Positions 1 through 64,000 of a DNA stretch of 64,000 nt are shown here, piece after piece. How positions within the stretch are numbered: position 1 is the first letter of the stretch; every line of letters begins with the position of its first letter. Location: positions 163,587 through 227,586 of the forward strand of contig CAWALA010000005.1 in NCBI GenBank assembly GCA_963782655.1, read 5' to 3'. This DNA is from an uncultured beta proteobacterium (GTDB lineage: Bacteria; Pseudomonadota; Gammaproteobacteria; Burkholderiales; SG8-39). The notes beneath the pieces are model-generated. The model did not search any database and had not been told where the DNA came from. It saw only the letters and a program-made list of their open reading frames with translations. A program made the position numbers and the translations under genes.

Positions 1-294
1 ATCGCCACCATGCCGGTGGAGTTGAAGCTCTTGATGTGGCTGCCGGCGATGCCGGTGAACGCCGAGGCGATCTTGCAGTCGGCCATCAGCTCGGCCTCCT
101 CGAGCGCGCGCTGGATCGCGTTCACGGTGGCCTCGATGTTCACCACCACGCCCTTCTTCAGGCCCTTGGACTCGTGCGCCGCCCATGCCGAGGATCTCGA
201 GCGCCCCGTCGGCGCGCAGCTCCGCCACCAGCGCCGCCACCTTGGAGGTGCCGATGTCGAGGCCGACGATGAGGTTCTTGTTTTCCTTGGCCAT
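1..294 (-). CDS. ftsA: Cell division protein FtsA, N-terminal fragment (continues past the left edge); frame-disrupted
   Basis: Minus-strand ATG at 292-294 reads MAKENKNLIVGLDIGTSKVAALVAELRADGALEILGMG. After a frame switch near 178 it continues HESKGLKKGVVVNIEATVNAIQRALEEAELMADCKIASAFTGIAGSHIKSFNSTGMVAI. Lies directly downstream of ftsQ, as in dcw clusters. Confidence 0.85.
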   Translation of the reverse strand, partial: MAKENKNLIVGLDIGTSKVAALVAELRADGALEILGMGGARVQGPEEGRGGEHRGHRERDPARARGGRADGRLQDRLGVHRHRRQPHQELQLHRHGGD

Positions 295-298
295 CGCC

Positions 299-1929
<1,631 letters not shown>

Positions 1930-1933
<4 letters not shown>

Positions 1934-2851
1934 GCGGCTTCCCCCACGATGCGCACTTCGGGTTGCAGCGCCACCGCGGTCCGCTCGAGCACACGCGCGC
2001 GCACTTCCTCGATCAGCCACTCGATGTCGGCGGCGCGCGCCGCGCCCTTCGGATTGACGATGAAGTTGGCGTGCTTCTCCGACACGCGCGCGCCGCCGCG
2101 CGCGAGCCCTTTCAGCCCGCAGGACTCGATCAGCCGCGCCGCATGGTCGCCGGGCGGATTGCGGAACACGCTGCCGGCGTTGGGCAGCGACGAGCGGCTG
2201 CGAGGCGATGCGCTTCTCGAGCAGCTCCTTGATGCGCGCGCGCGAGGCCGCGCCGTCGCCTGGCGCAGGTCGAACCAGGCGCCGGCGAACCACTCGTCCG
2301 CGCCGAGGCGCGCCGCCCTTCAGCGCGCAATGGCGATAGCCGATCTCGAACTCCTCGCGCGCGCGCGTGCGCACCTGCCCGCGCCGGTCGATGGTGAGCG
2401 CGCGCCCGACGATCTCCCAGGTCTCGCCGCCGTAGCAGCCCGCGTTCATCGCCAGCGCGCCGCCCACGGTGCCCGGCACGCCCGCGAGGAATTCGGCGCC
2501 GACGAGATCGTGGCGCGCGGCAAAGCGCGCCACCTTCGGGCTCGCCACGCCCGCCTCCGCGTACACGCGGCCGCCGACCAGCTCGGGATGGCGGGCCGCC
2601 GCGTGGGTCAGCACCACCGTGCCGGCGAAGCCCCCGTCGCGCACCAGCAGGTTGGAGCCGAGGCCGACGAACAGCAGCGGCTCCGCCGCCGGCAGCTGGC
2701 GCAGGAAGGCCGCGAGGTCGTCGAGATCCGCCGGCGCATAGAAGCGCGCGGCCGGCCCGCCGGCGCGCCAGCTGACGTGCCGCGCCATCGGCTCGTTGGC
2801 CTTCAGCTCGCCGCGCAACCCTTCCAGTCGCAGTGCGTCCGCCATGTTCAT
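1930..2851 (-). CDS. murB: UDP-N-acetylenolpyruvoylglucosamine reductase; frame-disrupted
   Basis: [50 protein letters not shown]...[20 protein letters not shown]...[23 protein letters not shown] (frame of ORF 1430..3460). C-terminus [57 protein letters not shown] (ORF 1930..2169). Confidence 0.88.
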
Positions 2852-4227
2852 GTCAGTTGCGCGGCAACGCCGCTGATCGAGCCTGCGCCCATGGTCAGCA
2901 CCACGTCGCCGTCCTGCGCCACGCGCCGGATCGCCGCGGCCATCTGCGCGATCTCCTCGACGAACAGCGGCTCCACCTTGCCCGCCACGCGCACGGCGCG
3001 CGCCAGCGAGCGGCCGTCGGCGGCGACGATCGGCGCCTCGCCCGCCGGGATAGACCTCTGCCAGCAGCACCGCGTCCGCGGTCGAGAGCACGCGCACGAA
3101 GTCCTCGAACAGGTCGCGCGTGCGCGTATAGCGGTGCGGCTGGAAGGCGAGCACGATGCGCCGCCCGGGAAACGCGCCGCGCGCGGCGGCGAGCGTCGCC
3201 GCCATTTCCGCCGGGTGATGGCCGTAGTCGTCGATCAGCGTGAAGCTGCCGCCGCCCTCGAGGCGCACGTCGCCATAGCGCTGGAAGCGCCGGCCGACGC
3301 CGCGGAACTCCGCCAGCGCCTTGAGGATCGCCGCGTCCGCGACGCCCAGCTCGGTGCCGACCGCGATCGCCGCGAGCGCGTTGCGCACGTTGTGCTCGCC
3401 CGGCAGGTTGAGGGTCACCTCCAGCGCCGGCCGCTTCTCGCGCAGCGCGCTGAAGCGCATGCGGCCGCCGGCGTGGACGATCTTCTCGCGCGCGCAGCAT
3501 GGCGTCGGCGGCGAAGCCGTAGGTGATCAGCGGCTTGGAGACGAACGGCAGGATCTCGCGCACGTTGGCGTCGTCGGCGCACAGGATGGCGCTGCCGTAG
3601 AAGGGCAGGTTCTGCAGGAACTGCACGAACGCCTGCTTCAGGCGCGCGAAATCGTGCTGGTAGGTCTCCATGTGGTCGGCGTCGATGTTGGTCACCACCG
3701 CCAGCACCGGCTGCAGGTGCAGGAACGAGGCGTCGGACTCGTCCGCCTCGACCACGATGTAATCGCCCTGGCCGAGGCGCGCGTTCGACCCCGCCGCGTT
3801 CAGCCGCCCGCCGATGACGAAGGTGGGATCGAGCCCGCCCTCGGCGAGCACGCTCGCCACCAGGCTGGTGGTGGTGGTCTTGCCGTGCGTGCCGGCGATC
3901 GCCACGCCGTGCTTCAGGCGCATCAGCTCCGCGAGCATCAGCGCGCGCGGCACCACCGGCACGCGACGCGTGCGCGCCGCCACCACTTCCGGATTGTCCG
4001 GCGCGCACGGCGCTCGACACCACCACGGCGTCGGCGCCGTCGATGTTCTGCGCGGCGTGGCCGAGCGCCACGCGTGCGCCGAGCTCCTTCAGGCGCCGCG
4101 TCGCCGCGTTCTCCGCCAGGTCCGAGCCGCTCACCTGGTAGCCGAGGTTGACCAGCACCTCGGCGATGCCGCTCATCCCCGCGCCGCCGATGCCGACGAA
4201 ATGGATATGCCGGACCTTGTGCTTCAC
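2848..4227 (-). CDS. murC: UDP-N-acetylmuramate--L-alanine ligase; frame-disrupted
   Basis: GTG at 4225-4227 overlaps the murG stop. [117 protein letters not shown] (ORF 2895..3986). [19 protein letters not shown]...[43 protein letters not shown] (ORF 1430..3460). Confidence 0.9.
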
Positions 4228-5277
4228 TTCGCCAGCTCCATGCAGCGCTCGGCGACGACGCGTGCCGCGTCCGGCTTGCCCAGCGCGCGGGCCTTGCGCG
4301 CCATCTCGAGCAGCTTCGGCCGGTCGAGCGCGCGCAGCAGCGCGGCGAGCGTCCCGGGCGAGAGCTCCGCCTGCGGCAGCAGGATCGCGGCGCCCTGGTC
4401 GGCGAGGAAGCGCGCATTGGCGGTCTGGTGGTCGTCCACCGCGTGCGGGAACGGCACCAGCACGCTCGCCACGCCGCCGGCGGAAAGCTCGGCCACGGTC
4501 ATCGCGCCCGCGCGGCAGATGACGAGGTCGGCCTCCGCGTAGCGCTGCGCCATGTCGTCGATGAAGGGCGTGAGCTCGCCCTGCACGCCGGCCGCCGCAT
4601 AGGCCGCGCGCAGCGCCGCGTAGTTCTTCTCGCCCGACTGGTGCACCACCGCGGGCTTCGGCTCGAGCAGCGCGATCGCGCGCGGCACGCACTCGTTGAG
4701 CGCCTGCGCGCCGCCCGAGCCGCCCACCACCAGGAGCTTCAGCGGGCCGCTGCGCCGTCCGTAGCGCTCGGCGGGGTCGGCGAGCGCGGCGATCTCGCCG
4801 CGCACCGGGTTGCCGGTCCACTCCGCGCCCTTCAGCGCCTGCGGGAAAGCGGACATGGTCTTGTCGGCGACGCCGGCCAGGATGCGGTTGGTGAGCCCGG
4901 CAATGGCGTTCTGCTCGTGCACCGCGAGCGGTCGCGCGAGCAGCGAAGCCATCATGCCGCCCGGGAAACGCGACGTAGCCGCCCATGCCGAGCACCACGT
5001 CGGGGCGCAGGCGGAAGATCGTGCTCGCGGACTGCCAGAAGCCGACGAGCAGGTTGAGCGGCAGCAGCAGCGCTGCGGCAAGACCCTTGCCGCGCAGCGC
5101 CGCGGCGCGGATCGCCGCCAGCTCGTAGCCGCGCGCGGTCACCAGCCGCGCTTCCATGCCCGCGCGCGTGCCCATCCACACCACGCGCCAGCCGCGCGCG
5201 CGCAGCACGTCGGCCACCGCGAGGCCGGGGAACACGTGGCCGCCGGTGCCGCCCGCCATGATGAGCGCGGTCCTCAT
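4224..5277 (-). CDS. murG: Undecaprenyldiphospho-muramoylpentapeptide beta-N-acetylglucosaminyltransferase; frame-disrupted
   Basis: [37 protein letters not shown] (frame of ORF 3415..5682). Then ORF 4224..5081 with [19 protein letters not shown]...[47 protein letters not shown] overlaps with ftsW (5274-5277) and murC. Confidence 0.9.
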
Positions 5278-6439
5278 GCCTTGAGCCCCCGCGCCAGCTG
5301 CCGGCTTTCCCAGTCGATGCGCAGCAGGATCGCCAGCGCCACGCAGTTCACCACCAGTCCCGTGCCGCCGAAGCTCATCAGCGGCAGCGTCAGGCCCTTG
5401 GTCGGCAGCAGGCCCATGTTCACGCCCATGTTGATGAGCGCCTGGAAGCCGATCCATATGCCGATGCCCTGCGCGGCGAGCGAGGCGAAGTGCCGCTCGC
5501 GCAGCGCGGCCTGGCGGCCGATGGCGAAGGCGCGCATCACCACCCAGACGAACAGCGCGATCACCAGCGCCACGCCGACGAGGCCGAGCTCCTCGGCGAT
5601 CACCGCGAGCAGGAAATCGGTGTGCGCCTCGGGCAGGTAGTGCAGCTTCTCCACGCTCGCGCCCAGCCCCACGCCGAGCCATTCGCCGCGGCCGAAGGCG
5701 ATCAGCGCGTGCGACAGCTGGTAGCCCCTGCCGAAGGGGTCGGTCCAGGGGTCCATGAAGCCGAAGATGCGCTGCATGCGGTACTCGGAGGTGAGCACCA
5801 GCAGCACGAAGCCGAGCGCCAGCATCGCGCCGAGCGCGGCGAAGTGCCGGCCGTTCATGCCGCCGAGGAACAGGACGCCGAAGGTGGTGACGGCGATCAC
5901 CACCAGCGCGCCGAAGTCCGGCTCGCGCAGCAGCAGCCAGGACACGAACATCATCACCGCCAGCATCGGCAGCAGCCCGCGCCGGAAGCTCTTCATCACC
6001 GCGTGCTTGCGCACCGTGTAGTCGGCGGCGTAGAGCACCACCGCGAGCTTCATCAGCTCCGAGGGCTGCATGGTGAGCGCACCCAGGTCGATCCAGCGGC
6101 GCGCGCCGTTCACCTCGCGGCCGATGCCGGGCACCAGCACCAGCACCAGCAGCGCCGACGCCGCCGAGGAACAGCCACGGCGCGCGCCTTCTGCCAGTAG
6201 CGCACCGGCACGAGGAACACCGCCATCGCAGCGGCGAGCGCCACGCCGAGGAACACCGCGTGGCGCATCAGGTAATAGGCGGCGTTGCTGCCGGTGTAGC
6301 GGCTCGACTCGGCGGTGGAGATCGACGCCGAATACACCATCACCAGGCCCATCGCCATCAGCAGCAGCGCCGCCCAGGCGAGCGCGCGGTCGTACTCGGG
6401 CGCGGCGGCTTGCTTGGCGAAGACGTAGGTCGCGCTCAC
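5274..6439 (-). CDS. ftsW: Peptidoglycan glycosyltransferase FtsW (SEDS family); frame-disrupted near the N-terminus
   Basis: ORF 5274..6146 gives [30 protein letters not shown]...[21 protein letters not shown]...[21 protein letters not shown]...[19 protein letters not shown]. The N-terminal part [26 protein letters not shown] is in the frame of ORF 6110..7543. Putative GTG start near 6439. Confidence 0.88.
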
Positions 6440-6440
6440 C

Positions 6441-7829
6441 TCAGTCCCCCAGCGCGCGCAGCGCCGCGGCGAACACTTCGCCGCGATGCCGGTAGTCGCG
6501 GAACATGTCGAAGCTGGCGCAGGCGGGCGACAGCAGCACGGCGTCGCCGGGCTGCGCCAGCTGCGCTGCGCGCGCCACCGCCTGCTCCAGCGTCGCGCAG
6601 CGCTCCAGCGCGCACGCCGCTCGCGGCGAGCGCGCGCTCGATGAGCGGCGCGTCGCGCCCGATCAGCAGCACGCGGCGCGCATGCGCGGCGACGGCCGGC
6701 GCGAGCGGCGCGAAATCCTGCCCCTTGCCCTCGCCGCCGGCGATGAGCAGCGCCGGACGTCCCAAGCCGGTGAGGGCGGCCACCGTGGCGCCGACGTTGG
6801 TGCCCTTGGAATCGTCGTACCAGGCGACGCCGCGCGCGCTCGGCGACGAGCTGCAGCCGGTGCGGCAGGCCCTTGAAGCTGCGCAAGCCCTGCGCCAGCG
6901 CCTCGCGCGATGCGCCCAGCGAGCGCGCGAGCGCGCAGGCGGCGAGTGCGTTGGCGACGTTGTGCGCGCCGTGGATCTGCAGTTCGCCCACCGGCAGCAC
7001 CGGCAGGGCGCCCTCGTGCAGCACGCCGTCCACGACGCCCCAATGCCCGGCCCCGGCGGGCGCGCCGAGGCCGAAGCTCACCTGCTCGCGCCCGGCGAGG
7101 GCGAACGCCATGCGAGCGCGGGTCGTCGCGGTTGAGCACCTGCACGCCCTGCGCCCAGGAAGATGCGCGCCTTGGCCGCCGCGTATTCGTCCATCCCCGC
7201 ATAGCGGTCGAGGTGGTCTTCGCTCAGGTTGAGCACAGTCGCGGCGTCCGGCGCGAGCGACCAGGTCGTCTCCAGCTGGTAGCTGGAGAGCTCCAGCACC
7301 CATGCCGCGGGCGGCGCGCGGCGCCGCCTCAGCGCATCGAGCGCGGCGGGCCCGATGTTCCCGGCGACCTCGCAGTCGATCGCCGGCGGCGCGCAGCAGG
7401 TGACCGGTGAGCGCCGTGACCGTGGTCTTGCCGTTGGTGCCCGTGACCGCGAGCACGCGGCTCGCCGCGTCGGCGCGCACGTGCCAGGCGAAGAGCTCGA
7501 TGTCGCCGACGACCGGGATGCCCCGCGCCACCGCCGTCTGCACGACGGCTTCCCGCAGCGGCAGGCCCGGGCTGAGGCACAGCGAGGCTCACGCCCTCCA
7601 GCAGCGTCGTCGCTGAACGGCGCCGGTGTGCAGCTCGCCGCTGAAATCCTCCTGCGCGCGGCGGCTCGGCGCGCGTGTCCGCCACTCTCGGCGTGCCGCC
7701 CTGGCGCGTGATCCAGCGCGCCGCCGAGAGGCCGCTGTCGCCCAGGCCGAGCACCAGCACGCGCCGGCCGGCAAGCGCTACCGGCTCGGGGCGCGGCAGC
7801 AGGTTGAAGAGCGGTTCGCGCATCGACAT
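6441..7829 (-). CDS. murD: UDP-N-acetylmuramoylalanine--D-glutamate ligase; heavily frame-disrupted
   Basis: Fragments: [27 protein letters not shown] (ORF 7329..7835); [21 protein letters not shown] (ORF 6110..7543); [46 protein letters not shown] (ORF 7078..7299); [24 protein letters not shown] (ORF 6436..6783). Tail [36 protein letters not shown] with stop at 6441-6443. Confidence 0.85.
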
Positions 7830-7831
7830 GG

Positions 7832-8922
7832 TCACCGCAGCTTCAGCGTCGACAGCCCGAACAGCACCAGCATCATGGTGATGATCCAGAAGCGCACCAC
7901 CACCTGCGACTCCTTCCAGCCTTCCAGCTCGTAGTGGTGGTGCAGCGGCGCCATGCGGAAGATGCGCTTGCCGCCGGTGGCCTTGAAGTACGCCACCTGC
8001 AGCATCACCGACAGCGTCTCGGCGACGAACACGCCGCCCATGATGAACAGCACGATCTCCTGGCGCACGATCACGGCCATGGTGCCGAGCGCCGCGCCGA
8101 GCGCGAGCGCGCCGACGTCGCCCATGAACACCTCGGCCGGGTAGGCGTTGAACCAGAGGAAGCCGAGGCCGGCGCCGGCGAGCGCCCCGCAGAACACCGT
8201 CAGCTCCCCCGCGCCCGGGATGTGGGGCAGGCCGAGGTACTTGCTGAACACGCTATGCCCCGCCACGTAGGCGAAGATGCCGAGCGCGCTGCCGATCATC
8301 ACCGTCGGCATGATGGCCAGGCCGTCCAGCCCGTCGGTGAGGTTGACGGCGTTGGAAGTGCCGACGATCACGAAATAGGTGAGGATGATGAACCCGATCG
8401 GGCCGAGCGGGTAGGCGACGAACTTGAAGAACGGCACGATCAGCTCGTTCAGCGCCGGAGTGCCCTGCGAGATGCTGGCGAGGTACGCGCGGCGCCCAGG
8501 CCGATGGCCGACTGCCAGAACAGCTTCGCGCGCGCCGACAGCCCCTTCGGATTGCGATGCACCACCTTGCGGTAGTCGTCCACCCAGCCGATGGCGCCGA
8601 AGCCGAGCGTCACCAGCAGCACCACCCACAGGTAGCGGTTCTGCAGGTCGCCCCACAGCAGCGTGGTGATGCCGATGGACAGCAGGATCAGCGCGCCGCC
8701 CATGGTCGGCGTGCCGGCCTTGCCCAGATGCGTCTGCGGGCCGTCGTCGCGCACCGACTGCCCGATCTTGTAGGCGGTCAGCTTGCGGATCACATAGGGC
8801 CCGAGGATCAGCGAAATCGCGAGCGCGGTGAGGCAGGCGAGCACCGCGCGCAGCGTGATGTAGTTGAAGACGTTGAACAGGCGCACGTCGCGGGCCAGCC
8901 ACTGGGCGAAATCGAGCAGCAT
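7832..8922 (-). CDS. mraY: Phospho-N-acetylmuramoyl-pentapeptide transferase; one frame switch near 8470
   Basis: [48 protein letters not shown]...[14 protein letters not shown] (tail of ORF 8449..11652). Then ORF 7832..8902 with [20 protein letters not shown]...[15 protein letters not shown]...[15 protein letters not shown]. Confidence 0.92.
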
Positions 8923-10275
8923 CAGTGCCCTCCTTGTGCTTCGCCGGTGAGCGCCGCCACCACGCGCTCCATGCGCATGAAGCGCGAACCCTTCACCAGC
9001 AGCGTGGCATCGCGCGGCAGCGCCTTGACCAGCTCCTCCGGCGAGGCGAAGTGCCGCGCGCCGGCGCCGAACGCCTTGACCGCCTCGCGGCTCGCCTCGC
9101 CAAGCGCGTACAGCGCGCCGATGCCGCGGCTGCGCGCGTACTCGCCGACCTCGCGGTGAAATGCGGGACCGTGCTCGCCCACCTCGCCCATGTCGCCGAG
9201 CACCAGGGCGGCCGGCCCCGGGCATGCGGCCAGCACGTCGATCGCGGCGCGCACCGAGTCGGGATTGGCGTTGTAGCTGTCGTCGATGACGGTGGCACCG
9301 CTCGCGGCGCGCTTCACCTGCAGGCGCCCCGCATGGGGCCTGAACGCCTCGAGGCCCCTGCCGATCGTCGCGGCCGGGATGCCTGCGGCGTGCGCGCACG
9401 CCGCTGCGGCCAGCGCATTGCGCACGTTGTGCAGTCCGGGTATCGCGAGGCTGGCGCGCGCTTCGCCCGCGGGGGTGCGCACCACGATCTCGCTGCTCAA
9501 TTGCCTGAGCGTGTAGCCCCCGGTCACCGTCGCCTCGCGCTCCAGCGCGAAATCGACGACGGGCCGCTGCCCGGCGGCCTCCAGGAAGATGGCGGCGGCA
9601 GGCGTCATCCGCGTTCACCACCGCCACGCCCGAGGGCGGCAATGCGCGGAACACATTGGCATTCTCCTGCGCGCTCGCCTCGACGCTGTGCATGAATTCC
9701 ATGTGCTCGCGCTGCGCGTTGGTCACGACGGCAACCGTGGGCTGCGCGAGGTCCGCCAGCCACGCGATCTCGCCGGGGTGGTTCATGCCGAGCTCGATCG
9801 CGCAGTAGCGATGGGCTGCGCCCATGCGCAGCAGCGTCATCGGCACGCCGATGTCGGTGTTCAGGTTCCCCTGCGTGGCGAGGACCGCGGCCTCACCTGC
9901 ATGCGCGCGCAGGATCGCGGCGAGCATTTCCTTGGCCGTCGTCTTGCCGTTGGCCCCGGCGATGCCGATCACTACTGGCGCAAAACGCTTGCGCCAGTGG
10001 CGGCCGAGCCGGCCAAGCGCTTTGCGCGTGTCCTCCACCGCGACGGCGGGCAGCGCCGGCACGCCCGCGAACTCGCGATCCACCAGCGCGGCGCTCGCGC
10101 CGCGCTCCTTCGCCATGCCAAGGAAAGCATGTCCGTCGAAGCGCTCGCCGCGAATTGCGACGAACAGCTCGCCGCGGCCGACGCTGCGCGAGTCGGTGGA
10201 CACGCCGCGAAAACGCGCATCCGGCCCCACGAGGGTTCCCTGCATCGCGGCCGCGGCTTCGGCGAGGCTCATCAT
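8922..10275 (-). CDS. murF: UDP-N-acetylmuramoyl-tripeptide--D-alanyl-D-alanine ligase; one frame switch near 9600
   Basis: [51 protein letters not shown]...[21 protein letters not shown]...[32 protein letters not shown]-terminal half in ORF 8922..9608 ([21 protein letters not shown]...[15 protein letters not shown]). Confidence 0.92.
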
Positions 10276-11743
10276 CGCTTCCCCGCCCTGCGAACGAGCG
10301 CGGACCGCGCCACCTGCGCGTCCGAGAACGGCTCGCGCCGCCCGGCGATCTCCTGCCAGGACTCGTGGCCCTTGCCCGCGATCAGCACCACGTCCGCGTC
10401 CGCGGCCCCGCCGATCGCCGATTCGACGGCGCGCGCGCGATCGGGCTCTACTGCGTGCGGCGCGGTGACGCCCGCCTCGATCTCGCGCAGGATGGCGAGC
10501 GGATCTTCGCTGCGCGGATTGTCCGAGGTGAGCACGATGCGGTCGGCAAGCCGCGAGGCCGCTGTGCCCATCGGCGCGCGCTTGCTGCGGTCGCGGTCGC
10601 CGCCCGCGCCGAACACCACGACCAGGCTGGCCACCACGCGCCTGCGCCACGGGGCGCAGCGCCTGCAGCACCTTCTCGAGCGCGTCCGGGCTGTGCGCGT
10701 AGTCGATGACCGTGAGCGGCGCATCCCCGACGCGCTGCATGCGGCCCGGCACTGGCGGCAGCGCCGCGAGTGCGGCGACCGCCCGGCCAAAGGGCAACCC
10801 GTAGGCGAGCAAGCAGCCGAGCACGCCGAGCGCGTTGGCGACGTTGAACCGGCCGAGCGGGCGGAACTCGACCTCGGCCGACCCCCAGCTCGTCGCCAGC
10901 TCCAGGCGCTCCGCCGCGATGCGCGCCGCCGCCACGAACTCGGTCACGCTGCCGGGGGCCACCGCGGCGCTCGACAGGCTGTAGCCGATGGTGCGCAGGC
11001 CGCGCGCCGCGCAGCGCTGCGCCAGCTGCACGCCGAACGCGTCGTCGAGGTTCAGCACCGCACAGGCGAGCGCCTCGGCGTCGAACAGGCGCGCCTTGGC
11101 TGCGGCGTAGGCCTGCATGGTGCCGTGGTACTCCAGGTGGTCGTGCGTCAGGTTGGTGAACAGCGCGCAGTCGAAAGCAACGCCGTTGGCGCGTCCCTGG
11201 TCGAGGCCGTGCGAAGAAACCTCCATCGCCACCGCCGCGGCACCATCGCGCCGCATCCCGGCCAGCATGCGGTGCAGTTCGAGCGCGTCGGGGGTTGTGT
11301 TGCCCGCGTCGGCGAGCGCGCCGGGAAAGCCCGCTCCGAGCGTGCCCAGCACCCCGCATTTCGCGCCGGCGCCGGAGAGCGCTGCGGCGATCCACTGGCT
11401 GCAGGAAGTCTTGCCGTTGGTGCCGGTGACGCCGCAGGTCCACAGCGCCTCGCTCGGCCGGCCATAGAACGCATGCGCCAGCACGCCCGCCTGCGCCTTG
11501 AGCCCGCGCACCGGCGCATTTGGCACGCCCCACTCCTCGCGCCATGCGAAGCCCGCCTCCTCCCAGAGCACGCCCGCCGCGCCGCGGCGGATGGCGTCCG
11601 GGATGTGCGCGCGGCCGTCGGCCGCTGCGCCCGGGTAGGCGAAGAAGGCCACACCGGGCGCGCAACGCCGGCTGTCGGAAGCGCAGCCGCTCGATCACGG
11701 CGCCCTGGGCCGCGAGGCGCTCGAGGGGACCGGCGCCAATCAG
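10272..11743 (-). CDS. murE: UDP-N-acetylmuramoyl-L-alanyl-D-glutamate--2,6-diaminopimelate ligase; frame-disrupted, start unresolved
   Basis: [30 protein letters not shown]...[20 protein letters not shown]...[48 protein letters not shown]...[15 protein letters not shown] (ORF 8449..11652). Tail [19 protein letters not shown]...[16 protein letters not shown]...[14 protein letters not shown] (ORF 10272..10790). No clean start codon; the 5' end is placed just after the ftsI stop. Confidence 0.85.
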
Positions 11744-13469
11744 GTGCTCTCCCGCGCTTCCTCGCCCTCGCCCGGCAATGGCACGGGCTCGAGCGGCGCA
11801 TCGTGCGGCACGTTGAGCAGGCGCAGCGCCCCCTGCACCACCTGCGCGAACACCGGCGCCGCCACCACCCCGCCGTAGTACTTGCCGGCGGAGGGCTCGT
11901 CGAGCATCACGGCCACCACGATGCGCGGGTCGCTCGCCGGCGCGAGGCCGACGAACGACGAGATGTACTTGTCCGGCGCGTAGCTGCCGTTTTCCTGCTT
12001 GTGCGCGGTGCCGGTCTTGCCGGCGACGCGCCAGCCCATGACGCGGGCGCGCGGCGCGGTGCCGCCGGGCTGCACTGCGAGCTCGAGCATGGCGCGCACC
12101 TGGCGCGCGGTCTGCGCCGACAGCACGCGCGTGCCCGGCGCAGGCGCGTCCGATTTCATCAGCGTGAGCGGCACGATCTCCCCGTCGCGCGCGAACATGG
12201 TGTAGGCGCGCGCCAGCTGCATCAGGCTCACCGAGATGCCGTGGCCGTAGGCCATGGTGGCCTGCTCCACCGGCCGCCAGGTGCGCGCCGGGCGCAGCCG
12301 GCCGCCGGCCTCGCCGGGAAAGCCGAGCTGCGGCGCGGCGCCGAAACCGGCGCGGTTGAACAGGTCCCACATGTCCTCGCGCGCCAGCGACAGCGCGAGC
12401 TTCGCCGCGCCGACGTTGGAGGAAAGCTGCACCACCTGCGCGACGCTGATGGCGCCCTTCGGGTGCGAATCGTGGATCGTGTAGTTGGCGATGCGCAGCG
12501 AGTCGTGCCCGGACGCGACCACGCTCTTCGCGGTCACCTTGCCCTGCTCGAGGGCGAGCGCGACGGTGAAGGGCTTGAGCGTCGAGCCCGGCTCGAAGGT
12601 GTCGGTGAGCGCGCGGTTGCGCAGCTGCGCGCCGGAGAGCTTCGCGCGGTTGTTCGGGTTGAACGACGGCAGATTGACGAGCGCCAGCACTTCGCCGGTG
12701 CGCACGTCGAGCGCCACCAGCGCGCCCGCCTTGGCGCGGTGCTCGGCGAGCGCCGCCTTCAGCGCGCCGTAGGCGAGGCTCTGGATCTTGCCGTCGATCG
12801 ACAGCTGCAGGTCTTTGCCGTCCTGCGCCGCGCGGATCGACTTCGATGTCCTCCACCACGCGGCCGAGGCGGTCCTTGATCACGCGCCGGCTGCCGGGGA
12901 CGCCGCCCAGGCTCGTCTGGTGCGCGAGCTCGATGCCCTCCTGCCCCGATTCGTCCACGCCCGTGAACCCGACCAGGTGCGCGGTGAGCTCGCCGCCGGG
13001 GTAGTAGCGCCGGAACTCGCGGTGCTGGTAGATGCCCGGCACGCCGAGGCGTGCCACCTGCTCGGCCTGCTCCGGCGGGATCTGGCGCTTGAGGTAGACG
13101 AAGTCGCGCGAGGTATCGGCGACTTTCTTCTGCAGTTCGCGCGCATCCACGCCGAGCAGCGCGGCGAGCTTCCGGTGCTGCGCGGCGGTCGCCGCGACGT
13201 CCCCGGGGATCGCCCACACCGACTGCACCGGCGTGGACACGGCGAGCGCCTCCCCATTGCGGTCGAGGATGCGGCCGCGCGTACCGGGAATCTCCAGCAC
13301 GCGGCTGTAGCGCGCCTCGCCCTTCTCCTGCAGAAAGTGCGTATCGAGCGCCTGCAGGTACACCGAGCGGGCAGCCGAGCACGGCGAACGCGGCGAGCAG
13401 CGCGCACATCACCACGCGCGCGCGCCAGATCGGCAGGCGCACCATGCTGGAGGCCGCCACCGCGCTCAT
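11740..13469 (-). CDS. ftsI: Peptidoglycan D,D-transpeptidase FtsI (PBP3); frame-disrupted
   Basis: [32 protein letters not shown] (ORF 12759..13469). YLQALDTHFLQEKGEARYSRVLEIPGTRGRILDRNGEALAVSTP...RRYYPGGELTAHLVGFTGVDESGQEGIELA (ORF 10448..13363). ALDVRTGEVLALVNLPSFNPN...FEPGSTLKPFTVALALE...HKQENGSYAPDKYISSFVGLAPASDPRIVVAVMLDEP (ORF 11740..12717). STLK and KTG motifs present. Confidence 0.9.
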
Positions 13470-13738
13470 CGCGCCGCCTCGCGCTCGACGACGCGCACGC
13501 GGCGCGGGTCGGGAACGCGCATGCCGAGGGTGCCCGTGGCCACCTTTTCCACGCGCGCGTGCAGCGCCCAGGTGCTCGCCTCGAGCTGCAGCCTGCCGAA
13601 CTCGACGTCGAGCTCGCGCGCGCGCGCCTGCTCGCGCTCCAGCTCGGAGAACAGCTTGCGGGCCTTGTGCTGGGAGGTAACGAGCCCGAGCGCGCAGACG
13701 ACGAGAACCAGGAGGAGGAGGAGGTTCAGCTTCGCCAC
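13466..13738 (-). CDS. ftsL: Cell division protein FtsL
   Basis: Intact 90-aa [56 protein letters not shown]. Single TM plus coiled coil, located between rsmH and ftsI. Its stop overlaps the ftsI start. Confidence 0.85.
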
Positions 13739-14710
13739 GCGTCGGGCTCGATTCGGGTGATCAATGACGGGTCAAAGGGGGCGGCCGTGCGCTCCGCGAC
13801 GCGCAGCACGGCGCTGCGCGCGCGCGGGTTGGCGGCGGCTTCGGCGGCGGAGGGACGCATGGGCTTGCCCACGATGGTGAGCAGCGCTTGTGGCATCTCG
13901 CTGGCGCGCAGGGGCAAATCCCGTGGCAGCATCGGGCGCGCGCAGGACTGCAGGAAGCGCTTCACGATGCGGTCCTCCAGCGAGTGGAAGGCGATCACCG
14001 CCAGGCGCCCGCCAGGCGCGAGGCGCTCGAGCGCCTGCGGCAGCATCAGCGACACTTCCTCAAGCTCCCGATTGACGAAAATCCGTAGAGCCTGAAAGGT
14101 GCGCGTCGCCGGATCCTGGCCCGGCTCCCGTGTGCGGACCGCCGCACCCACGAGATCGGCAAGTTGGCGGGTCGTGCGGATGGGCGCGCTCCGGCGAGCA
14201 GCAACAATCGCCGCTGCAACCTGTTTAGCAAACCGTTCTTCCCCATACCCCCCGATGACCTCCCTGAGTTGCGCTTCGCTCGCTGTCCCCAGCCAGTCGG
14301 CTGCGGACACCCCTTGCGTCGGATCCATGCGCATGTCGAGCGGCCCGTCGTTGCGGAACGAGAAGCCGCGCGCCGCGTCGTCGAGTTGCGGCGAGGACAC
14401 GCCCAGGTCGAACAGCATCCCCTGCGCCTGCGCCACGCCCTGCGCGTCGAGCGCGTGCGCGAGCGCGCTGAACGCGGTGTGCACGATCGCGAAGCGCGCA
14501 TCGCGGATGCCGCGCGCCGCTTCGACGGCCTGCGGGTCGCGGTCGAGCGCGATGAGCCGCCCGCTGCGGACCGAGCTGTTCGAGGATCCGGCGGCTGTGC
14601 CCGCCGCGACCGAAGGTGCCGTCCACGTAGGTCCCGTCCGGCCGCAAGGCCAGCGCGGCGACGGCTTCGGCGGCGAGTACGGCACGGTGGGAGGGAGGAG
14701 CGGCGCTCAT
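13726..14710 (-). CDS. rsmH: 16S rRNA (cytosine1402-N4)-methyltransferase RsmH/MraW; one frame switch near 14570
   Basis: [48 protein letters not shown] (ORF 14225..14722 frame). Then ORF 13726..14685 with [16 protein letters not shown]...[33 protein letters not shown]...[18 protein letters not shown]. Confidence 0.9.
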
Positions 14711-14728
14711 TGGGGGGCGCACCCGCGC

Positions 14729-15178
14729 TCACAGCGAGAAGTCCTCCATGCCGGGCGGCGGCGCGGCAGGACCGGATAGGGCCTGCGCGAGCTTCGCGTT
14801 CCACAGGCCGCTGTCCCACAGCTCGAAGTAGCCGCCCTGACCGACCAGCATCACGTCGCGCTCGAGCCTGCCGTGCTGGCGCAGCGCGCCCGAGAGGAGG
14901 ATGCGGCCCGACCCGTCGGGCACCACGTGCTCCTCGAAGCCGAGCAGCAGGCGCTTCCACCAGCTCGCCTGCGGGTGAAAACTCGGGAAGGTCTCGGCGC
15001 GCGCGCGCACTGGCTCCCAGGCGGCCGGCGGATAAAGCAGCACGCAGCCCTCCGGGTGCGCGGTCAGCACGAGGTGCTTGGCGCTGTCGAGCAGCGCATC
15101 GCGATGGCGCGTGGGAATAGCCAGGCGCCCCTTCGCGTCCAGCGTCACCACCGTTGCGCCGTGAAATGTCCCACCCAT
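14729..15178 (-). CDS. mraZ: Transcriptional regulator MraZ
   Basis: In ORF 14729..15304 the internal ATG at 15176-15178 gives MGGTFHGATVVTLDAKGRLAIPTRHRDALL...LVLTAHPEGCVLLYP...DGSGRILLSGALRQHGRLERDVMLVGQGGYFELWD. This is the duplicated MraZ/SpoVT-AbrB fold and the first gene of the dcw cluster. Confidence 0.9.
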   Translation of the reverse strand: MGGTFHGATVVTLDAKGRLAIPTRHRDALLDSAKHLVLTAHPEGCVLLYPPAAWEPVRARAETFPSFHPQASWWKRLLLGFEEHVVPDGSGRILLSGALRQHGRLERDVMLVGQGGYFELWDSGLWNAKLAQALSGPAAPPPGMEDFSL

Positions 15179-15217
15179 GCCCAGTTTTTCCTCGGCGGCT
15201 GGGGCGCTGCGGGAATC

Positions 15218-15282
15218 TCCCCTTTTTCCGCCACTTTTTTCTACCTTTTCCCACTCTAAGGGGAAAAGATGGACGAGGTCAA
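15218..15282 (-). promoter_or_regulatory. Putative Pmra promoter with phased MraZ-box repeats
   Basis: Minus strand reads TTGACC (15277-15282), 18-nt spacer, TAGAGT (15253-15258). This is followed by GTGGGAAAAG GTAGAAAAAA GTGGCGGAAAAA GGGGAG, i.e. GTGGG-like pentamers at roughly 10-bp phasing (about 15250, 15241, 15230, 15218). It resembles the repeated GTGGG operator described for E. coli MraZ. Confidence 0.45.
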
Positions 15283-15355
15283 GCCAAATATTCAGGCCTG
15301 ACAAAGACTTAGCGACGTTTTTGTAGGCTGATTCTGGAAATTAAATAGACATACA

Positions 15356-15383
15356 TTTCAGCAGGTTATAAAACCTACTGAAA
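15356..15383 (-). terminator. AT-rich hairpin downstream of the Ldh_2 gene (possible terminator or operator)
   Basis: TTTCAGCAGGTT-ATAA-AACCTACTGAAA: 12-bp arms with one mismatch. On the minus strand it is followed by a T-rich stretch (TGTATGTCTATTTAATTTCC). It separates the Ldh_2 gene from the dcw promoter. Confidence 0.35.
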
Positions 15384-15408
15384 GTGCCTTCTTAGAACAC
15401 CCTGTGAC

Positions 15409-16485
15409 TTATGCCCGGGCGAGGCGATCAATGGTTTCCGCCGCGACCGCGACCTTCGCGCCGGCCGCGTGGATCTCGATCCAGGTGTTGGCATCGACAG
15501 CGATGCCGTCCTTTTCGCGCTTCGCACGCGTCTCGCGCTCCGGATCGCCCGCGATGCGCACGCGATCGCTGCCGGGCGCGGGCGGCGATTTCTTCACCCA
15601 GGCGATGAACTCGCGCGCTTCGCGCTCGAACGGCGCCGCGGTGCCAAGCTTGCGCGGGTCGATGAGGATGCTGAGCATGCCGTTCAGCACCCGCTTCTTC
15701 GAGCGGTCCTCCGTGTGCCAGGTGCCGCCGCCGGTGAGCGCGCCGCCGAGCAACTCGCATACGACGGCGAGGCCATAGCCCTTGTGCAGGCCGAAGGTGG
15801 TGAGCGCGCCAAAAGGCTCGATCACACCGAACTTCGCGTCGATGGTGGGGTTGCCCTTGTCGTCGAGGAGCAGCCCGGGCGGCAGCTTCTCGCCCTTGTT
15901 GTGCGCGACGCGCACCTTGCCCTGCGCCACGCCGCTGGTGGCCATGTCGAGGATGAACGGCGCCTGCCCAGCGAGCGGGATGCCGATGGTGCAGGGATTG
16001 GTGCCGAAGCGCGCGTCGCTGCCGCCGAAGGGCGCGACGATCGCGCGCGAGATCACGTTGACGAAGCTGATCGACACCAGGCCTTCGGCCACCGCCTGCT
16101 CGGCCCACTGGCCGATGCGGCACAGGTGGTGCGAGTTGGCGAGCGCCATCACGCACACGCCGTGCTGCCGCGCGCGCCCGATGGCGATGGCGGTCGCTTC
16201 CATTCCGATGACCTGGCCGTACCCCGCCTGGCCGTCGAGCGCGACCAGCGCGCCGCCGTCGAACTTCACCACCGGGTGGCGGTTGGGCTGCAAGCCTCCC
16301 TCGATGAGCGAATCCACATAGCGCGGGATCATGCCGATGCCGTGCGAGTCGTGCCCGGTGAGGTTGGCGGTGACGAGGTTCTCGGCGACGAGGCGCGCCT
16401 CGCGCGGCTCGCTGCCGCCGGCGGCGACGATCGCCTCGATGGCGCGCGCGAGCGGCGCCGGTTTGAAGACGTGGAGGGTGGCCAT
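15409..16485 (-). CDS. Ldh_2 family (malate/L-lactate/ureidoglycolate-type) NAD(P)H-dependent oxidoreductase
   Basis: ORF 15409..16512; likely start MATLHVFKP at 16485. NLTGHDSHGIGMIPRYV, GQAGYGQVIGMEA, SHHLCRIGQWAEQA, APFGGSDARFGTNPCTIGIP, FGLHKGYGLAVVCELLGGALTGGG are typical of the type-2 Ldh family. Confidence 0.8.
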   Translation of the reverse strand: MATLHVFKPAPLARAIEAIVAAGGSEPREARLVAENLVTANLTGHDSHGIGMIPRYVDSLIEGGLQPNRHPVVKFDGGALVALDGQAGYGQVIGMEATAIAIGRARQHGVCVMALANSHHLCRIGQWAEQAVAEGLVSISFVNVISRAIVAPFGGSDARFGTNPCTIGIPLAGQAPFILDMATSGVAQGKVRVAHNKGEKLPPGLLLDDKGNPTIDAKFGVIEPFGALTTFGLHKGYGLAVVCELLGGALTGGGTWHTEDRSKKRVLNGMLSILIDPRKLGTAAPFEREAREFIAWVKKSPPAPGSDRVRIAGDPERETRAKREKDGIAVDANTWIEIHAAGAKVAVAAETIDRLARA

Positions 16486-16526
16486 GGAGCCGAGTTTATA
16501 ATGGCCCGCCAACCTCGCAACGGCCC

Positions 16527-17208
16527 ATGATCGACAAGTTCGTCTCCTCCGCCGCGGCAGCCCTCGCCGACGTCCCAGACGGCGCCACCGTCATGATCGG
16601 CGGCTTCGGCAACGCCGGCATGCCGGCGGAGCTGATCGACGCACTGATCGCGCAGGGCGCGAAGCGACCTCACGGTGGTCAACAACAATGCCGGCAACGC
16701 CGATGCGGGGCTCGCCGCGCTGATCGGCGCCAAGCGCGTGCGCAAGATCATCTGTTCCTTCCCGCGCCAGACCGATTCCTGGCATTTCGACAAGGCCTAC
16801 CGCGCCGGCGAGCTGGAGCTCGAGCTGGTGCCGCAGGGCACGCTCGCCGAGCGCATCCGCGCGGCTGGCGCCGGCATCGGCGCCTTCTATACCCCGACCG
16901 CGTTCGGCACGCGGCTAGCCGAGGGCAAGGAAACGCGCCGCTTCGGCGAGCGCGACTATGTGCTCGAGTATCCGATCCACGCCGACTACGCGCTCATCAA
17001 GGCCGACCGTGCCGACCGCTGGGGCAACCTCACCTATCGCATGACCGCGCGCAATTTCGGGCCGATCATGGCGGCGGCGGCGAAGTGCACGGTGGTGCAG
17101 GTGCGCGAGACGGTGGCGCTGGGCGAGCTCGATCCGGAGATCGTGGTCACCCCGGGAATCTTCGTCAAGCGCGTCGTGCGCATCGCGCCGCTGAGGAGGG
17201 CCGCATGA
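16527..17208 (+). CDS. 3-oxoacid CoA-transferase subunit A; one frame switch near 16665
   Basis: MIDKFVSSAAAALADVPDGATVMIGGFGNAGMPAELIDALIAQGAK. Then, after an apparent extra base, DLTVVNNNAGNADAGLAALIGAKRVRKIICSFPRQ...PQGTLAERIRAAGAGIGAFYTPT...NLTYRMTARNFGPIMAAAA (ORF 16675..17208). Confidence 0.88.
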
Positions 17209-17861
17209 AGAAGCTGGACCGCAACCAGATCGCCGCGCGCGTGGCGCGCGACATCCCCGATGGCGCCACCGTCAATCTCGGCATCGGCCTGCCGACGCTG
17301 GTGGCCGACCATTTGCCGAAGGACCGCGAGATCATCCTGCACAGCGAGAACGGCGTGCTCGGCATCGGCGCGCGGCCGGCCAAGGGCATGGAAGACGAGG
17401 ACCTGATCAACGCCGGCAAGGAGCCGGTGACGCTGCTCAAGGGCGGCGCGTTCTTCCATCATGCCGATTCGTTCGGCATGATCCGCGGCCGGCACCTCGA
17501 TTACTGCGTGCTCGGCGCGTTCCAGGTCTCCGTGGCGGGTGACCTCGCCAACTGGCACACCGGCGCACCGGATGCGATCCCGGCGGTGGGCGGCGCGATG
17601 GACCTGGCGGTGGGTGCGAAGAACGTCCTGGTGATGATGGAGCACCTCACCAAGGAAGGCAAAAGCAAGATCGTCGAGCGCTGCAGCTATCCCCTCACCG
17701 CGGCGCGCTGCGTGAACCGCATCTACACCGACCTCGCGGTGATCGACGTGAAAGCCGATGGCTTACACGTCGTGGACATCGTCGAGGGGCTCAGCTTCGA
17801 GGAGCTGCAGCGCCTCTCCGGCGTGCCGCTCAAGCGCGCGGCGGCCAGCAAGGCCGCCTGA
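17205..17861 (+). CDS. 3-oxoacid CoA-transferase subunit B
   Basis: ATG at 17205 overlaps the subunit A stop. MKKLDRNQIAARVARDIPDGATVNLGIGLPTLVADHLP...ILHSENGVLGIG...GAFQVSVAGDLANW...VGGAMDLAVGAKNVLVMMEH (SENG active-site motif). Confidence 0.9.
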   Translation: MKKLDRNQIAARVARDIPDGATVNLGIGLPTLVADHLPKDREIILHSENGVLGIGARPAKGMEDEDLINAGKEPVTLLKGGAFFHHADSFGMIRGRHLDYCVLGAFQVSVAGDLANWHTGAPDAIPAVGGAMDLAVGAKNVLVMMEHLTKEGKSKIVERCSYPLTAARCVNRIYTDLAVIDVKADGLHVVDIVEGLSFEELQRLSGVPLKRAAASKAA

Positions 17862-17870
17862 CACCGTGCG

Positions 17871-19892
17871 TCAACCGATGTCGCGCCGCGCCTCAGCGAT
17901 CACGCGGTCGAGGTCCGCGTTAGGCGGCGGCGCCACGACATCGGCGACGGGCATGTCCTTCGGCGGAGCGATCCGGTTGTGGCGCCGGATGCCCCAGATC
18001 AGGGCGACGATGGTGACCGCGGCGGTCCCCCAGATCAGTTTGTCGTTCGGATGAAACAGGGTCACCAATGAGACCACCGCGAACAGCACGCGCGCCGGGA
18101 CTTCGGCCTTCCAGTTCTCGAAACATCGCCCGAACATCGCGAATCCCACGCCGCAGGTGGCGGTGGTCACGACCAGGATATCGCCGATCTGCCCCCAGCC
18201 GGGCTTCACCGCCATCGCCGAGCGCGTGAAGATCGCGAAGGTCATGAGCGTGATCGGCAGGCAGATCTTGAGCGCCTCCCACATGGTGCGCATGAAGGAG
18301 GCATTGGCGATGCGCGCCGCGACGGCCGCCGTGAGCGAGGTCGGCGGCGAGAGCTCGCCCCAGACCGACAGGAAGAACACGAAGAAGTGCGCGACCCAGG
18401 GATCGATGCCGAGCTTGACCATCGGCGGCACGATGATCACCGCGCCGACGATGTAGGTGGCGGTCGGCGGCAGGCCGGTGCCGAGCAGCCAGCCGAAGAT
18501 GAACGCCATCAGGACCATGGCGACGATGTTCCAGGCGCCGATGTCGAGCAGCATCCCGCCCATCCGGTTGATGAAGCCGGTGACCGTGAACAGGCCGATC
18601 ATGATGCCGAGCGTGGCGAGCAGCAGCGTGAGGTAGGAGGTCATCTCGGCATGCGTCTCGATCGCGCGCCGCAGGCTGCCTAACAGCGACTCGCCCTTGA
18701 GGAAGGGGTCCTTGCGCCGGTACTTGAACCAGAGAAAGACCGCGATCAGCGCCGCGAGCATCAGGACACCGGTATTGACCGCCGCGCGCAGCTCGCCCCT
18801 GCCGACGAAGCCGAGCAGGTAGATGAGATAAGCCACGGCGCCGAAGAAGATGCCGGTCGTCACCTTCTCGTAGAGCGGCACCTGCGGCTTGTCGATCTTG
18901 CCGGCCGGCATCAGGCGCACCGACAGCAGGTAGATCGCCACGCCGATCGAGACATAGTAGATGAAGCCGAAGCCGAAGCCGCGCAGCACGACGTCCCAGT
19001 AGGGCACGCGGAGGAATTCCGCCATCAGGAACGCGGCGGCTCCCATCATCGGCGGCAGGATCAGCCCGCCCATCGACGCCGAGGTCTCGACCGCGGCGGC
19101 GAACGTCGGCGGCACGCCGTAGCGGATCATCAGCGGAATGGTGATGGTGCCGACTACGGCGGCATTGGCCGAGCCGCTGCCGCTGATCAGCCCGATCGCG
19201 CTCGAACCCAGCACCGCAGTCTGCGGCATCAGCCGCCGCGAGCGGGCGACTAGCCGCACGACGTTGATCATCGCGTGCTGCGCGTTGAAGCCGTTGGCGA
19301 CGCCGGCCAGCAGCAGGAAGGCGGCGATCAGCGTGAGCGCGAGCTGGCCGTACGTGCCGTAGATGCCGGTGGAGAACTCGACCGTGCTCGAAGTGACGAC
19401 CCGCTCGAAAGTCGTCCCCGGATGCCAGAAGAAGTCGAGCGAGCGCGGAAACACGTTGCCGTAGAGCGTGTACACGATCATCACCAAGTTGACCCAGAAC
19501 AGCACCGGGTGGGCGAGGCGCGTCAGCTCCATCACCAGCAGGAACATGAGCAGGCCGACGATGTAATCCTGTTGCGTGAACGTGCCCTGGCTGTAGATTG
19601 CGATCCTTTCGTATTCGGAGAGGAAGTACCCGAACGCGTAAATGGCGATCCCGAGGTAGAGCACGACGAGGGCGTAGTTGACCTTCGGCGGCAGCCACTT
19701 GTAGAGGTGCCCTTGCTGGAACATGAACAGGATCTGCAGGACCAGCGCGACCGGGATCAGGCGCGCGGCGAGCTGCAGCGAACCGCCCAGCCCGGTGTAG
19801 AAGTACCAGACCAGCCAGGCGACGAAGACCAGCGAGACCGCGAATATCAGGTTACCGATATTGGCGTGGCTCTTGAGCCGGGCAATCAGCAC
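17871..19892 (-). CDS. TRAP transporter fused permease (TAXI-type, DctQM-like)
   Basis: Intact 673-aa polytopic ORF, highly hydrophobic throughout. Its paralogue is the 637-aa ORF at 38657..40570. Lies immediately downstream of a TAXI binding-protein gene. Confidence 0.88.
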   Translation of the reverse strand: MLIARLKSHANIGNLIFAVSLVFVAWLVWYFYTGLGGSLQLAARLIPVALVLQILFMFQQGHLYKWLPPKVNYALVVLYLGIAIYAFGYFLSEYERIAIYSQGTFTQQDYIVGLLMFLLVMELTRLAHPVLFWVNLVMIVYTLYGNVFPRSLDFFWHPGTTFERVVTSSTVEFSTGIYGTYGQLALTLIAAFLLLAGVANGFNAQHAMINVVRLVARSRRLMPQTAVLGSSAIGLISGSGSANAAVVGTITIPLMIRYGVPPTFAAAVETSASMGGLILPPMMGAAAFLMAEFLRVPYWDVVLRGFGFGFIYYVSIGVAIYLLSVRLMPAGKIDKPQVPLYEKVTTGIFFGAVAYLIYLLGFVGRGELRAAVNTGVLMLAALIAVFLWFKYRRKDPFLKGESLLGSLRRAIETHAEMTSYLTLLLATLGIMIGLFTVTGFINRMGGMLLDIGAWNIVAMVLMAFIFGWLLGTGLPPTATYIVGAVIIVPPMVKLGIDPWVAHFFVFFLSVWGELSPPTSLTAAVAARIANASFMRTMWEALKICLPITLMTFAIFTRSAMAVKPGWGQIGDILVVTTATCGVGFAMFGRCFENWKAEVPARVLFAVVSLVTLFHPNDKLIWGTAAVTIVALIWGIRRHNRIAPPKDMPVADVVAPPPNADLDRVIAEARRDIG

Positions 19893-19960
19893 ATACCTCC
19901 CCCATTGGGCGCGATTCGCATGCGCCTTCCAGATTGCCGCTTGTCGGTCCGTCTACGTAC

Positions 19961-20998
19961 TTATTTCGCGATCTTCCACTTGTTGTTCCAGGCCTTGTTC
20001 TCCTTCAGGAACCTGGCCAGGCCCGGATGCACCGGAATGTCCGGATTGGCGCTGATGCCCGCCACCTGCATGCCGACGAAGTCCTTGGCCATCGGCGTGA
20101 AGCCGGGCTCGGCCTTGGCGAGCGCGTCCTTGTTCTTGTCGAACGCCACGAGCATCTTGTAGACGACGTCCTCGGGAATGTTGGTGCCCATGTTGTAGCC
20201 GAACAGGATCGGCACGCCCATGAGGGTGGTCGGGCCGACGGGCTTGGCGAACGCGCCCTTCGGGTCGACTTCGACGACCCCCAGGCCCGCCGCCTTGAGC
20301 TTGGCGACCTCGTCGGGGCAGGGATTGACGACCCTGACGTCCATCCGGATCTCGGTCTCCTTCCAGTAGGACGCGAGCGACTTGCCGGCGGTGGTGTAGG
20401 TGGCCGATCCCACGATCGAGCCGCTGTCCATCGCATCCGCGTTCGACTTGAGGTCGATCTGGACGTGCTTGAACTCGTAGCCGAGCGCCTTGTAGATGCG
20501 CTGCCAGTTCAGCCAGTTCATGAAGCCGGCGTTGGTGTAGAACACCGGCTTGCCGCTGAAGTCCTTCCAGCACCTGAACTTGTCGGCGTCCTTGGCCGCG
20601 ACAGCCATCATGGATTCCATCGGATAGGAATACCAGGCGTGCACGATCTCCGGCATCTTGGGCTTGTAGTCCTTGAATCCGCCGACGCGCTCGTGGAATT
20701 GGGTCATGCCGATGTCGGCGGTGTAGGCGATCTCGCCGTTGCCGTCCATCACCGCCTTCATCGCCACCGTGGGCGAGGCATACGGCTGGACCGTGACGGT
20801 GTACTGGCCGCCGAGCGCCTCCTCGACGATCTTGGTCATCTGCGCGGCGATCTGGTAGCCGTAGGAGCCAACGGCGGAGGTCGCCCAGCGCAGTGACTTG
20901 CGCTCCTGCGCGTGGGCCGGCTCCAGCGCCGAGAAAGCGAATACCGCGGCAGCCGCGGCGGCGATCGCGAAGCCGCGATTCAGTCTGGTCTTCATCAT
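19961..20998 (-). CDS. TAXI family TRAP transporter solute-binding protein
   Basis: ORF 19961..21019; likely start MMKTRLNRGFAIAAAAAAVFAFSALEPAHA (signal peptide). SLRWATSAVGSYGYQIAAQM...TVQPYASPTVAMKAVMDGNGEIAYTAD. Adjacent to the fused permease. Confidence 0.85.
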   Translation of the reverse strand: MMKTRLNRGFAIAAAAAAVFAFSALEPAHAQERKSLRWATSAVGSYGYQIAAQMTKIVEEALGGQYTVTVQPYASPTVAMKAVMDGNGEIAYTADIGMTQFHERVGGFKDYKPKMPEIVHAWYSYPMESMMAVAAKDADKFRCWKDFSGKPVFYTNAGFMNWLNWQRIYKALGYEFKHVQIDLKSNADAMDSGSIVGSATYTTAGKSLASYWKETEIRMDVRVVNPCPDEVAKLKAAGLGVVEVDPKGAFAKPVGPTTLMGVPILFGYNMGTNIPEDVVYKMLVAFDKNKDALAKAEPGFTPMAKDFVGMQVAGISANPDIPVHPGLARFLKENKAWNNKWKIAK

Positions 20999-21020
20999 GA
21001 ACTCCTCCTTGGAGAGCATC

Positions 21021-21980
21021 TTACTGCGGCTTGATCCCCGCGGTCTGCAGGATCTTCTTCGTCTCCTCGACTTCCTTCGCCACGAAGTTCGTGAACTCTG
21101 GAATCGAAAGACTTCCCGGTTCCGTGCCCAGTTTCTGCAGTCGCCCCTTCAGATCGGCGCTCGCCAGCGCCGCGTTCACGTCCCGGTTGATCTTCGCGGC
21201 GACGTCGGCCGGCATGTTCGCCGGGCCCCAGAGACCAACCCACAGCGTGTAGTCGAAGCCGGCGTAGCCCTGCTCGGCGACCGAGGGAACATTGGGCAGC
21301 AGCGCGGAGCGCTTCGCGCTCGACACCGCCAGCGCCTGCGCCTTGCCGCCGTTGACGTGGGGCAGCGCGGCGTTGAGCGGCGCCCAGTAGCAGCACACGC
21401 GCCCGCCGATGGTGTCGGTGATCGCCTCTGGGGTCCCCTTGTAGGGGATGTGCACCACGTCGATGCCGGTCGCGATCTTGAGCTTTTCCAGGTTGAAGTG
21501 GGTGCCGCTGCCGATGCCGGCCGAGGAGAAATTGAGCTTGCCGGGGCTCGCCTTGGCGACGTCGATGAAATCGCGCAGCGACTTCCAGCCCGCTTCCGGA
21601 CTGACGATCAGCACGTTCGGTCCGCCGCCAAGCAGCGCGAGGTTGGTGAAGTCCTTCAGCGTGTCGTAGGGCAGGTTGGCGTAGATCCCCGGGTTCGCCA
21701 CATGCGCCGACGAATTGGCGAGCAGCGTATAGCCGTCGGGATCGGCCTTCACTACCGCCGCCGAGCCGATCGAGCCGCCGGCGCCGACGCGGTTTTCCCC
21801 CACCACCGGCTGGCCCCACATCTCCTGCAGCTTCGCCGCCACCGCACGCCCGATGATGTCGGTCGAGCTGCCCGGCGTGAACGCGATGATCAGGCGCACC
21901 GGCTTGTTGGGGAAACCCTGCGCGAATGCCTGTGAGGCGGCGAGCGCCAGCGCAGCGACCAGCAGCTTACGAAAGACCAT
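21021..21980 (-). CDS. Bug family (TctC-like) tripartite tricarboxylate transporter substrate-binding protein
   Basis: Intact 319 aa. MVFRKLLVAALALAASQAFAQGFPNKPVRLIIAFTPGSSTDIIGR...KADPDGYTLL...GKLNFSSAGIGSGTHF...IPYKGTPEAITD. Classic Bug signature. Confidence 0.9.
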   Translation of the reverse strand: MVFRKLLVAALALAASQAFAQGFPNKPVRLIIAFTPGSSTDIIGRAVAAKLQEMWGQPVVGENRVGAGGSIGSAAVVKADPDGYTLLANSSAHVANPGIYANLPYDTLKDFTNLALLGGGPNVLIVSPEAGWKSLRDFIDVAKASPGKLNFSSAGIGSGTHFNLEKLKIATGIDVVHIPYKGTPEAITDTIGGRVCCYWAPLNAALPHVNGGKAQALAVSSAKRSALLPNVPSVAEQGYAGFDYTLWVGLWGPANMPADVAAKINRDVNAALASADLKGRLQKLGTEPGSLSIPEFTNFVAKEVEETKKILQTAGIKPQ

Positions 21981-22880
21981 CTTTCACCTCCACGTTTTCC
22001 GGTTTCAACGCGATCCCCGACGCCAGTGCCTGCTGCAGCAGCAGCGTCGCGAAATCCTCCTCCTTCATGCCGCGGCCCATCATAGACTGAATCAGGTCGC
22101 GGGTGGCCGACGCCAGCGGCATCGGCACCTCCAGCCTGCGCCCGGCATCCAGGCCCAGGTCCATGTCCTTTCTCAGCAGCTCGGGCGTGAAGGTCACCTT
22201 GAAGTCCAGGTTGACGAAGGCGGGCGTCTTGTAGCGCGTGAACATCGAGCCCATCACGCTCTGGTTGAGGAACTCGAGGAAGGCGTGGCGCGGCACGCCG
22301 GCCTTCTGCGCCAGCACCGTGATCTCGGCGAGCGACTGGATCACCACGCCGAGGAACACGTTGTGGCAGATCTTGACGATGCGCGCGAGCTCGCCTTCGC
22401 CGACGTAGCTCGCGGCGGGCGCGATCATCTTCAGCAGCGGCAGCGCCTCGTCGAACGACTTCCTCGGGCCGGAGCAGACGAACGAAAGCTTGCCCGCCTT
22501 GATCACCTTGGCGTTGCCGGAGACGGGCGCCGCCAGGTAGTCGATGCCGCGCTGCGCCAGCATGGCGCGCAGCTCGGCCGAGCCCTCGAGCGAGATCGAG
22601 GAGCATTCGATCACCATGCGCGGCCGGTTCTTCCCGGCCAGCAATTCGTTCATCACCTGCTTCACGTCCTTCCACGCCGCCACCATGCAGAAAACGATGT
22701 CGCAGGCCGCGAGTTCCGGCAACCGCTCGGCGACCTTGCGCCGTACTTCGCAAGCGGCTCGGCCTTCGCGCGCGTGCGGTTCCAGGCGAGCACGTCGGCG
22801 CCGCCCCTGGCGAGGCGCGCCGCCATTTCGTAGCCCATGCGGCCGGTGCCGATCCAGCCGACGCTCGGGCGCGCGCTCAT
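21967..22880 (-). CDS. NAD(P)-dependent 3-hydroxyisobutyrate dehydrogenase-like (beta-hydroxyacid dehydrogenase) oxidoreductase; one frame switch near 22740
   Basis: MSARPSVGWIGTGRMGYEMAARLARGGADVLAWNRTRAKAEPL (ORF 22662..22946 frame). Then ORF 21967..22722 with DIVFCMVAA...VIECSSISLEGS...YLAAPVSGNAKVIKAGKLSFVCSG...ARIVKICHNVFLG. Confidence 0.8.
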
Positions 22881-23293
22881 TTCGGCTTCACCGCGATCAT
22901 GTCGAGTTCCACGCGCGCGCCGGGGGTACTGAGGCAATTGACGCACACCGTGGTGCTCGCCGGCTTCCAGTCGCCGAAATACTGCTCGAGCACCGCGACC
23001 ATGCCGTCCATGTCGCGCATGTCGGTGAGGTACTTGGTGATCTTCACCACGTGCCGCCAGCCCAGGCCTTCGCGGTCCAGCACCAGCTTGATGTTCTCCA
23101 TCGCGCGTCGCGTCTGCCCCTCGATGTCGCTGGGATGCACGTGCTCCTCGGGCACATGCGGATGCCGGTGGTAGAGCGGCGAGGGCGTGGCGCCGGACAC
23201 GAACAGGATGTCGGCGGGCCCTTCCACGCGCACCGCCGGCGCGTAAGGCATGAGGGCCTCCAGCTCCGGGTGCGGCTGCACCACCGCCGGCAT
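22877..23293 (-). CDS. RidA/YjgF family protein
   Basis: ORF 22877..23317; preferred start MPAVVQP at 23293, just after the M24 stop and preceded by GAGGG. YAPAVRVEGPADILFVSGA...GQTRRAMENIKLVLDREGLGWRHVVKITKYLTDMRDM...PASTTVCVNCLSTPGARVELDMIA. Confidence 0.8.
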   Translation of the reverse strand: MPAVVQPHPELEALMPYAPAVRVEGPADILFVSGATPSPLYHRHPHVPEEHVHPSDIEGQTRRAMENIKLVLDREGLGWRHVVKITKYLTDMRDMDGMVAVLEQYFGDWKPASTTVCVNCLSTPGARVELDMIAVKPK

Positions 23294-23300
23294 GCGGCCC

Positions 23301-24603
23301 TCAGTACGGGTTGGCAATCGGCAGCTCCTCGGCCGGGTAGAGCGAGATGACCTGCGCGCCCTTCGGCGTGAGGATCACTTCCTCCTCGATGCGCGCGGCG
23401 GAAATGCCGTCGGAGGCCGGGCAGTAGGTCTCCACCGCGAACACCATGCCGGCCTTGAGCTCGATCGGCTCGCGGAAGGAGTTGAGGCGCGAGATCAGCG
23501 GCCGCTCGTGCAGGCCCAGCCCGAGGCCGTGGCAGAAATTCAGGCCGAAGGCGTCCATCTCGCTGGCGAAGCCCGCTTCCTGCGCCTTGGGCAGCGCGGC
23601 GGCGATCTTGTCGGTGCTCATGCCGGGCTTGAGCAGATCGATCACCTTGTCCATCCACTCGCGCGCCTTGCGGTAGGCGGTGCGCTGCGGGCCGGTGGCG
23701 CGCCCGACGTTGAAGGTGCGGTAGTAGCAGGTGCGGTAGCCCATGTACGACTGGATGACGTCGAAGAACGCCTGGTCGCCCGGGCGGATGAGGCGATCGG
23801 TGAAGTTGTGCGGGTGCGGCGAGCAGCGCTCTCCCGAGATCGAGTTGATCGCCTCGACGCAGTCCGAGCCCATCTCGTAGAGCCGCTTGGTGGCGAGCGC
23901 CACGATCTCGGACTCCTTCACGCCCGGCTTCAGCGCCTCGGCGATGTCCTGGTAGACGCCGTCCACCATGGCCGAGGCCATGTTGAGCAGCATCAGCTCG
24001 TCCGATGTTCTTCACTTCGCGCGCCTGCAGCATCGCCTGCTGGCCGTCGCGCACCTCGATGCCTTCCTTCTGCAGCGCGAACATCATCGGCAGCTCGATC
24101 ATGTCCACGCCGAGCGGCATCTTCGCCACGCCTTCCGCCGCGAGGATGGACTTGATCTCCTTCGCGGCGTCGCGGAACAGCGTGAGGTCGGCGCCGACCG
24201 CGCCGCGCATGCCCGTCAGCCCGGCGCGGCAATGGTCCTGGTGCAGCCAGGGCGCGTGCAGCTTGTGGTGGCGCGCCGCCGAGCCGAAGTCCCAGATGTA
24301 CGGGTCGCCGTTGCCGGTGAGCAGCGAATAGCGCGTGAGCTTGTCGCGCGCCCACTCGCCGATCACGGTGCTGGTGGTGTAGCGGATGTTGTGCTGGTCG
24401 AAGCACAGCAGCGCGCCCAGGCCCGAGTTGGCGAGCGCCGCGCGCGTGCGCGCCAGGCGGTAGTCGTGCAGCCGCCGGAAATCGACCCGCTCCTCGAAAT
24501 CGACCTGGGTGTGGCCCGGCGCCTGCAGCGGCCGGCTCCAGTTGTGGTGCGGGTCGACGTCGTCCGGACGGATGCTCTTCGATTCGGGGCGCTTGCGAGC
24601 CAT
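23301..24603 (-). CDS. M24 family metallohydrolase (Xaa-Pro dipeptidase/creatinase-like); one frame switch near 24000
   Basis: N-terminal domain in ORF 23044..24603 (MARKRPESKSIRPDD...RLHDYRLARTRAALANSGLGALLCFDQHNIRYTTST). Catalytic pita-bread half in ORF 23301..23993 (GERCSPHPHNFTDRLIRPGDQAFFDVIQSYMGYRTCYYRTF...HGLGLGLHERP...GMVFAVETY). Confidence 0.8.
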
Positions 24604-24638
24604 GCTTCCTCCCGCGCGAAGTTTAATACAATCGCAAC

Positions 24639-26365
24639 ATGAAAAAGCGCCCGGAAGAACTGCGTTCGCACCGCTGGTACGGCGTGAAGGACCTGCGCTC
24701 CTTCGGCCACCGCTCGCGCACCGCGCAGATGGGCTACGACCGCAGCGACTACGCGGGCAAGCCGGTGATCGCGATCATCAACACCTGGTCGGACATCAAC
24801 CATTGCCACACGCACTTCCGCCAGCGCGCGGAGGAAGTGAAGCGCGGCGTGTGGCAGGCGGGCGGCTTCCCGCTGGAGATGCCGGCGATGGCGCTCGCCG
24901 AGACCATGCAGAAGCCCACCACCATGATGTACCGCAACTTCCTCGCCATGGAGACGGAGGAACTGCTGCGCTCCTACCCCGTCGACGGCTGCGTGCTGAT
25001 GGGCGGCTGCGACAAGACCACGCCGGCGCTCATCATGGGCGCGACCAGCATGAACCTGCCGGCGATCTACCTGCCGGCGGGGCCGATGCTGAACAGCCAC
25101 TGGCGCGACCAGACCCTGGGCTCGGGCTCCGACACCTGGAAGTACTGGGACGAGCTGCGCGCCGGACGCATCACGGAGCGCGACTGGCACGACATCGAGG
25201 ACACGATCGCGCGCTCGCCCGGCACCTGCATGACCATGGGCACCGCGGCCACCATGATGTCGCTCGCCGAGGCGCTCGGCTTCACCCTGCCCGGCTACTC
25301 GTCGATCCCCGCGCCGGACTCGAACCACGCGCGCATGGCCACGCTCACGGGAAAGCGCATCGTCGAGATGGTGTGGGAGGACCTGAAGCCGCGCGATTTT
25401 CTCTCGCGAGGGTCCTTCGACAACGCCATCACCACGCTGATGGCGATGGGCGGCTCGACCAACGCCATCGTGCACCTGGTGGCGATGGCTGGGCGCGCCG
25501 GCCTCGCCTTCCCGCTGGAGCGCTACAACGAGATCAGCGCAAAGACCCCGGTGATCGCCAACGTGCGGCCCTCCGGGAACAAGTACCTGATGGAAGATTT
25601 CTTCTATGCCGGCGGCCTGCGCGCGATGCTCTTCCAGCTGCGCGACCTGCTCGACCTCTCGGCGAAGACGGTGAACGGCAGGACGCTGGGCGAGAACATC
25701 GAAGGCGCGAAGGTGTGGAACGCCGACGTGATCCTGCCGCGCGACAAGCCGCTGAAGGCCTCCGGCGGCATTGTCATGCTGCGCGGCTCGCTCGCGCCCG
25801 ACGGCGCGGTGATCAAGACCAGCGCCGCGGATCCCAAGCTGATGCGGCACACCGGCCGTGCGGTGGTGTTCGAGGACTACAACGACATGGCGGCGAGAAT
25901 CGACCGCGACGACCTCGAGGTGGACGCGTCCTCGGTGCTGGTGCTGAAGAATGCAGGACCGCTCGGCGGCCCGGGCTTTCCCGAGTGGGGCATGCTCCCC
26001 ATGCCGAAGAAGCTGATCAAGCAGGGCGTGAAGGACATGGTGCGCCTGTCCGACGGACGCATGAGCGGCACCAGCTACGGCACCTGCATCCTGCATGTCG
26101 CGCCCGAAGCGTACGTCGGCGGACCGCTCGCCTTCGTGCAAGAACGGCGACCTGATCGAGCTCGATGTCGAGAAGAAGATCCTCAACCTGGAGATTTCAC
26201 GAGGCCGAGATGGCGAAGCGCAAGGCGGCCTGGAAGCGCGCGCCGCCCAAGTACGAGCGCAGCTACGGCGCCATCTTCTCGCGCCACGTGAAGCAGGCGA
26301 ACGAGGGTTGCGACTTCGATTTCCTCGAGGGCACCGCGCCCACCGCGGAGCCCGAGATCCACTAG
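24639..26365 (+). CDS. IlvD/Edd family dehydratase (sugar-acid dehydratase-like); two frame switches near 26140 and 26195
   Basis: ORF 24639..26291 gives [20 protein letters not shown]...[17 protein letters not shown]...[24 protein letters not shown]...[18 protein letters not shown]...[33 protein letters not shown]. Tail [19 protein letters not shown] / [42 protein letters not shown] lies in ORFs 26095..26499 and 26165..26365. Confidence 0.88.
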
Positions 26366-26375
26366 CGCGCCGCGG

Positions 26376-27530
26376 CTATCCCGCGGCGTCGGGATCGAGG
26401 CCGAGCGCCAGGCGCCCGGCAAGCTCGCGCTGCACGCCATCGGGCAGCGGATGGAAGCGCGCGCCCTGCGCGTCGCGGAACAGTCGCTCCAGGCCCTGAT
26501 CGCGGTAGAAGCCCGCGCCGCCCGCCACGTCCATCGCCAGGCTCGCCGTGGCGAGCACGGCGCGCGCAGCGAGCGCGCGGCCGGCCATGATGCGGCGCGT
26601 GGTTTCGAAGCCGGGATTGCCGGCCACCGCCGCCGCGATCATGTCCCCGACGGCGATGCGCGCGGCGTGCAGCTCGGTCTCCAGTGCGCCGACGTCCTGC
26701 ACCAGGTGTGCGCCGGACCGGCGCTTTCCGGCAATCTGCACGGCGCGCGTGCGCGCGGCCTCGGCGACACCGAGATACACCGAGTAGATCAGCGGAATCG
26801 CGATCAGCACGACTACGTGGTACAGCATGTGCCATTTGCCTTTCGGCCGGCGCAACGAAACCTGTGCGTCCGTGACAAAGAGGTCGCTGAGCAGAACGTC
26901 GTGGGACCCCGTGCCGCGCATGCCGAGCGCGCGCCAGGTCTCCGCGATGCTCACCCCCGGCGCCTTCATCGGCACGCCGAAGTGCAGCACCGTTGGCCCG
27001 GCCTGCGGGTCCTCGTACACCGCACTGGTCATCAGCAGGTCGCTTGCCGGTGCGCCGCTGGCGAAGGCCTTGCGCGCATTGATGCGGAAGCCGCCTTCGA
27101 CCTTGGTCGCGGTGCCCGAGCCGTGCAGCCAGTCCGAGCCGCCACTGGAGAGGAGCACGATGCGCTCCGCGGCAACTCGCTTGAGCAGGGCTTCCAGGGG
27201 CGCCTTCTGGTGGCGCCAGCGCCAGGCGGCTGCCGCGACCTGATGGGTGTGCATCGAGAAGGCGAGCGCGGTCGAACTGCAATGCCGCGCGAGCTCGCGC
27301 AGCATGGCGCCGAGCTCCTCGACGCCGGCCCCGCCTCCGCCCAACTCAGCGGGCACGCCCGCCTCGATCAGGCCGCCGGCGCGCAGGTCGCGGTAGTTGT
27401 CGGCGACGAACCGGTCGCCCTCGTCCGCTGCCGCGGCGCGCGCCGCGAACTTCGGTCCGAGCTCCGCAAGGGCGGTTCTCCACGTAGCCGGGGTGGCTTC
27501 TTCCTGCTGCAGCGCTGCAATCGATGGCAT
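26376..27530 (-). CDS. Acyl-CoA dehydrogenase family protein
   Basis: Lower part of ORF 26376..29246, starting at MPSIAALQQEEATP (ATG 27528-27530). GLIEAGVPAELGGGGAGVEELGAMLRELARHCSSTALAFSMH...SSGGSDW...WRALGMRGTGSHDVLLSDLFV...GGAGFYRDQGLERLFRDAQGARFHP. Confidence 0.82.
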   Translation of the reverse strand: MPSIAALQQEEATPATWRTALAELGPKFAARAAAADEGDRFVADNYRDLRAGGLIEAGVPAELGGGGAGVEELGAMLRELARHCSSTALAFSMHTHQVAAAAWRWRHQKAPLEALLKRVAAERIVLLSSGGSDWLHGSGTATKVEGGFRINARKAFASGAPASDLLMTSAVYEDPQAGPTVLHFGVPMKAPGVSIAETWRALGMRGTGSHDVLLSDLFVTDAQVSLRRPKGKWHMLYHVVVLIAIPLIYSVYLGVAEAARTRAVQIAGKRRSGAHLVQDVGALETELHAARIAVGDMIAAAVAGNPGFETTRRIMAGRALAARAVLATASLAMDVAGGAGFYRDQGLERLFRDAQGARFHPLPDGVQRELAGRLALGLDPDAAG

Positions 27531-27620
27531 GGTCGTTCTCCTGGCATAAGGTGTTGCGCGACGAGTGCTAGTATTCCCGGCTCCGCGTTGCCGCACTTGT
27601 CCGATTCGCCGGAGTTCTTG

Positions 27621-28595
27621 ATGGACGCTCTTTCCGACCTGCTGCAGGTAGTCAAGCTGAACGGCGCGCTGTTCCTCGACGTACGCTTTACTGCGCCCTG
27701 GTGCGCGGAATCGCGTCCCGCGCGCGAATCGGGGGGCGTCTTCGCTGGTGCGGAGCACATCGTCTTCTTCCACGTCCTCACGCATGGCCGCTGCCGGGTG
27801 CGGCTGTTGGACGGCGGCGAGACGATGAACGTCGAGGCTGGCGACCTCCTGCTGCTCGCGCACGATGATGCCCATCTCCTCGGCAGCGACCTGCAACTCG
27901 CGCCCGTGGTGTCGCACACGATCGTGCGGCCGTCGCCGCCGGGCGGCATGCTCAGCATCGACCACGGCGGCGGCGGCGAGGAAACGCGCTTCATGTGCGG
28001 CTTCCTCGCCTGCGACCCGCAATTGTGCCGCCCGATGCTCGACGCGCTGCCGCGCATGCTGCGCGTGCCGCTCGGCGACGGCGCCGGCGCTCAATGGCTG
28101 ATCGGCATGCTGCGGCACGGCGCGGAGCTGAGCACCGACCCGGGGCCCGGCTCGGGCACCATGCTGGCGAAGCTCGCCGAACTCCTGTTCGTGGAGGCGA
28201 TGCGCCGCTACATCGCCTCGTTGCCGGAGGGCGAAGTAGGCTGGCTCGCCGGCCTGCGCGACCGCCACGTCGGCCGCGCGCTCGCCGCCCTGCACGAGCG
28301 ACCGACGCACGACTGGTCGGTCGAGGAGCTTGCCGTGCACACGGGGTTGTCGCGCTCCGCGCTGGCGCAGCGCTTCAGCGACCTGATCGGGCAGCCGCCA
28401 ATGCAGTACTTGACGCGTTGGCGCCTGCGGCGCGCAGCCGCCGCCCTCAAGCTCAGCCGGCGCACAGTGCTCGCGATCGCGGAAGAGTACGGCTACGAGT
28501 CGGAATCCTCGTTCAACCGCGCCTTCAAGCGCGAGCTCGGCATGCCGCCCGCCGCCTGGCGGCGCAAGGGCGCCCGCGCCGCGAATGCGGCATGA
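27621..28595 (+). CDS. AraC family transcriptional regulator (cupin-type N-terminal domain)
   Basis: MDALSDLLQVVKLNGALFLDVRFTAPW...FFHVLTHGRCRV. C-terminal HTH: WSVEELAVHTGLSRSALAQRFSDLIGQPPMQYLTRWRLRRAAAALK...IAEEYGYESESSFNRAFKRELGMPPAAWRR. Divergent from the acyl-CoA dehydrogenase gene. Confidence 0.88.
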   Translation: MDALSDLLQVVKLNGALFLDVRFTAPWCAESRPARESGGVFAGAEHIVFFHVLTHGRCRVRLLDGGETMNVEAGDLLLLAHDDAHLLGSDLQLAPVVSHTIVRPSPPGGMLSIDHGGGGEETRFMCGFLACDPQLCRPMLDALPRMLRVPLGDGAGAQWLIGMLRHGAELSTDPGPGSGTMLAKLAELLFVEAMRRYIASLPEGEVGWLAGLRDRHVGRALAALHERPTHDWSVEELAVHTGLSRSALAQRFSDLIGQPPMQYLTRWRLRRAAAALKLSRRTVLAIAEEYGYESESSFNRAFKRELGMPPAAWRRKGARAANAA

Positions 28596-28610
28596 GCGTC
28601 GCGCCAGCGC

Positions 28611-29615
28611 ATGCCTAAGGCGGCCTTCGTCACCGGCGCCACCGGTTTCGTCGGCCTGAACGTGGTCGAAGAACTCCTCGCGCAAGGCTGGCGCGTGATC
28701 GCCCTGCACCGCGCGGATTCGGAATTGAAATACCTGCGGCGCATGGACGCCGAACGGGCCATCGGCGACATCACCGACGCCGATTCCGTGCGGCGTGCCA
28801 TGCCGCAGGGCGTCGACGCCGTGTTCCATGTCGCCGGCGACACGAATCTTTGGTCGAGGCGAAACGCGGCGCAGGACCGGATCAACATCGAGGGCACGCG
28901 GAACGTGGTGGATGCGGCGCTCGAGCGGCGCGCGCGGCGTTTCGTGCACACCTCGAGCATCTCCGCCTACGGCCTGCAGCGGGGGCGGCTCGACGAGGGC
29001 ACGCCGCAGCTCGGCAAGTACTCCAGCGTGAACTACAACCGCTCGAAGCACGTCGCGGAGGAAGCCGTGCGCGCCGGCATGGCGCGCGGGCTGGATGCCG
29101 TGATCCTCAATCCGGGCGCCATCCTGGGCCCGTACGACACGCGCAATTACGCCCGCCTGGTGATGCTGGTGGCCGCGGGAAAGCTCCCGGGCGTGCCACC
29201 CGGTGCGCTGCCCTTCTGCCACGTGCGCGAAGTGGCCAGGGCGCATGTCGCCGCATTCGAGAAGGGCCGCAAGGGAGAGAACTACCTGCTCGGCGGCACC
29301 GACGCGAGCTTCGTCGCGCTCCTGCGCGAGATCGGCGCCGCGCTGGGCAAGCCGGTGCCGGCCCGGCCGACGCCGGCGTGGGTGCTGCGCCTGCTGGGCG
29401 CTCTGGGCTCGCTGGGCGGCGCCTTGACCGGAACCGAACCCACGCTGACGCCGGAAATGGCGCGGCAGGCCACACGCGAGTTGACCTGCGACTGCTCGAA
29501 GGCGATGCGCGAACTCGGCTACCGCGCCGTGCCGCTGCGCGAAATGGTCGGCGACTGCGTGCGCTGGCTCGCCGCCGAAGGGCTGCTGCCCGGATCCTTG
29601 CGCGCGCGCCGCTAG
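28611..29615 (+). CDS. NAD-dependent epimerase/dehydratase family (extended SDR) oxidoreductase
   Basis: Intact 334 aa. MPKAAFVTGATGFVGLNVVEELLAQGWRVIAL...VFHVAGDT...FVHTSSISAYG...YNRSKHVAEE. Rossmann GxxGxxG and YxxxK motifs. Confidence 0.82.
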   Translation: MPKAAFVTGATGFVGLNVVEELLAQGWRVIALHRADSELKYLRRMDAERAIGDITDADSVRRAMPQGVDAVFHVAGDTNLWSRRNAAQDRINIEGTRNVVDAALERRARRFVHTSSISAYGLQRGRLDEGTPQLGKYSSVNYNRSKHVAEEAVRAGMARGLDAVILNPGAILGPYDTRNYARLVMLVAAGKLPGVPPGALPFCHVREVARAHVAAFEKGRKGENYLLGGTDASFVALLREIGAALGKPVPARPTPAWVLRLLGALGSLGGALTGTEPTLTPEMARQATRELTCDCSKAMRELGYRAVPLREMVGDCVRWLAAEGLLPGSLRARR

Positions 29616-30688
29616 CGACGGATCGTCGTCGTCGTCATCGTCTTCGGGCTCAGCAGGGTCGAGCTCGTAGACGTCGTGGTCACGGGCTGGAACGTGAACG
29701 TCGTGGTGGTGATCGACGGCGCCGACAACGTCGTCGTGGTAGAAGTCGTGCTTAACGTCGTGCTCTGCAAGTTCGAGGCGATGTTGTTCAGCGAGGTGGT
29801 GCCAAGCGACGTCTGGATCGGCGCCGCAGTGACCAGCATGCTCGACGGCACCGGCGCGACTTTGGGCTGGAAGGTTTGCGCAGGGTCGCTGACGAGTAAC
29901 GTCGACACGGCCGTCTTGGAAAGCGTGACGCTCTCAATCCGCAAGCTGTCCGGCGAAATGATCGCCGTAGAGATCTTGATGGGTTCCGGGAGCGGCTTGA
30001 ACTCCGTCGCCGGCAGGTTGGCCACCGGCAGCGCAACGAATGGCTGGCGCACCGCCGGCGCGGTCGCCTCGCCGGCCTTGGCGGGCGCGTCGTCCCGGCG
30101 CGGCGTCGGCAGGGCGATCTCGCCAATCTGGATAGTTCGCTCGATGAACTTCCCTCCAGTGACTCCCTGGACTGCTTCCTTGGTCAACGCAATGTCACCC
30201 AGGCGCGCCTCACCAACATTCAGCTTGACCAGCGTCGGCGCCTGCGGCGCGTCGGCGGTCTTCGGCAGCGTCTTGACTTCGATGTCGGCACTGCGCAGGT
30301 CGAACTTGCCGTCCGTCGTGTGCAGCTCCACGGGGCGCAGGCCTGGACGGCCGATCGCCTCGCCGCCGACCAGGCGGATGCGACCCTGGTCGAGAATCAC
30401 CACGTCGCGATCGAGCACGCGCTGGTCGAAGCGTACGCGCGAGCGCTCGCCGATGCCGCACGCGGTGTCCGCGCCGATCTTCACCTGCGCGTAGGAGTCC
30501 GGGCCGGTCTCGAGGCGCAGCCCCGGCGCCAGCCGGGTGCCCTTGGTGACGGGAACTCGCTGGCCCGCCTCGTCGACGCCGAAGCATTGCCCCATGCAGA
30601 AGAGGACGCGGGGCATCTCCTGGGCCGCTACGGGAAACGCGGCGATCGCCAGCAATGCGAGAGGGATCAGTGCGGTGGACTTGCGCAT
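29612..30688 (-). CDS. Secreted FecR-domain protein with Thr/Ser-rich C-terminal tail (paralogue B)
   Basis: ORF 29612..30712. Preferred ATG at 30686-30688 is preceded by TAGGAGG. MRKSTALIPLALLAIAAFPVAAQ signal peptide. FecR-like core (TKGTRLAPGLRLETGPDSYAQVKIGADTACGIGERSRVRF...VILDQGRIRLVGG). Tail ...STTLSTTSTTTTLSAPSITTTTFTFQPVTTTSTSSTLLSPKTMTTTTIRR. Confidence 0.7.
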   Translation of the reverse strand: MRKSTALIPLALLAIAAFPVAAQEMPRVLFCMGQCFGVDEAGQRVPVTKGTRLAPGLRLETGPDSYAQVKIGADTACGIGERSRVRFDQRVLDRDVVILDQGRIRLVGGEAIGRPGLRPVELHTTDGKFDLRSADIEVKTLPKTADAPQAPTLVKLNVGEARLGDIALTKEAVQGVTGGKFIERTIQIGEIALPTPRRDDAPAKAGEATAPAVRQPFVALPVANLPATEFKPLPEPIKISTAIISPDSLRIESVTLSKTAVSTLLVSDPAQTFQPKVAPVPSSMLVTAAPIQTSLGTTSLNNIASNLQSTTLSTTSTTTTLSAPSITTTTFTFQPVTTTSTSSTLLSPKTMTTTTIRR

Positions 30689-30718
30689 GGTAGGCCTCCT
30701 AGTGTCTTTCAATTTGCA

Positions 30719-31975
30719 TCAGCGCTTGATGATGGTGCTGGTGGCTGGCGCCGTCTGAATCGTGGTCGTGGGTGCAGTGAGCACCGGCGACACCGTCGTT
30801 GTCGTCGGTGCCGTCAGAACCGGTGAGATCGTCGTTGTCGGTGCGGTCAGGACCGGCGAAATCGTCGTGGTCGTCGGCGAGATGATCGTCGAGGTCGTCG
30901 GCGCAGTCAGTGTCGGCGAAATCGTCGTGGTCGTCGGCGAGATGATCGTCGAGGTCGTCGGCGCAGTCAGCGTCGGCGAGGCCGTGGTGGTCGCAGGCGA
31001 GATGATGGTCGAGGTCGTAGGCGCAGTCAGCGTCGGCGAGATCGTGGTTGTCGACGGCGAGATGATGGTCGAGGTCGTGGGCGCAGTCAGCGTCGGCGAA
31101 ACCTCCATCACACGGGGTGTGTCGATCGGGTTGAGCAGCGGGGCACCCTGGATTCTGGCGGGCGCCACGGTCTGCACCGGCGACGTTTCCCTCACGGCGG
31201 GCGCTTCCCGAGTGACGGCGGGTGCCGACCGCTTGGCGCCCTCGGCCTTGCCTTCGTCGCCGCGCGCCTGCGGGGTAGCCTGCGGCGCCGGCGTGGGCTT
31301 GCCGAAGATGCCGACGGGCGGCGCGACCAGCACCGGCGGCAAGTTGCTGGGCAGCGCGACGAACACCGTCTGCCCGGGATTGACCACGACCGACGCGCCA
31401 GCGCGGTTCTGGACCGAGATGGTGCCGTCGTAGACACGGTTGTAGGTGCCGGCAGCCGCGTCGGCCACGGGCTGCAGGACGTGAACCACCTCGAAGTGGG
31501 TTCCGCGCACCCCGATCGTCATCGCGCTGGTCGAGACGCGGTAGTTCTGGCGGTTGGTCCGGGCGATCAGGCCGGTGAGCACACGGAAGCCGCCTTTGAT
31601 GATCGACACGGCAAAGCTGCTGTCGCGGTCTTCGGGTGTCGTGAAGCGATAGGAGTCGAGCTTCAGTTGCGTATCGGCCCGCACCGAAACCGCGCCACCG
31701 TCGCTCATCCTGAGCTGGGCCAGGCTGTCCGCGCCCGTGACGATGGAATCGCCTTGCCGGATCTCGCCGTTGCGCACCGCGATGCGAGTGACGCCGTCGC
31801 TGCCGAGAACCTTCACGTCGCCGGTCACCGCGATGAAGCGGCCTGCCGCCGCGTTGCCCTGCGCCGCGACCGGCGTCGCGACGGCGGCCAGCAGTACCGC
31901 CAAGGCGAGCAGCAGGCGCGCGCCGATGGTCACGCCGCTATCCATGGTTTGCGCCCCCGTGCTGCCTGTCGTCAT
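30719..31975 (-). CDS. Secreted FecR-domain protein with tandem Thr-rich 20-aa repeats (paralogue A)
   Basis: ORF 30719..32077. The ATG at 31973-31975 overlaps the stop of the upstream barrel gene (ATGA). Signal peptide GARLLLALAVLLAAVATPVAAQG. FecR domain (FIAVTGDVKVLGSDGVTRIAVRNGEIRQGDSIVTGADSLAQLRMSDGGAVSVRADTQLKL...FAVSIIKGGFRVLTG...MTIGVRGTHFEV). Then a Pro/Ala linker and repeats SPTLTAPTTSTIISPxTTTI, ending TSTIIKR. Confidence 0.75.
   Translation of the reverse strand: MTTGSTGAQTMDSGVTIGARLLLALAVLLAAVATPVAAQGNAAAGRFIAVTGDVKVLGSDGVTRIAVRNGEIRQGDSIVTGADSLAQLRMSDGGAVSVRADTQLKLDSYRFTTPEDRDSSFAVSIIKGGFRVLTGLIARTNRQNYRVSTSAMTIGVRGTHFEVVHVLQPVADAAAGTYNRVYDGTISVQNRAGASVVVNPGQTVFVALPSNLPPVLVAPPVGIFGKPTPAPQATPQARGDEGKAEGAKRSAPAVTREAPAVRETSPVQTVAPARIQGAPLLNPIDTPRVMEVSPTLTAPTTSTIISPSTTTISPTLTAPTTSTIISPATTTASPTLTAPTTSTIISPTTTTISPTLTAPTTSTIISPTTTTISPVLTAPTTTISPVLTAPTTTTVSPVLTAPTTTIQTAPATSTIIKR
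30760..31100 (-). repeat. In-frame 60-bp tandem repeat array (about 4.4 copies plus shorter 27-30 bp relatives) inside FecR paralogue A
   Basis: Sequence lines starting at 30841, 30901, 30961, 31021 and 31081 align with a 60-bp period. 30850-30900 and 30910-30960 are nearly identical (…ggcgaaatcgtcgtggtcgtcggcgagatgatcgtcgaggtcgtcggcgcagtcag). The array encodes SPTLTAPTTSTIISPTTTTI units. Confidence 0.9.
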
Positions 31976-33297
31976 ATGTCGAGCCTCAGGTTCAGCGACA
32001 CGTCGGTACGATCGTACTTGTAGAGGGACTGGTTGCTGTCGTTCTGCATGTACAACACCTGCGGCCGCAGGCTCCATCCCTTCGCGAAGGCCCAGCTGAC
32101 GCCCAGGGTGACGTCGCCCAGAGTATCGACGCGCTCGGTGCCGAACAGCGGGTTCACCTCCGAGTACTCGCCATACAGCACGCCCGCCGACAGAAAGCCG
32201 CCGGTGGTGTTCGAGAAGGTCCGCTGCAAGATGATCCGCAGCCCGACGAATGGCTTGTCGCCATCCACCCGGCCTTCCGTTGCCATCTCTGAGCCCGCCA
32301 GCAGCGTCAACCCGGCAGCGCCGCGGCCGTCCGCGGCGGCATGCAGCCAGCCGAGCGAAGCTTGGGCCATGTCGTAGCTGTTGACGACGAGCGCGGCTGG
32401 AAGGAACTTGTTGCGCGAAGCGCTGAGCCCGAAGGTGATCTGGTCCAGCTTGCCCGCGAGGTAGCGGTAGTCGAGCGTGCCGCCCGCGCTGTCGCGCGCC
32501 TTGGTATCGTCGAGCCAGAAGCGCCCGCCCGTCAGTGCGAACCGCACGTTGTGCGCGCCCTCGCTGTAGCCCAGTCCGGCGCGCAGGTCTACGGTCCCGA
32601 AATCCGCGATTTGGAGGTGACGGTACAGCCGGGCGCGCCCCTCGCCACCTGCGAAGATGGAAACGCGGTCTGTGAGCGCGTGGATCAGTTCGCCGCCTGC
32701 GGTGATAGCGCTGTACTGGTCGCCCCGCGCCAGCGCCGATTGCGGCAGGAGCAGCGTGCCGCCGCCGGCGAGCGTGACCTCGCTGATGCGCGTCGCCGAT
32801 TGCGGGTTGGTGTCGTAGCCGTAGCCGAATTCGAGGTAGCCGAAGCCCACCGTCCTCTTGCCCGCGAGATACTGGTCAGCCGCGCTGCCGTAGATCTGCG
32901 CCTGCTGGCGAAGGTCGGGCGGCAGGTTCTCGAATCGCAGGACCGTTTCGAATTCGAGCTTGGCACGTGCGAAATCGCCCAGCGCTAGGTAGGCCCGTCC
33001 CATCTCGAGCCGCACGCCGACGAAGTTCGGTTCCACCGCCAGGATGCGCTCGTAGATGAAGCTCGCCTTGCTGGGCTGCCCGCTTTCCAGCGCGGAGCGG
33101 GCGAGGAGGTAGTCGAACTTCAGGTCGCCCGCGAGCCTGTCCTCGTGCGGCTCGAGCAGCTTGTACGCCTCGGCATAGCGACCTGCCCGGACCAGGGACT
33201 CCCCTTGCGACACGATCTGGGCGTCGGACTGCGCCCAGGACACGGCGGCAACCGACCAGGCAATCGCGACCAGCAGAACACGGCAGAATGACGCCAA
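31972..33297 (-). CDS. TPR-repeat + DUF560/Slam-like outer-membrane beta-barrel protein (putative type 11 secretion component)
   Basis: Intact 441 aa. Signal peptide MASFCRVLLVAIAWSVAAVSWAQS. TPR region (GRYAEAYKLLEP...LARSALESGQPSKASFIYERILAVEPNFVGVRLEMGRAYLALGDFARAKLEFETVL). Then a barrel with GYGYDTNPQ and terminal strands ERVDTLGDVTLGVSWAFAKGWSLRPQVLYMQNDSNQSLYKYDRTDVSLNLRLDI, which resemble the DUF560 signature as I remember it. Confidence 0.65.
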   Translation of the reverse strand: MASFCRVLLVAIAWSVAAVSWAQSDAQIVSQGESLVRAGRYAEAYKLLEPHEDRLAGDLKFDYLLARSALESGQPSKASFIYERILAVEPNFVGVRLEMGRAYLALGDFARAKLEFETVLRFENLPPDLRQQAQIYGSAADQYLAGKRTVGFGYLEFGYGYDTNPQSATRISEVTLAGGGTLLLPQSALARGDQYSAITAGGELIHALTDRVSIFAGGEGRARLYRHLQIADFGTVDLRAGLGYSEGAHNVRFALTGGRFWLDDTKARDSAGGTLDYRYLAGKLDQITFGLSASRNKFLPAALVVNSYDMAQASLGWLHAAADGRGAAGLTLLAGSEMATEGRVDGDKPFVGLRIILQRTFSNTTGGFLSAGVLYGEYSEVNPLFGTERVDTLGDVTLGVSWAFAKGWSLRPQVLYMQNDSNQSLYKYDRTDVSLNLRLDI

Positions 33298-33507
33298 CTT
33301 CCCCCCTCGAAACAGACTGATACCCCCCCGGGAATGCTAGTTGAGCGTCCTGCGCATTGCAATCGCGCCGGGCCTGTCTGCAGCAGCCAAGGCCCCCCAA
33401 CGTGTAAGACGTTGTCAGGGCCGCAGCGCCGGCCAGCCTGCGTGCCGGGGTACAATCCGCGCGCCGGTCCGAATCAACCACACGGTTCAAATCCAGGGAG
33501 AAGACTG

Positions 33508-34477
33508 ATGCATCCGTTCCGTGCCATTGTTGCCGCCACCACGCTCGCGGCGCTCGCCGGCGCCGCCGGCGCGCAGACCTACCCGAACAAGCCGATCCGC
33601 CTCATCGTGCCCTACGCCGCGGGCGGCACCTCCGACATCCTCGCGCGCCAGATCGGCCCGAAGCTCACCGAGGCCTGGGGCCAGCCGGTGATCGTGGAGA
33701 ACAAGCCCGGCGCCAACGGCAACGTCGGCGCCGATTTCGTCGCCAAGAGCGCGCCCGACGGCTACACGCTGCTGCTCACCGACCTGGGCGGGCTGGTCGA
33801 TCAGCCCCAGCGTCTATCCGCAGCTGCCCTTCGATCCGTCGAAGGACTTCTCCCCGGTGGTGATGGTGTCGTATTCGCCCCACGTGCTGGCGGTGCACCC
33901 GGCGGTCGCGGCGAAGGACGTGAAGGAGCTGATCGCGCTGGCGAAGGCGAACCCGGGCAAGCTCAACTTCGCGGTCTCGGGAATCGGCGGCGCGCCGCAG
34001 CTCGCCGGCATCGAGTTCGCGCAGCGCACCGGCGTGCAATGGACCTACATCCCCTACAAGGGCGGCTCCGACGCGGTGACAGCAGTGGTCGGCGGCCAGG
34101 CCGACGTGCTGTTCAACGGCATGCTCGCGACCTGGCCCTCGGTCACCGGCGGAAGGCTGCGCGCGCTGGCAATTTCCAGCGCGCAGCGCGTGCCTTCGGC
34201 GAAGGACACGCCGACCGTGGCCGAGAACGGCCTGCCGGGGTTCGAGACCGGTTCCTTCCAGGGCGTGGTCGGGCCGGTGGCGATACCCCGCGAGACTGTG
34301 GCGAAGCTCAATGCCGAGCTTGCCAAGGCGCTCAACGCTGCGGACATGAAGGAGCGCTTCGCCAAGCAGGGCACCGAGGTGCGCACCGGCACGCCCGAGA
34401 GCCTCGGCGCCTGGATGACGGCTGAGCAGGCGCGCTGGTCGAAGGTGGTGAAGGAGTCCGGGGTCAAGTTCGAGTGA
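33508..34477 (+). CDS. Bug family (TctC-like) substrate-binding protein; one frame switch near 33800
   Basis: MHPFRAIVAATTLAALAGAAGAQTYPNKPIRLIVPYAAGGTSDILARQ...SAPDGYTLLLTDLGGLV (ORF 33334..34425 frame). Then ISPSVYPQLPFDPSKDFSPVVMVSYSPHVLAVHP...GKLNFAVSGIGGAPQLAG...IPYKGGSDAVTAVVGG (ORF 33857..34477). Confidence 0.88.
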
Positions 34478-35245
34478 AGCTCGAGCTGCCGCAGAACGCG
34501 TTCAAGCGCGCGCTGCAAGGCCGGGCAGCCGCAGATCGGGCTGTGGTCCAGCCTGTCGTCGAACTACTCGGTGGAAGTGATCGCCGGGGCCGGCTTCGAC
34601 TGGATCCTGCTCGACATGGAGCATTCGCCGAACGACCTGGAGAGCCTGCTCGCGCAGCTGCAGGCGGCGGCGCCCTACCCGACCCACCCGGTCGTGCGCG
34701 TGCCGTGGAACGACATGGTGACCATCAAGCGCGTGCTGGACGCGGGCGCGCAGTCGCTGCTGATTCCCTACGTGCAGAACGCGGCGGAAGCGAAGGCGGC
34801 GGTGGCCAACACGCGCTACCCGCCGGCCGGCGTGCGCGGCGTGGCCGGCACCACGCGCGCCACGCGCTTCGGGCGCATCAAGGACTACGCCAAGCGCGCG
34901 CACGAGGAGATCTGCGTGCTGGTGCAGCTCGAGACCAAGCCCGCGCTGGATGAAATCGAGAAGGTGGCGGCGATCGATGGCGTGGACGGCATCTTCATCG
35001 GCCCCGCCGACCTGCACGCCTCGATGGGCTACACCGGCGAGACGGCCAACCCCGCGGTCCTGCCGTTGATCGAAGAATCGATGCGCCGCATCCGCAAGGC
35101 GGGCAAGGCGCCGGGCTACCTTTCGCCGGTGGAGGCGGACGCGAAGCGGATGCTCGCGGCCGGCGCGCAGTTCGTCGCCGTGGGCGCCGACGTCGGCCTG
35201 CTCGCGCGCGGCGCCGAAAACCTGCTGGCAAAATTCAAGGCATGA
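34474..35245 (+). CDS. HpcH/HpaI family aldolase (2-keto-3-deoxy-acid aldolase); one frame switch near 34518
   Basis: GTG at 34474 overlaps the Bug stop. MKLELPQNAFKRALQ then GQPQIGLWSSLSSNYSVEVIAGAGFDWILLDMEHSPNDL...HPVVRVPWNDMVTIKRVLDAGAQSLLIPYVQNAAEA...YPPAGVRG...VLVQLET...IDGVDGIFIGPADLHASMG (ORF 34571..35245). Confidence 0.88.
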
Positions 35246-36182
35246 AACCCGAGATCATCGTCACCACCAAGCTCTTCCCGCGCACCCAGGAGCGGCTCGA
35301 CAAGGAATTCACCTGCCACAAGCTGCACGAGGCCGCCGACCGCGCCGCGTTCCTGAAGGAACTGGCGCCGCGCGTGCGCGCGCTCGCCACCTTCGGCCCG
35401 GCGGGGGCGGACGCGAAGCTGATGGACGCCCTGCCCAAGCTCGAGCTGATCTCGAATTTCGGCGTCGGCGTGGACGCCATCGACCTCGCAGCGGCCAAGC
35501 AGCGCAAGATCATCGTCACCAACACGCCCGACGTGCTGAACGACTGCGTCGCGGACACCGCGATGGCGCTCACCTTGAACGTGATGCGCAAGTTCCCGCA
35601 GTCGGAGGGCTACCTGCGCGCCGGGTTCTGGGCGACGCGCGGCGGCTATCCGCTCACCACGTCGCTCGGCGGCAAGACCATGGGCATCCTCGGCCTGGGG
35701 CGCATCGGCGAGGCGATCGCGCAAGCGCGCGCAGAGTTTCGGCATGAAGATCCGGTACCACAACCGCAAGAAGAAGGACGTCGCCTACCCGTACGACGCG
35801 GACGTGGTGGCACTGGCGAGGAATTCCGACGTGCTGATGGTGGTGACGCCGGGCGGCGCGGAGACCGAGAAGACTGGTCAACGCGAAGGTGCTGGATGCA
35901 CTTGGGCCCGAGGGCTACGTGGTCAACATCGCGCGCGGCTCGGTGATCGACGAGCCGGTGCTGCTCAAGTACCTGCAGGAGAAGAAGATCGCCGGGGCCG
36001 GCCTGGATGTGTTCGCCGACGAGCCGCGCGTGCCGCCCGAGTTCTTCACGCTGGACAACGCGGTGCTGTTCCCGCACGTCGGCAGCGCGACGATGGAGAC
36101 GCGCACGGCCATGGGCAACCTGCAGGTCGACAACCTGCTCGCGCACTTCGCGGGCAAGCCGGTGCTGACGAGGGTCGTCTAG
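35242..36182 (+). CDS. D-isomer-specific 2-hydroxyacid dehydrogenase (glyoxylate/hydroxypyruvate reductase-like); two frame switches near 35735 and 35873
   Basis: MKPEIIVTTKLFPRTQERL...ISNFGVGVDAIDLAAAKQRKIIVTNTPDVLNDCVADTAMALTL...GGKTMGILGLGRIGEAIAQ (ORF 35242..35946). MKIRYHNRKKK...SDVLMVVTPGGAETE (ORF 35744..36196). VVNIARGSVIDEPVLLKYLQEKKIAGAGLDVFADEP...FPHVGSAT (ORF 35889..36182). Confidence 0.88.
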
Positions 36183-36213
36183 CAAGTATTAGTTAGCGCA
36201 CGCTTACGCAAAA

Positions 36214-36234
36214 ATGGCCTTATTATAAGGCCAT
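36214..36234. repeat. Perfect 9-bp palindrome ATGGCCTTA-TTA-TAAGGCCAT (weak terminator or protein-binding site)
   Basis: Read directly at 36214-36234, in the AT-rich gap between the dehydrogenase stop (36182) and the hemP promoter. The stem is short and GC-poor and is followed only by GCATTT. Confidence 0.4.
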
Positions 36235-36241
36235 GCATTTC

Positions 36242-36276
36242 TTGACTTAATAAATGAGAACCATTATTGTTCTCAT
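36242..36276 (+). promoter_or_regulatory. Fur box overlapping a sigma70-like promoter upstream of hemP
   Basis: TTGACT (36242-36247), then AATGAGAACCATTATTGTTCTCAT. This has perfect 8-bp arms ATGAGAAC/GTTCTCAT (36254-36276) and matches the AATGATAATCATTATC core of the Fur consensus at 13 of 16 positions by eye. The -10-like TATTGT lies inside the box. hemP ATG is at 36279. Confidence 0.7.
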
Positions 36277-36278
36277 CC

Positions 36279-36446
36279 ATGTCGCTCCCAAAGCAGCCGC
36301 CGGTACCGCGAAAGGCCCCTGAGCCGATCCCGCGCGTCTCGAGCGAAGCCCTGCTCGGCTCGCAGCGCGAATTGCTGATCGTGCACAACAGCCGCGAGTA
36401 CCGGCTCAGGCTCACGCAGAACGGCAAGCTGATTCTCACGGCCTAA
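36279..36446 (+). CDS. hemP: Hemin uptake protein HemP/HmuP family (55 aa; below the ORF-track cutoff)
   Basis: Translation MSLPKQPPVPRKAPEPIPRVSSEALLGSQRELLIVHNSREYRLRLTQNGKLILTA. The C-terminal motif (ELLIxHxxxxYxLRxTxxGKLILT) is the HemP signature. It follows the Fur box directly. Confidence 0.8.
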   Translation: MSLPKQPPVPRKAPEPIPRVSSEALLGSQRELLIVHNSREYRLRLTQNGKLILTA

Positions 36447-36522
36447 CAGTGAACGCCCGCAAGCCAGCGAGCGGCCCCGCCGCAGCCAGCCAGCGCTTTT
36501 CTCTCCTGAGGAGCTGGCTGAC

Positions 36523-36774
36523 ATGCGCAACCCCCAAGCTGAAATGGAAACGAGCCGTGCAGAAACAGTCACCGCAGCCTTGCTTTACCTGATGACGCAC
36601 TACGCGCGCACCGGCTGCCCGCGCCTCGCGCTGTGCGTGTCGCGGCACATGCAGTGCCTCGCCCTGCACCCGGACGCCCCGGCGATGGTGCGCGACATCT
36701 GCGGGAGCCTGCACGGCACCTGGGCCGAGGCGTCCACGAGAACCCAGCCCGGCGGCCCAAACCCGGTCCACTGA
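36523..36774 (+). CDS. Hypothetical small protein (83 aa, four Cys) in the Fur-regulated hemP-FTR1 unit
   Basis: ORF 36523..36774 MRNPQAEMETSRAETVTAALLYLMTHYARTGCPRLALCVSRHMQCLALHPDAPAMVRDICGSLHGTWAEAS... Same strand, placed between hemP and the FTR1 gene (13-nt gap to the latter). No family recognised. Confidence 0.45.
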   Translation: MRNPQAEMETSRAETVTAALLYLMTHYARTGCPRLALCVSRHMQCLALHPDAPAMVRDICGSLHGTWAEASTRTQPGGPNPVH

Positions 36775-36786
36775 CGGGGTGGCGAT

Positions 36787-37545
36787 ATGGGACAGATGCT
36801 GATCGTCACGCTGCGCGAGGGAATCGAGGCATTCCTCATCGTCGCCATCGCTGCCGCTTACCTTAGGAAGACCGGGCGCGACGCGCTGCTGCCGGCGGTC
36901 TGGTGGGGCACCGCCTTCGCGCTGCTGCTGTCGCTTGTGCTCGGCGTGTTCCTGGCCGAGTTCGCGGTAATCCCGTTCTACGAAGGCGTGCTTGCCATGG
37001 TGGCGGCGGTCCTCGTCCTGTCCATGGTGATCTACATGCTCACGGCGGCAAAGCAGATGCGCGCTGAGATCGGCCGGAAGCTGGAAGCCGTCGCCGAGCG
37101 CCCGGGCGCGGGCGCATGGCTCGGCGTGTTCCTGTTCGTCGTCCTGATGATTACCCGCGAAGGCATGGAGATGGCGTTCATCACCGCCTCGCTCGTCCGC
37201 CAAGTCGAAACCGCCGCGCTGGTGCCGGGCGCGATTGCGGGCGCACTGCTCGCCGCCGCCCTCGCCTTGGCCTGGATACGCTGGGGGCATCGCGTCAACC
37301 TTGGCCTATTTTTCCAGGTGACGGCGGTCTTCCTGGCGCTATTTGCACTGCAGCTCCTGTTCTACGCGTTCCACGAATTCACCGAGGCAAACACGCTGCC
37401 GGGCATCGACAACGCCTACTGGCATGTCGCGACGGAGGAGTGGGCGGAAGGCACCTACGCGCAGATCTACACCGCCCTGATGGTCCTCCTGCCGCTCGCT
37501 TGGATGGCATGGCGCAAGCTTCGGTTGCACACTGCAAGCACCTGA
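36787..37545 (+). CDS. FTR1 family iron permease (EfeU/FtrC-like)
   Basis: Intact 252 aa with two REGxE motifs (TLREGIEAFLIV and ITREGMEMAFI) and multiple TM segments. Confidence 0.85.
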   Translation: MGQMLIVTLREGIEAFLIVAIAAAYLRKTGRDALLPAVWWGTAFALLLSLVLGVFLAEFAVIPFYEGVLAMVAAVLVLSMVIYMLTAAKQMRAEIGRKLEAVAERPGAGAWLGVFLFVVLMITREGMEMAFITASLVRQVETAALVPGAIAGALLAAALALAWIRWGHRVNLGLFFQVTAVFLALFALQLLFYAFHEFTEANTLPGIDNAYWHVATEEWAEGTYAQIYTALMVLLPLAWMAWRKLRLHTAST

Positions 37546-37661
37546 GGCACAAGGCTCGCGCCGCAACGGTTGCCGCGGCGCAACATCTTCCTCCACAGTA
37601 CTCGCGCTATCATCCCGTCGCGCAAGGAGTACTTTTCAAGCTGTTCAACGGAGGAGGAAAA

Positions 37662-38603
37662 ATGAGAATCAGACTGTCCCTGCTCGCCCTCGCGGTGGGC
37701 GCCGTCGTCGCCGCACCCGCAGCGGCCCAGCAAGTCACGTTCATGACCGGTCCCCAAGGCGGCGTCTGGGTGCCGCTCGGCGGCGCCCTGAAAGGCATGT
37801 GGGAAAAGGCAATCCCCGGCCTCAGCGTCACCGCGACCCCTGGCGCCGGCATCGCCAACGTGCGCGGCGTGGACGAAGGCAAGGCGCAACTCGGCTTCGG
37901 CAACTCGAGCACCACGGTGGACGGACTGGAGGGACGCGCGCCCTATCCGAAGAAGGTCACCAAGGTTTGCCAGGTGGCGAATATCTACCCGCAGTACTTC
38001 CAGGTGGTGGCGCTGAAGGATGCGAATGTCGGCTCCTTCGCCGACCTGAAGGGCAAGTCGGTGGTCACCCAGCCCAAGGGCAACACCGGGGAACTGCTGA
38101 CGGAACTCGTGCTGAAGATGAATGGCATGAGCTACCAGTCGCTCTCGCGCATCAACTTCCAGGCGTCCTACACCGACGCCGTGTCGCTGGTGAAGGACGG
38201 CCATGCGCAGGTGTTCACGCTCGGCACGACCGCGCCTGCCTCGTCGGTGATGGACCTCGCCAGCGCGCGCGACATCACCCTGGTGCCGGTGGACGACAAG
38301 ACAATGAACACCCTGAAATCGTCCAACCCGGGCTACAACAAGCTGATCATCAAGGCCGGCACGTATCCCAAGCAGGACAAGGATGTGCCGGTGATCGGCT
38401 ATTCGACGCACATCATCGCGGCCTGCGACCTGCCCGAGCAGGTGATCTACACGATGGTCAAGACGATGGCCGCCAACGTGGATTCGATGTCCGCGGTGAA
38501 CAAGGCGATCGCCGGCATCACGCCCAAGGACATGGCGGTGGACATCGGCGTGCCGTTCCACAAGGGCGCGGCGAAGTTCTACAAAGAAGCCGGAGCGCTG
38601 TAG
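37662..38603 (+). CDS. TAXI family TRAP transporter solute-binding protein
   Basis: ATG at 37662 after GGAGGAGGAAAA. MRIRLSLLALAVGAVVAAPAAAQQVTFMTGPQGGVWVPLGGALKGMW...GAGIANVRGVDEGKAQLGFGNSS...YPQYFQVVALKDANV...KAGTYP (lower part of ORF 37116..38603). Confidence 0.88.
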   Translation: MRIRLSLLALAVGAVVAAPAAAQQVTFMTGPQGGVWVPLGGALKGMWEKAIPGLSVTATPGAGIANVRGVDEGKAQLGFGNSSTTVDGLEGRAPYPKKVTKVCQVANIYPQYFQVVALKDANVGSFADLKGKSVVTQPKGNTGELLTELVLKMNGMSYQSLSRINFQASYTDAVSLVKDGHAQVFTLGTTAPASSVMDLASARDITLVPVDDKTMNTLKSSNPGYNKLIIKAGTYPKQDKDVPVIGYSTHIIAACDLPEQVIYTMVKTMAANVDSMSAVNKAIAGITPKDMAVDIGVPFHKGAAKFYKEAGAL

Positions 38604-38625
38604 GGACCTGACCAACAGCCTGACT

Positions 38626-38650
38626 AACGGGGCGGCCTTGCCGCCCCGTT
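38626..38650 (+). terminator. GC-rich hairpin between the TAXI binding-protein and permease genes (intra-operon attenuator/terminator)
   Basis: AACGGGGCGGC-CTT-GCCGCCCCGTT: perfect 11-bp stem, followed by TCGCGTTTGG. Confidence 0.6.
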
Positions 38651-38656
38651 TCGCGT

Positions 38657-40570
38657 TTGGGGGATTTCTTGTCCGAAACCGCGTCCGTCATATCGGATGA
38701 AAAGCAGGCCACGGCGCCGACCATCAGGGCGCTGAAATGGCTCGTCGCCGCGCTCGCGGTGACGATGTCGCTGTACCACATGTACGTCGCCGGCTTCGGC
38801 CCGCCCGAGGCGGTGATCTTCCGCGGCACGCACCTGATGTTCGCGATGGCGCTGGTATTCCTGCTCTATCCGACGCGGCCCGGCGGCGGCCTGGGCTGGC
38901 GGCTGCTGGACTTCGTGCTGCTCGGATTCAGCCTCGCCTTCGTGCTGCACGTGTTCATCACCTATGAGGCGTTCACCAACCGCATCATCTACATCGACGA
39001 CCTGACCGCAGCGGACAAGTTTTTCGCCGTGGTGGCGGTGCTGATGGTGCTGGAGGGCACGCGCCGCGTGATCGGCCTGGCGCTGCCGCTGACCGCGCTG
39101 GCTTTCCTGGCCTATGCGGGGCTGTTCACGCATGTGACGCTGCCGGTGCTGATGGAGCAGGTGTATCTGTCCACCGAGGGCATTTTCGGCTCCACGCTCG
39201 GCGTGTCGGCAAGCTACGTGATGCTGTTCGTGATTTTCGGCGCGTTCATGGAGAAGAGCGGGACCGGGCAACTGTTCATGGACTTCGCCATGTCGATCAC
39301 CGGCCACACCGCGGGCGGACCCGGCAAGGTGGCGGTGATCAGTTCTTCGCTGTTCGGCACGGTGTCGGGCAGCGCGGTGGCCAACGTGATGGTGGACGGT
39401 CCGATCACCATCCCGCTGATGAAGCGCACCGGCTTCCGGCCGCCATTCGCCGCGGCGGTCGAGGCGGTGGCGTCCACAGGCGGCCAGATCATGCCGCCGG
39501 TGATGGGCGCTGCGGCCTTCGTGATGGCGGAGTTCCTGTCGGTGCCCTACGCGCAGGTGGCGGTGTGGGCAGTGGTGCCGGCGCTGCTGTACTACGTGGC
39601 GGTGTTCTTCGCGGTGCATTTCGAGGCCAAACGCTACAAGCTGGCGGGCGTGCCGAAGGATGAGCTGCCGCGCTTCACGCGCGTGATGGCCGAGCGCGGC
39701 CACCTGTTCACGCCGATCCTCATCATCCTCGCCGGGCTGTTCATGGGCTACTCGGCGCCGCTGTGCGCCCTGGTCGGCGCGATTTCCTGCCTGCCGGTGG
39801 CGCTGCTGCGCAAGAGCACGCGCGCGGGCATCACCTGGAGAAACGCGATCGAGGCGCTGGAAGAGGGCGCGAAGAACGCGCTGTCGGTGGCGATGGCCTG
39901 CGCCTGCGCCGGCATCGTCATCGCCTGCGTGACGGTCACGGGCCTGGGCATCGTGTTCACCCAGATCGTGATCGCGCTGGCGCAGAACCACCTGATCCTC
40001 GCGCTCATGCTCACCGCAGTCGCCGGCATCATCCTCGGCATGGGCATGCCGACCACGCCGGCCTATATCGTGATGGTCGCGCTGCTGGTGCCGGCGGTGA
40101 TCAAGATGGGCGTGGTCACCCCGGCAGCCCACATGTTCGCCTTCTACTTCGCCATCCTCTCGGCGATCACGCCGCCCGTGGCCCTCGCCGTGTTCGCGGC
40201 CGCGAGCCTGGCCAAGGCCGACATCTGGACGACCGGCTTCGCGGCGATGCGCGCGGCCGCCCCAGCCTACATCGTGCCCTTCATGTTCGTGTACGAGCCG
40301 ATGCTGCTGCTGATCGTCAAGGATTGGGGCACGGAGTGGCCGTTCGTCGTCTGGTCGGTGATTTCCGCCACCATCGGCGTGATCTGCCTCGCCGCCAGCC
40401 TGTTCGGCTGGCTGCTCGCTCATGCCTCGATGTGGCAGCGCGCATTGCTGTTCATCGCCGCTCTGTGCCTGATCAAGCCGGGCCTGATCACGGACGTGAT
40501 CGGACTGGCGCTGCTGGCACTGGTGGCCGGGGTGCAGGTGTTCGCCCAGCGCAGGGCCGCGGCAGCCTAG
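38657..40570 (+). CDS. TRAP transporter fused permease (TAXI-type)
   Basis: Intact 637-aa polytopic ORF (non-ATG start in the ORF track). Paralogous to 17871..19892, e.g. SSLFGTVSGSAVANVMVDGPITIPLMKRTGF versus GLISGSGSANAAVVGTITIPLMIRYGV. Confidence 0.88.
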   Translation: MGDFLSETASVISDEKQATAPTIRALKWLVAALAVTMSLYHMYVAGFGPPEAVIFRGTHLMFAMALVFLLYPTRPGGGLGWRLLDFVLLGFSLAFVLHVFITYEAFTNRIIYIDDLTAADKFFAVVAVLMVLEGTRRVIGLALPLTALAFLAYAGLFTHVTLPVLMEQVYLSTEGIFGSTLGVSASYVMLFVIFGAFMEKSGTGQLFMDFAMSITGHTAGGPGKVAVISSSLFGTVSGSAVANVMVDGPITIPLMKRTGFRPPFAAAVEAVASTGGQIMPPVMGAAAFVMAEFLSVPYAQVAVWAVVPALLYYVAVFFAVHFEAKRYKLAGVPKDELPRFTRVMAERGHLFTPILIILAGLFMGYSAPLCALVGAISCLPVALLRKSTRAGITWRNAIEALEEGAKNALSVAMACACAGIVIACVTVTGLGIVFTQIVIALAQNHLILALMLTAVAGIILGMGMPTTPAYIVMVALLVPAVIKMGVVTPAAHMFAFYFAILSAITPPVALAVFAAASLAKADIWTTGFAAMRAAAPAYIVPFMFVYEPMLLLIVKDWGTEWPFVVWSVISATIGVICLAASLFGWLLAHASMWQRALLFIAALCLIKPGLITDVIGLALLALVAGVQVFAQRRAAAA

Positions 40571-40868
40571 CCGGCCCCGTTGCAGCGCCGCATCTCGCTC
40601 TCGACGCGATTCGGACGCACGGGTAAGTACATTCGTCATGGGCGCGCATGCACGGGCCGATGGCGAGCGCCCGTTTCGCGAGTGCGCGGGGTTCTCGCGT
40701 CCCCCCAGTCCGATGGGTCACACAATCTGGGGATGGCTAAACGCCGCACGCGAATCTAGAATTTCTCCCGGAGGATGTTTGGACGGCGTACACGGTCCGA
40801 GAAACCCGGGCGCTGGATAACGCGACGTTCCGCGTGTGCAAGGTGGGAAGCTAACCGGGGGGGTCCGG

Positions 40869-43800
40869 ATGACCACGCTGCAGATCACGTTCGTTTCCGA
40901 GAGCGCCGGCTACGACAACGCCTTTGGCTGGTACAACAGCCGCACAGGCGAAGCCGGCATCATCTTCATCAACACGAATGACGACGGTCCGAAGGCCGGC
41001 ATCTCCGCCGGCACGACCGCAACGATCGACGTCGCGCAATCGGACATCGATGCCGGGAACATCGGCTTCTTCCTGATCCCCAACGGCGCCGACATCTACG
41101 GCACGGGCAAGAAGAGCGTCCTCAACGGCCCGCTCAGCTTCGACACGAAGCCAAACGGCGACGGCCAGATCCTCGATGCGCACGGGCATAACCTGCGCGG
41201 CGAGCAGGGCGAGATCATCTTCACCGACCCGACACTCAACAAGCACAACACCGACTACACCTCCGATCACGCGGGCCGCGGCCAGTCACGCGCCGACCTC
41301 GCCGCGGACAACGCCGACGGCATCACCGGCCGCATCGCGTTCGAGGACCAGGTTCGCCACGGCGACCGCGACTTCAACGACCTCGTGGTGGACGTGCAGA
41401 TCGTCAACACCAATCGTCCGCCGGTGGTCGAAGACCAGTCGTTCCAGATCGCCGAGAACTCGGCGGCCGACACGCTCGTCGGCCAGGTCGCGGCGAGCGA
41501 TCCCGACGCCGGCCAGAGCCCTCAGCTACGCTATCGTCGCCGGCAACGAGAACGGCGCCTTCGCCATCAATGCGGCCACCGGCGCGATCACGGTGGCGGA
41601 CGCGAGCAAGCTCGACTTCGAGGATCCGGACCTCGATTCGTACGACCTCACCGTCAAGGTGACCGACAACGGCACCGGCGCGCTCACCGATACGGCGATC
41701 GTGAGCATTGCGGTGACCGACGCGCCGCCGATCGTCGGCACGCCAGGCGACGACAACTTGTTCGGCACCAACGGCGACGACGTGCTGATCGGCGATCTGG
41801 GCAACGATGTCCTGCGCGGCGGCGCCGACAACGACGTGCTCAACGGCGGCGTGGTGGCGGATTTCCAGTCCGACATCGGCTTCCGCGACACCGACCGCGC
41901 GGACTACAGCGCGGCGGCAAGCGGCGTGAACGTCAACCTGGCGAGCGGCATCGCGCAGGACGGCGATGGCGGCACCGACACCCTGATCGGCGTCGAAGGC
42001 GGTGATCGGCTCGGCATACGACGATGTCCTCACCGGCGGCTCCGACGCGTTTGTGGAGTACTTCCGCGGCGGAGCGGGCAACGACACGATCGACGGCGGC
42101 AAGCTGGAACGATCGCGCGGAGTACATGGACGCCACCGGCGGCATCGCGGTCAATCTCGCCGCGCTGGCGCCCAACATGGGAACGGTCACGGGCGACGCC
42201 TCCGTTGGCAGCGACACCCTGATCAATGTCGAGATCGTCTACGGCACCGATTTCGCGGACTCCTACGTCGCCACCGGCTTCCTCGAGCGCCAGCCAGCCC
42301 GGCGGGTTGCTCAGCAACTTCAACGCGTTCGAGGGCCGCGCCGGCAACGACAACATCGTCGGCAACGGCGGCACGCGCATCGAGTTCACGGGCGCAACCG
42401 GCGGCATCGTGGCGAATCTCGTCACCGGCATCGCGACGGGCGACGCCTCGGTGGGCACTGACACCTTCACCGGCGTCAACTCCGTTCGCGCCACGCAGTT
42501 CGCCGACACGCTGCTTGGCGGCAATCCGCTCCTGAACGGCTTCGAGAGCTTCGAGGGCCGCGCGCGGCGACGACTACATCGAGGGCGGACAGGGCTTCGA
42601 TCTCGCCGTGTATGCGTTCGACGGCCCCATCACGACCGGCATCACGGTCGATCTCGCCGCCGGCACCGTGTCGGGCGACCCGCTGCTCACGGGCACCGAC
42701 ACGCTGCGCGGCATCGAGGGAATCCGCGGCTCGCACCTGAACGACTGGTACGACGCCACCGGCTTTTCCGTCGGCCAGCGTCAATGCCGGCTCGCTGGGC
42801 CCCTCGGGCACGTACAACGAGTTCGAGGGCGTGGCCGGGGACGACACCATCACCGGCAACGGCAATACGCGAATCATCTACACGGCAGCCCGCGAGGGCG
42901 TCAGCGTCGACCTCGCCGCCGGCACGGCGGTGGGCGGCGCTTCGGTCGGCACCGACACGATCGTGGGCGGCGTCTGGGCAGTGCGGGGCTCCAACTTCAA
43001 TGACGTGCTGATCGGCTCTGCTGCCAGCGAATATTTCGAAGGCCGAGCCGGAAACGACACCATCGACGGCGGCGATGGCTTCGACACCGCGGCCTACGAC
43101 GTCGGCGCCAGCGGCGGTGGCACGTTCGTCGCCAACGCGTCCGGCGGCTTCAGCGCGACCGCCGCCGGGCTGGGCACCGACACCGCTGTCCAACATCGAG
43201 CAGATCATCGGCACGAATTTCGGCGACCTGTTCGACGGCTCGGCCTCATCGCTCGGCTACACGTTCCTCGGACGGGGCGGCAACGACACGCTGATCGGCT
43301 CGCAGGGAAGCGACTTCCTGTCGGGCGGCGACGGCAATGACGTGCTCGTCGGCGGCGCCGGCAGCGATTACATGGACGGCGGCTTCGGCGCTCGACCGCG
43401 CGGACTACTCCGCCGCGTTCGGCGCGGTCAACGTCGACCTGATGCCTTCGGCACGGCGACCGACGGCATGGGCGGCATCGACACCTTGTTCAGCATCGAG
43501 GAGGTCGCGGGCTCGCGCGTTCGACGACACCCTGTTCGGCGACTGGCGCGACAACGGGCTGCTCGGCGGCATGGGCAACGACCTCCTGCGCGGTGGCGAA
43601 GGCGCGGACTACATCGACGGCGGCCCGGGGGCGGACCGCATCGACTTCGACAGCCCGTGGGACGGCGTGGATACCGTGGCAGGCTTCGAGGCGGTGCCGG
43701 GCGGCGACGTCATTGACATCGCCGACCTGCTGCAGAACTGGACCGGCTACGCCGGCGGCGCCGGCGGGCCCTTGTCGAGCTTCGTCAGGCTCGAGACGAT

Positions 43801-46800
43801 CGGTCCCGACGCGCAGCTGCAGATCGACCCCGACGGCTTCGGCCCATGTTCTGGCAGCCGCTCGCCACCCTGCTCGGCCGCGCGGGGCTCACGCTCGAGA
43901 CTCTGGTCGCCAACGGCAATCTCGACTCCGGCGCGGTGAGCGGCATCACGCTGATCGGCACACCGGGCAACGACAGCCTGATCGGCACGCCCGGCAACGA
44001 CACGATCCTTGCCGATCTGGGCAACGACTTCCTGCGTGGCGGCGGCGGCAATGACCTGCTCAATGGCGGCGTCGTGGCCGACCTGCAGTCCGATGTGGGC
44101 TGGCGGGACACCGACCGCGTCGGACTACAGCACCGCCTTCACGGGCGTGAACGTCAATCTGGCCACCGGCATCGCCCACGACGGCGAAGGCGGCACCGAC
44201 ACGCTGATCGGCATCGAGTCGGTCACCGGTTCGACCTACAACGACCTGTTCACCGGCTCGAACGCGTTCCAAGAGAACTTCCTGGGCGGCGCCGGCAACG
44301 ACACGATCAATGGCGGCCGGCGGCAACGATCGCGCCGACTACTCCAACGCGAGCGCGGGTGTGTCGATCAGCCTGGGCGGTTTACCCGGCTTCAGCAACT
44401 CGACGGGCACGGTGAGCGGCGATGCTTCGGTGGGTTTCGACACGCTGCTCGACGTCGAGCAGTTCACCGGCTCGAACTTCGTCGACACCTTCAGCGTGGG
44501 CTCGTTCCTGAGCGGCAGCAGTCCCGGCGGGTTCCTCAGCAATTTCAACTCGTTCGAGGGCCGCGGCGGCAACGACGTCATCACGGGCAATGGCGGCACG
44601 CGCATCGAGTACTCGGGCGCCACCAGCGCGGTGAACGGTGAATCTAGCCACCGGCATCGCCACGGGCGACGCCTCGGTGGGCACCGACAGCTTCAGCGGC
44701 GTCAATCAGGTCCGCGGCTCCTCCTTCGACGACACGCTGCTCGGCGGCAATCCGGTCACCAACGGTCTCGAGATCTTCGACGGCCGCGGCGGCAACGACT
44801 TCATCGACGGCGGACAGGGCTTCGACCGCGCCGACTACGCCTTCAACGGAGCGGTCACGACCGGCATCACGGTGAATCTCGCGGCCGGCACGGCGACGGG
44901 CGACGACGGTGCTCACGGGAAGCGACACCCTGCGCAGCATCGAGTCGATCCGCGGCTCGCACCAGGCGGACTTCTACGACGCCACCGGCTTCTCCGGGTC
45001 GAGTACCAACGCCGGCTCGAACGGCACCTTGAACGAGTTCGAGGGCATGGCCGGCAACGACATGATCATCGGCAACGGCAACACGCGCGTCAGCTATTCG
45101 TTCGCCCGCGAGGCCGTGAGCGTCGACCTCGCAGCCGGCACAGCCGTGGGCGGCGCCTCCGTGGGCAGCGACACGATCCTGGGCGGCGTCAACGCGGTGC
45201 GCGGCTCCAACTTCGACGACGTGCTGACCGGGTCGGCGTCGAACAACACCCTCGAAGGCCTCAACGGCAACGACCTGCTGCGCGGCGGCTTGGGCGCGGA
45301 CTTCCTCAACGGCGGCGCGGGCTCGGACACCTACGACTTCAACATGCTCGAGGAGGCCGCAGACACCGTCTCCGGCTTCGAGGCCGTGCCCGGCGGCGAC
45401 GTGCTCGACATCGCCGACCTGCTCGCCTTCTCCACCAGCTACGCTGGCGGCGCCGGCGGACCCCTGGCTGATTTCGTCAGGCTGCAGGCTGCAGGCTCCG
45501 ACGCACAGCTGCAGATCGACACCAACGGCAGCGCCGGCGGCGGGAATTGGCAGACGCTCGCCACCCTGCTCGGGGGCTCGGGGCTTACGCTCGACACGCT
45601 GGTCGCCAACGGCAACCTCGACACGGGGCCCGCGGCTGGCATCACGCTGATCGGCACGCCCGGTAACGACAGCCTGATCGGCACACCGGGCAACGACACG
45701 ATCCTTGCAGATCTGGGCAACGATTTCCTGCGCGGGGGCGGCGGCAACGACGTGCTGAACGGTGGCGTGGTGGCCGACCTGCAATCTGATACGGGCTGGC
45801 GGGACACCGACCGGGTGGACTACAGCACCGCCTTGAGCGGCGTGAACGTCAACCTCGCATCCGGCGTCGCTCAAGACGGCGAGGGAGGCACGGACACGCT
45901 GATCGGGATCGAGGCAGTGACCGGTTCGTCGCACGACGACGCCTTCACCGGTTCGGGCGCGTACCTCGAGTTCTTCCGCGGCGGCGCGGGCAACGACACG
46001 ATCGACGGCGCGGGCAGCTACGATCGCGCAGAGTACCAGGACGCCACGGCCGGTATCACGGTCAACCTCGGCACGCCGGCACCCAACATGGGAACAGTGA
46101 CCGGCGATGCGTCCGTCGGCACCGACACCTTGATCAACGTCGAGATTGTCCACGGCTCGGACTTCGCCGACACCTTCAATGTGAGCGGGTTCCTGAGCGG
46201 CAGCAGTCCCGGCGGGCTCCCCAGCAACTTCAACGCCTTCGAAGGCCGGGGCGGGGACGACAGCATCGCCGGCAACGGCAACACGCGCGTCGAGTACACG
46301 AACGCCGCCGTTGCGGTGACTGTCAACCTGGGCACGGGTGCTACGACCGCCGTGTACGACCCCTCGGTGGGCAACGACACGTTCTTGGGTGGCATCACTG
46401 CGGTCCGCGGCTCGTCCTTCAACGACACGCTGACCGGCAGCAACTCCTTCGCCAACGAGAGCTTCGAGGGCCGCGGCGGCGACGACTTCATCAACGGCGG
46501 ACAGGGATTTGACCGCGCCGACTACGCCCTCAACGGCCCGGGCGTGGCCGGCATCATGGTCGATCTCGACCTGGGCACGGTGACAGGCGACCCGGTGCTC
46601 ACGGGCATCGACACACTGCGCAGCATCGAGGCGATCCGCGGCTCGTACCTGGCGGACACCTACGACGCCACCGGATTCTCGAACCTCAGCCTCAACGCCG
46701 GCTCGAGCGGCACGCTGAACGAGTTCGAGGGCATGGCGGGCAACGACACTATCACCGGCAACGGCAGCACCCGGCTGAGCTACGTCAGTGCGCGGGAAGG

Positions 46801-48082
46801 CGTGAGCGTCGACCTGCAGTCCAGCACGGCCGTGGGCGGCATCTCAGTGGGCACCGACACGATCGTCGGCGGTGTGAACGCGATGCGCGGCTCCAACTTC
46901 GACGACGTGCTGATGGGCACAAACCACGGCATCAACTCCGCCCAGGTCTACGAGGGCCGCGCGGGCAACGACACCTTCAGCGGCCGCGGCGGCTTCGATC
47001 AGGCAGTCTATAGCTCCGAATCGACGCAGATGGGCATCACGGTCGACATGGACGCGATCAATGCGTTCACCGGCACCGTGACCGGCGATGCGGGAATCGG
47101 CACCGATACCCTGATCGACATCGTGTCGGTAGTCGGAACGTTCTTCAACGACTTCTACAACGCCACCGGCTACAACAGCGCGGTCTCGACGCTGGGCACC
47201 TTCAACGAGTTCGAGGGCGGCTTCGGCGACGACACTATCATCGGCAACGGCAACACCCGCGTCGCGTACCTTGGCGCGGGCTCTGGCGTGACCGTCGACC
47301 TGGGCGCGGGCACCGCCTTCGGCGCCTCCAGCGGCAGCGACACCTTGAGCGGGGTCAATGCGGTACGCGGCTCGAACTTCAACGACCTGTTTATCGGCAC
47401 GACGGCGAACGAGACCTTCGAGGGCCGCGGCGGCGACGACACCATCGACGGCGGCGCCGGCAACGACCTGGTGCGCTTTGACTTCGGCGCAATCGGCTCC
47501 GGCACCTTCCTCGCGAACGCACTGGGCGGATTCAGTGCGACGGCCGCCGGACTCGGCACCGACACCCTCAGCAACATCGAGCAGATCCGCGGCACCAGCT
47601 TCGGCGACCTCATCGACGGCTCGGCTGCGACGCTTGGCTACACCTTCGACGGGCGCGGCGGCAACGATACGCTCATCGGCTCGCAGGGCAACGACACCCT
47701 GCTCGGCGGCGACGGCAACGACCTGCTACGCGGCGGCCTGGGCGCGGACTTGCTCGACGGCGGCTTGGGCTCGGACCGCTTCGACTTCGACAACCTCGCC
47801 GAAGCCGGAGACACGGTCGCCGGCTTCGAGGCGGTGCCCGGCGGCGACGTGCTCGACATCGCCGACCTGCTCGGGATCTCGACCAGCTACGCTGGCGGCG
47901 CCGGCGGACCGCTGGCCGATTTTGTCAGGCTCCAAGCCGCAGGATCCGACGCCCAACTGCAGATCGACGCCGACGGCAGCACCGGCGGCGGGAACTGGCA
48001 GACGCTCGCCACCCTGCTCGGGGGCTCGGGGCTCGAACTCAACACACTGCTGACCAACGGCAATCTCGACATCCTGATCTGA
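40869..48082 (+). CDS. Giant secreted repeat protein: DUF4114 + cadherin-like domain + three RTX/calcium-binding super-repeats, each ending in a T1SS C-terminal-target-like domain; about 15 frame switches between 41500 and 44910, none afterwards
   Basis: ATG at 40869. MTTLQITFVSESAGYDNAFGWYNSRTGEAGIIF...FFLIPNG...RIAFEDQVRHGDRDFNDLVVDVQ (DUF4114-like). PPVVEDQSFQIAENSAADTLVGQVAASDPDAGQ / LSYAIVAGNENGAFAINAATGAITVADASKLDFEDPDLDSYDLTVKVTDNG (cadherin-like). GTPGDDNLFGTNGDDVLIGDLGNDVLRGGADNDVLNGG (GGxGxD nonapeptides). Many ~75-aa modules of the form DRADYSxAxxGVxVNLxxG...G(T/S)DTLxxIE. The chain runs through ORFs 40836, 41176, 42002, 42024, 42226, 42608, 42831, 43075, 43337, 43846, 44009, 44310 and 44638, then the intact 1057-aa ORF 44909..48082. 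Confidence 0.75.
43590..43945 (+). repeat. Internal copy 1 of the T1SS C-terminal-target-like domain (VC_A0849-subclass-like)
   Basis: GGEGADYIDGGPGADRIDFDSPWDGVDTVAGFEAVPGGDVIDIADLLQNWTGYAGGAGGPLSSFVRLETIGPDAQLQIDPDGFGP.WQPLATLLGRAGLTLETLVANGNLD. It is followed in-frame by SGAVSGITLIGTPGNDSLIG. Confidence 0.6.
45285..45640 (+). repeat. Internal copy 2 of the T1SS C-terminal-target-like domain
   Basis: GGLGADFLNGGAGSDTYDFNMLEEAADTVSGFEAVPGGDVLDIADLLAFSTSYAGGAGGPLADFVRLQAAGSDAQLQIDTNGSAGGGNWQTLATLLGGSGLTLDTLVANGNLD. It is followed in-frame, inside the intact ORF 44909..48082, by TGPAAGITLIGTPGNDSLIG. Confidence 0.65.
47730..48082 (+). repeat. Terminal copy 3 of the T1SS C-terminal-target-like domain (the true C-terminus)
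   Basis: GGLGADLLDGGLGSDRFDFDNLAEAGDTVAGFEAVPGGDVLDIADLLGISTSYAGGAGGPLADFVRLQAAGSDAQLQIDADGSTGGGNWQTLATLLGGSGLELNTLLTNGNLDILI-stop. Confidence 0.65.
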
Positions 48083-48089
48083 ACCCCGC

Positions 48090-48109
48090 CCCGGGTACGC
48101 AAACCCGGG
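48090..48109. terminator. Short hairpin between convergent genes (possible bidirectional terminator)
   Basis: CCCGGGT-ACGCAA-ACCCGGG: 7-bp stem directly after the giant gene stop (48080-48082). No U-tract. Confidence 0.3.
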
Positions 48110-48117
48110 AGCGACCG

Positions 48118-48349
48118 TCAGTGCGCGTCGTCGTCGATGCGGCGCACCTCGCGCTCGACGCGGTATTCGCCCTCGATGACGGTGCCCTGACGCCGCCTTG
48201 GCAGATTGCGCGTGCGCCACCACAGCCACGCGCCTACCAGCAGCGCGATCGCCGCCGGCGACTGCGAAGAATCACCGAGGCGAAGACGAGCGCGAGGACG
48301 AAGAGCACGACGGCGAGAACGCCGCCTGCGACACGCTGCAGGAGATTCA
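48118..48349 (-). CDS. Hypothetical small membrane protein; one frame switch near 48270
   Basis: Minus-strand reading LNLLQRVAGGVLAVVLFVLALVFASVI..., then in another frame PAAIALLVGAWLWWRTRNLPRRRQGTVIEGEYRVEREVRRIDDDAH-stop (48118-48120). Two hydrophobic segments. Possible TTG start overlapping the VOC stop. Not in the ORF track. Confidence 0.3.
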
Positions 48350-48742
48350 AGCCGGCGCGGACTCCGACTTGTCGAAGTCGATCTCGACCTTGGCGCCGTT
48401 CGGGTCGAAGAAGAACAGTTGCCAGGTGCCGTAGGCGGGCAATTTGCGCAGCTCGTACTCGATCCCCTTCGCCTTCAGCTTCGCCACCGTTGCGGCGAGC
48501 CCGGTGCCGTAGAAGGCCATGTGGTCAATCACGCCTCTCACCAATTGCGCCTTCGGCTTTCCCGCGACGACGTGCAGGATCGGGTCCTTGCCCTTGCCGC
48601 CGTCGGCATACAGCCAGGCCCCCGGAAAGCTGAACGGCGGGCGCGCGCCCGGCTTGAGGTTGAGGTGCTCCTCGTAGAACGCGAGCGTCGCCGGCAGGTC
48701 GTCGGTGAGGATGTTGAAGTGGTCCATCCGGGTGATCGGCAT
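48347..48742 (-). CDS. VOC (glyoxalase/bleomycin resistance/dioxygenase) family protein
   Basis: Intact 131 aa. MPITRMDHFNILTDDLPATLAFYEEHLNLKPGARPPFSFPGAWLY...VIDHMAFYGTGLAATVAKLKAKGIEYE...WQLFFFDPNGAKVEIDF. Confidence 0.82.
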   Translation of the reverse strand: MPITRMDHFNILTDDLPATLAFYEEHLNLKPGARPPFSFPGAWLYADGGKGKDPILHVVAGKPKAQLVRGVIDHMAFYGTGLAATVAKLKAKGIEYELRKLPAYGTWQLFFFDPNGAKVEIDFDKSESAPA

Positions 48743-48743
48743 C

Positions 48744-49746
48744 TCAGGCTCCCTTCGCCGCGGCCTGCGTCTGCCGCGTCTTGTCCATCACTGTCATCGC
48801 CGTGGTGATCAGCGCTGCGACGTCGGCCGCATTCGCCGGCACGATCAGCGTGTTGGACTGCTTGGCGAGCTCGCGAGAACGCGGCCACGTACTCCTGCGC
48901 CACCTTGAGGTTGGCGGCATCCATGCCGCCCTTGTCCGAGATCGCCTCGCCCACCGCGCGCACCGCGGCGGCGTTCGCCTCCGCGATCAGGCGCAGCGCG
49001 GTGGCCTCGCCCTGGGCGCGGTTGATCGCCGCCTGCTTCTCGCCCTCGGAGCGCAGCACCGCGGCCTGCTTCTCGCCGTCGGCGACGTTGATCTCCTGCT
49101 GGCGCTCGCCCTCGGACTTGGCGATCAGCGCGCGCTTCTCGCGCTCGGCGGTGATCTGCTGCTGCATCGAGCGCAGGATCGCCTCGGGCGGCGTGAGGCT
49201 CTTGATCTCGTAGCGCAGCACCTTGATGCCCCAGTTGCGCCCCGCTTCGTCCAGCGACTGCACGATCTGCTTGTTGATCTCGTCGCGCGACTCGAAGGTC
49301 TTGTCCAGCTCCATCTTGCCGATCTCGCTGCGCAGCGTGGTCTGCGCGAGCTGCGAGATCGCCGCGATGTAGTTGGACGACCCGTAGGAGGCGAGGCGCG
49401 GGTCGGTGACCTGGAAGTACAGGATGCCGTCCACGCCGAGCTGCGTGTTGTCCTTGGTGATGCACACCTGCTCGGGCACGTCGAGCGGCACCTCCTTGAG
49501 CGAGTGCCGGTAGGCGACCCGGTCGAACACCGGCACGATGAAATTGAGGCCCGGCTCGAGCGTGGCGTGGAAGCGCCCGAAGCGCTCCACCACGAAGGCG
49601 CTTTGCTGCGGCACGACGCGCACGCCCTCCAGCACGAAGGCGACCGCCGCGGCGAGGAGGAACACGTACACCGCGTAGGCGGGCGTGCGCGTGAGCGCGA
49701 ACGTGGCGCCGGCGAGCACGAGGGAAATGATCAATTTGACGAGCAT
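48744..49746 (-). CDS. SPFH/band 7 (stomatin-like) protein; one frame switch near 48880
   Basis: ORF 48538..49746 gives VRVVPQQSAFVVERFGRFHATLEPGLNFIVPVFDRVAYRHSLKEVPLDVPEQVCITKDNTQLGVDGILYFQVTDP...LRSEIGKMELDKTFESRDEIN...WGIKVLRYEIKSLTPP...AEREKRALIAKSEGERQ. True tail ELAKQSNTLIVPANAADVAALITTAMTVMDK...AAAKGA-stop at 48744-48746. Confidence 0.88.
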
Positions 49747-49774
49747 GGAACTCCTCCCGTTTGCGGCCGACGCC

Positions 49775-50201
49775 TCAGGCAGGGCGCCTGGACGTCACCC
49801 TGAGCGTGTTGCCGTCGGCCGCGAGCACGTACAGCAGCGCGCCTGGCTGCAACGCGGCATCGCCTTCGAGGCGCGCGTCCCAGCTCGCGCCGCGGTAGCG
49901 CACGCGCGCCAGGCCGGCCTGCTGGTCCACCCAGTTCTCGAAGCTGGCCGGCTGGCCGGCGTCGATCGGCGTCATCTGTCTGCGCGGCGTTGCGCGCACG
50001 GTAAGCGTGCACGAAATACGCGCCCAGCAACGCCAGCACCGCGGCGGCGATCGTCTGCACCGCGAACGTGCCGCCGAACCAGGCCACTGCACCGGCGCCG
50101 AACGCGGCCACCCCCAGTACCAGCAGATAAAAGGTCCCGGTGAGCAGCTCCACGATCACCAGCGCCAGGCCGACGAGCAGCCAGACCAGGTAGGCATCCA
50201 T
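49775..50201 (-). CDS. NfeD family membrane protein; one frame switch near 49985
   Basis: MDAYLVWLLVGLALVIVELLTGTFYLLVLGVAAFGAGAVAWFGGTFAVQTIAAAVLALLGAYFV (ORF 49731..50318 frame). C-terminal OB-like part GLARVRYRGASWDARLEGDAALQPGALLYVLAADGNTLRV (ORF 49775..50092). Sits upstream of the SPFH gene, the usual NfeD-SPFH pairing. Confidence 0.8.
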
Positions 50202-50263
50202 GAGGGCTATTTTGCACGCGAAACGTGCCTGCGCAACCGCGGCCGGGGGGTAGAATTTTCGCC

Positions 50264-51077
50264 ATGCCGGAATCGACCCTGCGCGCGGTCTCCGAAGAGC
50301 TGATCGAGCTCTCGGCAAGCGGCCACACCGCGCCGCCGTTCAGCGCGCGCTTTCCGAAGCTGGACGCCGATGCGGGCTACCGCGCCATGCGCCGGCTGCA
50401 CCAGCATCGCCTGGCGATCGGCTGGAAGCCGCTCGGCCGCAAGATCGGCTTCACCAACCGCAGCATCTGGCCACGCTACGGCGTGCATGAGCCGATCTGG
50501 GGCTTCGTCTACGACCACACCCTCGTGCGTGCCCCCGAGGGCCGTGCCGAGGTGCTGCTCGAGGGCCTGGCGCAGCCGCGCATCGAGCCGGAGATCTGCT
50601 TCGGCCTCAAGGCGCCGCCGCCGCGCTCGCACGATCCGCACGCCATCCTCGCCGCCATCGAGTGGGTGGCGCACTCGGTCGAGATCGTGCAGACGTTCCA
50701 CCCGGACTGGAAATTCACGCTGCCCGACTGCACCGCCGCCAACGGCCTGCACGGGCGCCTGGTGCTCGGACCGCAGGTCCCGGTCGACGCAGCTGCGCGG
50801 CCTGGAGTGGCGCCTGGCGAAGGTCGAGGTCGCGCTCATGAAGGGTGCGAAGACGGTGGACCGCGGCAGCGGCGCCAACGTGCTCGACAGTCCACTCTTC
50901 GCGCTTGCGCACCTGGTCGAGGTGCTCGCCATCCAGCCGGAGTTCGAGCAGCTGCACGCGGGCGAGATGGTCAGCACCGGAACGCTGACCGACGCCTACC
51001 CGGTGAAGGCCGGGGAAACCTGGAGCACGGTGTTCGACGGTCTGCCGCTTCCCGGGCTGGAGATTCACTTCAAGTGA
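50264..51077 (+). CDS. 2-keto-4-pentenoate hydratase / 2-oxohepta-3-ene-1,7-dioate hydratase family protein; one frame switch near 50785
   Basis: [15 protein letters not shown]...[49 protein letters not shown]...[14 protein letters not shown] (ORF 50225..51529 frame). Then [45 protein letters not shown]...[15 protein letters not shown] (ORF 50370..51077). Confidence 0.7.
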
Positions 51078-52270
51078 TGCGGCCGCTGGAGGGCGTCACG
51101 GTGGTGGCGCTCGAGCAGGTGATTGCCGGCCCGTTCTGCACGCGCCAGCTCGCCGAGCTCGGCGCGCGCGTGATCAAGATCGAGCGGCCCGACGGTGGCG
51201 ACGCGGCGCGCGGCTACGACCGCACGGTGCAAGGGGCTGTCCTCGCACTTCGTCTGGACCAATCGCTCCAAGGAAAGCCTCGCGCTGGACGTGAAGCATC
51301 CGGAGGCGAAGCCGGTCCTGGCGCACCTGCTGGCGAAGGCCGACGTCTTCGTGCAGAACCTGGCGCCGGGCGCGGTCGAGCGCCTTGGCCTGGGCGCCGG
51401 CGAGCTGCGCGCGCGCCATCCGCGGCTCATCTGGTGCGGCATCTCCGGCTATGGGCCCGCGCGGCCCGTACGCCGAGAAGAAGGCCTACGACCTGCTCGT
51501 GCAGTGCGAGGCGGGCCTGCTGTCCGTGACCGGCACGCCGGACTCGCCTGCCAAGGCGGGCATCCCGGTGGCCGACATCGCCGCCGGCATGTACGCGCTG
51601 ACCTCGATCCTCGCCGCGCTGCTGCGCCGCGCGCGCGACGGCGAAGGCGCCACGCTCGACATCACCATGTTCGAGGCGCTCGGCGAATGGATGGGGTTCC
51701 CCGCGTACTTCAGCGCCTACGGCGGCACGCCGCCGCCGCGCTCGGGCGCCTACCACGCCACTATCGTGCCCTACGGGCCGTTCCGCGCAGGTGACGGCAA
51801 GAACGGTGTTTCTCAGCATCCAGAACGAGCGCGAGTTCGCGCGCTTCTGCGACAAGGTGCTGGAGAACTCTGCGCTCGCAAAGGACTCCAGGTTCTCGTC
51901 GAGCCCCGCGAGGCTGCAGAACCGCGAGGCGATGCACGCCGAGATCGAAAAGGTGTTCGGCAGGCTCACCGCGGCGCAGGTGGTCGAGCGCCTGGAGCGC
52001 GCCGAGATCGCCAACGCGCGCCTGAACACCATGCAGGAATTCTGGGAGCACCCGCAACTCGACGCGCGCGGGCGCTGGGCGCAGGTCGATACGCCGGCCG
52101 GCCCGATCCGGGCGATGAAGCCGCCGTTCAACCTGTCGGATTTCGAGCCGCGCATGGAGGCCGTGCCCGCACTGGGCGACGCACAGCCGGGGAATTCTTG
52201 CGGAACTGGGCTACGCCGCGGCGGACATCGCGCGGCGCGCCCGGCGTTGCGGGCAAGGCCGGCAAAACAC
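51077..52270 (+). CDS. Family III CoA-transferase (CaiB/BaiF/Frc-like); about 4 frame switches, 3' end not resolved
   Basis: ATG at 51077 overlaps the hydratase stop. [45 protein letters not shown]; [49 protein letters not shown]; [40 protein letters not shown]; [18 protein letters not shown]...[16 protein letters not shown]; [13 protein letters not shown] near 52194-52235. No stop codon in any plus frame until 52372. Confidence 0.8.
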
Positions 52271-52439
52271 CCTCGGCGAGGCTGCCGAGGGTCGGGCCAA
52301 CCGTCAGCGCCAAGTATTGGGCAACACTTTGCTTCACCACTTGGCTGCGGGTCAGCCCGGTCTGCGCGCAATGACGCTCCAGGGTCCTGGCGAGTCCAGG
52401 GTCAAGGCGGACCGAAAGCAGGTTGCGAGCGTTTGTCAT
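52128..52439 (-). CDS. Ribbon-helix-helix (CopG-like) DNA-binding protein; 3' end uncertain
   Basis: ATG at 52437-52439. MTNARNLLSVRLDPGLARTLERHCAQTGLTRSQVVKQSVAQYLAL is a typical RHH beta-strand + two helices. The open frame runs on to 52128, antisense to the CoA-transferase tail, so the real stop may be hidden by an indel. Confidence 0.5.
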   Translation of the reverse strand: MTNARNLLSVRLDPGLARTLERHCAQTGLTRSQVVKQSVAQYLALTVGPTLGSLAEGVLPALPATPGAPRDVRRGVAQFRKNSPAVRRPVRARPPCAARNPTG

Positions 52440-52480
52440 ACAGGAAGCGAATTGTATGACAACAGAGGCGTACTTGCCAA
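52433..52480 (-). promoter_or_regulatory. Sigma70-like promoter plus perfect 10-bp inverted repeat (putative RHH operator) at the RHH start
   Basis: Minus strand reads TTGGCA (52475-52480), N18, TACAAT (52451-52456), then 11 nt to the ATG with no Shine-Dalgarno. Inverted repeat TTGTCATACA-N10-TGTATGACAA spans 52433-52462; one arm contains the -10 and the other contains the start codon. Confidence 0.45.
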
Positions 52481-52545
52481 GTCTCCGTGCGGCCCCTTTG
52501 GTTTCCTGCCAGGATGCCCGGAACAGCTCGCCACCGCAGGCGCGA

Positions 52546-53660
52546 TCAGCTCTTCCTGACCTCGATGCCCGCGGCGCGCGCCAGGTCCTTCTGGATGCGC
52601 GCCACGCGCTCGACTTCGCCCTTGGCGGCGAAGCGCTCGTAGAAGCCTTCCTCGCGGAACTCGCGCACCAGGTCCGCCCAGGGCGCCAGGCGCTCTTCCC
52701 AGCGCTGCTGGCGCCCTTCGACCGGCTCCGCGTCCTCGCGCGCAAGGGTCGTGGCAACGCGGATCAGCGCCTTCAGGGTCACCGGCTTGGTGACCATGTA
52801 GTTGTCCTTGCCCCAGACGTCCTCGAACACGGCCTTCGCGGCCTTGAGGAAGTCGCGCATCGCGCCGTAGTAGCGGTCCACGTTCTTCGCGCTGCCGCCG
52901 GACACCTGGATCTTGCGCCAGTCGGCGCGCACCCAGCGATGCAGCTCGTTGAACAGTTCCGCCTGCAGGATCCACTTGTCGCGCTGGCTGCGCCCGCCGA
53001 GGCGGTTGATGCGGTAGCGCAGCGGGCTGTCGCCCTCGCGGTAGAGCTTGTCCACCAGGCGCGCGGCGAACTTGCGGTCGGGCGCCGCCCAGGACACCTT
53101 CTCGTACAGGTCGACGAGGTGGCTCTTGTTGATGCGCGTCGGCGTGGAATTGATGATGACGAACATCTCGGTGGAGAAATCCTCGCGTGCGGCCGTCGAA
53201 GATCATGCACGGCACGCGGATGCTGGCGGCCTCGGCGGGCCGGTCCTGCATGTAGAAGTACAGCGCCGCCAGGCGGTGCTGGCCGTCGATGATGAGGAAT
53301 TTCTGGCTCGGCTCCGAGAGGTGCCCCATGCCGTCGGCGGCCGACTGGTAGCGCAGCGTCTCCGAGGTGAACAGCAGCACCGTGCCCGGGATCGGCGGCT
53401 GGGTCACCGCCGTCTCGTAGAAGTTGCGCAGCTGGCGCACCTTGGCCTGCGACAGGCCGCGCTGGAACGCGTGGTCGGTGCGCTCGATGCGCGCGATGAA
53501 TTGCGCGACGTCGTCGTCCTGGGCGATGCGGGACGCGGGCGATCTGCTCGCCGTCGCCGTAGAAGCGGCTGATGAAGCGCACCTTCGCCAGCAGCTCCTT
53601 GGCGGGGTAGCTGACGAAGTAGAAGATCCCGTCCTTCTGGCGGATCTGCGTTGCGAGCAC
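52546..53660 (-). CDS. DGQHR domain-containing protein (DndB-like, ParB/Srx-fold); two frame switches near 53525 and 53185
   Basis: GTG at 53660 after GGAGG. MLATQIRQKDGIFYFVSYPAKELLAKVRFISRFYGDGEQIA (ORF 52779..53660). RIAQDDDVAQFIARIERTDHAFQRGLSQAKVRQLRNFYETAVTQPPIPGTVLLFTSE...SQKFLIIDGQHRLAALYFYM...VPCMIFDG (ORF 52436..53440 frame). EMFVIINSTPTRINKSHLVDLYEKV... to the stop (ORF 52546..53166). QR and DGQHR motifs are in the expected order. Confidence 0.75.
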
Positions 53661-53753
53661 GGTTGCTGCCTCCGGGCGGCTGGCCCAGCTATCGAGACCG
53701 GGCGAATGATACCGAAGGCCGTCGCCCCACGCAGAAAAAAGCCTTGGGCGGCC

Positions 53754-54530
53754 CTAGCCCGGGCAGGCCGGCAGCATCAGGGCCTGCAGCACCTCCGCCG
53801 TACGCCGGTTCTGCACGAAAGCGGCCACCCCGGAGTTGGCGGGGATCGCCCCGGGCAGCAGGGGCAGCGCCCGGCGCTCGTCGATCGCGCCCCCCGCTGA
53901 AGGCGATCGGGCCCAGCCATTCGAGCACCACGTAGTCGTGGGCGAGCGTGCGCCCCCGGTTCTCGCCGGCGGAGACGCTGGGACACGAGCTTGTTCTCGT
54001 AGCTGGCCAGGTAGAGGCCCGCGTCAGCCTCCTGGGCCCCGGTCGAGCAGCTCCGCGCGGACCTCGACCGCCAGGCTATCCCGCTGTCCGCCCCGCAGGG
54101 CGAGCGCAATGCTCGCCCCGGGCGGCCGCGCGTTGATGCGGGCCACCGCCTCGTCGAAAGCGCCGCCGCTGCCCCAGCGCCTGAAATCCTGCCCCTGCAG
54201 CATCACCTGGGGCGTATAGACGATCTTTGCCCGCATCACCTGCGCGAGCTTGCGCTGGCGGTCCGCAAAGCGCTGCTGGGCATAGGGGTCCTTCCAGCCG
54301 ATGTAGTCCCAGTAGTTCACGTGCAGCGACAGCGGCACCACGCGCTCGGGGGCGAGGCCGCGCCCGCCCAGCCCCTGCAGCCAGCGGTCTGCGGGCGGGC
54401 AGCTGTCGCAGCCCTCCGAGGTGTAGAGCTCGACCAGGGCGGTCGTATGGGGTCCGGAGCGGGCCTGGCACTGGGCGGCTTGGACCGGGGTCATCAGGGC
54501 GGCGGCGGCTAGCGCCAGCAGCATGCGCAT
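53754..54530 (-). CDS. DUF1223 domain-containing secreted protein; about 3-4 frame switches in the C-terminal half
   Basis: ORF 54024..54530 gives MRMLLALAAAALMTPVQAAQC (signal) ...ALVELYTSEGCDSCPPADRWL...VVPLSLHVNYWDYIGWKDPYAQQRFADRQR...IVYTPQVMLQG. Continuation GLYLASYENKLVSQ / ENRGRTLAHDYVVLEWLGPIAF / AIDERRALPLLPGAIPANSGVAAFVQNRRTAEVLQAL in other frames, with stop at 53754-53756. Confidence 0.72.
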
Positions 54531-54587
54531 GGCCGTCAGTCGAAACGGGGCACGAAGAGCTTACGCACGGGACGGGATAATGCCTCG

Positions 54588-55594
54588 ATGACCCTCAAGC
54601 TCTCCATCCTCGACCAGTCCCCGGTGATCTCCGGCGAGTTCCCCAGCCCAGGCGGTCCAGGCCACGCTCGCGCTCGCGCGCCGGGCGGACGCGCTGGGCT
54701 ACGAGCGCTACTGGCTCGCCGAGCACCACGCCATCGCCGCGCTCGCCGACCCCTGCCCGGAGGTACTGCTCGCGCGCCTGGGCGCGGAGACCAAGCGCCT
54801 GCGTGTCGGCACGGGCGGGGTGCTGCTGCCCTATTACAGCGCGTTCAAGGTGGCGGAGGTGTTCCGCATGCTGGAGGCACTCTACCCGGGGCGCGTGGAT
54901 CTGGGCATCGGGCGCGCGCCCGGCGGCGACCAGCGCACCGCACACGCGGTGGCGGGCGGGCAGTTCCCGAGCGCGGACGACTTCCCCCAGCGCGTATGGG
55001 AACTGGTCGGCCACCTCGACGGCACGCTGCCCGAGGACCATCCGCACAAGCGCGTGCGCGTGCAACCCGGCGGCGACACGGCGCCCCAGGTGTGGCTGCT
55101 CGGCTCCTCGGATTACAGCGGCCTGCTCGCCGCGCAGCTGGGGCTGCGCTTCGCCTTCGCGCACTTCATCAACGCCAAGGGCGGCGACGCAGTCACGCGC
55201 GCCTACCGCGAACGCTTCCAGCCATCCGCAAGGGAAGGCGCGCCCGCGGCGATCGTCTGCGTGTTTGCGATCTGCGCCGCAACCGACGCCGAGGCCGAGC
55301 GCCTGGCCGCCTCGATCGACCTGCGGCGGCTGCACATGGCGCTCAACATGGATACGCCGGTGCCGACGCTCGCGGAGGCCGAGCGCCACGCCTATACCGA
55401 GGAGGAGACGCCGCTACGTCATGAGCCAGCGCGATCGCGCCGTGATCGGCGGCCCGGAGAAATGCCGGCGCGAGCTCACGGCGCTCGCGGAGCGCTACGC
55501 GGCCGACGAAGTGATGCTGCTCACGATCACCGGGGACTACGCGACGCGCCTGCGCTCCTACGAGCTGCTCGCCGCCGCCTTCGCCCTGGCCTAG
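54588..55594 (+). CDS. LLM class (luciferase-like) flavin-dependent oxidoreductase; two frame switches near 54640 and 55410
   Basis: MTLKLSILDQSPVISG, then AQAVQATLALARRADALGYERYWLAEHHAIAALADPCPEVLLARLGAETKRLRVGTGGVLLPYYSAFKVAEVFRMLEALYPGRVDLGIGRAPGGD...VWLLGSSDYSGLLAAQLGLRFAFAHF (ORF 54820..56307 frame). Tail RYVMSQRDRAVIGGPEKCRRELTALAERYAADEVMLLTI (ORF 54803..55594). Confidence 0.82.
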
Positions 55595-56210
55595 AAAAGC
55601 TTGACGACCTCCTCGTGGCCGCGCTCGCGCGCGAGGTCCTGGGCGGTTTCGCCGTCCAGGTTCTTCGCGCCGGGCGCGCGCGCCCGCCGCAGCAGCAGCC
55701 GCACGGCTTCCACGTGGCCCCCGAAGGCCGCGCCGTGCAGCGCGGTATTGCCGCGCAGGTCCGCGACGTCCGGGTCCGCGCCGCGCTCGAGCAGCAGCCG
55801 CACCGTGGCTGCGTTGCCGGAGAGCGCAGCCCAGTGCAACGCCGACTCGCCCTCGTCGTTGCGCGCGAGGGGAACCGCCCCGGCGTCGAGCAGCAGCACG
55901 GCGCAGGCGGGGTCGGCCGGCAGGGCCGACAGGTGCAACGGGGTCTCCCCGGTGTTCGTGCGCGCGCGTACGCTTGCGCCGGCGTCCAGCAGCAGCCGCG
56001 TGAGCGCGCGCATGCCTTTTTCCGCGCGCGGCATGCAGCGGCGTTTCGCGCGACGCATTGCGCGCCTGCACGTCCACCTTGCCGCCCAGCACCAGCACCG
56101 CGGCGACCGGCTCCTTGTCCTCGGCGATGGCCTGGAACAGGCGCTCGGTATCGCCCTGCGCCTGCGCCGCCCCGGCGGCAAGCAGCGCGGCCGCGAGCAG
56201 CCGGCCTCAT
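55591..56210 (-). CDS. Ankyrin repeat protein with N-terminal signal peptide; two frame switches
   Basis: ATG at 56208-56210 overlaps the stop of the upstream oxidoreductase. LLAAALLAAGAAQAQGDTERLFQAIAE... (signal, shifted frame). ORF 55591..56181 carries the ANK repeats: TNTGETPLHLSALPADPACAVLLLDAGA, DEGESALHWAALSGNAATVRLLLERGADPD, LRGNTALHGAAFGGHVEAVRLLL. Confidence 0.8.
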
Positions 56211-58990
56211 TTCAGCGCGCCCGCCAGCACCTCGGCGAAGTGCAGCGTCGTGCGCCCCGAGAGCGCCTCGATCTGCTCCCGGCAGGAGAAACCGTCGGCG
56301 ACGATAGGGTGTCGGCGCTGCGCGGCGCGCACCTTGGGCAGCAGCGCGAGCTCGGCGATGCGCCGCGACGCGGCCTGCGTGCTCCTTCCTGAAGCCGAAG
56401 GAACCGGCCATGCCGCAGCAGCCGGTGTCGGGCGACTCGACCTCCACCGCTGCCGCGCGCAGCAGCTGCACTTCCGCCGCCGTGCCCCACAGCGCCTTCT
56501 GGTGGCAGTGGCCCTGCAGGAGCGCCCGCCCGAACGCGCGCCTGGGAACGTAGCCCCGGCGCCCTAGGAATTCGCCGAGGGACATCGCCTGCCGCGACAG
56601 CTCCGCGGCGCGCGCGTCGTCGGGCAGGAGCTGCTGCAATTCGTCGCGGAACACCGACAGGCAGGCGGGCTCGAGGATCACCAGGGGAACGCCCGGCTCG
56701 ACCACGGCCAGGACGCGATGCAGCGCTGCCTTCGCGCGATCCAGCATCCCCGCGTCGTAGTAAGGGCGCCCGCAGCACAGGTGCTCGCGCGGCAACTCGA
56801 CGCGGCAGCCGGCGTGCGCGAGCACGCGCGCGGCGGCGGCGGCGGTCGCCGGCCGGAAATGGTTGTTGAACGTGTCGTCGAAGAGGATCACGCGCTCGCC
56901 GTCGCCCACGGGCTCGAACCGTGAGCGGAAACTGTGCGGCGCGAACTGCGGCAGGCGCCGTGTCGGCCGAGAGGCCGGCGGCGGATCGGCCCAGCGCACC
57001 CATGCGCGTTGGCCAGGCCCGGCAGGCGCGCGGCGAGCGGCGCCCACTCGCCGATGCGCGCGAGCGCCTGCAAGGCAAGCGGCCGCGCCTTGCCTTCGTA
57101 GTAATGCGACAGGAACTCCGCCTTGTAGGCCGCCATGTCCGTGTGCGTGGGGCAGTCGCTGCGGCAGCCCTTGCAGGCGAGGCACCAGTCGAGCGCTTCC
57201 TTCACGTCCTCGCTCTGCCAGCCGTCGGTGATCACTTCGCCCTGCAGCATCTCCCACAGCAGGCGCGAGCGCCCGCGGGTCGAATAGCGCTCCTCGCCCG
57301 TGGCGCGGTAGCTCGGGCACATGGTGCCGCCGGTCTTGGCGCGGCACTTGCCCATGCCGATGCAATGCTCGGCGGCACGCCCGAAGCCGTCGCCGACGTC
57401 GCTCCTGAACGCGAGCGTCGTCTGCAGGGTGACCGGCTTGTACTGCGGGCCGAGCCGCAGATTCTCATCTACGCGATACGCATCGATGAGTTTTCCGGGA
57501 TTCATGCGGTTGCCCGGATCCCAGATGCGCTTGAACTCGCGGAAGGCCTGCATCAGTTCCGGTCCGTACATCGCGGGCAGGAACTCGGCGCGCGCCTGGC
57601 CGTCGCCGTGCTCGCCGGAGAGCGAGCCGCCGTACTTCACGACGAGCGCCGAAGCCTCCTGCAGGAAGGTGCGCCAGCGCGCGAGGCCCTCGGGCGTCCG
57701 CAGCTCGAAAGTGATGCGCGCGTGGATGCAGCCGTCGCCGAAGTGCCCGTAGAGCGAGGTGCGGTAGCCGTGGCGATCCACCAGCGCCTGGAACTCGCGC
57801 AGGTAATCGCCCAGGCGCAGCGGGTCCACCGCCGCATCCTCCCAGCCGACGATCGGGTCCGGCCCGGGGGTTCCCTTCAGGTTGAGCGAGGTGGCCGAGG
57901 CGCCCGTCTCGCGGATCGCCCACAGGCGCGCCATCTCCCCCTGGTCGGTGACGAGCCGGCCGCGCAGCGCCTTCGCCTTCGCGATCGCCTCCTCGTGCGT
58001 GTCGCCGCCGAACTCGATCATCAGCCACGCCTTGCCCTCGGGCAGGAGGCTGAGGTCGTCGAGCTTGAGCTTGCGCTCGCGCAGCCCGCCGATGATGGGC
58101 TCGTCCAGCCCTTCGCAGGCGATCGGCCCCGCCGCGAGCACTTCGGGCACCGCGTCGCCCGCGGCATAGATGTCGGGATAGCCCTGCACCAGCAGCACGC
58201 GGTGCGGGCGGGCTCTTCACCAGCTTCGCCTTCGCCTGCAGCGTGAGCGCGCAGGTGCCTTCCGAGCCCACCAGGGCGCGCGCCACGTTGAAGCCGTTCT
58301 CCGGCAGCAGCTGGTCGAGGTTGTAGCCGGAAACGCGGCGCTTGATCTTCGGGAAGCCCGCGCGGATGAGGTCCGCGTAGCTGTCGGCGAGCATCTTCAG
58401 GCCGCGGTAGATCTCCGACTGGCGGTTGCCGAGCGCGAGGATGCGGCGGTACTCGGCGTCGTCCGTCGGCCCGCACCAGAAGCGCGCGCCGTCGTAGGTG
58501 AGCACCTCCAGCGCCTCGATGTTCTCCACGGTCTTGCCCGCCATCACCGAGTGCGCGCCGCAGGAGTTGTTGCCGATCATGCCGCCGAGCGTGCAGCGGC
58601 TGTGCGTGGCCGGATCGGGACCGAAGGTGAGGCCGTGCCGCTCGGCCTCGCCGCGCAGGCTGTCGCACACCACGCCCGGCTCGACGAGCGCCGTGCGCGC
58701 CGCGGCGTCGATCGAGAGCACGCGGTCCATGTACTTCGAGCAGTCGAACACCACCGCGACGTTCACGCTCTGCCCGCAGAGCGAGGTGCCGCCGCCGCGC
58801 GCGAGGACGGGCGCGCCGTGCGCGCGGCAGGCGGCGAGCGCCGCAACCATGTCCGCGGCCGAGCGCGGCAGCACCACGCCGATCGGCACCTGCCGGTAGT
58901 TGGACGCGTCGGAGGCATACGCGGCGCGCGCCCCGGCATCGAAGCGCACTTCCCCCGCGACCGCCGCCGCGAGGGCAGCCTGCAGTTCCT

Positions 58991-58994
<4 letters not shown>
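56207..58994 (-). CDS. FAD-binding and (Fe-S)-binding domain oxidoreductase (FAD-linked oxidase fused to a GlcF/CCG-type Fe-S module, YdiJ-like); three frame switches near 58200, 57000 and 56385
   Basis: MKELQAALAAAVAGEVRFDAGARAAYASDASNYRQVPIGVVLPRSAADMVAALAACRAHGAPVLARGGGTSLCGQ...GGMIGNNSCGAHS (ORF 57465..60224 tail). SLYGHFGDGCIHARI...SLSGEHGDGQARAEF...CIGMGKCRAKTGGTMCPSYRATGEERYSTRGR...CLACKGCRSDCPTHTDM (ORF 56888..58198). LPREHLCCGRPYYDAGM...GHCHQKA...PDTGCCGMAGSFGF (ORF 55527..57365). Tail ADGFSCREQIEALSGRTTLHFAEVLAGALK. Confidence 0.85.
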
Positions 58995-60877
<1,883 letters not shown>

Positions 60878-60883
60878 GGCTGG

Positions 60884-61471
60884 CTAGAACTTGACCTTCG
60901 GCGCCTTGCGCTCTTCGGCCGACTCGGTGGCCTCCAGCAGCGTCGCCTCGTTGAAGCCGAAGAGGCCGGCGACGACGTTGTCGGGGAAGGTCTCGCGCTG
61001 CGTGTTGTAGGACATCACCGAGTCGTTGTAGCCCTGGCGCGCGAAGGCCACCTTGTTCTCGGTGCTGGTGAGCTCTTCCTGCACCTGCAGCACGTTCTGG
61101 TTGGCCTTCAGGTCGGGATAGTTCTCGAACACCGCGAGCAGCCTCCCGAGCGCGCCGCCCAGCGCGCCCTCGGCCTGCGCGAGGCCCGTCATGGCCGAGG
61201 GCTCGCCCGGGGCCGCCGCGGCGCGCTGCGCCGCGGTCACCGCCGCGCCGCGCGCCGCAATCACCGCCTCCAGCGTCTGGCGCTCGTGCGCGAGGTAGCC
61301 CTTGGCCGCTTCCACCAGGTTGGGGATCAGGTCGTAGCGGCGCTTGAGCTGCACGTCGATCTGCGCGAACGCGTTCTTGAAGCGGTTGCGCAGCGCCACC
61401 AGCCGGTTGTAGACGGAGATCGCCCAGACCGCGAGCGCGACGACGATCCCCAGCACGATCCACAGTCCCAT
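60884..61471 (-). CDS. lemA: LemA family protein
   Basis: ORF 60884..61489; likely start MGLWIVLGIVVALAVWAISVYNRLVALRNRFKNAFAQIDVQLKRRYDLIPNLVE...ENYPDLKANQNVLQVQEELTSTENKVAFARQGYNDSVMSYNT...FPDNVVAGLFGF. Precedes the M48 peptidase, the usual LemA-M48 pairing. Confidence 0.9.
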   Translation of the reverse strand: MGLWIVLGIVVALAVWAISVYNRLVALRNRFKNAFAQIDVQLKRRYDLIPNLVEAAKGYLAHERQTLEAVIAARGAAVTAAQRAAAAPGEPSAMTGLAQAEGALGGALGRLLAVFENYPDLKANQNVLQVQEELTSTENKVAFARQGYNDSVMSYNTQRETFPDNVVAGLFGFNEATLLEATESAEERKAPKVKF

Positions 61472-61560
61472 GGCCTGCCTCCCTGGCAATGACGGCGGCG
61501 GCTAATATACACCGCGATGATTTTTCGCCGGTACGGAGCCGGACGCGTAATATTGCGGCG

Positions 61561-62298
61561 ATGAAAACGAATCGAGCCTTGAATCAGCGCCGCCGCGAGT
61601 TCCTTGGCGCCGCTGTAGCTGCCGCCCTGGCCGGCTTGCCGCTCGGGGTGCGTCCCGCCGACGCCAAGTCCATGAAGATCGGCGTGATCGGATCAGGAAG
61701 GGTCGGCGGCACGATCGGCGGGCTCTGGGTCAAGGCCGGCTACGAAGTCATGTTCTCGGCGCGCGAGATCGACGAGGTCAAGGAGCTGGTCGCGAGTCTC
61801 GGGCCGAAGGCGCGCGCGGGCACGCCCCGTGAGGCGGCTGCATTTGGCGAGGTCGTGCTGGTCTCGGTTCCCTACTCGGCGCTGCCGCAGATCGGCCGCG
61901 ATTACGCCGCTGAACTCAAGGGCAAGGCGGTGCTCGATACCTGCAACCCGATCGCGGCTCGCGACGGCGACATGGCCGTGGCCGCCCGGGCAAAGGGCAC
62001 GGGCGTCGCCTCGGTGGAGTATCTGCCCGGCGTGCGCCTGGTGCGTGCCTTCAGCTGCGTTGGCTACAACTCGATGCGCAGCGAGGCGCATCGCGCCGGG
62101 GAGCGGCTGGCGATCCCGCTCGCCGCTGACGACGAAGCCGCGCTCAAGATTGCTATACGCCTGGTCCAGGATGCGGGCTTCGAGCCGGTGGTCGTAGGGC
62201 CGCTCGCGCGCGCGAGGGAATTCGACGTCGGCACGCCGGTGTTCGGGCGGGCGCTCACGGCGCGCGAGTTACGCGGGGTGCTCGGCATCGGCTCCTGA
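61561..62298 (+). CDS. NADP oxidoreductase, coenzyme F420-dependent-like (NAD(P)-binding Rossmann protein) with a twin-arginine signal peptide
   Basis: Internal ATG of ORF 61489..62298. MKTNRALNQRRREFLGAAVAAALAGLPLGVRPADA (RRxFL Tat motif, AxA site). Then KIGVIGSGRVGGTIGGLWVKAGYEVMFSAR...VVLVSVPYSALPQI...DTCNP. Confidence 0.7.
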   Translation: MKTNRALNQRRREFLGAAVAAALAGLPLGVRPADAKSMKIGVIGSGRVGGTIGGLWVKAGYEVMFSAREIDEVKELVASLGPKARAGTPREAAAFGEVVLVSVPYSALPQIGRDYAAELKGKAVLDTCNPIAARDGDMAVAARAKGTGVASVEYLPGVRLVRAFSCVGYNSMRSEAHRAGERLAIPLAADDEAALKIAIRLVQDAGFEPVVVGPLARAREFDVGTPVFGRALTARELRGVLGIGS

Positions 62299-63594
62299 AC
62301 CGGTCACCGGGCGCGCAGCGCGGCGCTCCTGCGCGCGCCCGAGCGCCAGCGCGAGCGCGAGCCACGCGGCCGCCGCCGGAATGCTCGCGAGCGAAATGGC
62401 CGAAAGCTCCAGCCCCGCCGCGCGCAGCGCCGCGAACAGCCACCCCCCGGCGGCATCGGCGCCGCGGAACACCACGACGTCGATCACGTTCTTGGCCTTG
62501 TATTTCTCCTCCCGCGCGAGCACGGTGAACAGCACTTCGCGCGCCGGGTTGGAAATGGCGAAATTGGCGGTGCGCTGGATCGCCTGGAACACGATCACCA
62601 CCGCGAGCGCCGGCGACACCGCCAGCGCCAGGAAACCCGCGCCAAAGACAAGCGGCAGAAATCCAGCTGCCGCACCCACGCCGAAGCGCTGGATCAGCCG
62701 GCCGGTGGCAAAGCATTGCACCAGCAGCGTGAGCATGCCGACGGCGAGATCGATGATGGCGAATATGCGAGTACGGACCGCCGGATCGTCGGAGGCGGCG
62801 GCGACGATGTTCGCCTGCTGGAAATAGACGAAGGTTCCCGCCACCGAGAGGCAAGCCACCCAGAGCGCAATGCCGGCGAGGTACGGCGAACGCATGACCA
62901 TCGCGATGCCGGAAAGCCATCCGCCGCCCAGTCCTGCGGGCCCGGCCGGCACTGCGGTTTCGCTCCCGGACCCGGCGGCCGCCGCTTCCAGCCGCCGCGC
63001 GCACAAGATCGCGGCCTCGAGCAGCAGCGCGGCCACGAGCAGCAGGTTTGCCGGGCCGAGCGGCAGCGAGAGCCAGACCGTCAGCGCGGGGCCGGCCAGC
63101 GCCCCCGCTGTCCCTCCCGCGGCGATGAAGCCGAACAGGCGCTTGCCCTGCTCGGCGGTGAACAGGTCGGCCATGAAAGACCAGAACACCGAGACCGCGA
63201 ACAGGTTGAAGACGCTGATCCAGACAAAGAACACCCGCGCGACGATCGTCCTCTCGACGTCGAGCGTCAGCAGCAGCCAGAACAGGACGATGTTGGCGAC
63301 GAAGAATTGATAGACAATCGGCACGAAGCGCCGGCGCGGCAGCCGCGCCACCACGGCGCCGTACACCGGCACCACGGCCAGCATGGTGACGAAGGTGGCG
63401 GTAAACAGCCATTGCAGGTTGCGCACGCCGCCGGCGATACCCATCTCGTCGCGCAGGGGCCGCAGCACGTAATAGCCGGCGAGGAGGCAGAAGAAATATG
63501 CGAACGACCAGAGCAGCGCCTGGATCTCCCCCGGGCGCACCGGCGCCGCCCGCGAAATCCAGCGCTGCAGGGTTGCTTCTCGCTCGCTCGTCAC
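62269..63594 (-). CDS. MFS-type transporter related to the ATP:ADP antiporter (TLC/AAA) family
   Basis: Intact 441 aa with about 12 TM segments. GEIQALLWSFAYFFCLLAGYYVLRPLRDEMGI... and VFWSFMADLFTAEQGKRLFGFIAAGGTAGALAGP resemble the conserved FWxFAN...EAKRFY region of TLC-type nucleotide exchangers. Subfamily assignment is from memory. Confidence 0.6.
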   Translation of the reverse strand: MTSEREATLQRWISRAAPVRPGEIQALLWSFAYFFCLLAGYYVLRPLRDEMGIAGGVRNLQWLFTATFVTMLAVVPVYGAVVARLPRRRFVPIVYQFFVANIVLFWLLLTLDVERTIVARVFFVWISVFNLFAVSVFWSFMADLFTAEQGKRLFGFIAAGGTAGALAGPALTVWLSLPLGPANLLLVAALLLEAAILCARRLEAAAAGSGSETAVPAGPAGLGGGWLSGIAMVMRSPYLAGIALWVACLSVAGTFVYFQQANIVAAASDDPAVRTRIFAIIDLAVGMLTLLVQCFATGRLIQRFGVGAAAGFLPLVFGAGFLALAVSPALAVVIVFQAIQRTANFAISNPAREVLFTVLAREEKYKAKNVIDVVVFRGADAAGGWLFAALRAAGLELSAISLASIPAAAAWLALALALGRAQERRAARPVTGSGADAEHPA

Positions 63595-63637
63595 CGGGCC
63601 TTCTTCATTCGAGGACTGACTTTACTAGAATGGGCGC

Positions 63638-64000
63638 ATGGACAAGGACCGACGCGCAACGCTGCGCACGCTTGGCGGCCTCGCCAGCCTCGCCCTGATG
63701 GGGCCGGCGATGGGCAAGGAGGCGATGCACGCGCGCGCAATCCCGTCGAGCGGCGAGAAGCTGCCGGTGATCGGCATCGGCACCTGGCAGACGTTCGACG
63801 TGGGTGGCGACGCGGCGGCGCGCGCCACGCTGAAGGAGGTGCTGCGCCTTTTCTTCGCCGGCGGCGGCCGCGTCGTGGATTCCTCGCCGATGTACGGCTC
63901 GAGCGAGTCGGTGGTGGGCGACGCCTGCGCCGCGCTCGGCATCTGCAAGCCGTTGTTCATGGCGACCAAGGTGTACACGCAAGGCCGCGACGAAGGCGTC
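63638..64000 (+). CDS. Aldo/keto reductase with Tat-like signal peptide, N-terminal fragment (continues past the right edge)
   Basis: ATG at 63638. MDKDRRATLRTLGGLASLALMGPAMGKEAMHARAIPSSGEKLPVIGIGTWQTFDVGGDAAARATLKEVLRLFFAGGGRVVDSSPMYGSSESVVGDA...MATKVY. AKR N-terminal pattern (GxGTW, DS/TAxxYG). Confidence 0.7.
   Translation, partial: MDKDRRATLRTLGGLASLALMGPAMGKEAMHARAIPSSGEKLPVIGIGTWQTFDVGGDAAARATLKEVLRLFFAGGGRVVDSSPMYGSSESVVGDACAALGICKPLFMATKVYTQGRDEGV

What the first reader, a model, noticed from the sequence alone, without database searches (positions are those of the whole stretch)
29612..33297. Slam/DUF560-like outer-membrane barrel in an operon with two FecR-domain, Thr-rich secreted paralogues: candidate type 11 secretion locus with non-canonical cargo
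Three co-directional minus-strand genes are tightly packed. There is an ATGA stop/start overlap at 31972-31975, and only about 30 nt with a TAGGAGG ribosome-binding site before the ATG at 30688. Gene 1 has a signal peptide, a TPR region and a barrel whose GYGYDTNPQ motif and last strands (…LRPQVLYMQNDSNQSLYKYDRTDVSLNLRLDI) look like DUF560/Slam. Described Slam/T11SS loci carry TbpB-, hemophilin- or NilC-type cargo next door. Here the neighbours are two paralogous proteins built from a signal peptide, a FecR-like domain (…IGVRGTHFEV), a Pro/Ala linker and a long Thr/Ser tail. Both end in a similar basic terminus (TSTIIKR and TTTTIRR). None of the usual FecR partners (ECF sigma factor, TonB-dependent receptor, CHASE2 protein, ShlB-type transporter) is present. 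This block has no frame switches, unlike much of the window.
Basis: partly seen in the sequence, partly recalled or inferred. Interest (0 to 1): 0.7.

Follow-up and report, generated by a model that had tools for sequence, protein, structure and literature searches.

The report
DUF560 barrel with FecR-domain, Thr-rich partners
A soil betaproteobacterium carries a three-gene operon in which a Slam/type 11 secretion-like outer-membrane barrel sits next to two secreted proteins of an undescribed kind, and the pairing recurs in about 90 related genomes, so it is probably a new cargo class for this secretion system.

Summary
There are three tightly packed minus-strand genes. g1 (31972-33297) has a signal peptide, a TPR domain and a predicted 14-stranded barrel. 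g2 (30719-31975) and g3 (29612-30688) each have a signal peptide, a FecR-like beta-sandwich, a Pro/Ala linker and a disordered Thr-rich tail that ends in hydrophobic-basic residues.

g1 itself is below the Pfam SlipAM/DUF560 threshold (13.7 against 22 bits). However, 84 of 112 full-length relatives match the family (best 1.5e-16), and the wider family holds 808 clusters at E<=1e-30.

A gene with the FecR-like N-domain lies directly downstream of the barrel in 17/17 close loci and 70/75 distant loci. No other neighbour is conserved. The partners' C-terminal parts vary:
- Thr-rich tails, as in this window.
- Passengers of 300-1800 aa that end in a domain weakly resembling TbpB/hemophilin barrels.
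- Short tails.

No anti-sigma domain, ECF sigma factor, TonB-dependent receptor or polysaccharide synthase is present.

Best reading (about 0.5): a type 11-like translocon with dedicated non-canonical substrates. I infer that the tail is exported and that the N-domain may dock in the periplasm; neither is shown. The T11SS papers I could search treat FecR only as a regulatory neighbour. Verdict: a new variant of a known kind, interest 0.62.

The parts
31972..33297 (-). g1: outer-membrane protein of 441 aa. It has a signal peptide (about residues 1-22), a periplasmic TPR domain (to about residue 144) and a 14-stranded DUF560/SlipAM-like beta-barrel (residues 149-440).
   Evidence: ORF and sequence. 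Pfam TPR_19 6.7e-13; SlipAM 13.7 bits, sub-threshold but full length. SlipAM matches 84/112 relatives. The AF2 model has pLDDT 83.7 and 14 strands.
30719..31975 (-). g2: secreted protein of 418 aa, or 408 aa if it starts at the ATG at 31945. In order it has a signal peptide, a FecR-like beta-sandwich (residues 43-217), the conserved linker VLVAPPxxIFGKPTP, a charged Pro/Ala stretch, a PLLNPID motif, a Thr-rich repeat tail and the C-terminus TSTIIKR.
   Evidence: FecR PF04773 41.7 bits. In the AF2 model the N-domain is confident and the tail has pLDDT below 50. Foldseek matches PupR 6ovk and the anchoring domain 5ix9. Alignment of 38 homologues. Tail statistics.
29612..30688 (-). g3: diverged paralogue of g2, 358 aa. 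It has a signal peptide, a weak FecR-like domain, a linker, and a Thr/Ser-rich tail that ends in TTTTIRR.
   Evidence: FecR 19.7 bits, below the cut-off of 24. BLASTP against g2 gives 29% identity over 155 aa, E 3e-5. Orthologues lie at the same position in L001-L004, L006, L007, L010 and L014.
30758..31101 (-). Tandem DNA repeats that encode the g2 tail. The 60-nt unit (4.1 copies) encodes about SPTLTAPTTSTIISPTTTTI. It is followed by 33/36-nt units.
   Evidence: Tandem Repeats Finder: 30854-31101, period 60, 91% matches; 30758-30874, periods 33 and 36. Tail length among homologues ranges from 73 to 195 aa.
30695..30701 (-). Ribosome-binding site TAGGAGG, 6 nt upstream of the g3 ATG, inside the 30-nt g2-g3 spacer.
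   Evidence: Read directly from the sequence.
31972..31975 (-). ATGA overlap of the g1 stop codon with a possible g2 start codon. An alternative g2 start is the ATG at 31945.
   Evidence: Sequence. Homologue N-termini align to M11.

Best explanation
The operon encodes a type 11 secretion (Slam/DUF560)-family outer-membrane translocon (g1) and two dedicated substrates of a kind not yet described (g2, g3).

Shown:
- g1 has a signal peptide, a periplasmic TPR domain and a predicted 14-stranded barrel that belongs to the SlipAM family by transitive homology.
- g2 and g3 have a cleavable, non-lipoprotein signal peptide, a folded FecR-like beta-sandwich, and a low-complexity Thr/Ser/Pro tail of variable repeat number that is predicted to be disordered. 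The C-terminus is conserved as hydrophobic-hydrophobic-Lys/Arg-Arg/Lys.
- The barrel/FecR-N-domain gene pair is almost invariably adjacent across Betaproteobacteria and some Gammaproteobacteria. Only the partner's C-terminal part changes.

Inferred:
- After Sec export, the partner is engaged by the TPR/barrel protein.
- The unfolded Thr-rich tail is passed through or along the barrel to the cell surface, C-terminus first, as in canonical T11SS where the cargo's C-terminal region directs export.
- The FecR-like N-domain resembles periplasmic domains that dock onto outer-membrane proteins (PupR/FecR) and the N-terminal anchoring domain of an RTX adhesin. It either stays in the periplasm as a docking or retention module, or is exported as well.
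- The likely product is a variable, possibly glycosylated, surface-exposed filament or coat protein of a soil bacterium.
For: - Barrel family: SlipAM matches 14/28 close and 84/112 distant full-length relatives, best E 1.5e-16. It is above the Pfam cut-off in Sulfuricella sp. T08 (31.6 bits) and in gammaproteobacterial locus L057 (27 bits). The family holds 808 clusters at E<=1e-30.
- Barrel fold: AF2 predicts TPR helices and 14 strands at pLDDT 83.7.
- Synteny: a FecR-N-domain gene lies directly downstream in 17/17 and 70/75 loci, plus 3 upstream. No other conserved neighbour family was found.
- Partner N-domain: FecR is above the cut-off in g2 and in 10/10 long partners. Foldseek matches PupR 6ovk_R (E 6e-6) and the RTX-adhesin 'cell surface anchoring domain' 5ix9 (TM 0.78, rmsd 0.7 A over 61 aa). 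The NCBIfam LapA retention-module model gives a sub-threshold hit of 26.3 bits.
- Tail: disordered in AF2. It is 30% Thr on average, 73-195 aa long, and 83/94 homologues end in K/R.
- Shared C-terminus: the hydrophobic-basic ending is also found in long-passenger partners (27/32 and 28/32).
- Long partners: their C-terminal domain is homologous between beta and gamma loci (hhalign 95.7%, E 1e-8). It weakly resembles known T11SS cargo barrels: TbpB_B_D 23.2 bits at E 1e-4, and hemophilin as the top PDB hit at E 0.55.
- Literature: only DUF560 cluster 1 has characterised cargo, and the environmental clusters are uncharacterised.
Against: - g1's own SlipAM score is below the cut-off (13.7 against 22 bits). 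PF04575 is also known to pick up 16-stranded PgaA, so a Pfam match alone does not prove T11SS function.
- g2 and g3 lack the C-terminal 8-stranded barrel that is the one feature common to all verified T11SS cargo.
- The TbpB/hemophilin likeness of the long partners' C-domain is not statistically significant.
- Known FecR-type domains work in the periplasm, so the partners might never cross the membrane.
- Related FecR + Ser/Thr/Pro-tail genes exist with no barrel within 5 kb (L035, L036, L038).
- No solved Slam structure was available for comparison. The best Foldseek matches to the barrel are polysaccharide exporters and generic porins at TM about 0.4.
- No experiment bears on secretion.
Confidence: 0.5

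Rival explanations
1. This rival keeps the translocon/cargo pair but changes the topology. The whole protein, FecR-like domain included, is exported and released or displayed, as with hemophilin or TbpB. The FecR-like domain would then be the extracellular effector (a ligand- or matrix-binding module), and the Thr-rich tail would be a spacer or targeting region.
For: - In canonical T11SS the whole cargo crosses the membrane, and N-terminal effector domains vary.
- Gammaproteobacterial and many betaproteobacterial partners combine the FecR-like N-domain with large passengers and a C-terminal domain weakly like TbpB/hemophilin barrels.
- NCBIfam places g2 nearest to the Leptospira models named 'surface adhesin Lsa33' and 'lipoprotein LipL45', which also matched, sub-threshold, over the FecR-like region.
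Against: - In this clade the N-domain is the constant element and the C-terminal part varies, the reverse of described T11SS cargo.
- The closest structures to the N-domain are periplasmic docking domains (PupR, an anti-sigma factor) and a periplasmic retention domain.
Confidence: 0.2
2. No protein export takes place. The FecR-like proteins are periplasmic partners of the barrel, acting as regulators, plugs or envelope-spanning tethers or sensors. The barrel either transports something else or anchors them. In some relatives the module feeds a CHASE2 cyclase signalling pathway.
For: - FecR/PupR-type domains are periplasmic and bind periplasmic domains of outer-membrane proteins.
- CHASE2-adenylate/guanylate cyclase genes flank the pair in about 10 related loci, and also flank barrel-less FecR genes.
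- A periplasmic LysM-FecR protein is co-operonic with a CHASE2 histidine kinase in Burkholderia (PMC5192318).
- Pro/Thr-rich extended segments could span the periplasm.
Against: - The window operon contains no signalling protein. tblastn with a CHASE2 cyclase from a related locus found no homologue in the 64 kb, and the genes within about 6 kb carry no signalling domain.
- About 90% of related loci lack a CHASE2 gene.
- The barrel family is homologous to proven protein translocons.
- Fast-evolving tails of variable repeat number are more typical of surface-exposed regions than of periplasmic ones.
Confidence: 0.2
3. g1 is the outer-membrane porin of a synthase-dependent exopolysaccharide pathway, like PgaA, BcsC or PelB. 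The FecR-like proteins are periplasmic accessory factors.
For: - The top Foldseek matches of the g1 model are BcsC (E 2.7e-13) and PelBC.
- TPR + barrel is the architecture of those exporters.
- There are weak NCBIfam hits to BcsC, PrsT and EpsL.
Against: - 14 strands are predicted, not 16, and the TM-scores are only about 0.35-0.39.
- No glycosyltransferase, synthase or polysaccharide-modifying gene lies in the operon or in the conserved neighbourhood.
- SlipAM is the dominant barrel family across relatives.
Confidence: 0.05
4. g2 and g3 are classical FecR-type anti-sigma regulators of cell-surface signalling.
For: Pfam FecR domain in g2. Structural match to PupR and to a Bacteroides anti-sigma factor.
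Against: - The proteins have no cytoplasmic anti-sigma domain, no transmembrane anchor and no DUF4974/STN-binding domain. A cleavable signal peptide leads directly into the FecR-like domain.
- No ECF sigma factor or TonB-dependent transducer lies within about 6 kb.
Confidence: 0.02

Closest known systems
Type 11 secretion system / Slam-DUF560 outer-membrane proteins (Slam1/2, NilB, HrpB, TepS) and their cargo (TbpB, fHbp, NilC, hemophilin/HrpC, Pls)
   Same: - A Sec-dependent outer-membrane protein with an N-terminal periplasmic TPR domain and a 14-stranded barrel of the PF04575 family.
- The cargo gene or genes lie immediately adjacent.
- The cargo has a signal peptide. Here it is non-lipidated, as with hemophilin and HrpC.
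- Some described cargo has long disordered, low-complexity regions (Pls).
   Different: - g2 and g3 have no C-terminal 8-stranded TbpBBD/lipoprotein-C barrel, which is the unifying feature of all described cargo.
- The conserved element is instead an N-terminal FecR-like domain.
- There is no TonB, TonB-dependent receptor or metal-uptake context.
- The host is an environmental Burkholderiales lineage known only from metagenome-assembled genomes.
- g1 itself scores below the Pfam cut-off.
FecR/PupR anti-sigma regulators of cell-surface signalling
   Same: The N-domain matches Pfam FecR (PF04773). It superposes on the periplasmic C-terminal domain of PupR (6ovk) and on BDI_1681 (4m0n).
   Different: There is no cytoplasmic anti-sigma domain, no membrane anchor, no STN-binding C-terminal subdomain, and no sigma factor or transducer genes. 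The protein carries a Thr-rich tail instead.
LapA/MpIBP-type RTX adhesins with an N-terminal retention (anchoring) module that plugs the outer-membrane pore
   Same: - The first 60 or so residues of the g2 domain superpose on the MpIBP 'cell surface anchoring domain' 5ix9 (TM 0.78, rmsd 0.7 A).
- There is a weak hit to the NCBIfam retention-module model.
- The proposed topology is analogous: a folded N-terminal domain retained in the periplasm, with the rest threaded outwards C-terminus first.
   Different: - The LapA type is exported by a type 1 system through a TolC-like pore without a signal peptide, and is controlled by LapG/LapD.
- Here the protein has a Sec signal peptide and the adjacent pore is a DUF560 barrel.
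- There are no RTX repeats and no T1SS genes nearby.
- The NCBIfam score (26.3 bits) is below its cut-off of 50.
Periplasmic FecR-domain proteins co-operonic with CHASE2 sensors (for example the Burkholderia 'BiofilmReg' LysM-FecR + CHASE2 histidine kinase operon, PMC5192318)
   Same: - A secreted, soluble FecR-domain protein in Burkholderiales.
- CHASE2 cyclase genes flank about 10 loci of the same barrel/FecR clade.
   Different: The window has no CHASE2 gene, no LysM domain and no two-component genes. The Burkholderia operon has no DUF560 barrel and no Thr-rich tail.

Membership tests
T11SS outer-membrane protein (DUF560 / SlipAM, PF04575) | The protein itself scores above the Pfam gathering threshold for PF04575 | tested here: not met
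   g1 scores 13.7 bits (E 0.047) against a cut-off of 22. The match does span profile positions 5-284 of 288. TPR_Slam scores 13.2 against 35.2.
T11SS outer-membrane protein (DUF560 / SlipAM, PF04575) | Homology to the family, established through relatives | tested here: met
   SlipAM matches 14/28 close relatives (best 4.7e-11) and 84/112 full-length relatives at 25-45% identity (best 1.5e-16). The L143 orthologue scores 31.6 bits and L057 scores 27 bits, both above the cut-off.
T11SS outer-membrane protein (DUF560 / SlipAM, PF04575) | Signal peptide, N-terminal periplasmic TPR domain and 14-stranded C-terminal barrel | tested here: met
   The AF2 model (pLDDT 83.7) has helices to residue 144 and then 14 long strands over residues 149-440. 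The signal peptide was read from the sequence; no predictor was run.
T11SS locus | Adjacent gene or genes encoding a Sec- or lipoprotein-signal-bearing cargo | tested here: met
   g2 and g3 lie directly downstream and have signal peptides without a lipobox. The adjacency is conserved in 17/17 and 73/75 loci.
T11SS cargo | C-terminal 8-stranded beta-barrel (TbpBBD / lipoprotein C type) that directs export | tested here: not met
   g2 and g3 have no such Pfam hit, and the g2 C-terminal 190 aa is predicted to be disordered. Long partners in related loci have a C-terminal domain that resembles TbpB/hemophilin only weakly: 23.2 bits against a cut-off of 26, and PDB E 0.55.
T11SS locus (cluster 1 type) | Co-occurrence with TonB, TonB-dependent receptor, or metal or haem uptake genes | tested here: not met
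   None lies within about 6 kb. The neighbours are TctC, an HpcH aldolase, a 2-hydroxyacid dehydrogenase, an epimerase, an AraC regulator and an acyl-CoA dehydrogenase. FTR1 and hemP genes lie about 4-5 kb away, but they are not conserved with the operon.
T11SS | Barrel-dependent surface exposure or secretion of the neighbouring protein | not testable with these tools
   This needs co-expression and localisation experiments.
FecR-type anti-sigma regulator | FecR domain PF04773 | tested here: met
   g2 scores 41.7 bits (cut-off 24). g3 scores only 19.7 bits. The fold matches PupR and BDI_1681.
FecR-type anti-sigma regulator | Cytoplasmic anti-sigma domain, a single transmembrane helix, a C-terminal STN-binding subdomain, and adjacent ECF sigma factor and TonB-dependent transducer genes | tested here: not met
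   The signal peptide leads straight into the FecR-like domain and no other Pfam domain is found. No sigma factor or transducer gene is nearby.
LapA-like retention-module adhesin (T1SS) | Retention module (NF033682) above its cut-off, plus RTX/T1SS signal, LapEBC and LapG/LapD genes | tested here: not met
   NF033682 scores 26.3 bits against a cut-off of 50. There is a local structural match to 5ix9 only. No T1SS genes are in the neighbourhood. A Sec signal peptide is present.
Synthase-dependent polysaccharide exporter (PgaA/BcsC/PelB) | 16-stranded barrel linked to a synthase or glycosyltransferase operon | tested here: not met
   14 strands are predicted. No synthase genes are present. Foldseek TM is only 0.35-0.39.

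The most novel reading that the evidence does not exclude
This clade runs type 11 secretion with inverted logic. The constant N-terminal FecR-like domain is a periplasmic docking or retention plug for the TPR-barrel. The variable C-terminal part (here a repeat-variable, possibly glycosylated Thr-rich thread ending in a hydrophobic-basic signal) is passed C-terminus first through the DUF560 barrel and stays tethered across the outer membrane. That would be a Sec-dependent analogue of LapA/LapE anchoring, and a previously unrecognised way of building a surface fibre coat in environmental Betaproteobacteria.
Probability: 0.2. Interest if true: 0.8.

Novelty: new variant of a known kind. Interest (0 to 1): 0.62.

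Why it matters
Only one of about ten sequence clusters of DUF560/type 11 secretion proteins has known cargo, and all of that cargo shares one C-terminal barrel domain. What the large environmental clusters transport is an open question, stated as such in the 2021 and 2025 T11SS surveys.

This locus, with the roughly 90 related loci examined here, offers a concrete and testable answer for a large betaproteobacterial clade (808 clusters at 50% identity). The partner is a secreted protein with an N-terminal FecR-like domain and an interchangeable C-terminal part.

- If the pair is a translocon and its substrate, the known substrate range and targeting rules of T11SS widen.
- FecR-domain proteins next to DUF560 genes would then be read as substrates, where earlier neighbourhood analyses filtered them out as regulators.
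- A cultured carrier (Sulfuricella sp. T08) is available for experiments.

If the pair turns out to be a periplasmic complex, it would instead show a non-secretory role for a DUF560 barrel.

Tried and rejected
- Sequence-profile search of the barrel family against PDB: only TPR proteins matched.
- Foldseek of the barrel model: no solved Slam structure is in the library. The hits were BcsC, PelBC, FadL, CymA and porins at TM about 0.3-0.45, so the search did not discriminate.
- Promoter and terminator scan of 29300-33700: nothing found.
- Exact-protein look-up of g1: not on record.
- The 112-sequence barrel alignment was too diverse for the search for related loci. A 16-sequence subset worked.
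- Tests of whether the long partners' C-terminal domain is a TbpB-type barrel all stayed below significance:
  - Pfam on full-length proteins and on the isolated domains gave no hit for the betaproteobacterial set.
  - The gammaproteobacterial set gave 19.7-23.2 bits for TbpB_B_D.
  - PDB profile searches gave TbpB at E 0.14 and hemophilin at E 0.55.
  - Homologues carry no annotation.
- Classical FecR anti-sigma signalling: rejected on domain architecture and neighbourhood.
- Polysaccharide exporter: rejected on strand number and the absence of synthase genes.
- PEP-CTERM/exosortase sorting signal: considered because of weak PrsT/EpsL hits and the Thr-rich composition. It was rejected because the tails have no PEP motif followed by a transmembrane helix.
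- LapG-type cleavage at the conserved AAGRF: rejected because the motif sits at the mature N-terminus, before the domain.
- Long antisense ORFs across the repeats (30762-31433 and 29676-30494, plus strand): artefacts of high GC content and repeats.

Full report
**1. Observation**

Three co-directional minus-strand ORFs are present exactly as described.
- g1 (31972..33297, 441 aa, TTG start) begins with a typical signal peptide (MASFCRVLLVAIAWSVAAVSWA/QS). It contains GYGYDTNPQ and ends ...SLNLRLDI.
- Its TGA stop overlaps an ATG at 31975 (ATGA).
- g2 (30719..31975) contains IGVRGTHFEV and ends TSTIIKR.
- After a 30-nt spacer with TAGGAGG (30695-30701), g3 (29612..30688) starts at the ATG at 30688 and ends TTTTIRR.
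- Most g2 homologues start at the Met equivalent to M11. The true g2 start may therefore be the ATG at 31945, a 27-nt gap. Either way the genes are tightly coupled.
- The operon is bounded by a divergent TctC/Bug gene and a convergent epimerase gene. No sigma-70-like promoter or intrinsic terminator was detected.
- The g2 tail is encoded by a 60-nt tandem repeat (4.1 copies, 91% identity) followed by 33/36-nt units.

**2. The barrel (g1)**

- Pfam finds TPR repeats (TPR_19, 6.7e-13). It also finds a full-length but sub-threshold match to SlipAM/DUF560: 13.7 bits, E 0.047, cut-off 22, profile positions 5-284 of 288.
- The protein has hundreds of homologues, all from metagenomes or metagenome-assembled genomes (MAGs) of Burkholderiales/Betaproteobacteria.
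- SlipAM is matched at E<=1e-3 by 14/28 close relatives.
- An exhaustive profile search found 4776 cluster representatives at E<=1e-3 and 808 at E<=1e-30, nearly all full-length TPR + barrel proteins of about 440 aa.
- Of 112 of these relatives (25-45% identical to g1), 84 match SlipAM (best 1.5e-16). That is far more than any other barrel family: BBP2_2 34, OMP_b-brl 31, DUF2860 20.
- Orthologues in the cultured Sulfuricella sp. T08 (31.6 bits) and in a gammaproteobacterial MAG (27 bits) pass the curated cut-off.
- AlphaFold2 with 28 sequences (pLDDT 83.7) gives an N-terminal helical TPR domain to residue 144, then exactly 14 long strands over residues 149-440. This is the topology reported for T11SS proteins, not the 16 strands of PgaA, which PF04575 is known to pick up as well.
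- PDB holds no Slam structure. Foldseek returned TPR-barrel polysaccharide exporters and generic 14-18-stranded barrels at low TM, and sequence profiles returned only TPR proteins.
- Conclusion: g1 is a divergent member of the DUF560/SlipAM superfamily. It belongs to a large environmental clade for which the T11SS surveys I could read report no characterised member.

**3. The partners (g2, g3)**

- g2 has a FecR domain above threshold (41.7 bits). g3 is below threshold (19.7 bits). The two are distant paralogues: 29% identity over 155 aa, E 3e-5.
- Neither has a lipobox, a transmembrane anchor, an anti-sigma domain or any other Pfam domain.
- AlphaFold2 on 38 homologues gives a confident all-beta domain (residues 43-217) and a tail with pLDDT below 50.
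- The domain superposes on the periplasmic domain of the anti-sigma regulator PupR (6ovk_R, E 6e-6) and on a Bacteroides anti-sigma factor. Its first 60 or so residues superpose on the N-terminal 'cell surface anchoring domain' of an RTX ice-binding adhesin (5ix9; TM 0.78, rmsd 0.7 A). This agrees with a sub-threshold hit to the NCBIfam LapA retention-module model.
- 116 homologues of the g2 N-domain were found. All are 300-400 aa environmental Burkholderiales proteins annotated, at most, as FecR.
- Their alignment shows, in order:
  - the conserved domain;
  - an almost invariant linker, VLVAPPxxIF(G)KPTPxP;
  - a variable charged stretch;
  - a PLLNPIDxP motif;
  - Thr-rich repeats.
- The tails are on average 30% Thr, 14.5% Pro, 9% Ser and 8% Ile, and are 73-195 aa long. 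83 of 94 end in Lys/Arg, usually as hydrophobic-hydrophobic-basic-basic.

**4. Conservation of the arrangement**

- In 24 loci with barrels 47-90% identical to g1, every locus with downstream DNA (17/17 with at least 700 nt) has a g2-type gene immediately after the barrel. A g3-type gene follows in L001-L004, L006, L007, L010 and L014.
- In 80 loci with barrels only 35-45% identical (Rhodocyclaceae, Gallionellaceae, Sulfuricella, Nitrosomonadales and others), a gene with the FecR-like N-domain lies directly downstream in 70/75 and directly upstream in 3. A second, diverged paralogue follows in 18.
- The reciprocal scan with the g2 profile also recovered gammaproteobacterial loci (Oceanospirillum, Moraxellaceae, Saccharospirillum) with the same pair.
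- All-against-all clustering of neighbourhood ORFs found no other widely conserved gene family.
- The only recurrent extra neighbour is a CHASE2-adenylate/guanylate cyclase, in about 10 loci. tblastn with that protein found no homologue in the window.
- Exceptions:
  - Three Burkholderiales loci carry a related FecR + Ser/Thr/Pro-tail gene with no barrel within 5 kb.
  - Many short (about 250 aa) FecR-only relatives stand alone.

**5. What varies**

The partners' N-domain is constant, and the C-terminal part falls into three types.
- Type A: Thr-rich tails of 100-280 aa, as in the window.
- Type B: passengers of 300 to over 1800 aa ending ...SGVAAFKR, NGVAAFHR or TGSFVVRR.
- Type C: short tails, mostly in Gallionellaceae.

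Findings on these types:
- The last 180 or so aa of type B form a conserved domain (alignment A6). It is homologous to the C-terminal domain of the gammaproteobacterial partners (hhalign 95.7%, E 1e-8).
- The gammaproteobacterial domain gives sub-threshold hits to Pfam TbpB_B_D (23.2 bits, E 1e-4, cut-off 26). The best PDB hit of A6 is hemophilin, a verified T11SS cargo, but at E 0.55.
- This suggests a canonical T11SS targeting barrel, but it is not significant (searches were negative).
- Types A and B share the hydrophobic-basic C-terminus, in 27/32 and 28/32 partners. From memory, the last strands of TbpB and fHbp end similarly (...FGAKRQ...LAAKQ). That is a lead, not a test.

**6. Mechanism**

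- Shown: a DUF560-family TPR-barrel is strictly paired with Sec-exported proteins that have a FecR-like N-domain. In the window these proteins carry disordered, repeat-variable Thr-rich tails.
- Inferred (confidence about 0.5): the barrel is the translocon and g2/g3 are its substrates.
- The tail is unfolded, fast-evolving and ends in a conserved C-terminal signature shared with the long-passenger type. It is the part most likely to be exported, C-terminus first.
- The N-domain's nearest structural relatives are periplasmic docking and retention modules. It is also the element that stays constant alongside the barrel. I therefore favour periplasmic docking to the TPR domain or barrel (a tethered thread), but whole-protein export is a live alternative (about 0.2).
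- A purely periplasmic or signalling complex (about 0.2) is kept alive by the known periplasmic role of FecR domains and by the CHASE2 neighbours in a minority of loci.
- A polysaccharide-export role (about 0.05) and classical anti-sigma signalling (about 0.02) are contradicted by strand number, neighbourhood and domain architecture.

**7. Comparison with what is known, and novelty**

- The 2021 survey defined ten DUF560 clusters and noted that all clusters except cluster 1 are water- or soil-associated and uncharacterised.
- The 2025 survey found that all predicted cluster 1 cargo shares a C-terminal barrel, and that marine cluster 3 instead co-occurs with DUF1194.
- FecR appears in those data only as a regulatory neighbour. 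It has 201 co-occurrences alongside sigma-70 domains, and its false-discovery rate of 0.24 exceeds the paper's stated 0.1 cut-off. The hemophilin paper likewise treats it as an iron-sensing regulator.
- Of the full-text searches that combined FecR terms with DUF560, Slam or type-eleven-secretion terms, the only paper holding both kinds of term was the hemophilin paper, which treats FecR as a regulator. None described FecR-domain cargo.
- The locus is therefore a member of a known secretion-system family by the barrel, with a partner class and a domain logic that have not been described. I rate it a new variant of a known kind.

**8. Data quality**

- A 98.8% identical contig (L180, ENA ERZ25039502) has intact TctC and 2-hydroxyacid dehydrogenase genes where the window has 1-nt insertions (35869, 35724, 34518, 33799).
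- That contig in turn has a 17-nt deficit at 31194-31230 that frameshifts its g2.
- The window's g2 frame is the one that yields the tail and the IIKR terminus conserved across the family, so the three genes are intact here.

Noticed in passing
window 33799, 34518, 35724, 35869: Single-base insertions relative to a 98.8% identical public contig (L180) break the TctC/Bug gene (33334-34477) and the 2-hydroxyacid dehydrogenase gene (35242-36182). Both genes are intact in L180. These are probably assembly indel errors, not pseudogenes.
   Followed up: partly
L180 7080-7274 (equivalent to window 31194-31230): The near-identical contig has a 17-nt deficit in the g2 linker. Its g2 tail is therefore read in an Asp/His-rich frame (proteins P0121 and P0125). 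Database copies of this family can be mis-translated in the repeat region.
   Followed up: yes
L143 2936-5200; L145 2916-5159; L149 1601-3865; also L172, L136, L132, L139, L070: A CHASE2 + adenylate/guanylate cyclase gene lies next to the barrel/FecR pair in about 10 related loci, and next to barrel-less FecR genes in L062, L063, L065 and L071. tblastn with the L145 protein found no homologue in the window. This hints at a signalling link in part of the family.
   Followed up: partly
L040 4977-10604 (Oceanospirillum MAG): The FecR-N-domain partner is a protein of over 1876 aa. It has an acidic Ser/Asp-rich linker and at least three tandem copies of a roughly 230-aa unit that contains the C-terminal domain family (alignment A3).
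   Followed up: partly
L158, L159, L160, L163, L166, L167, L171 (Gallionellaceae/Nitrosomonadales MAGs): A short variant of the partner (about 280 aa) has a tail of only about 50 aa ending in Pxx(V/I)F. A second FecR-like gene often lies about 2.5 kb further downstream.
   Followed up: no
L035 4848-5942; L036 4869-5999; L038 4875-5963: Related FecR + Ser/Thr/Pro-rich-tail genes (ending ...APAPR or ...SPPR) sit among fatty-acid and methionine metabolism genes with no DUF560 barrel within 5 kb. The pairing is therefore not universal for the wider FecR-tail family.
   Followed up: partly
window 30762-31433 (+) and 29676-30494 (+): Long antisense ORFs (223 and 272 aa, Val/Gly-rich) run across the Thr-rich repeat regions. 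They are by-products of the repeats and the high GC content, and their 'conservation' in other loci mirrors the sense genes.
   Followed up: yes
L180 435-1701 (about 3-4 kb beyond the barrel's upstream neighbours): An FTR1 iron permease gene and a hemP gene lie a few kb from the operon in the near-identical contig. They are not conserved with the barrel/FecR pair in other loci.
   Followed up: no
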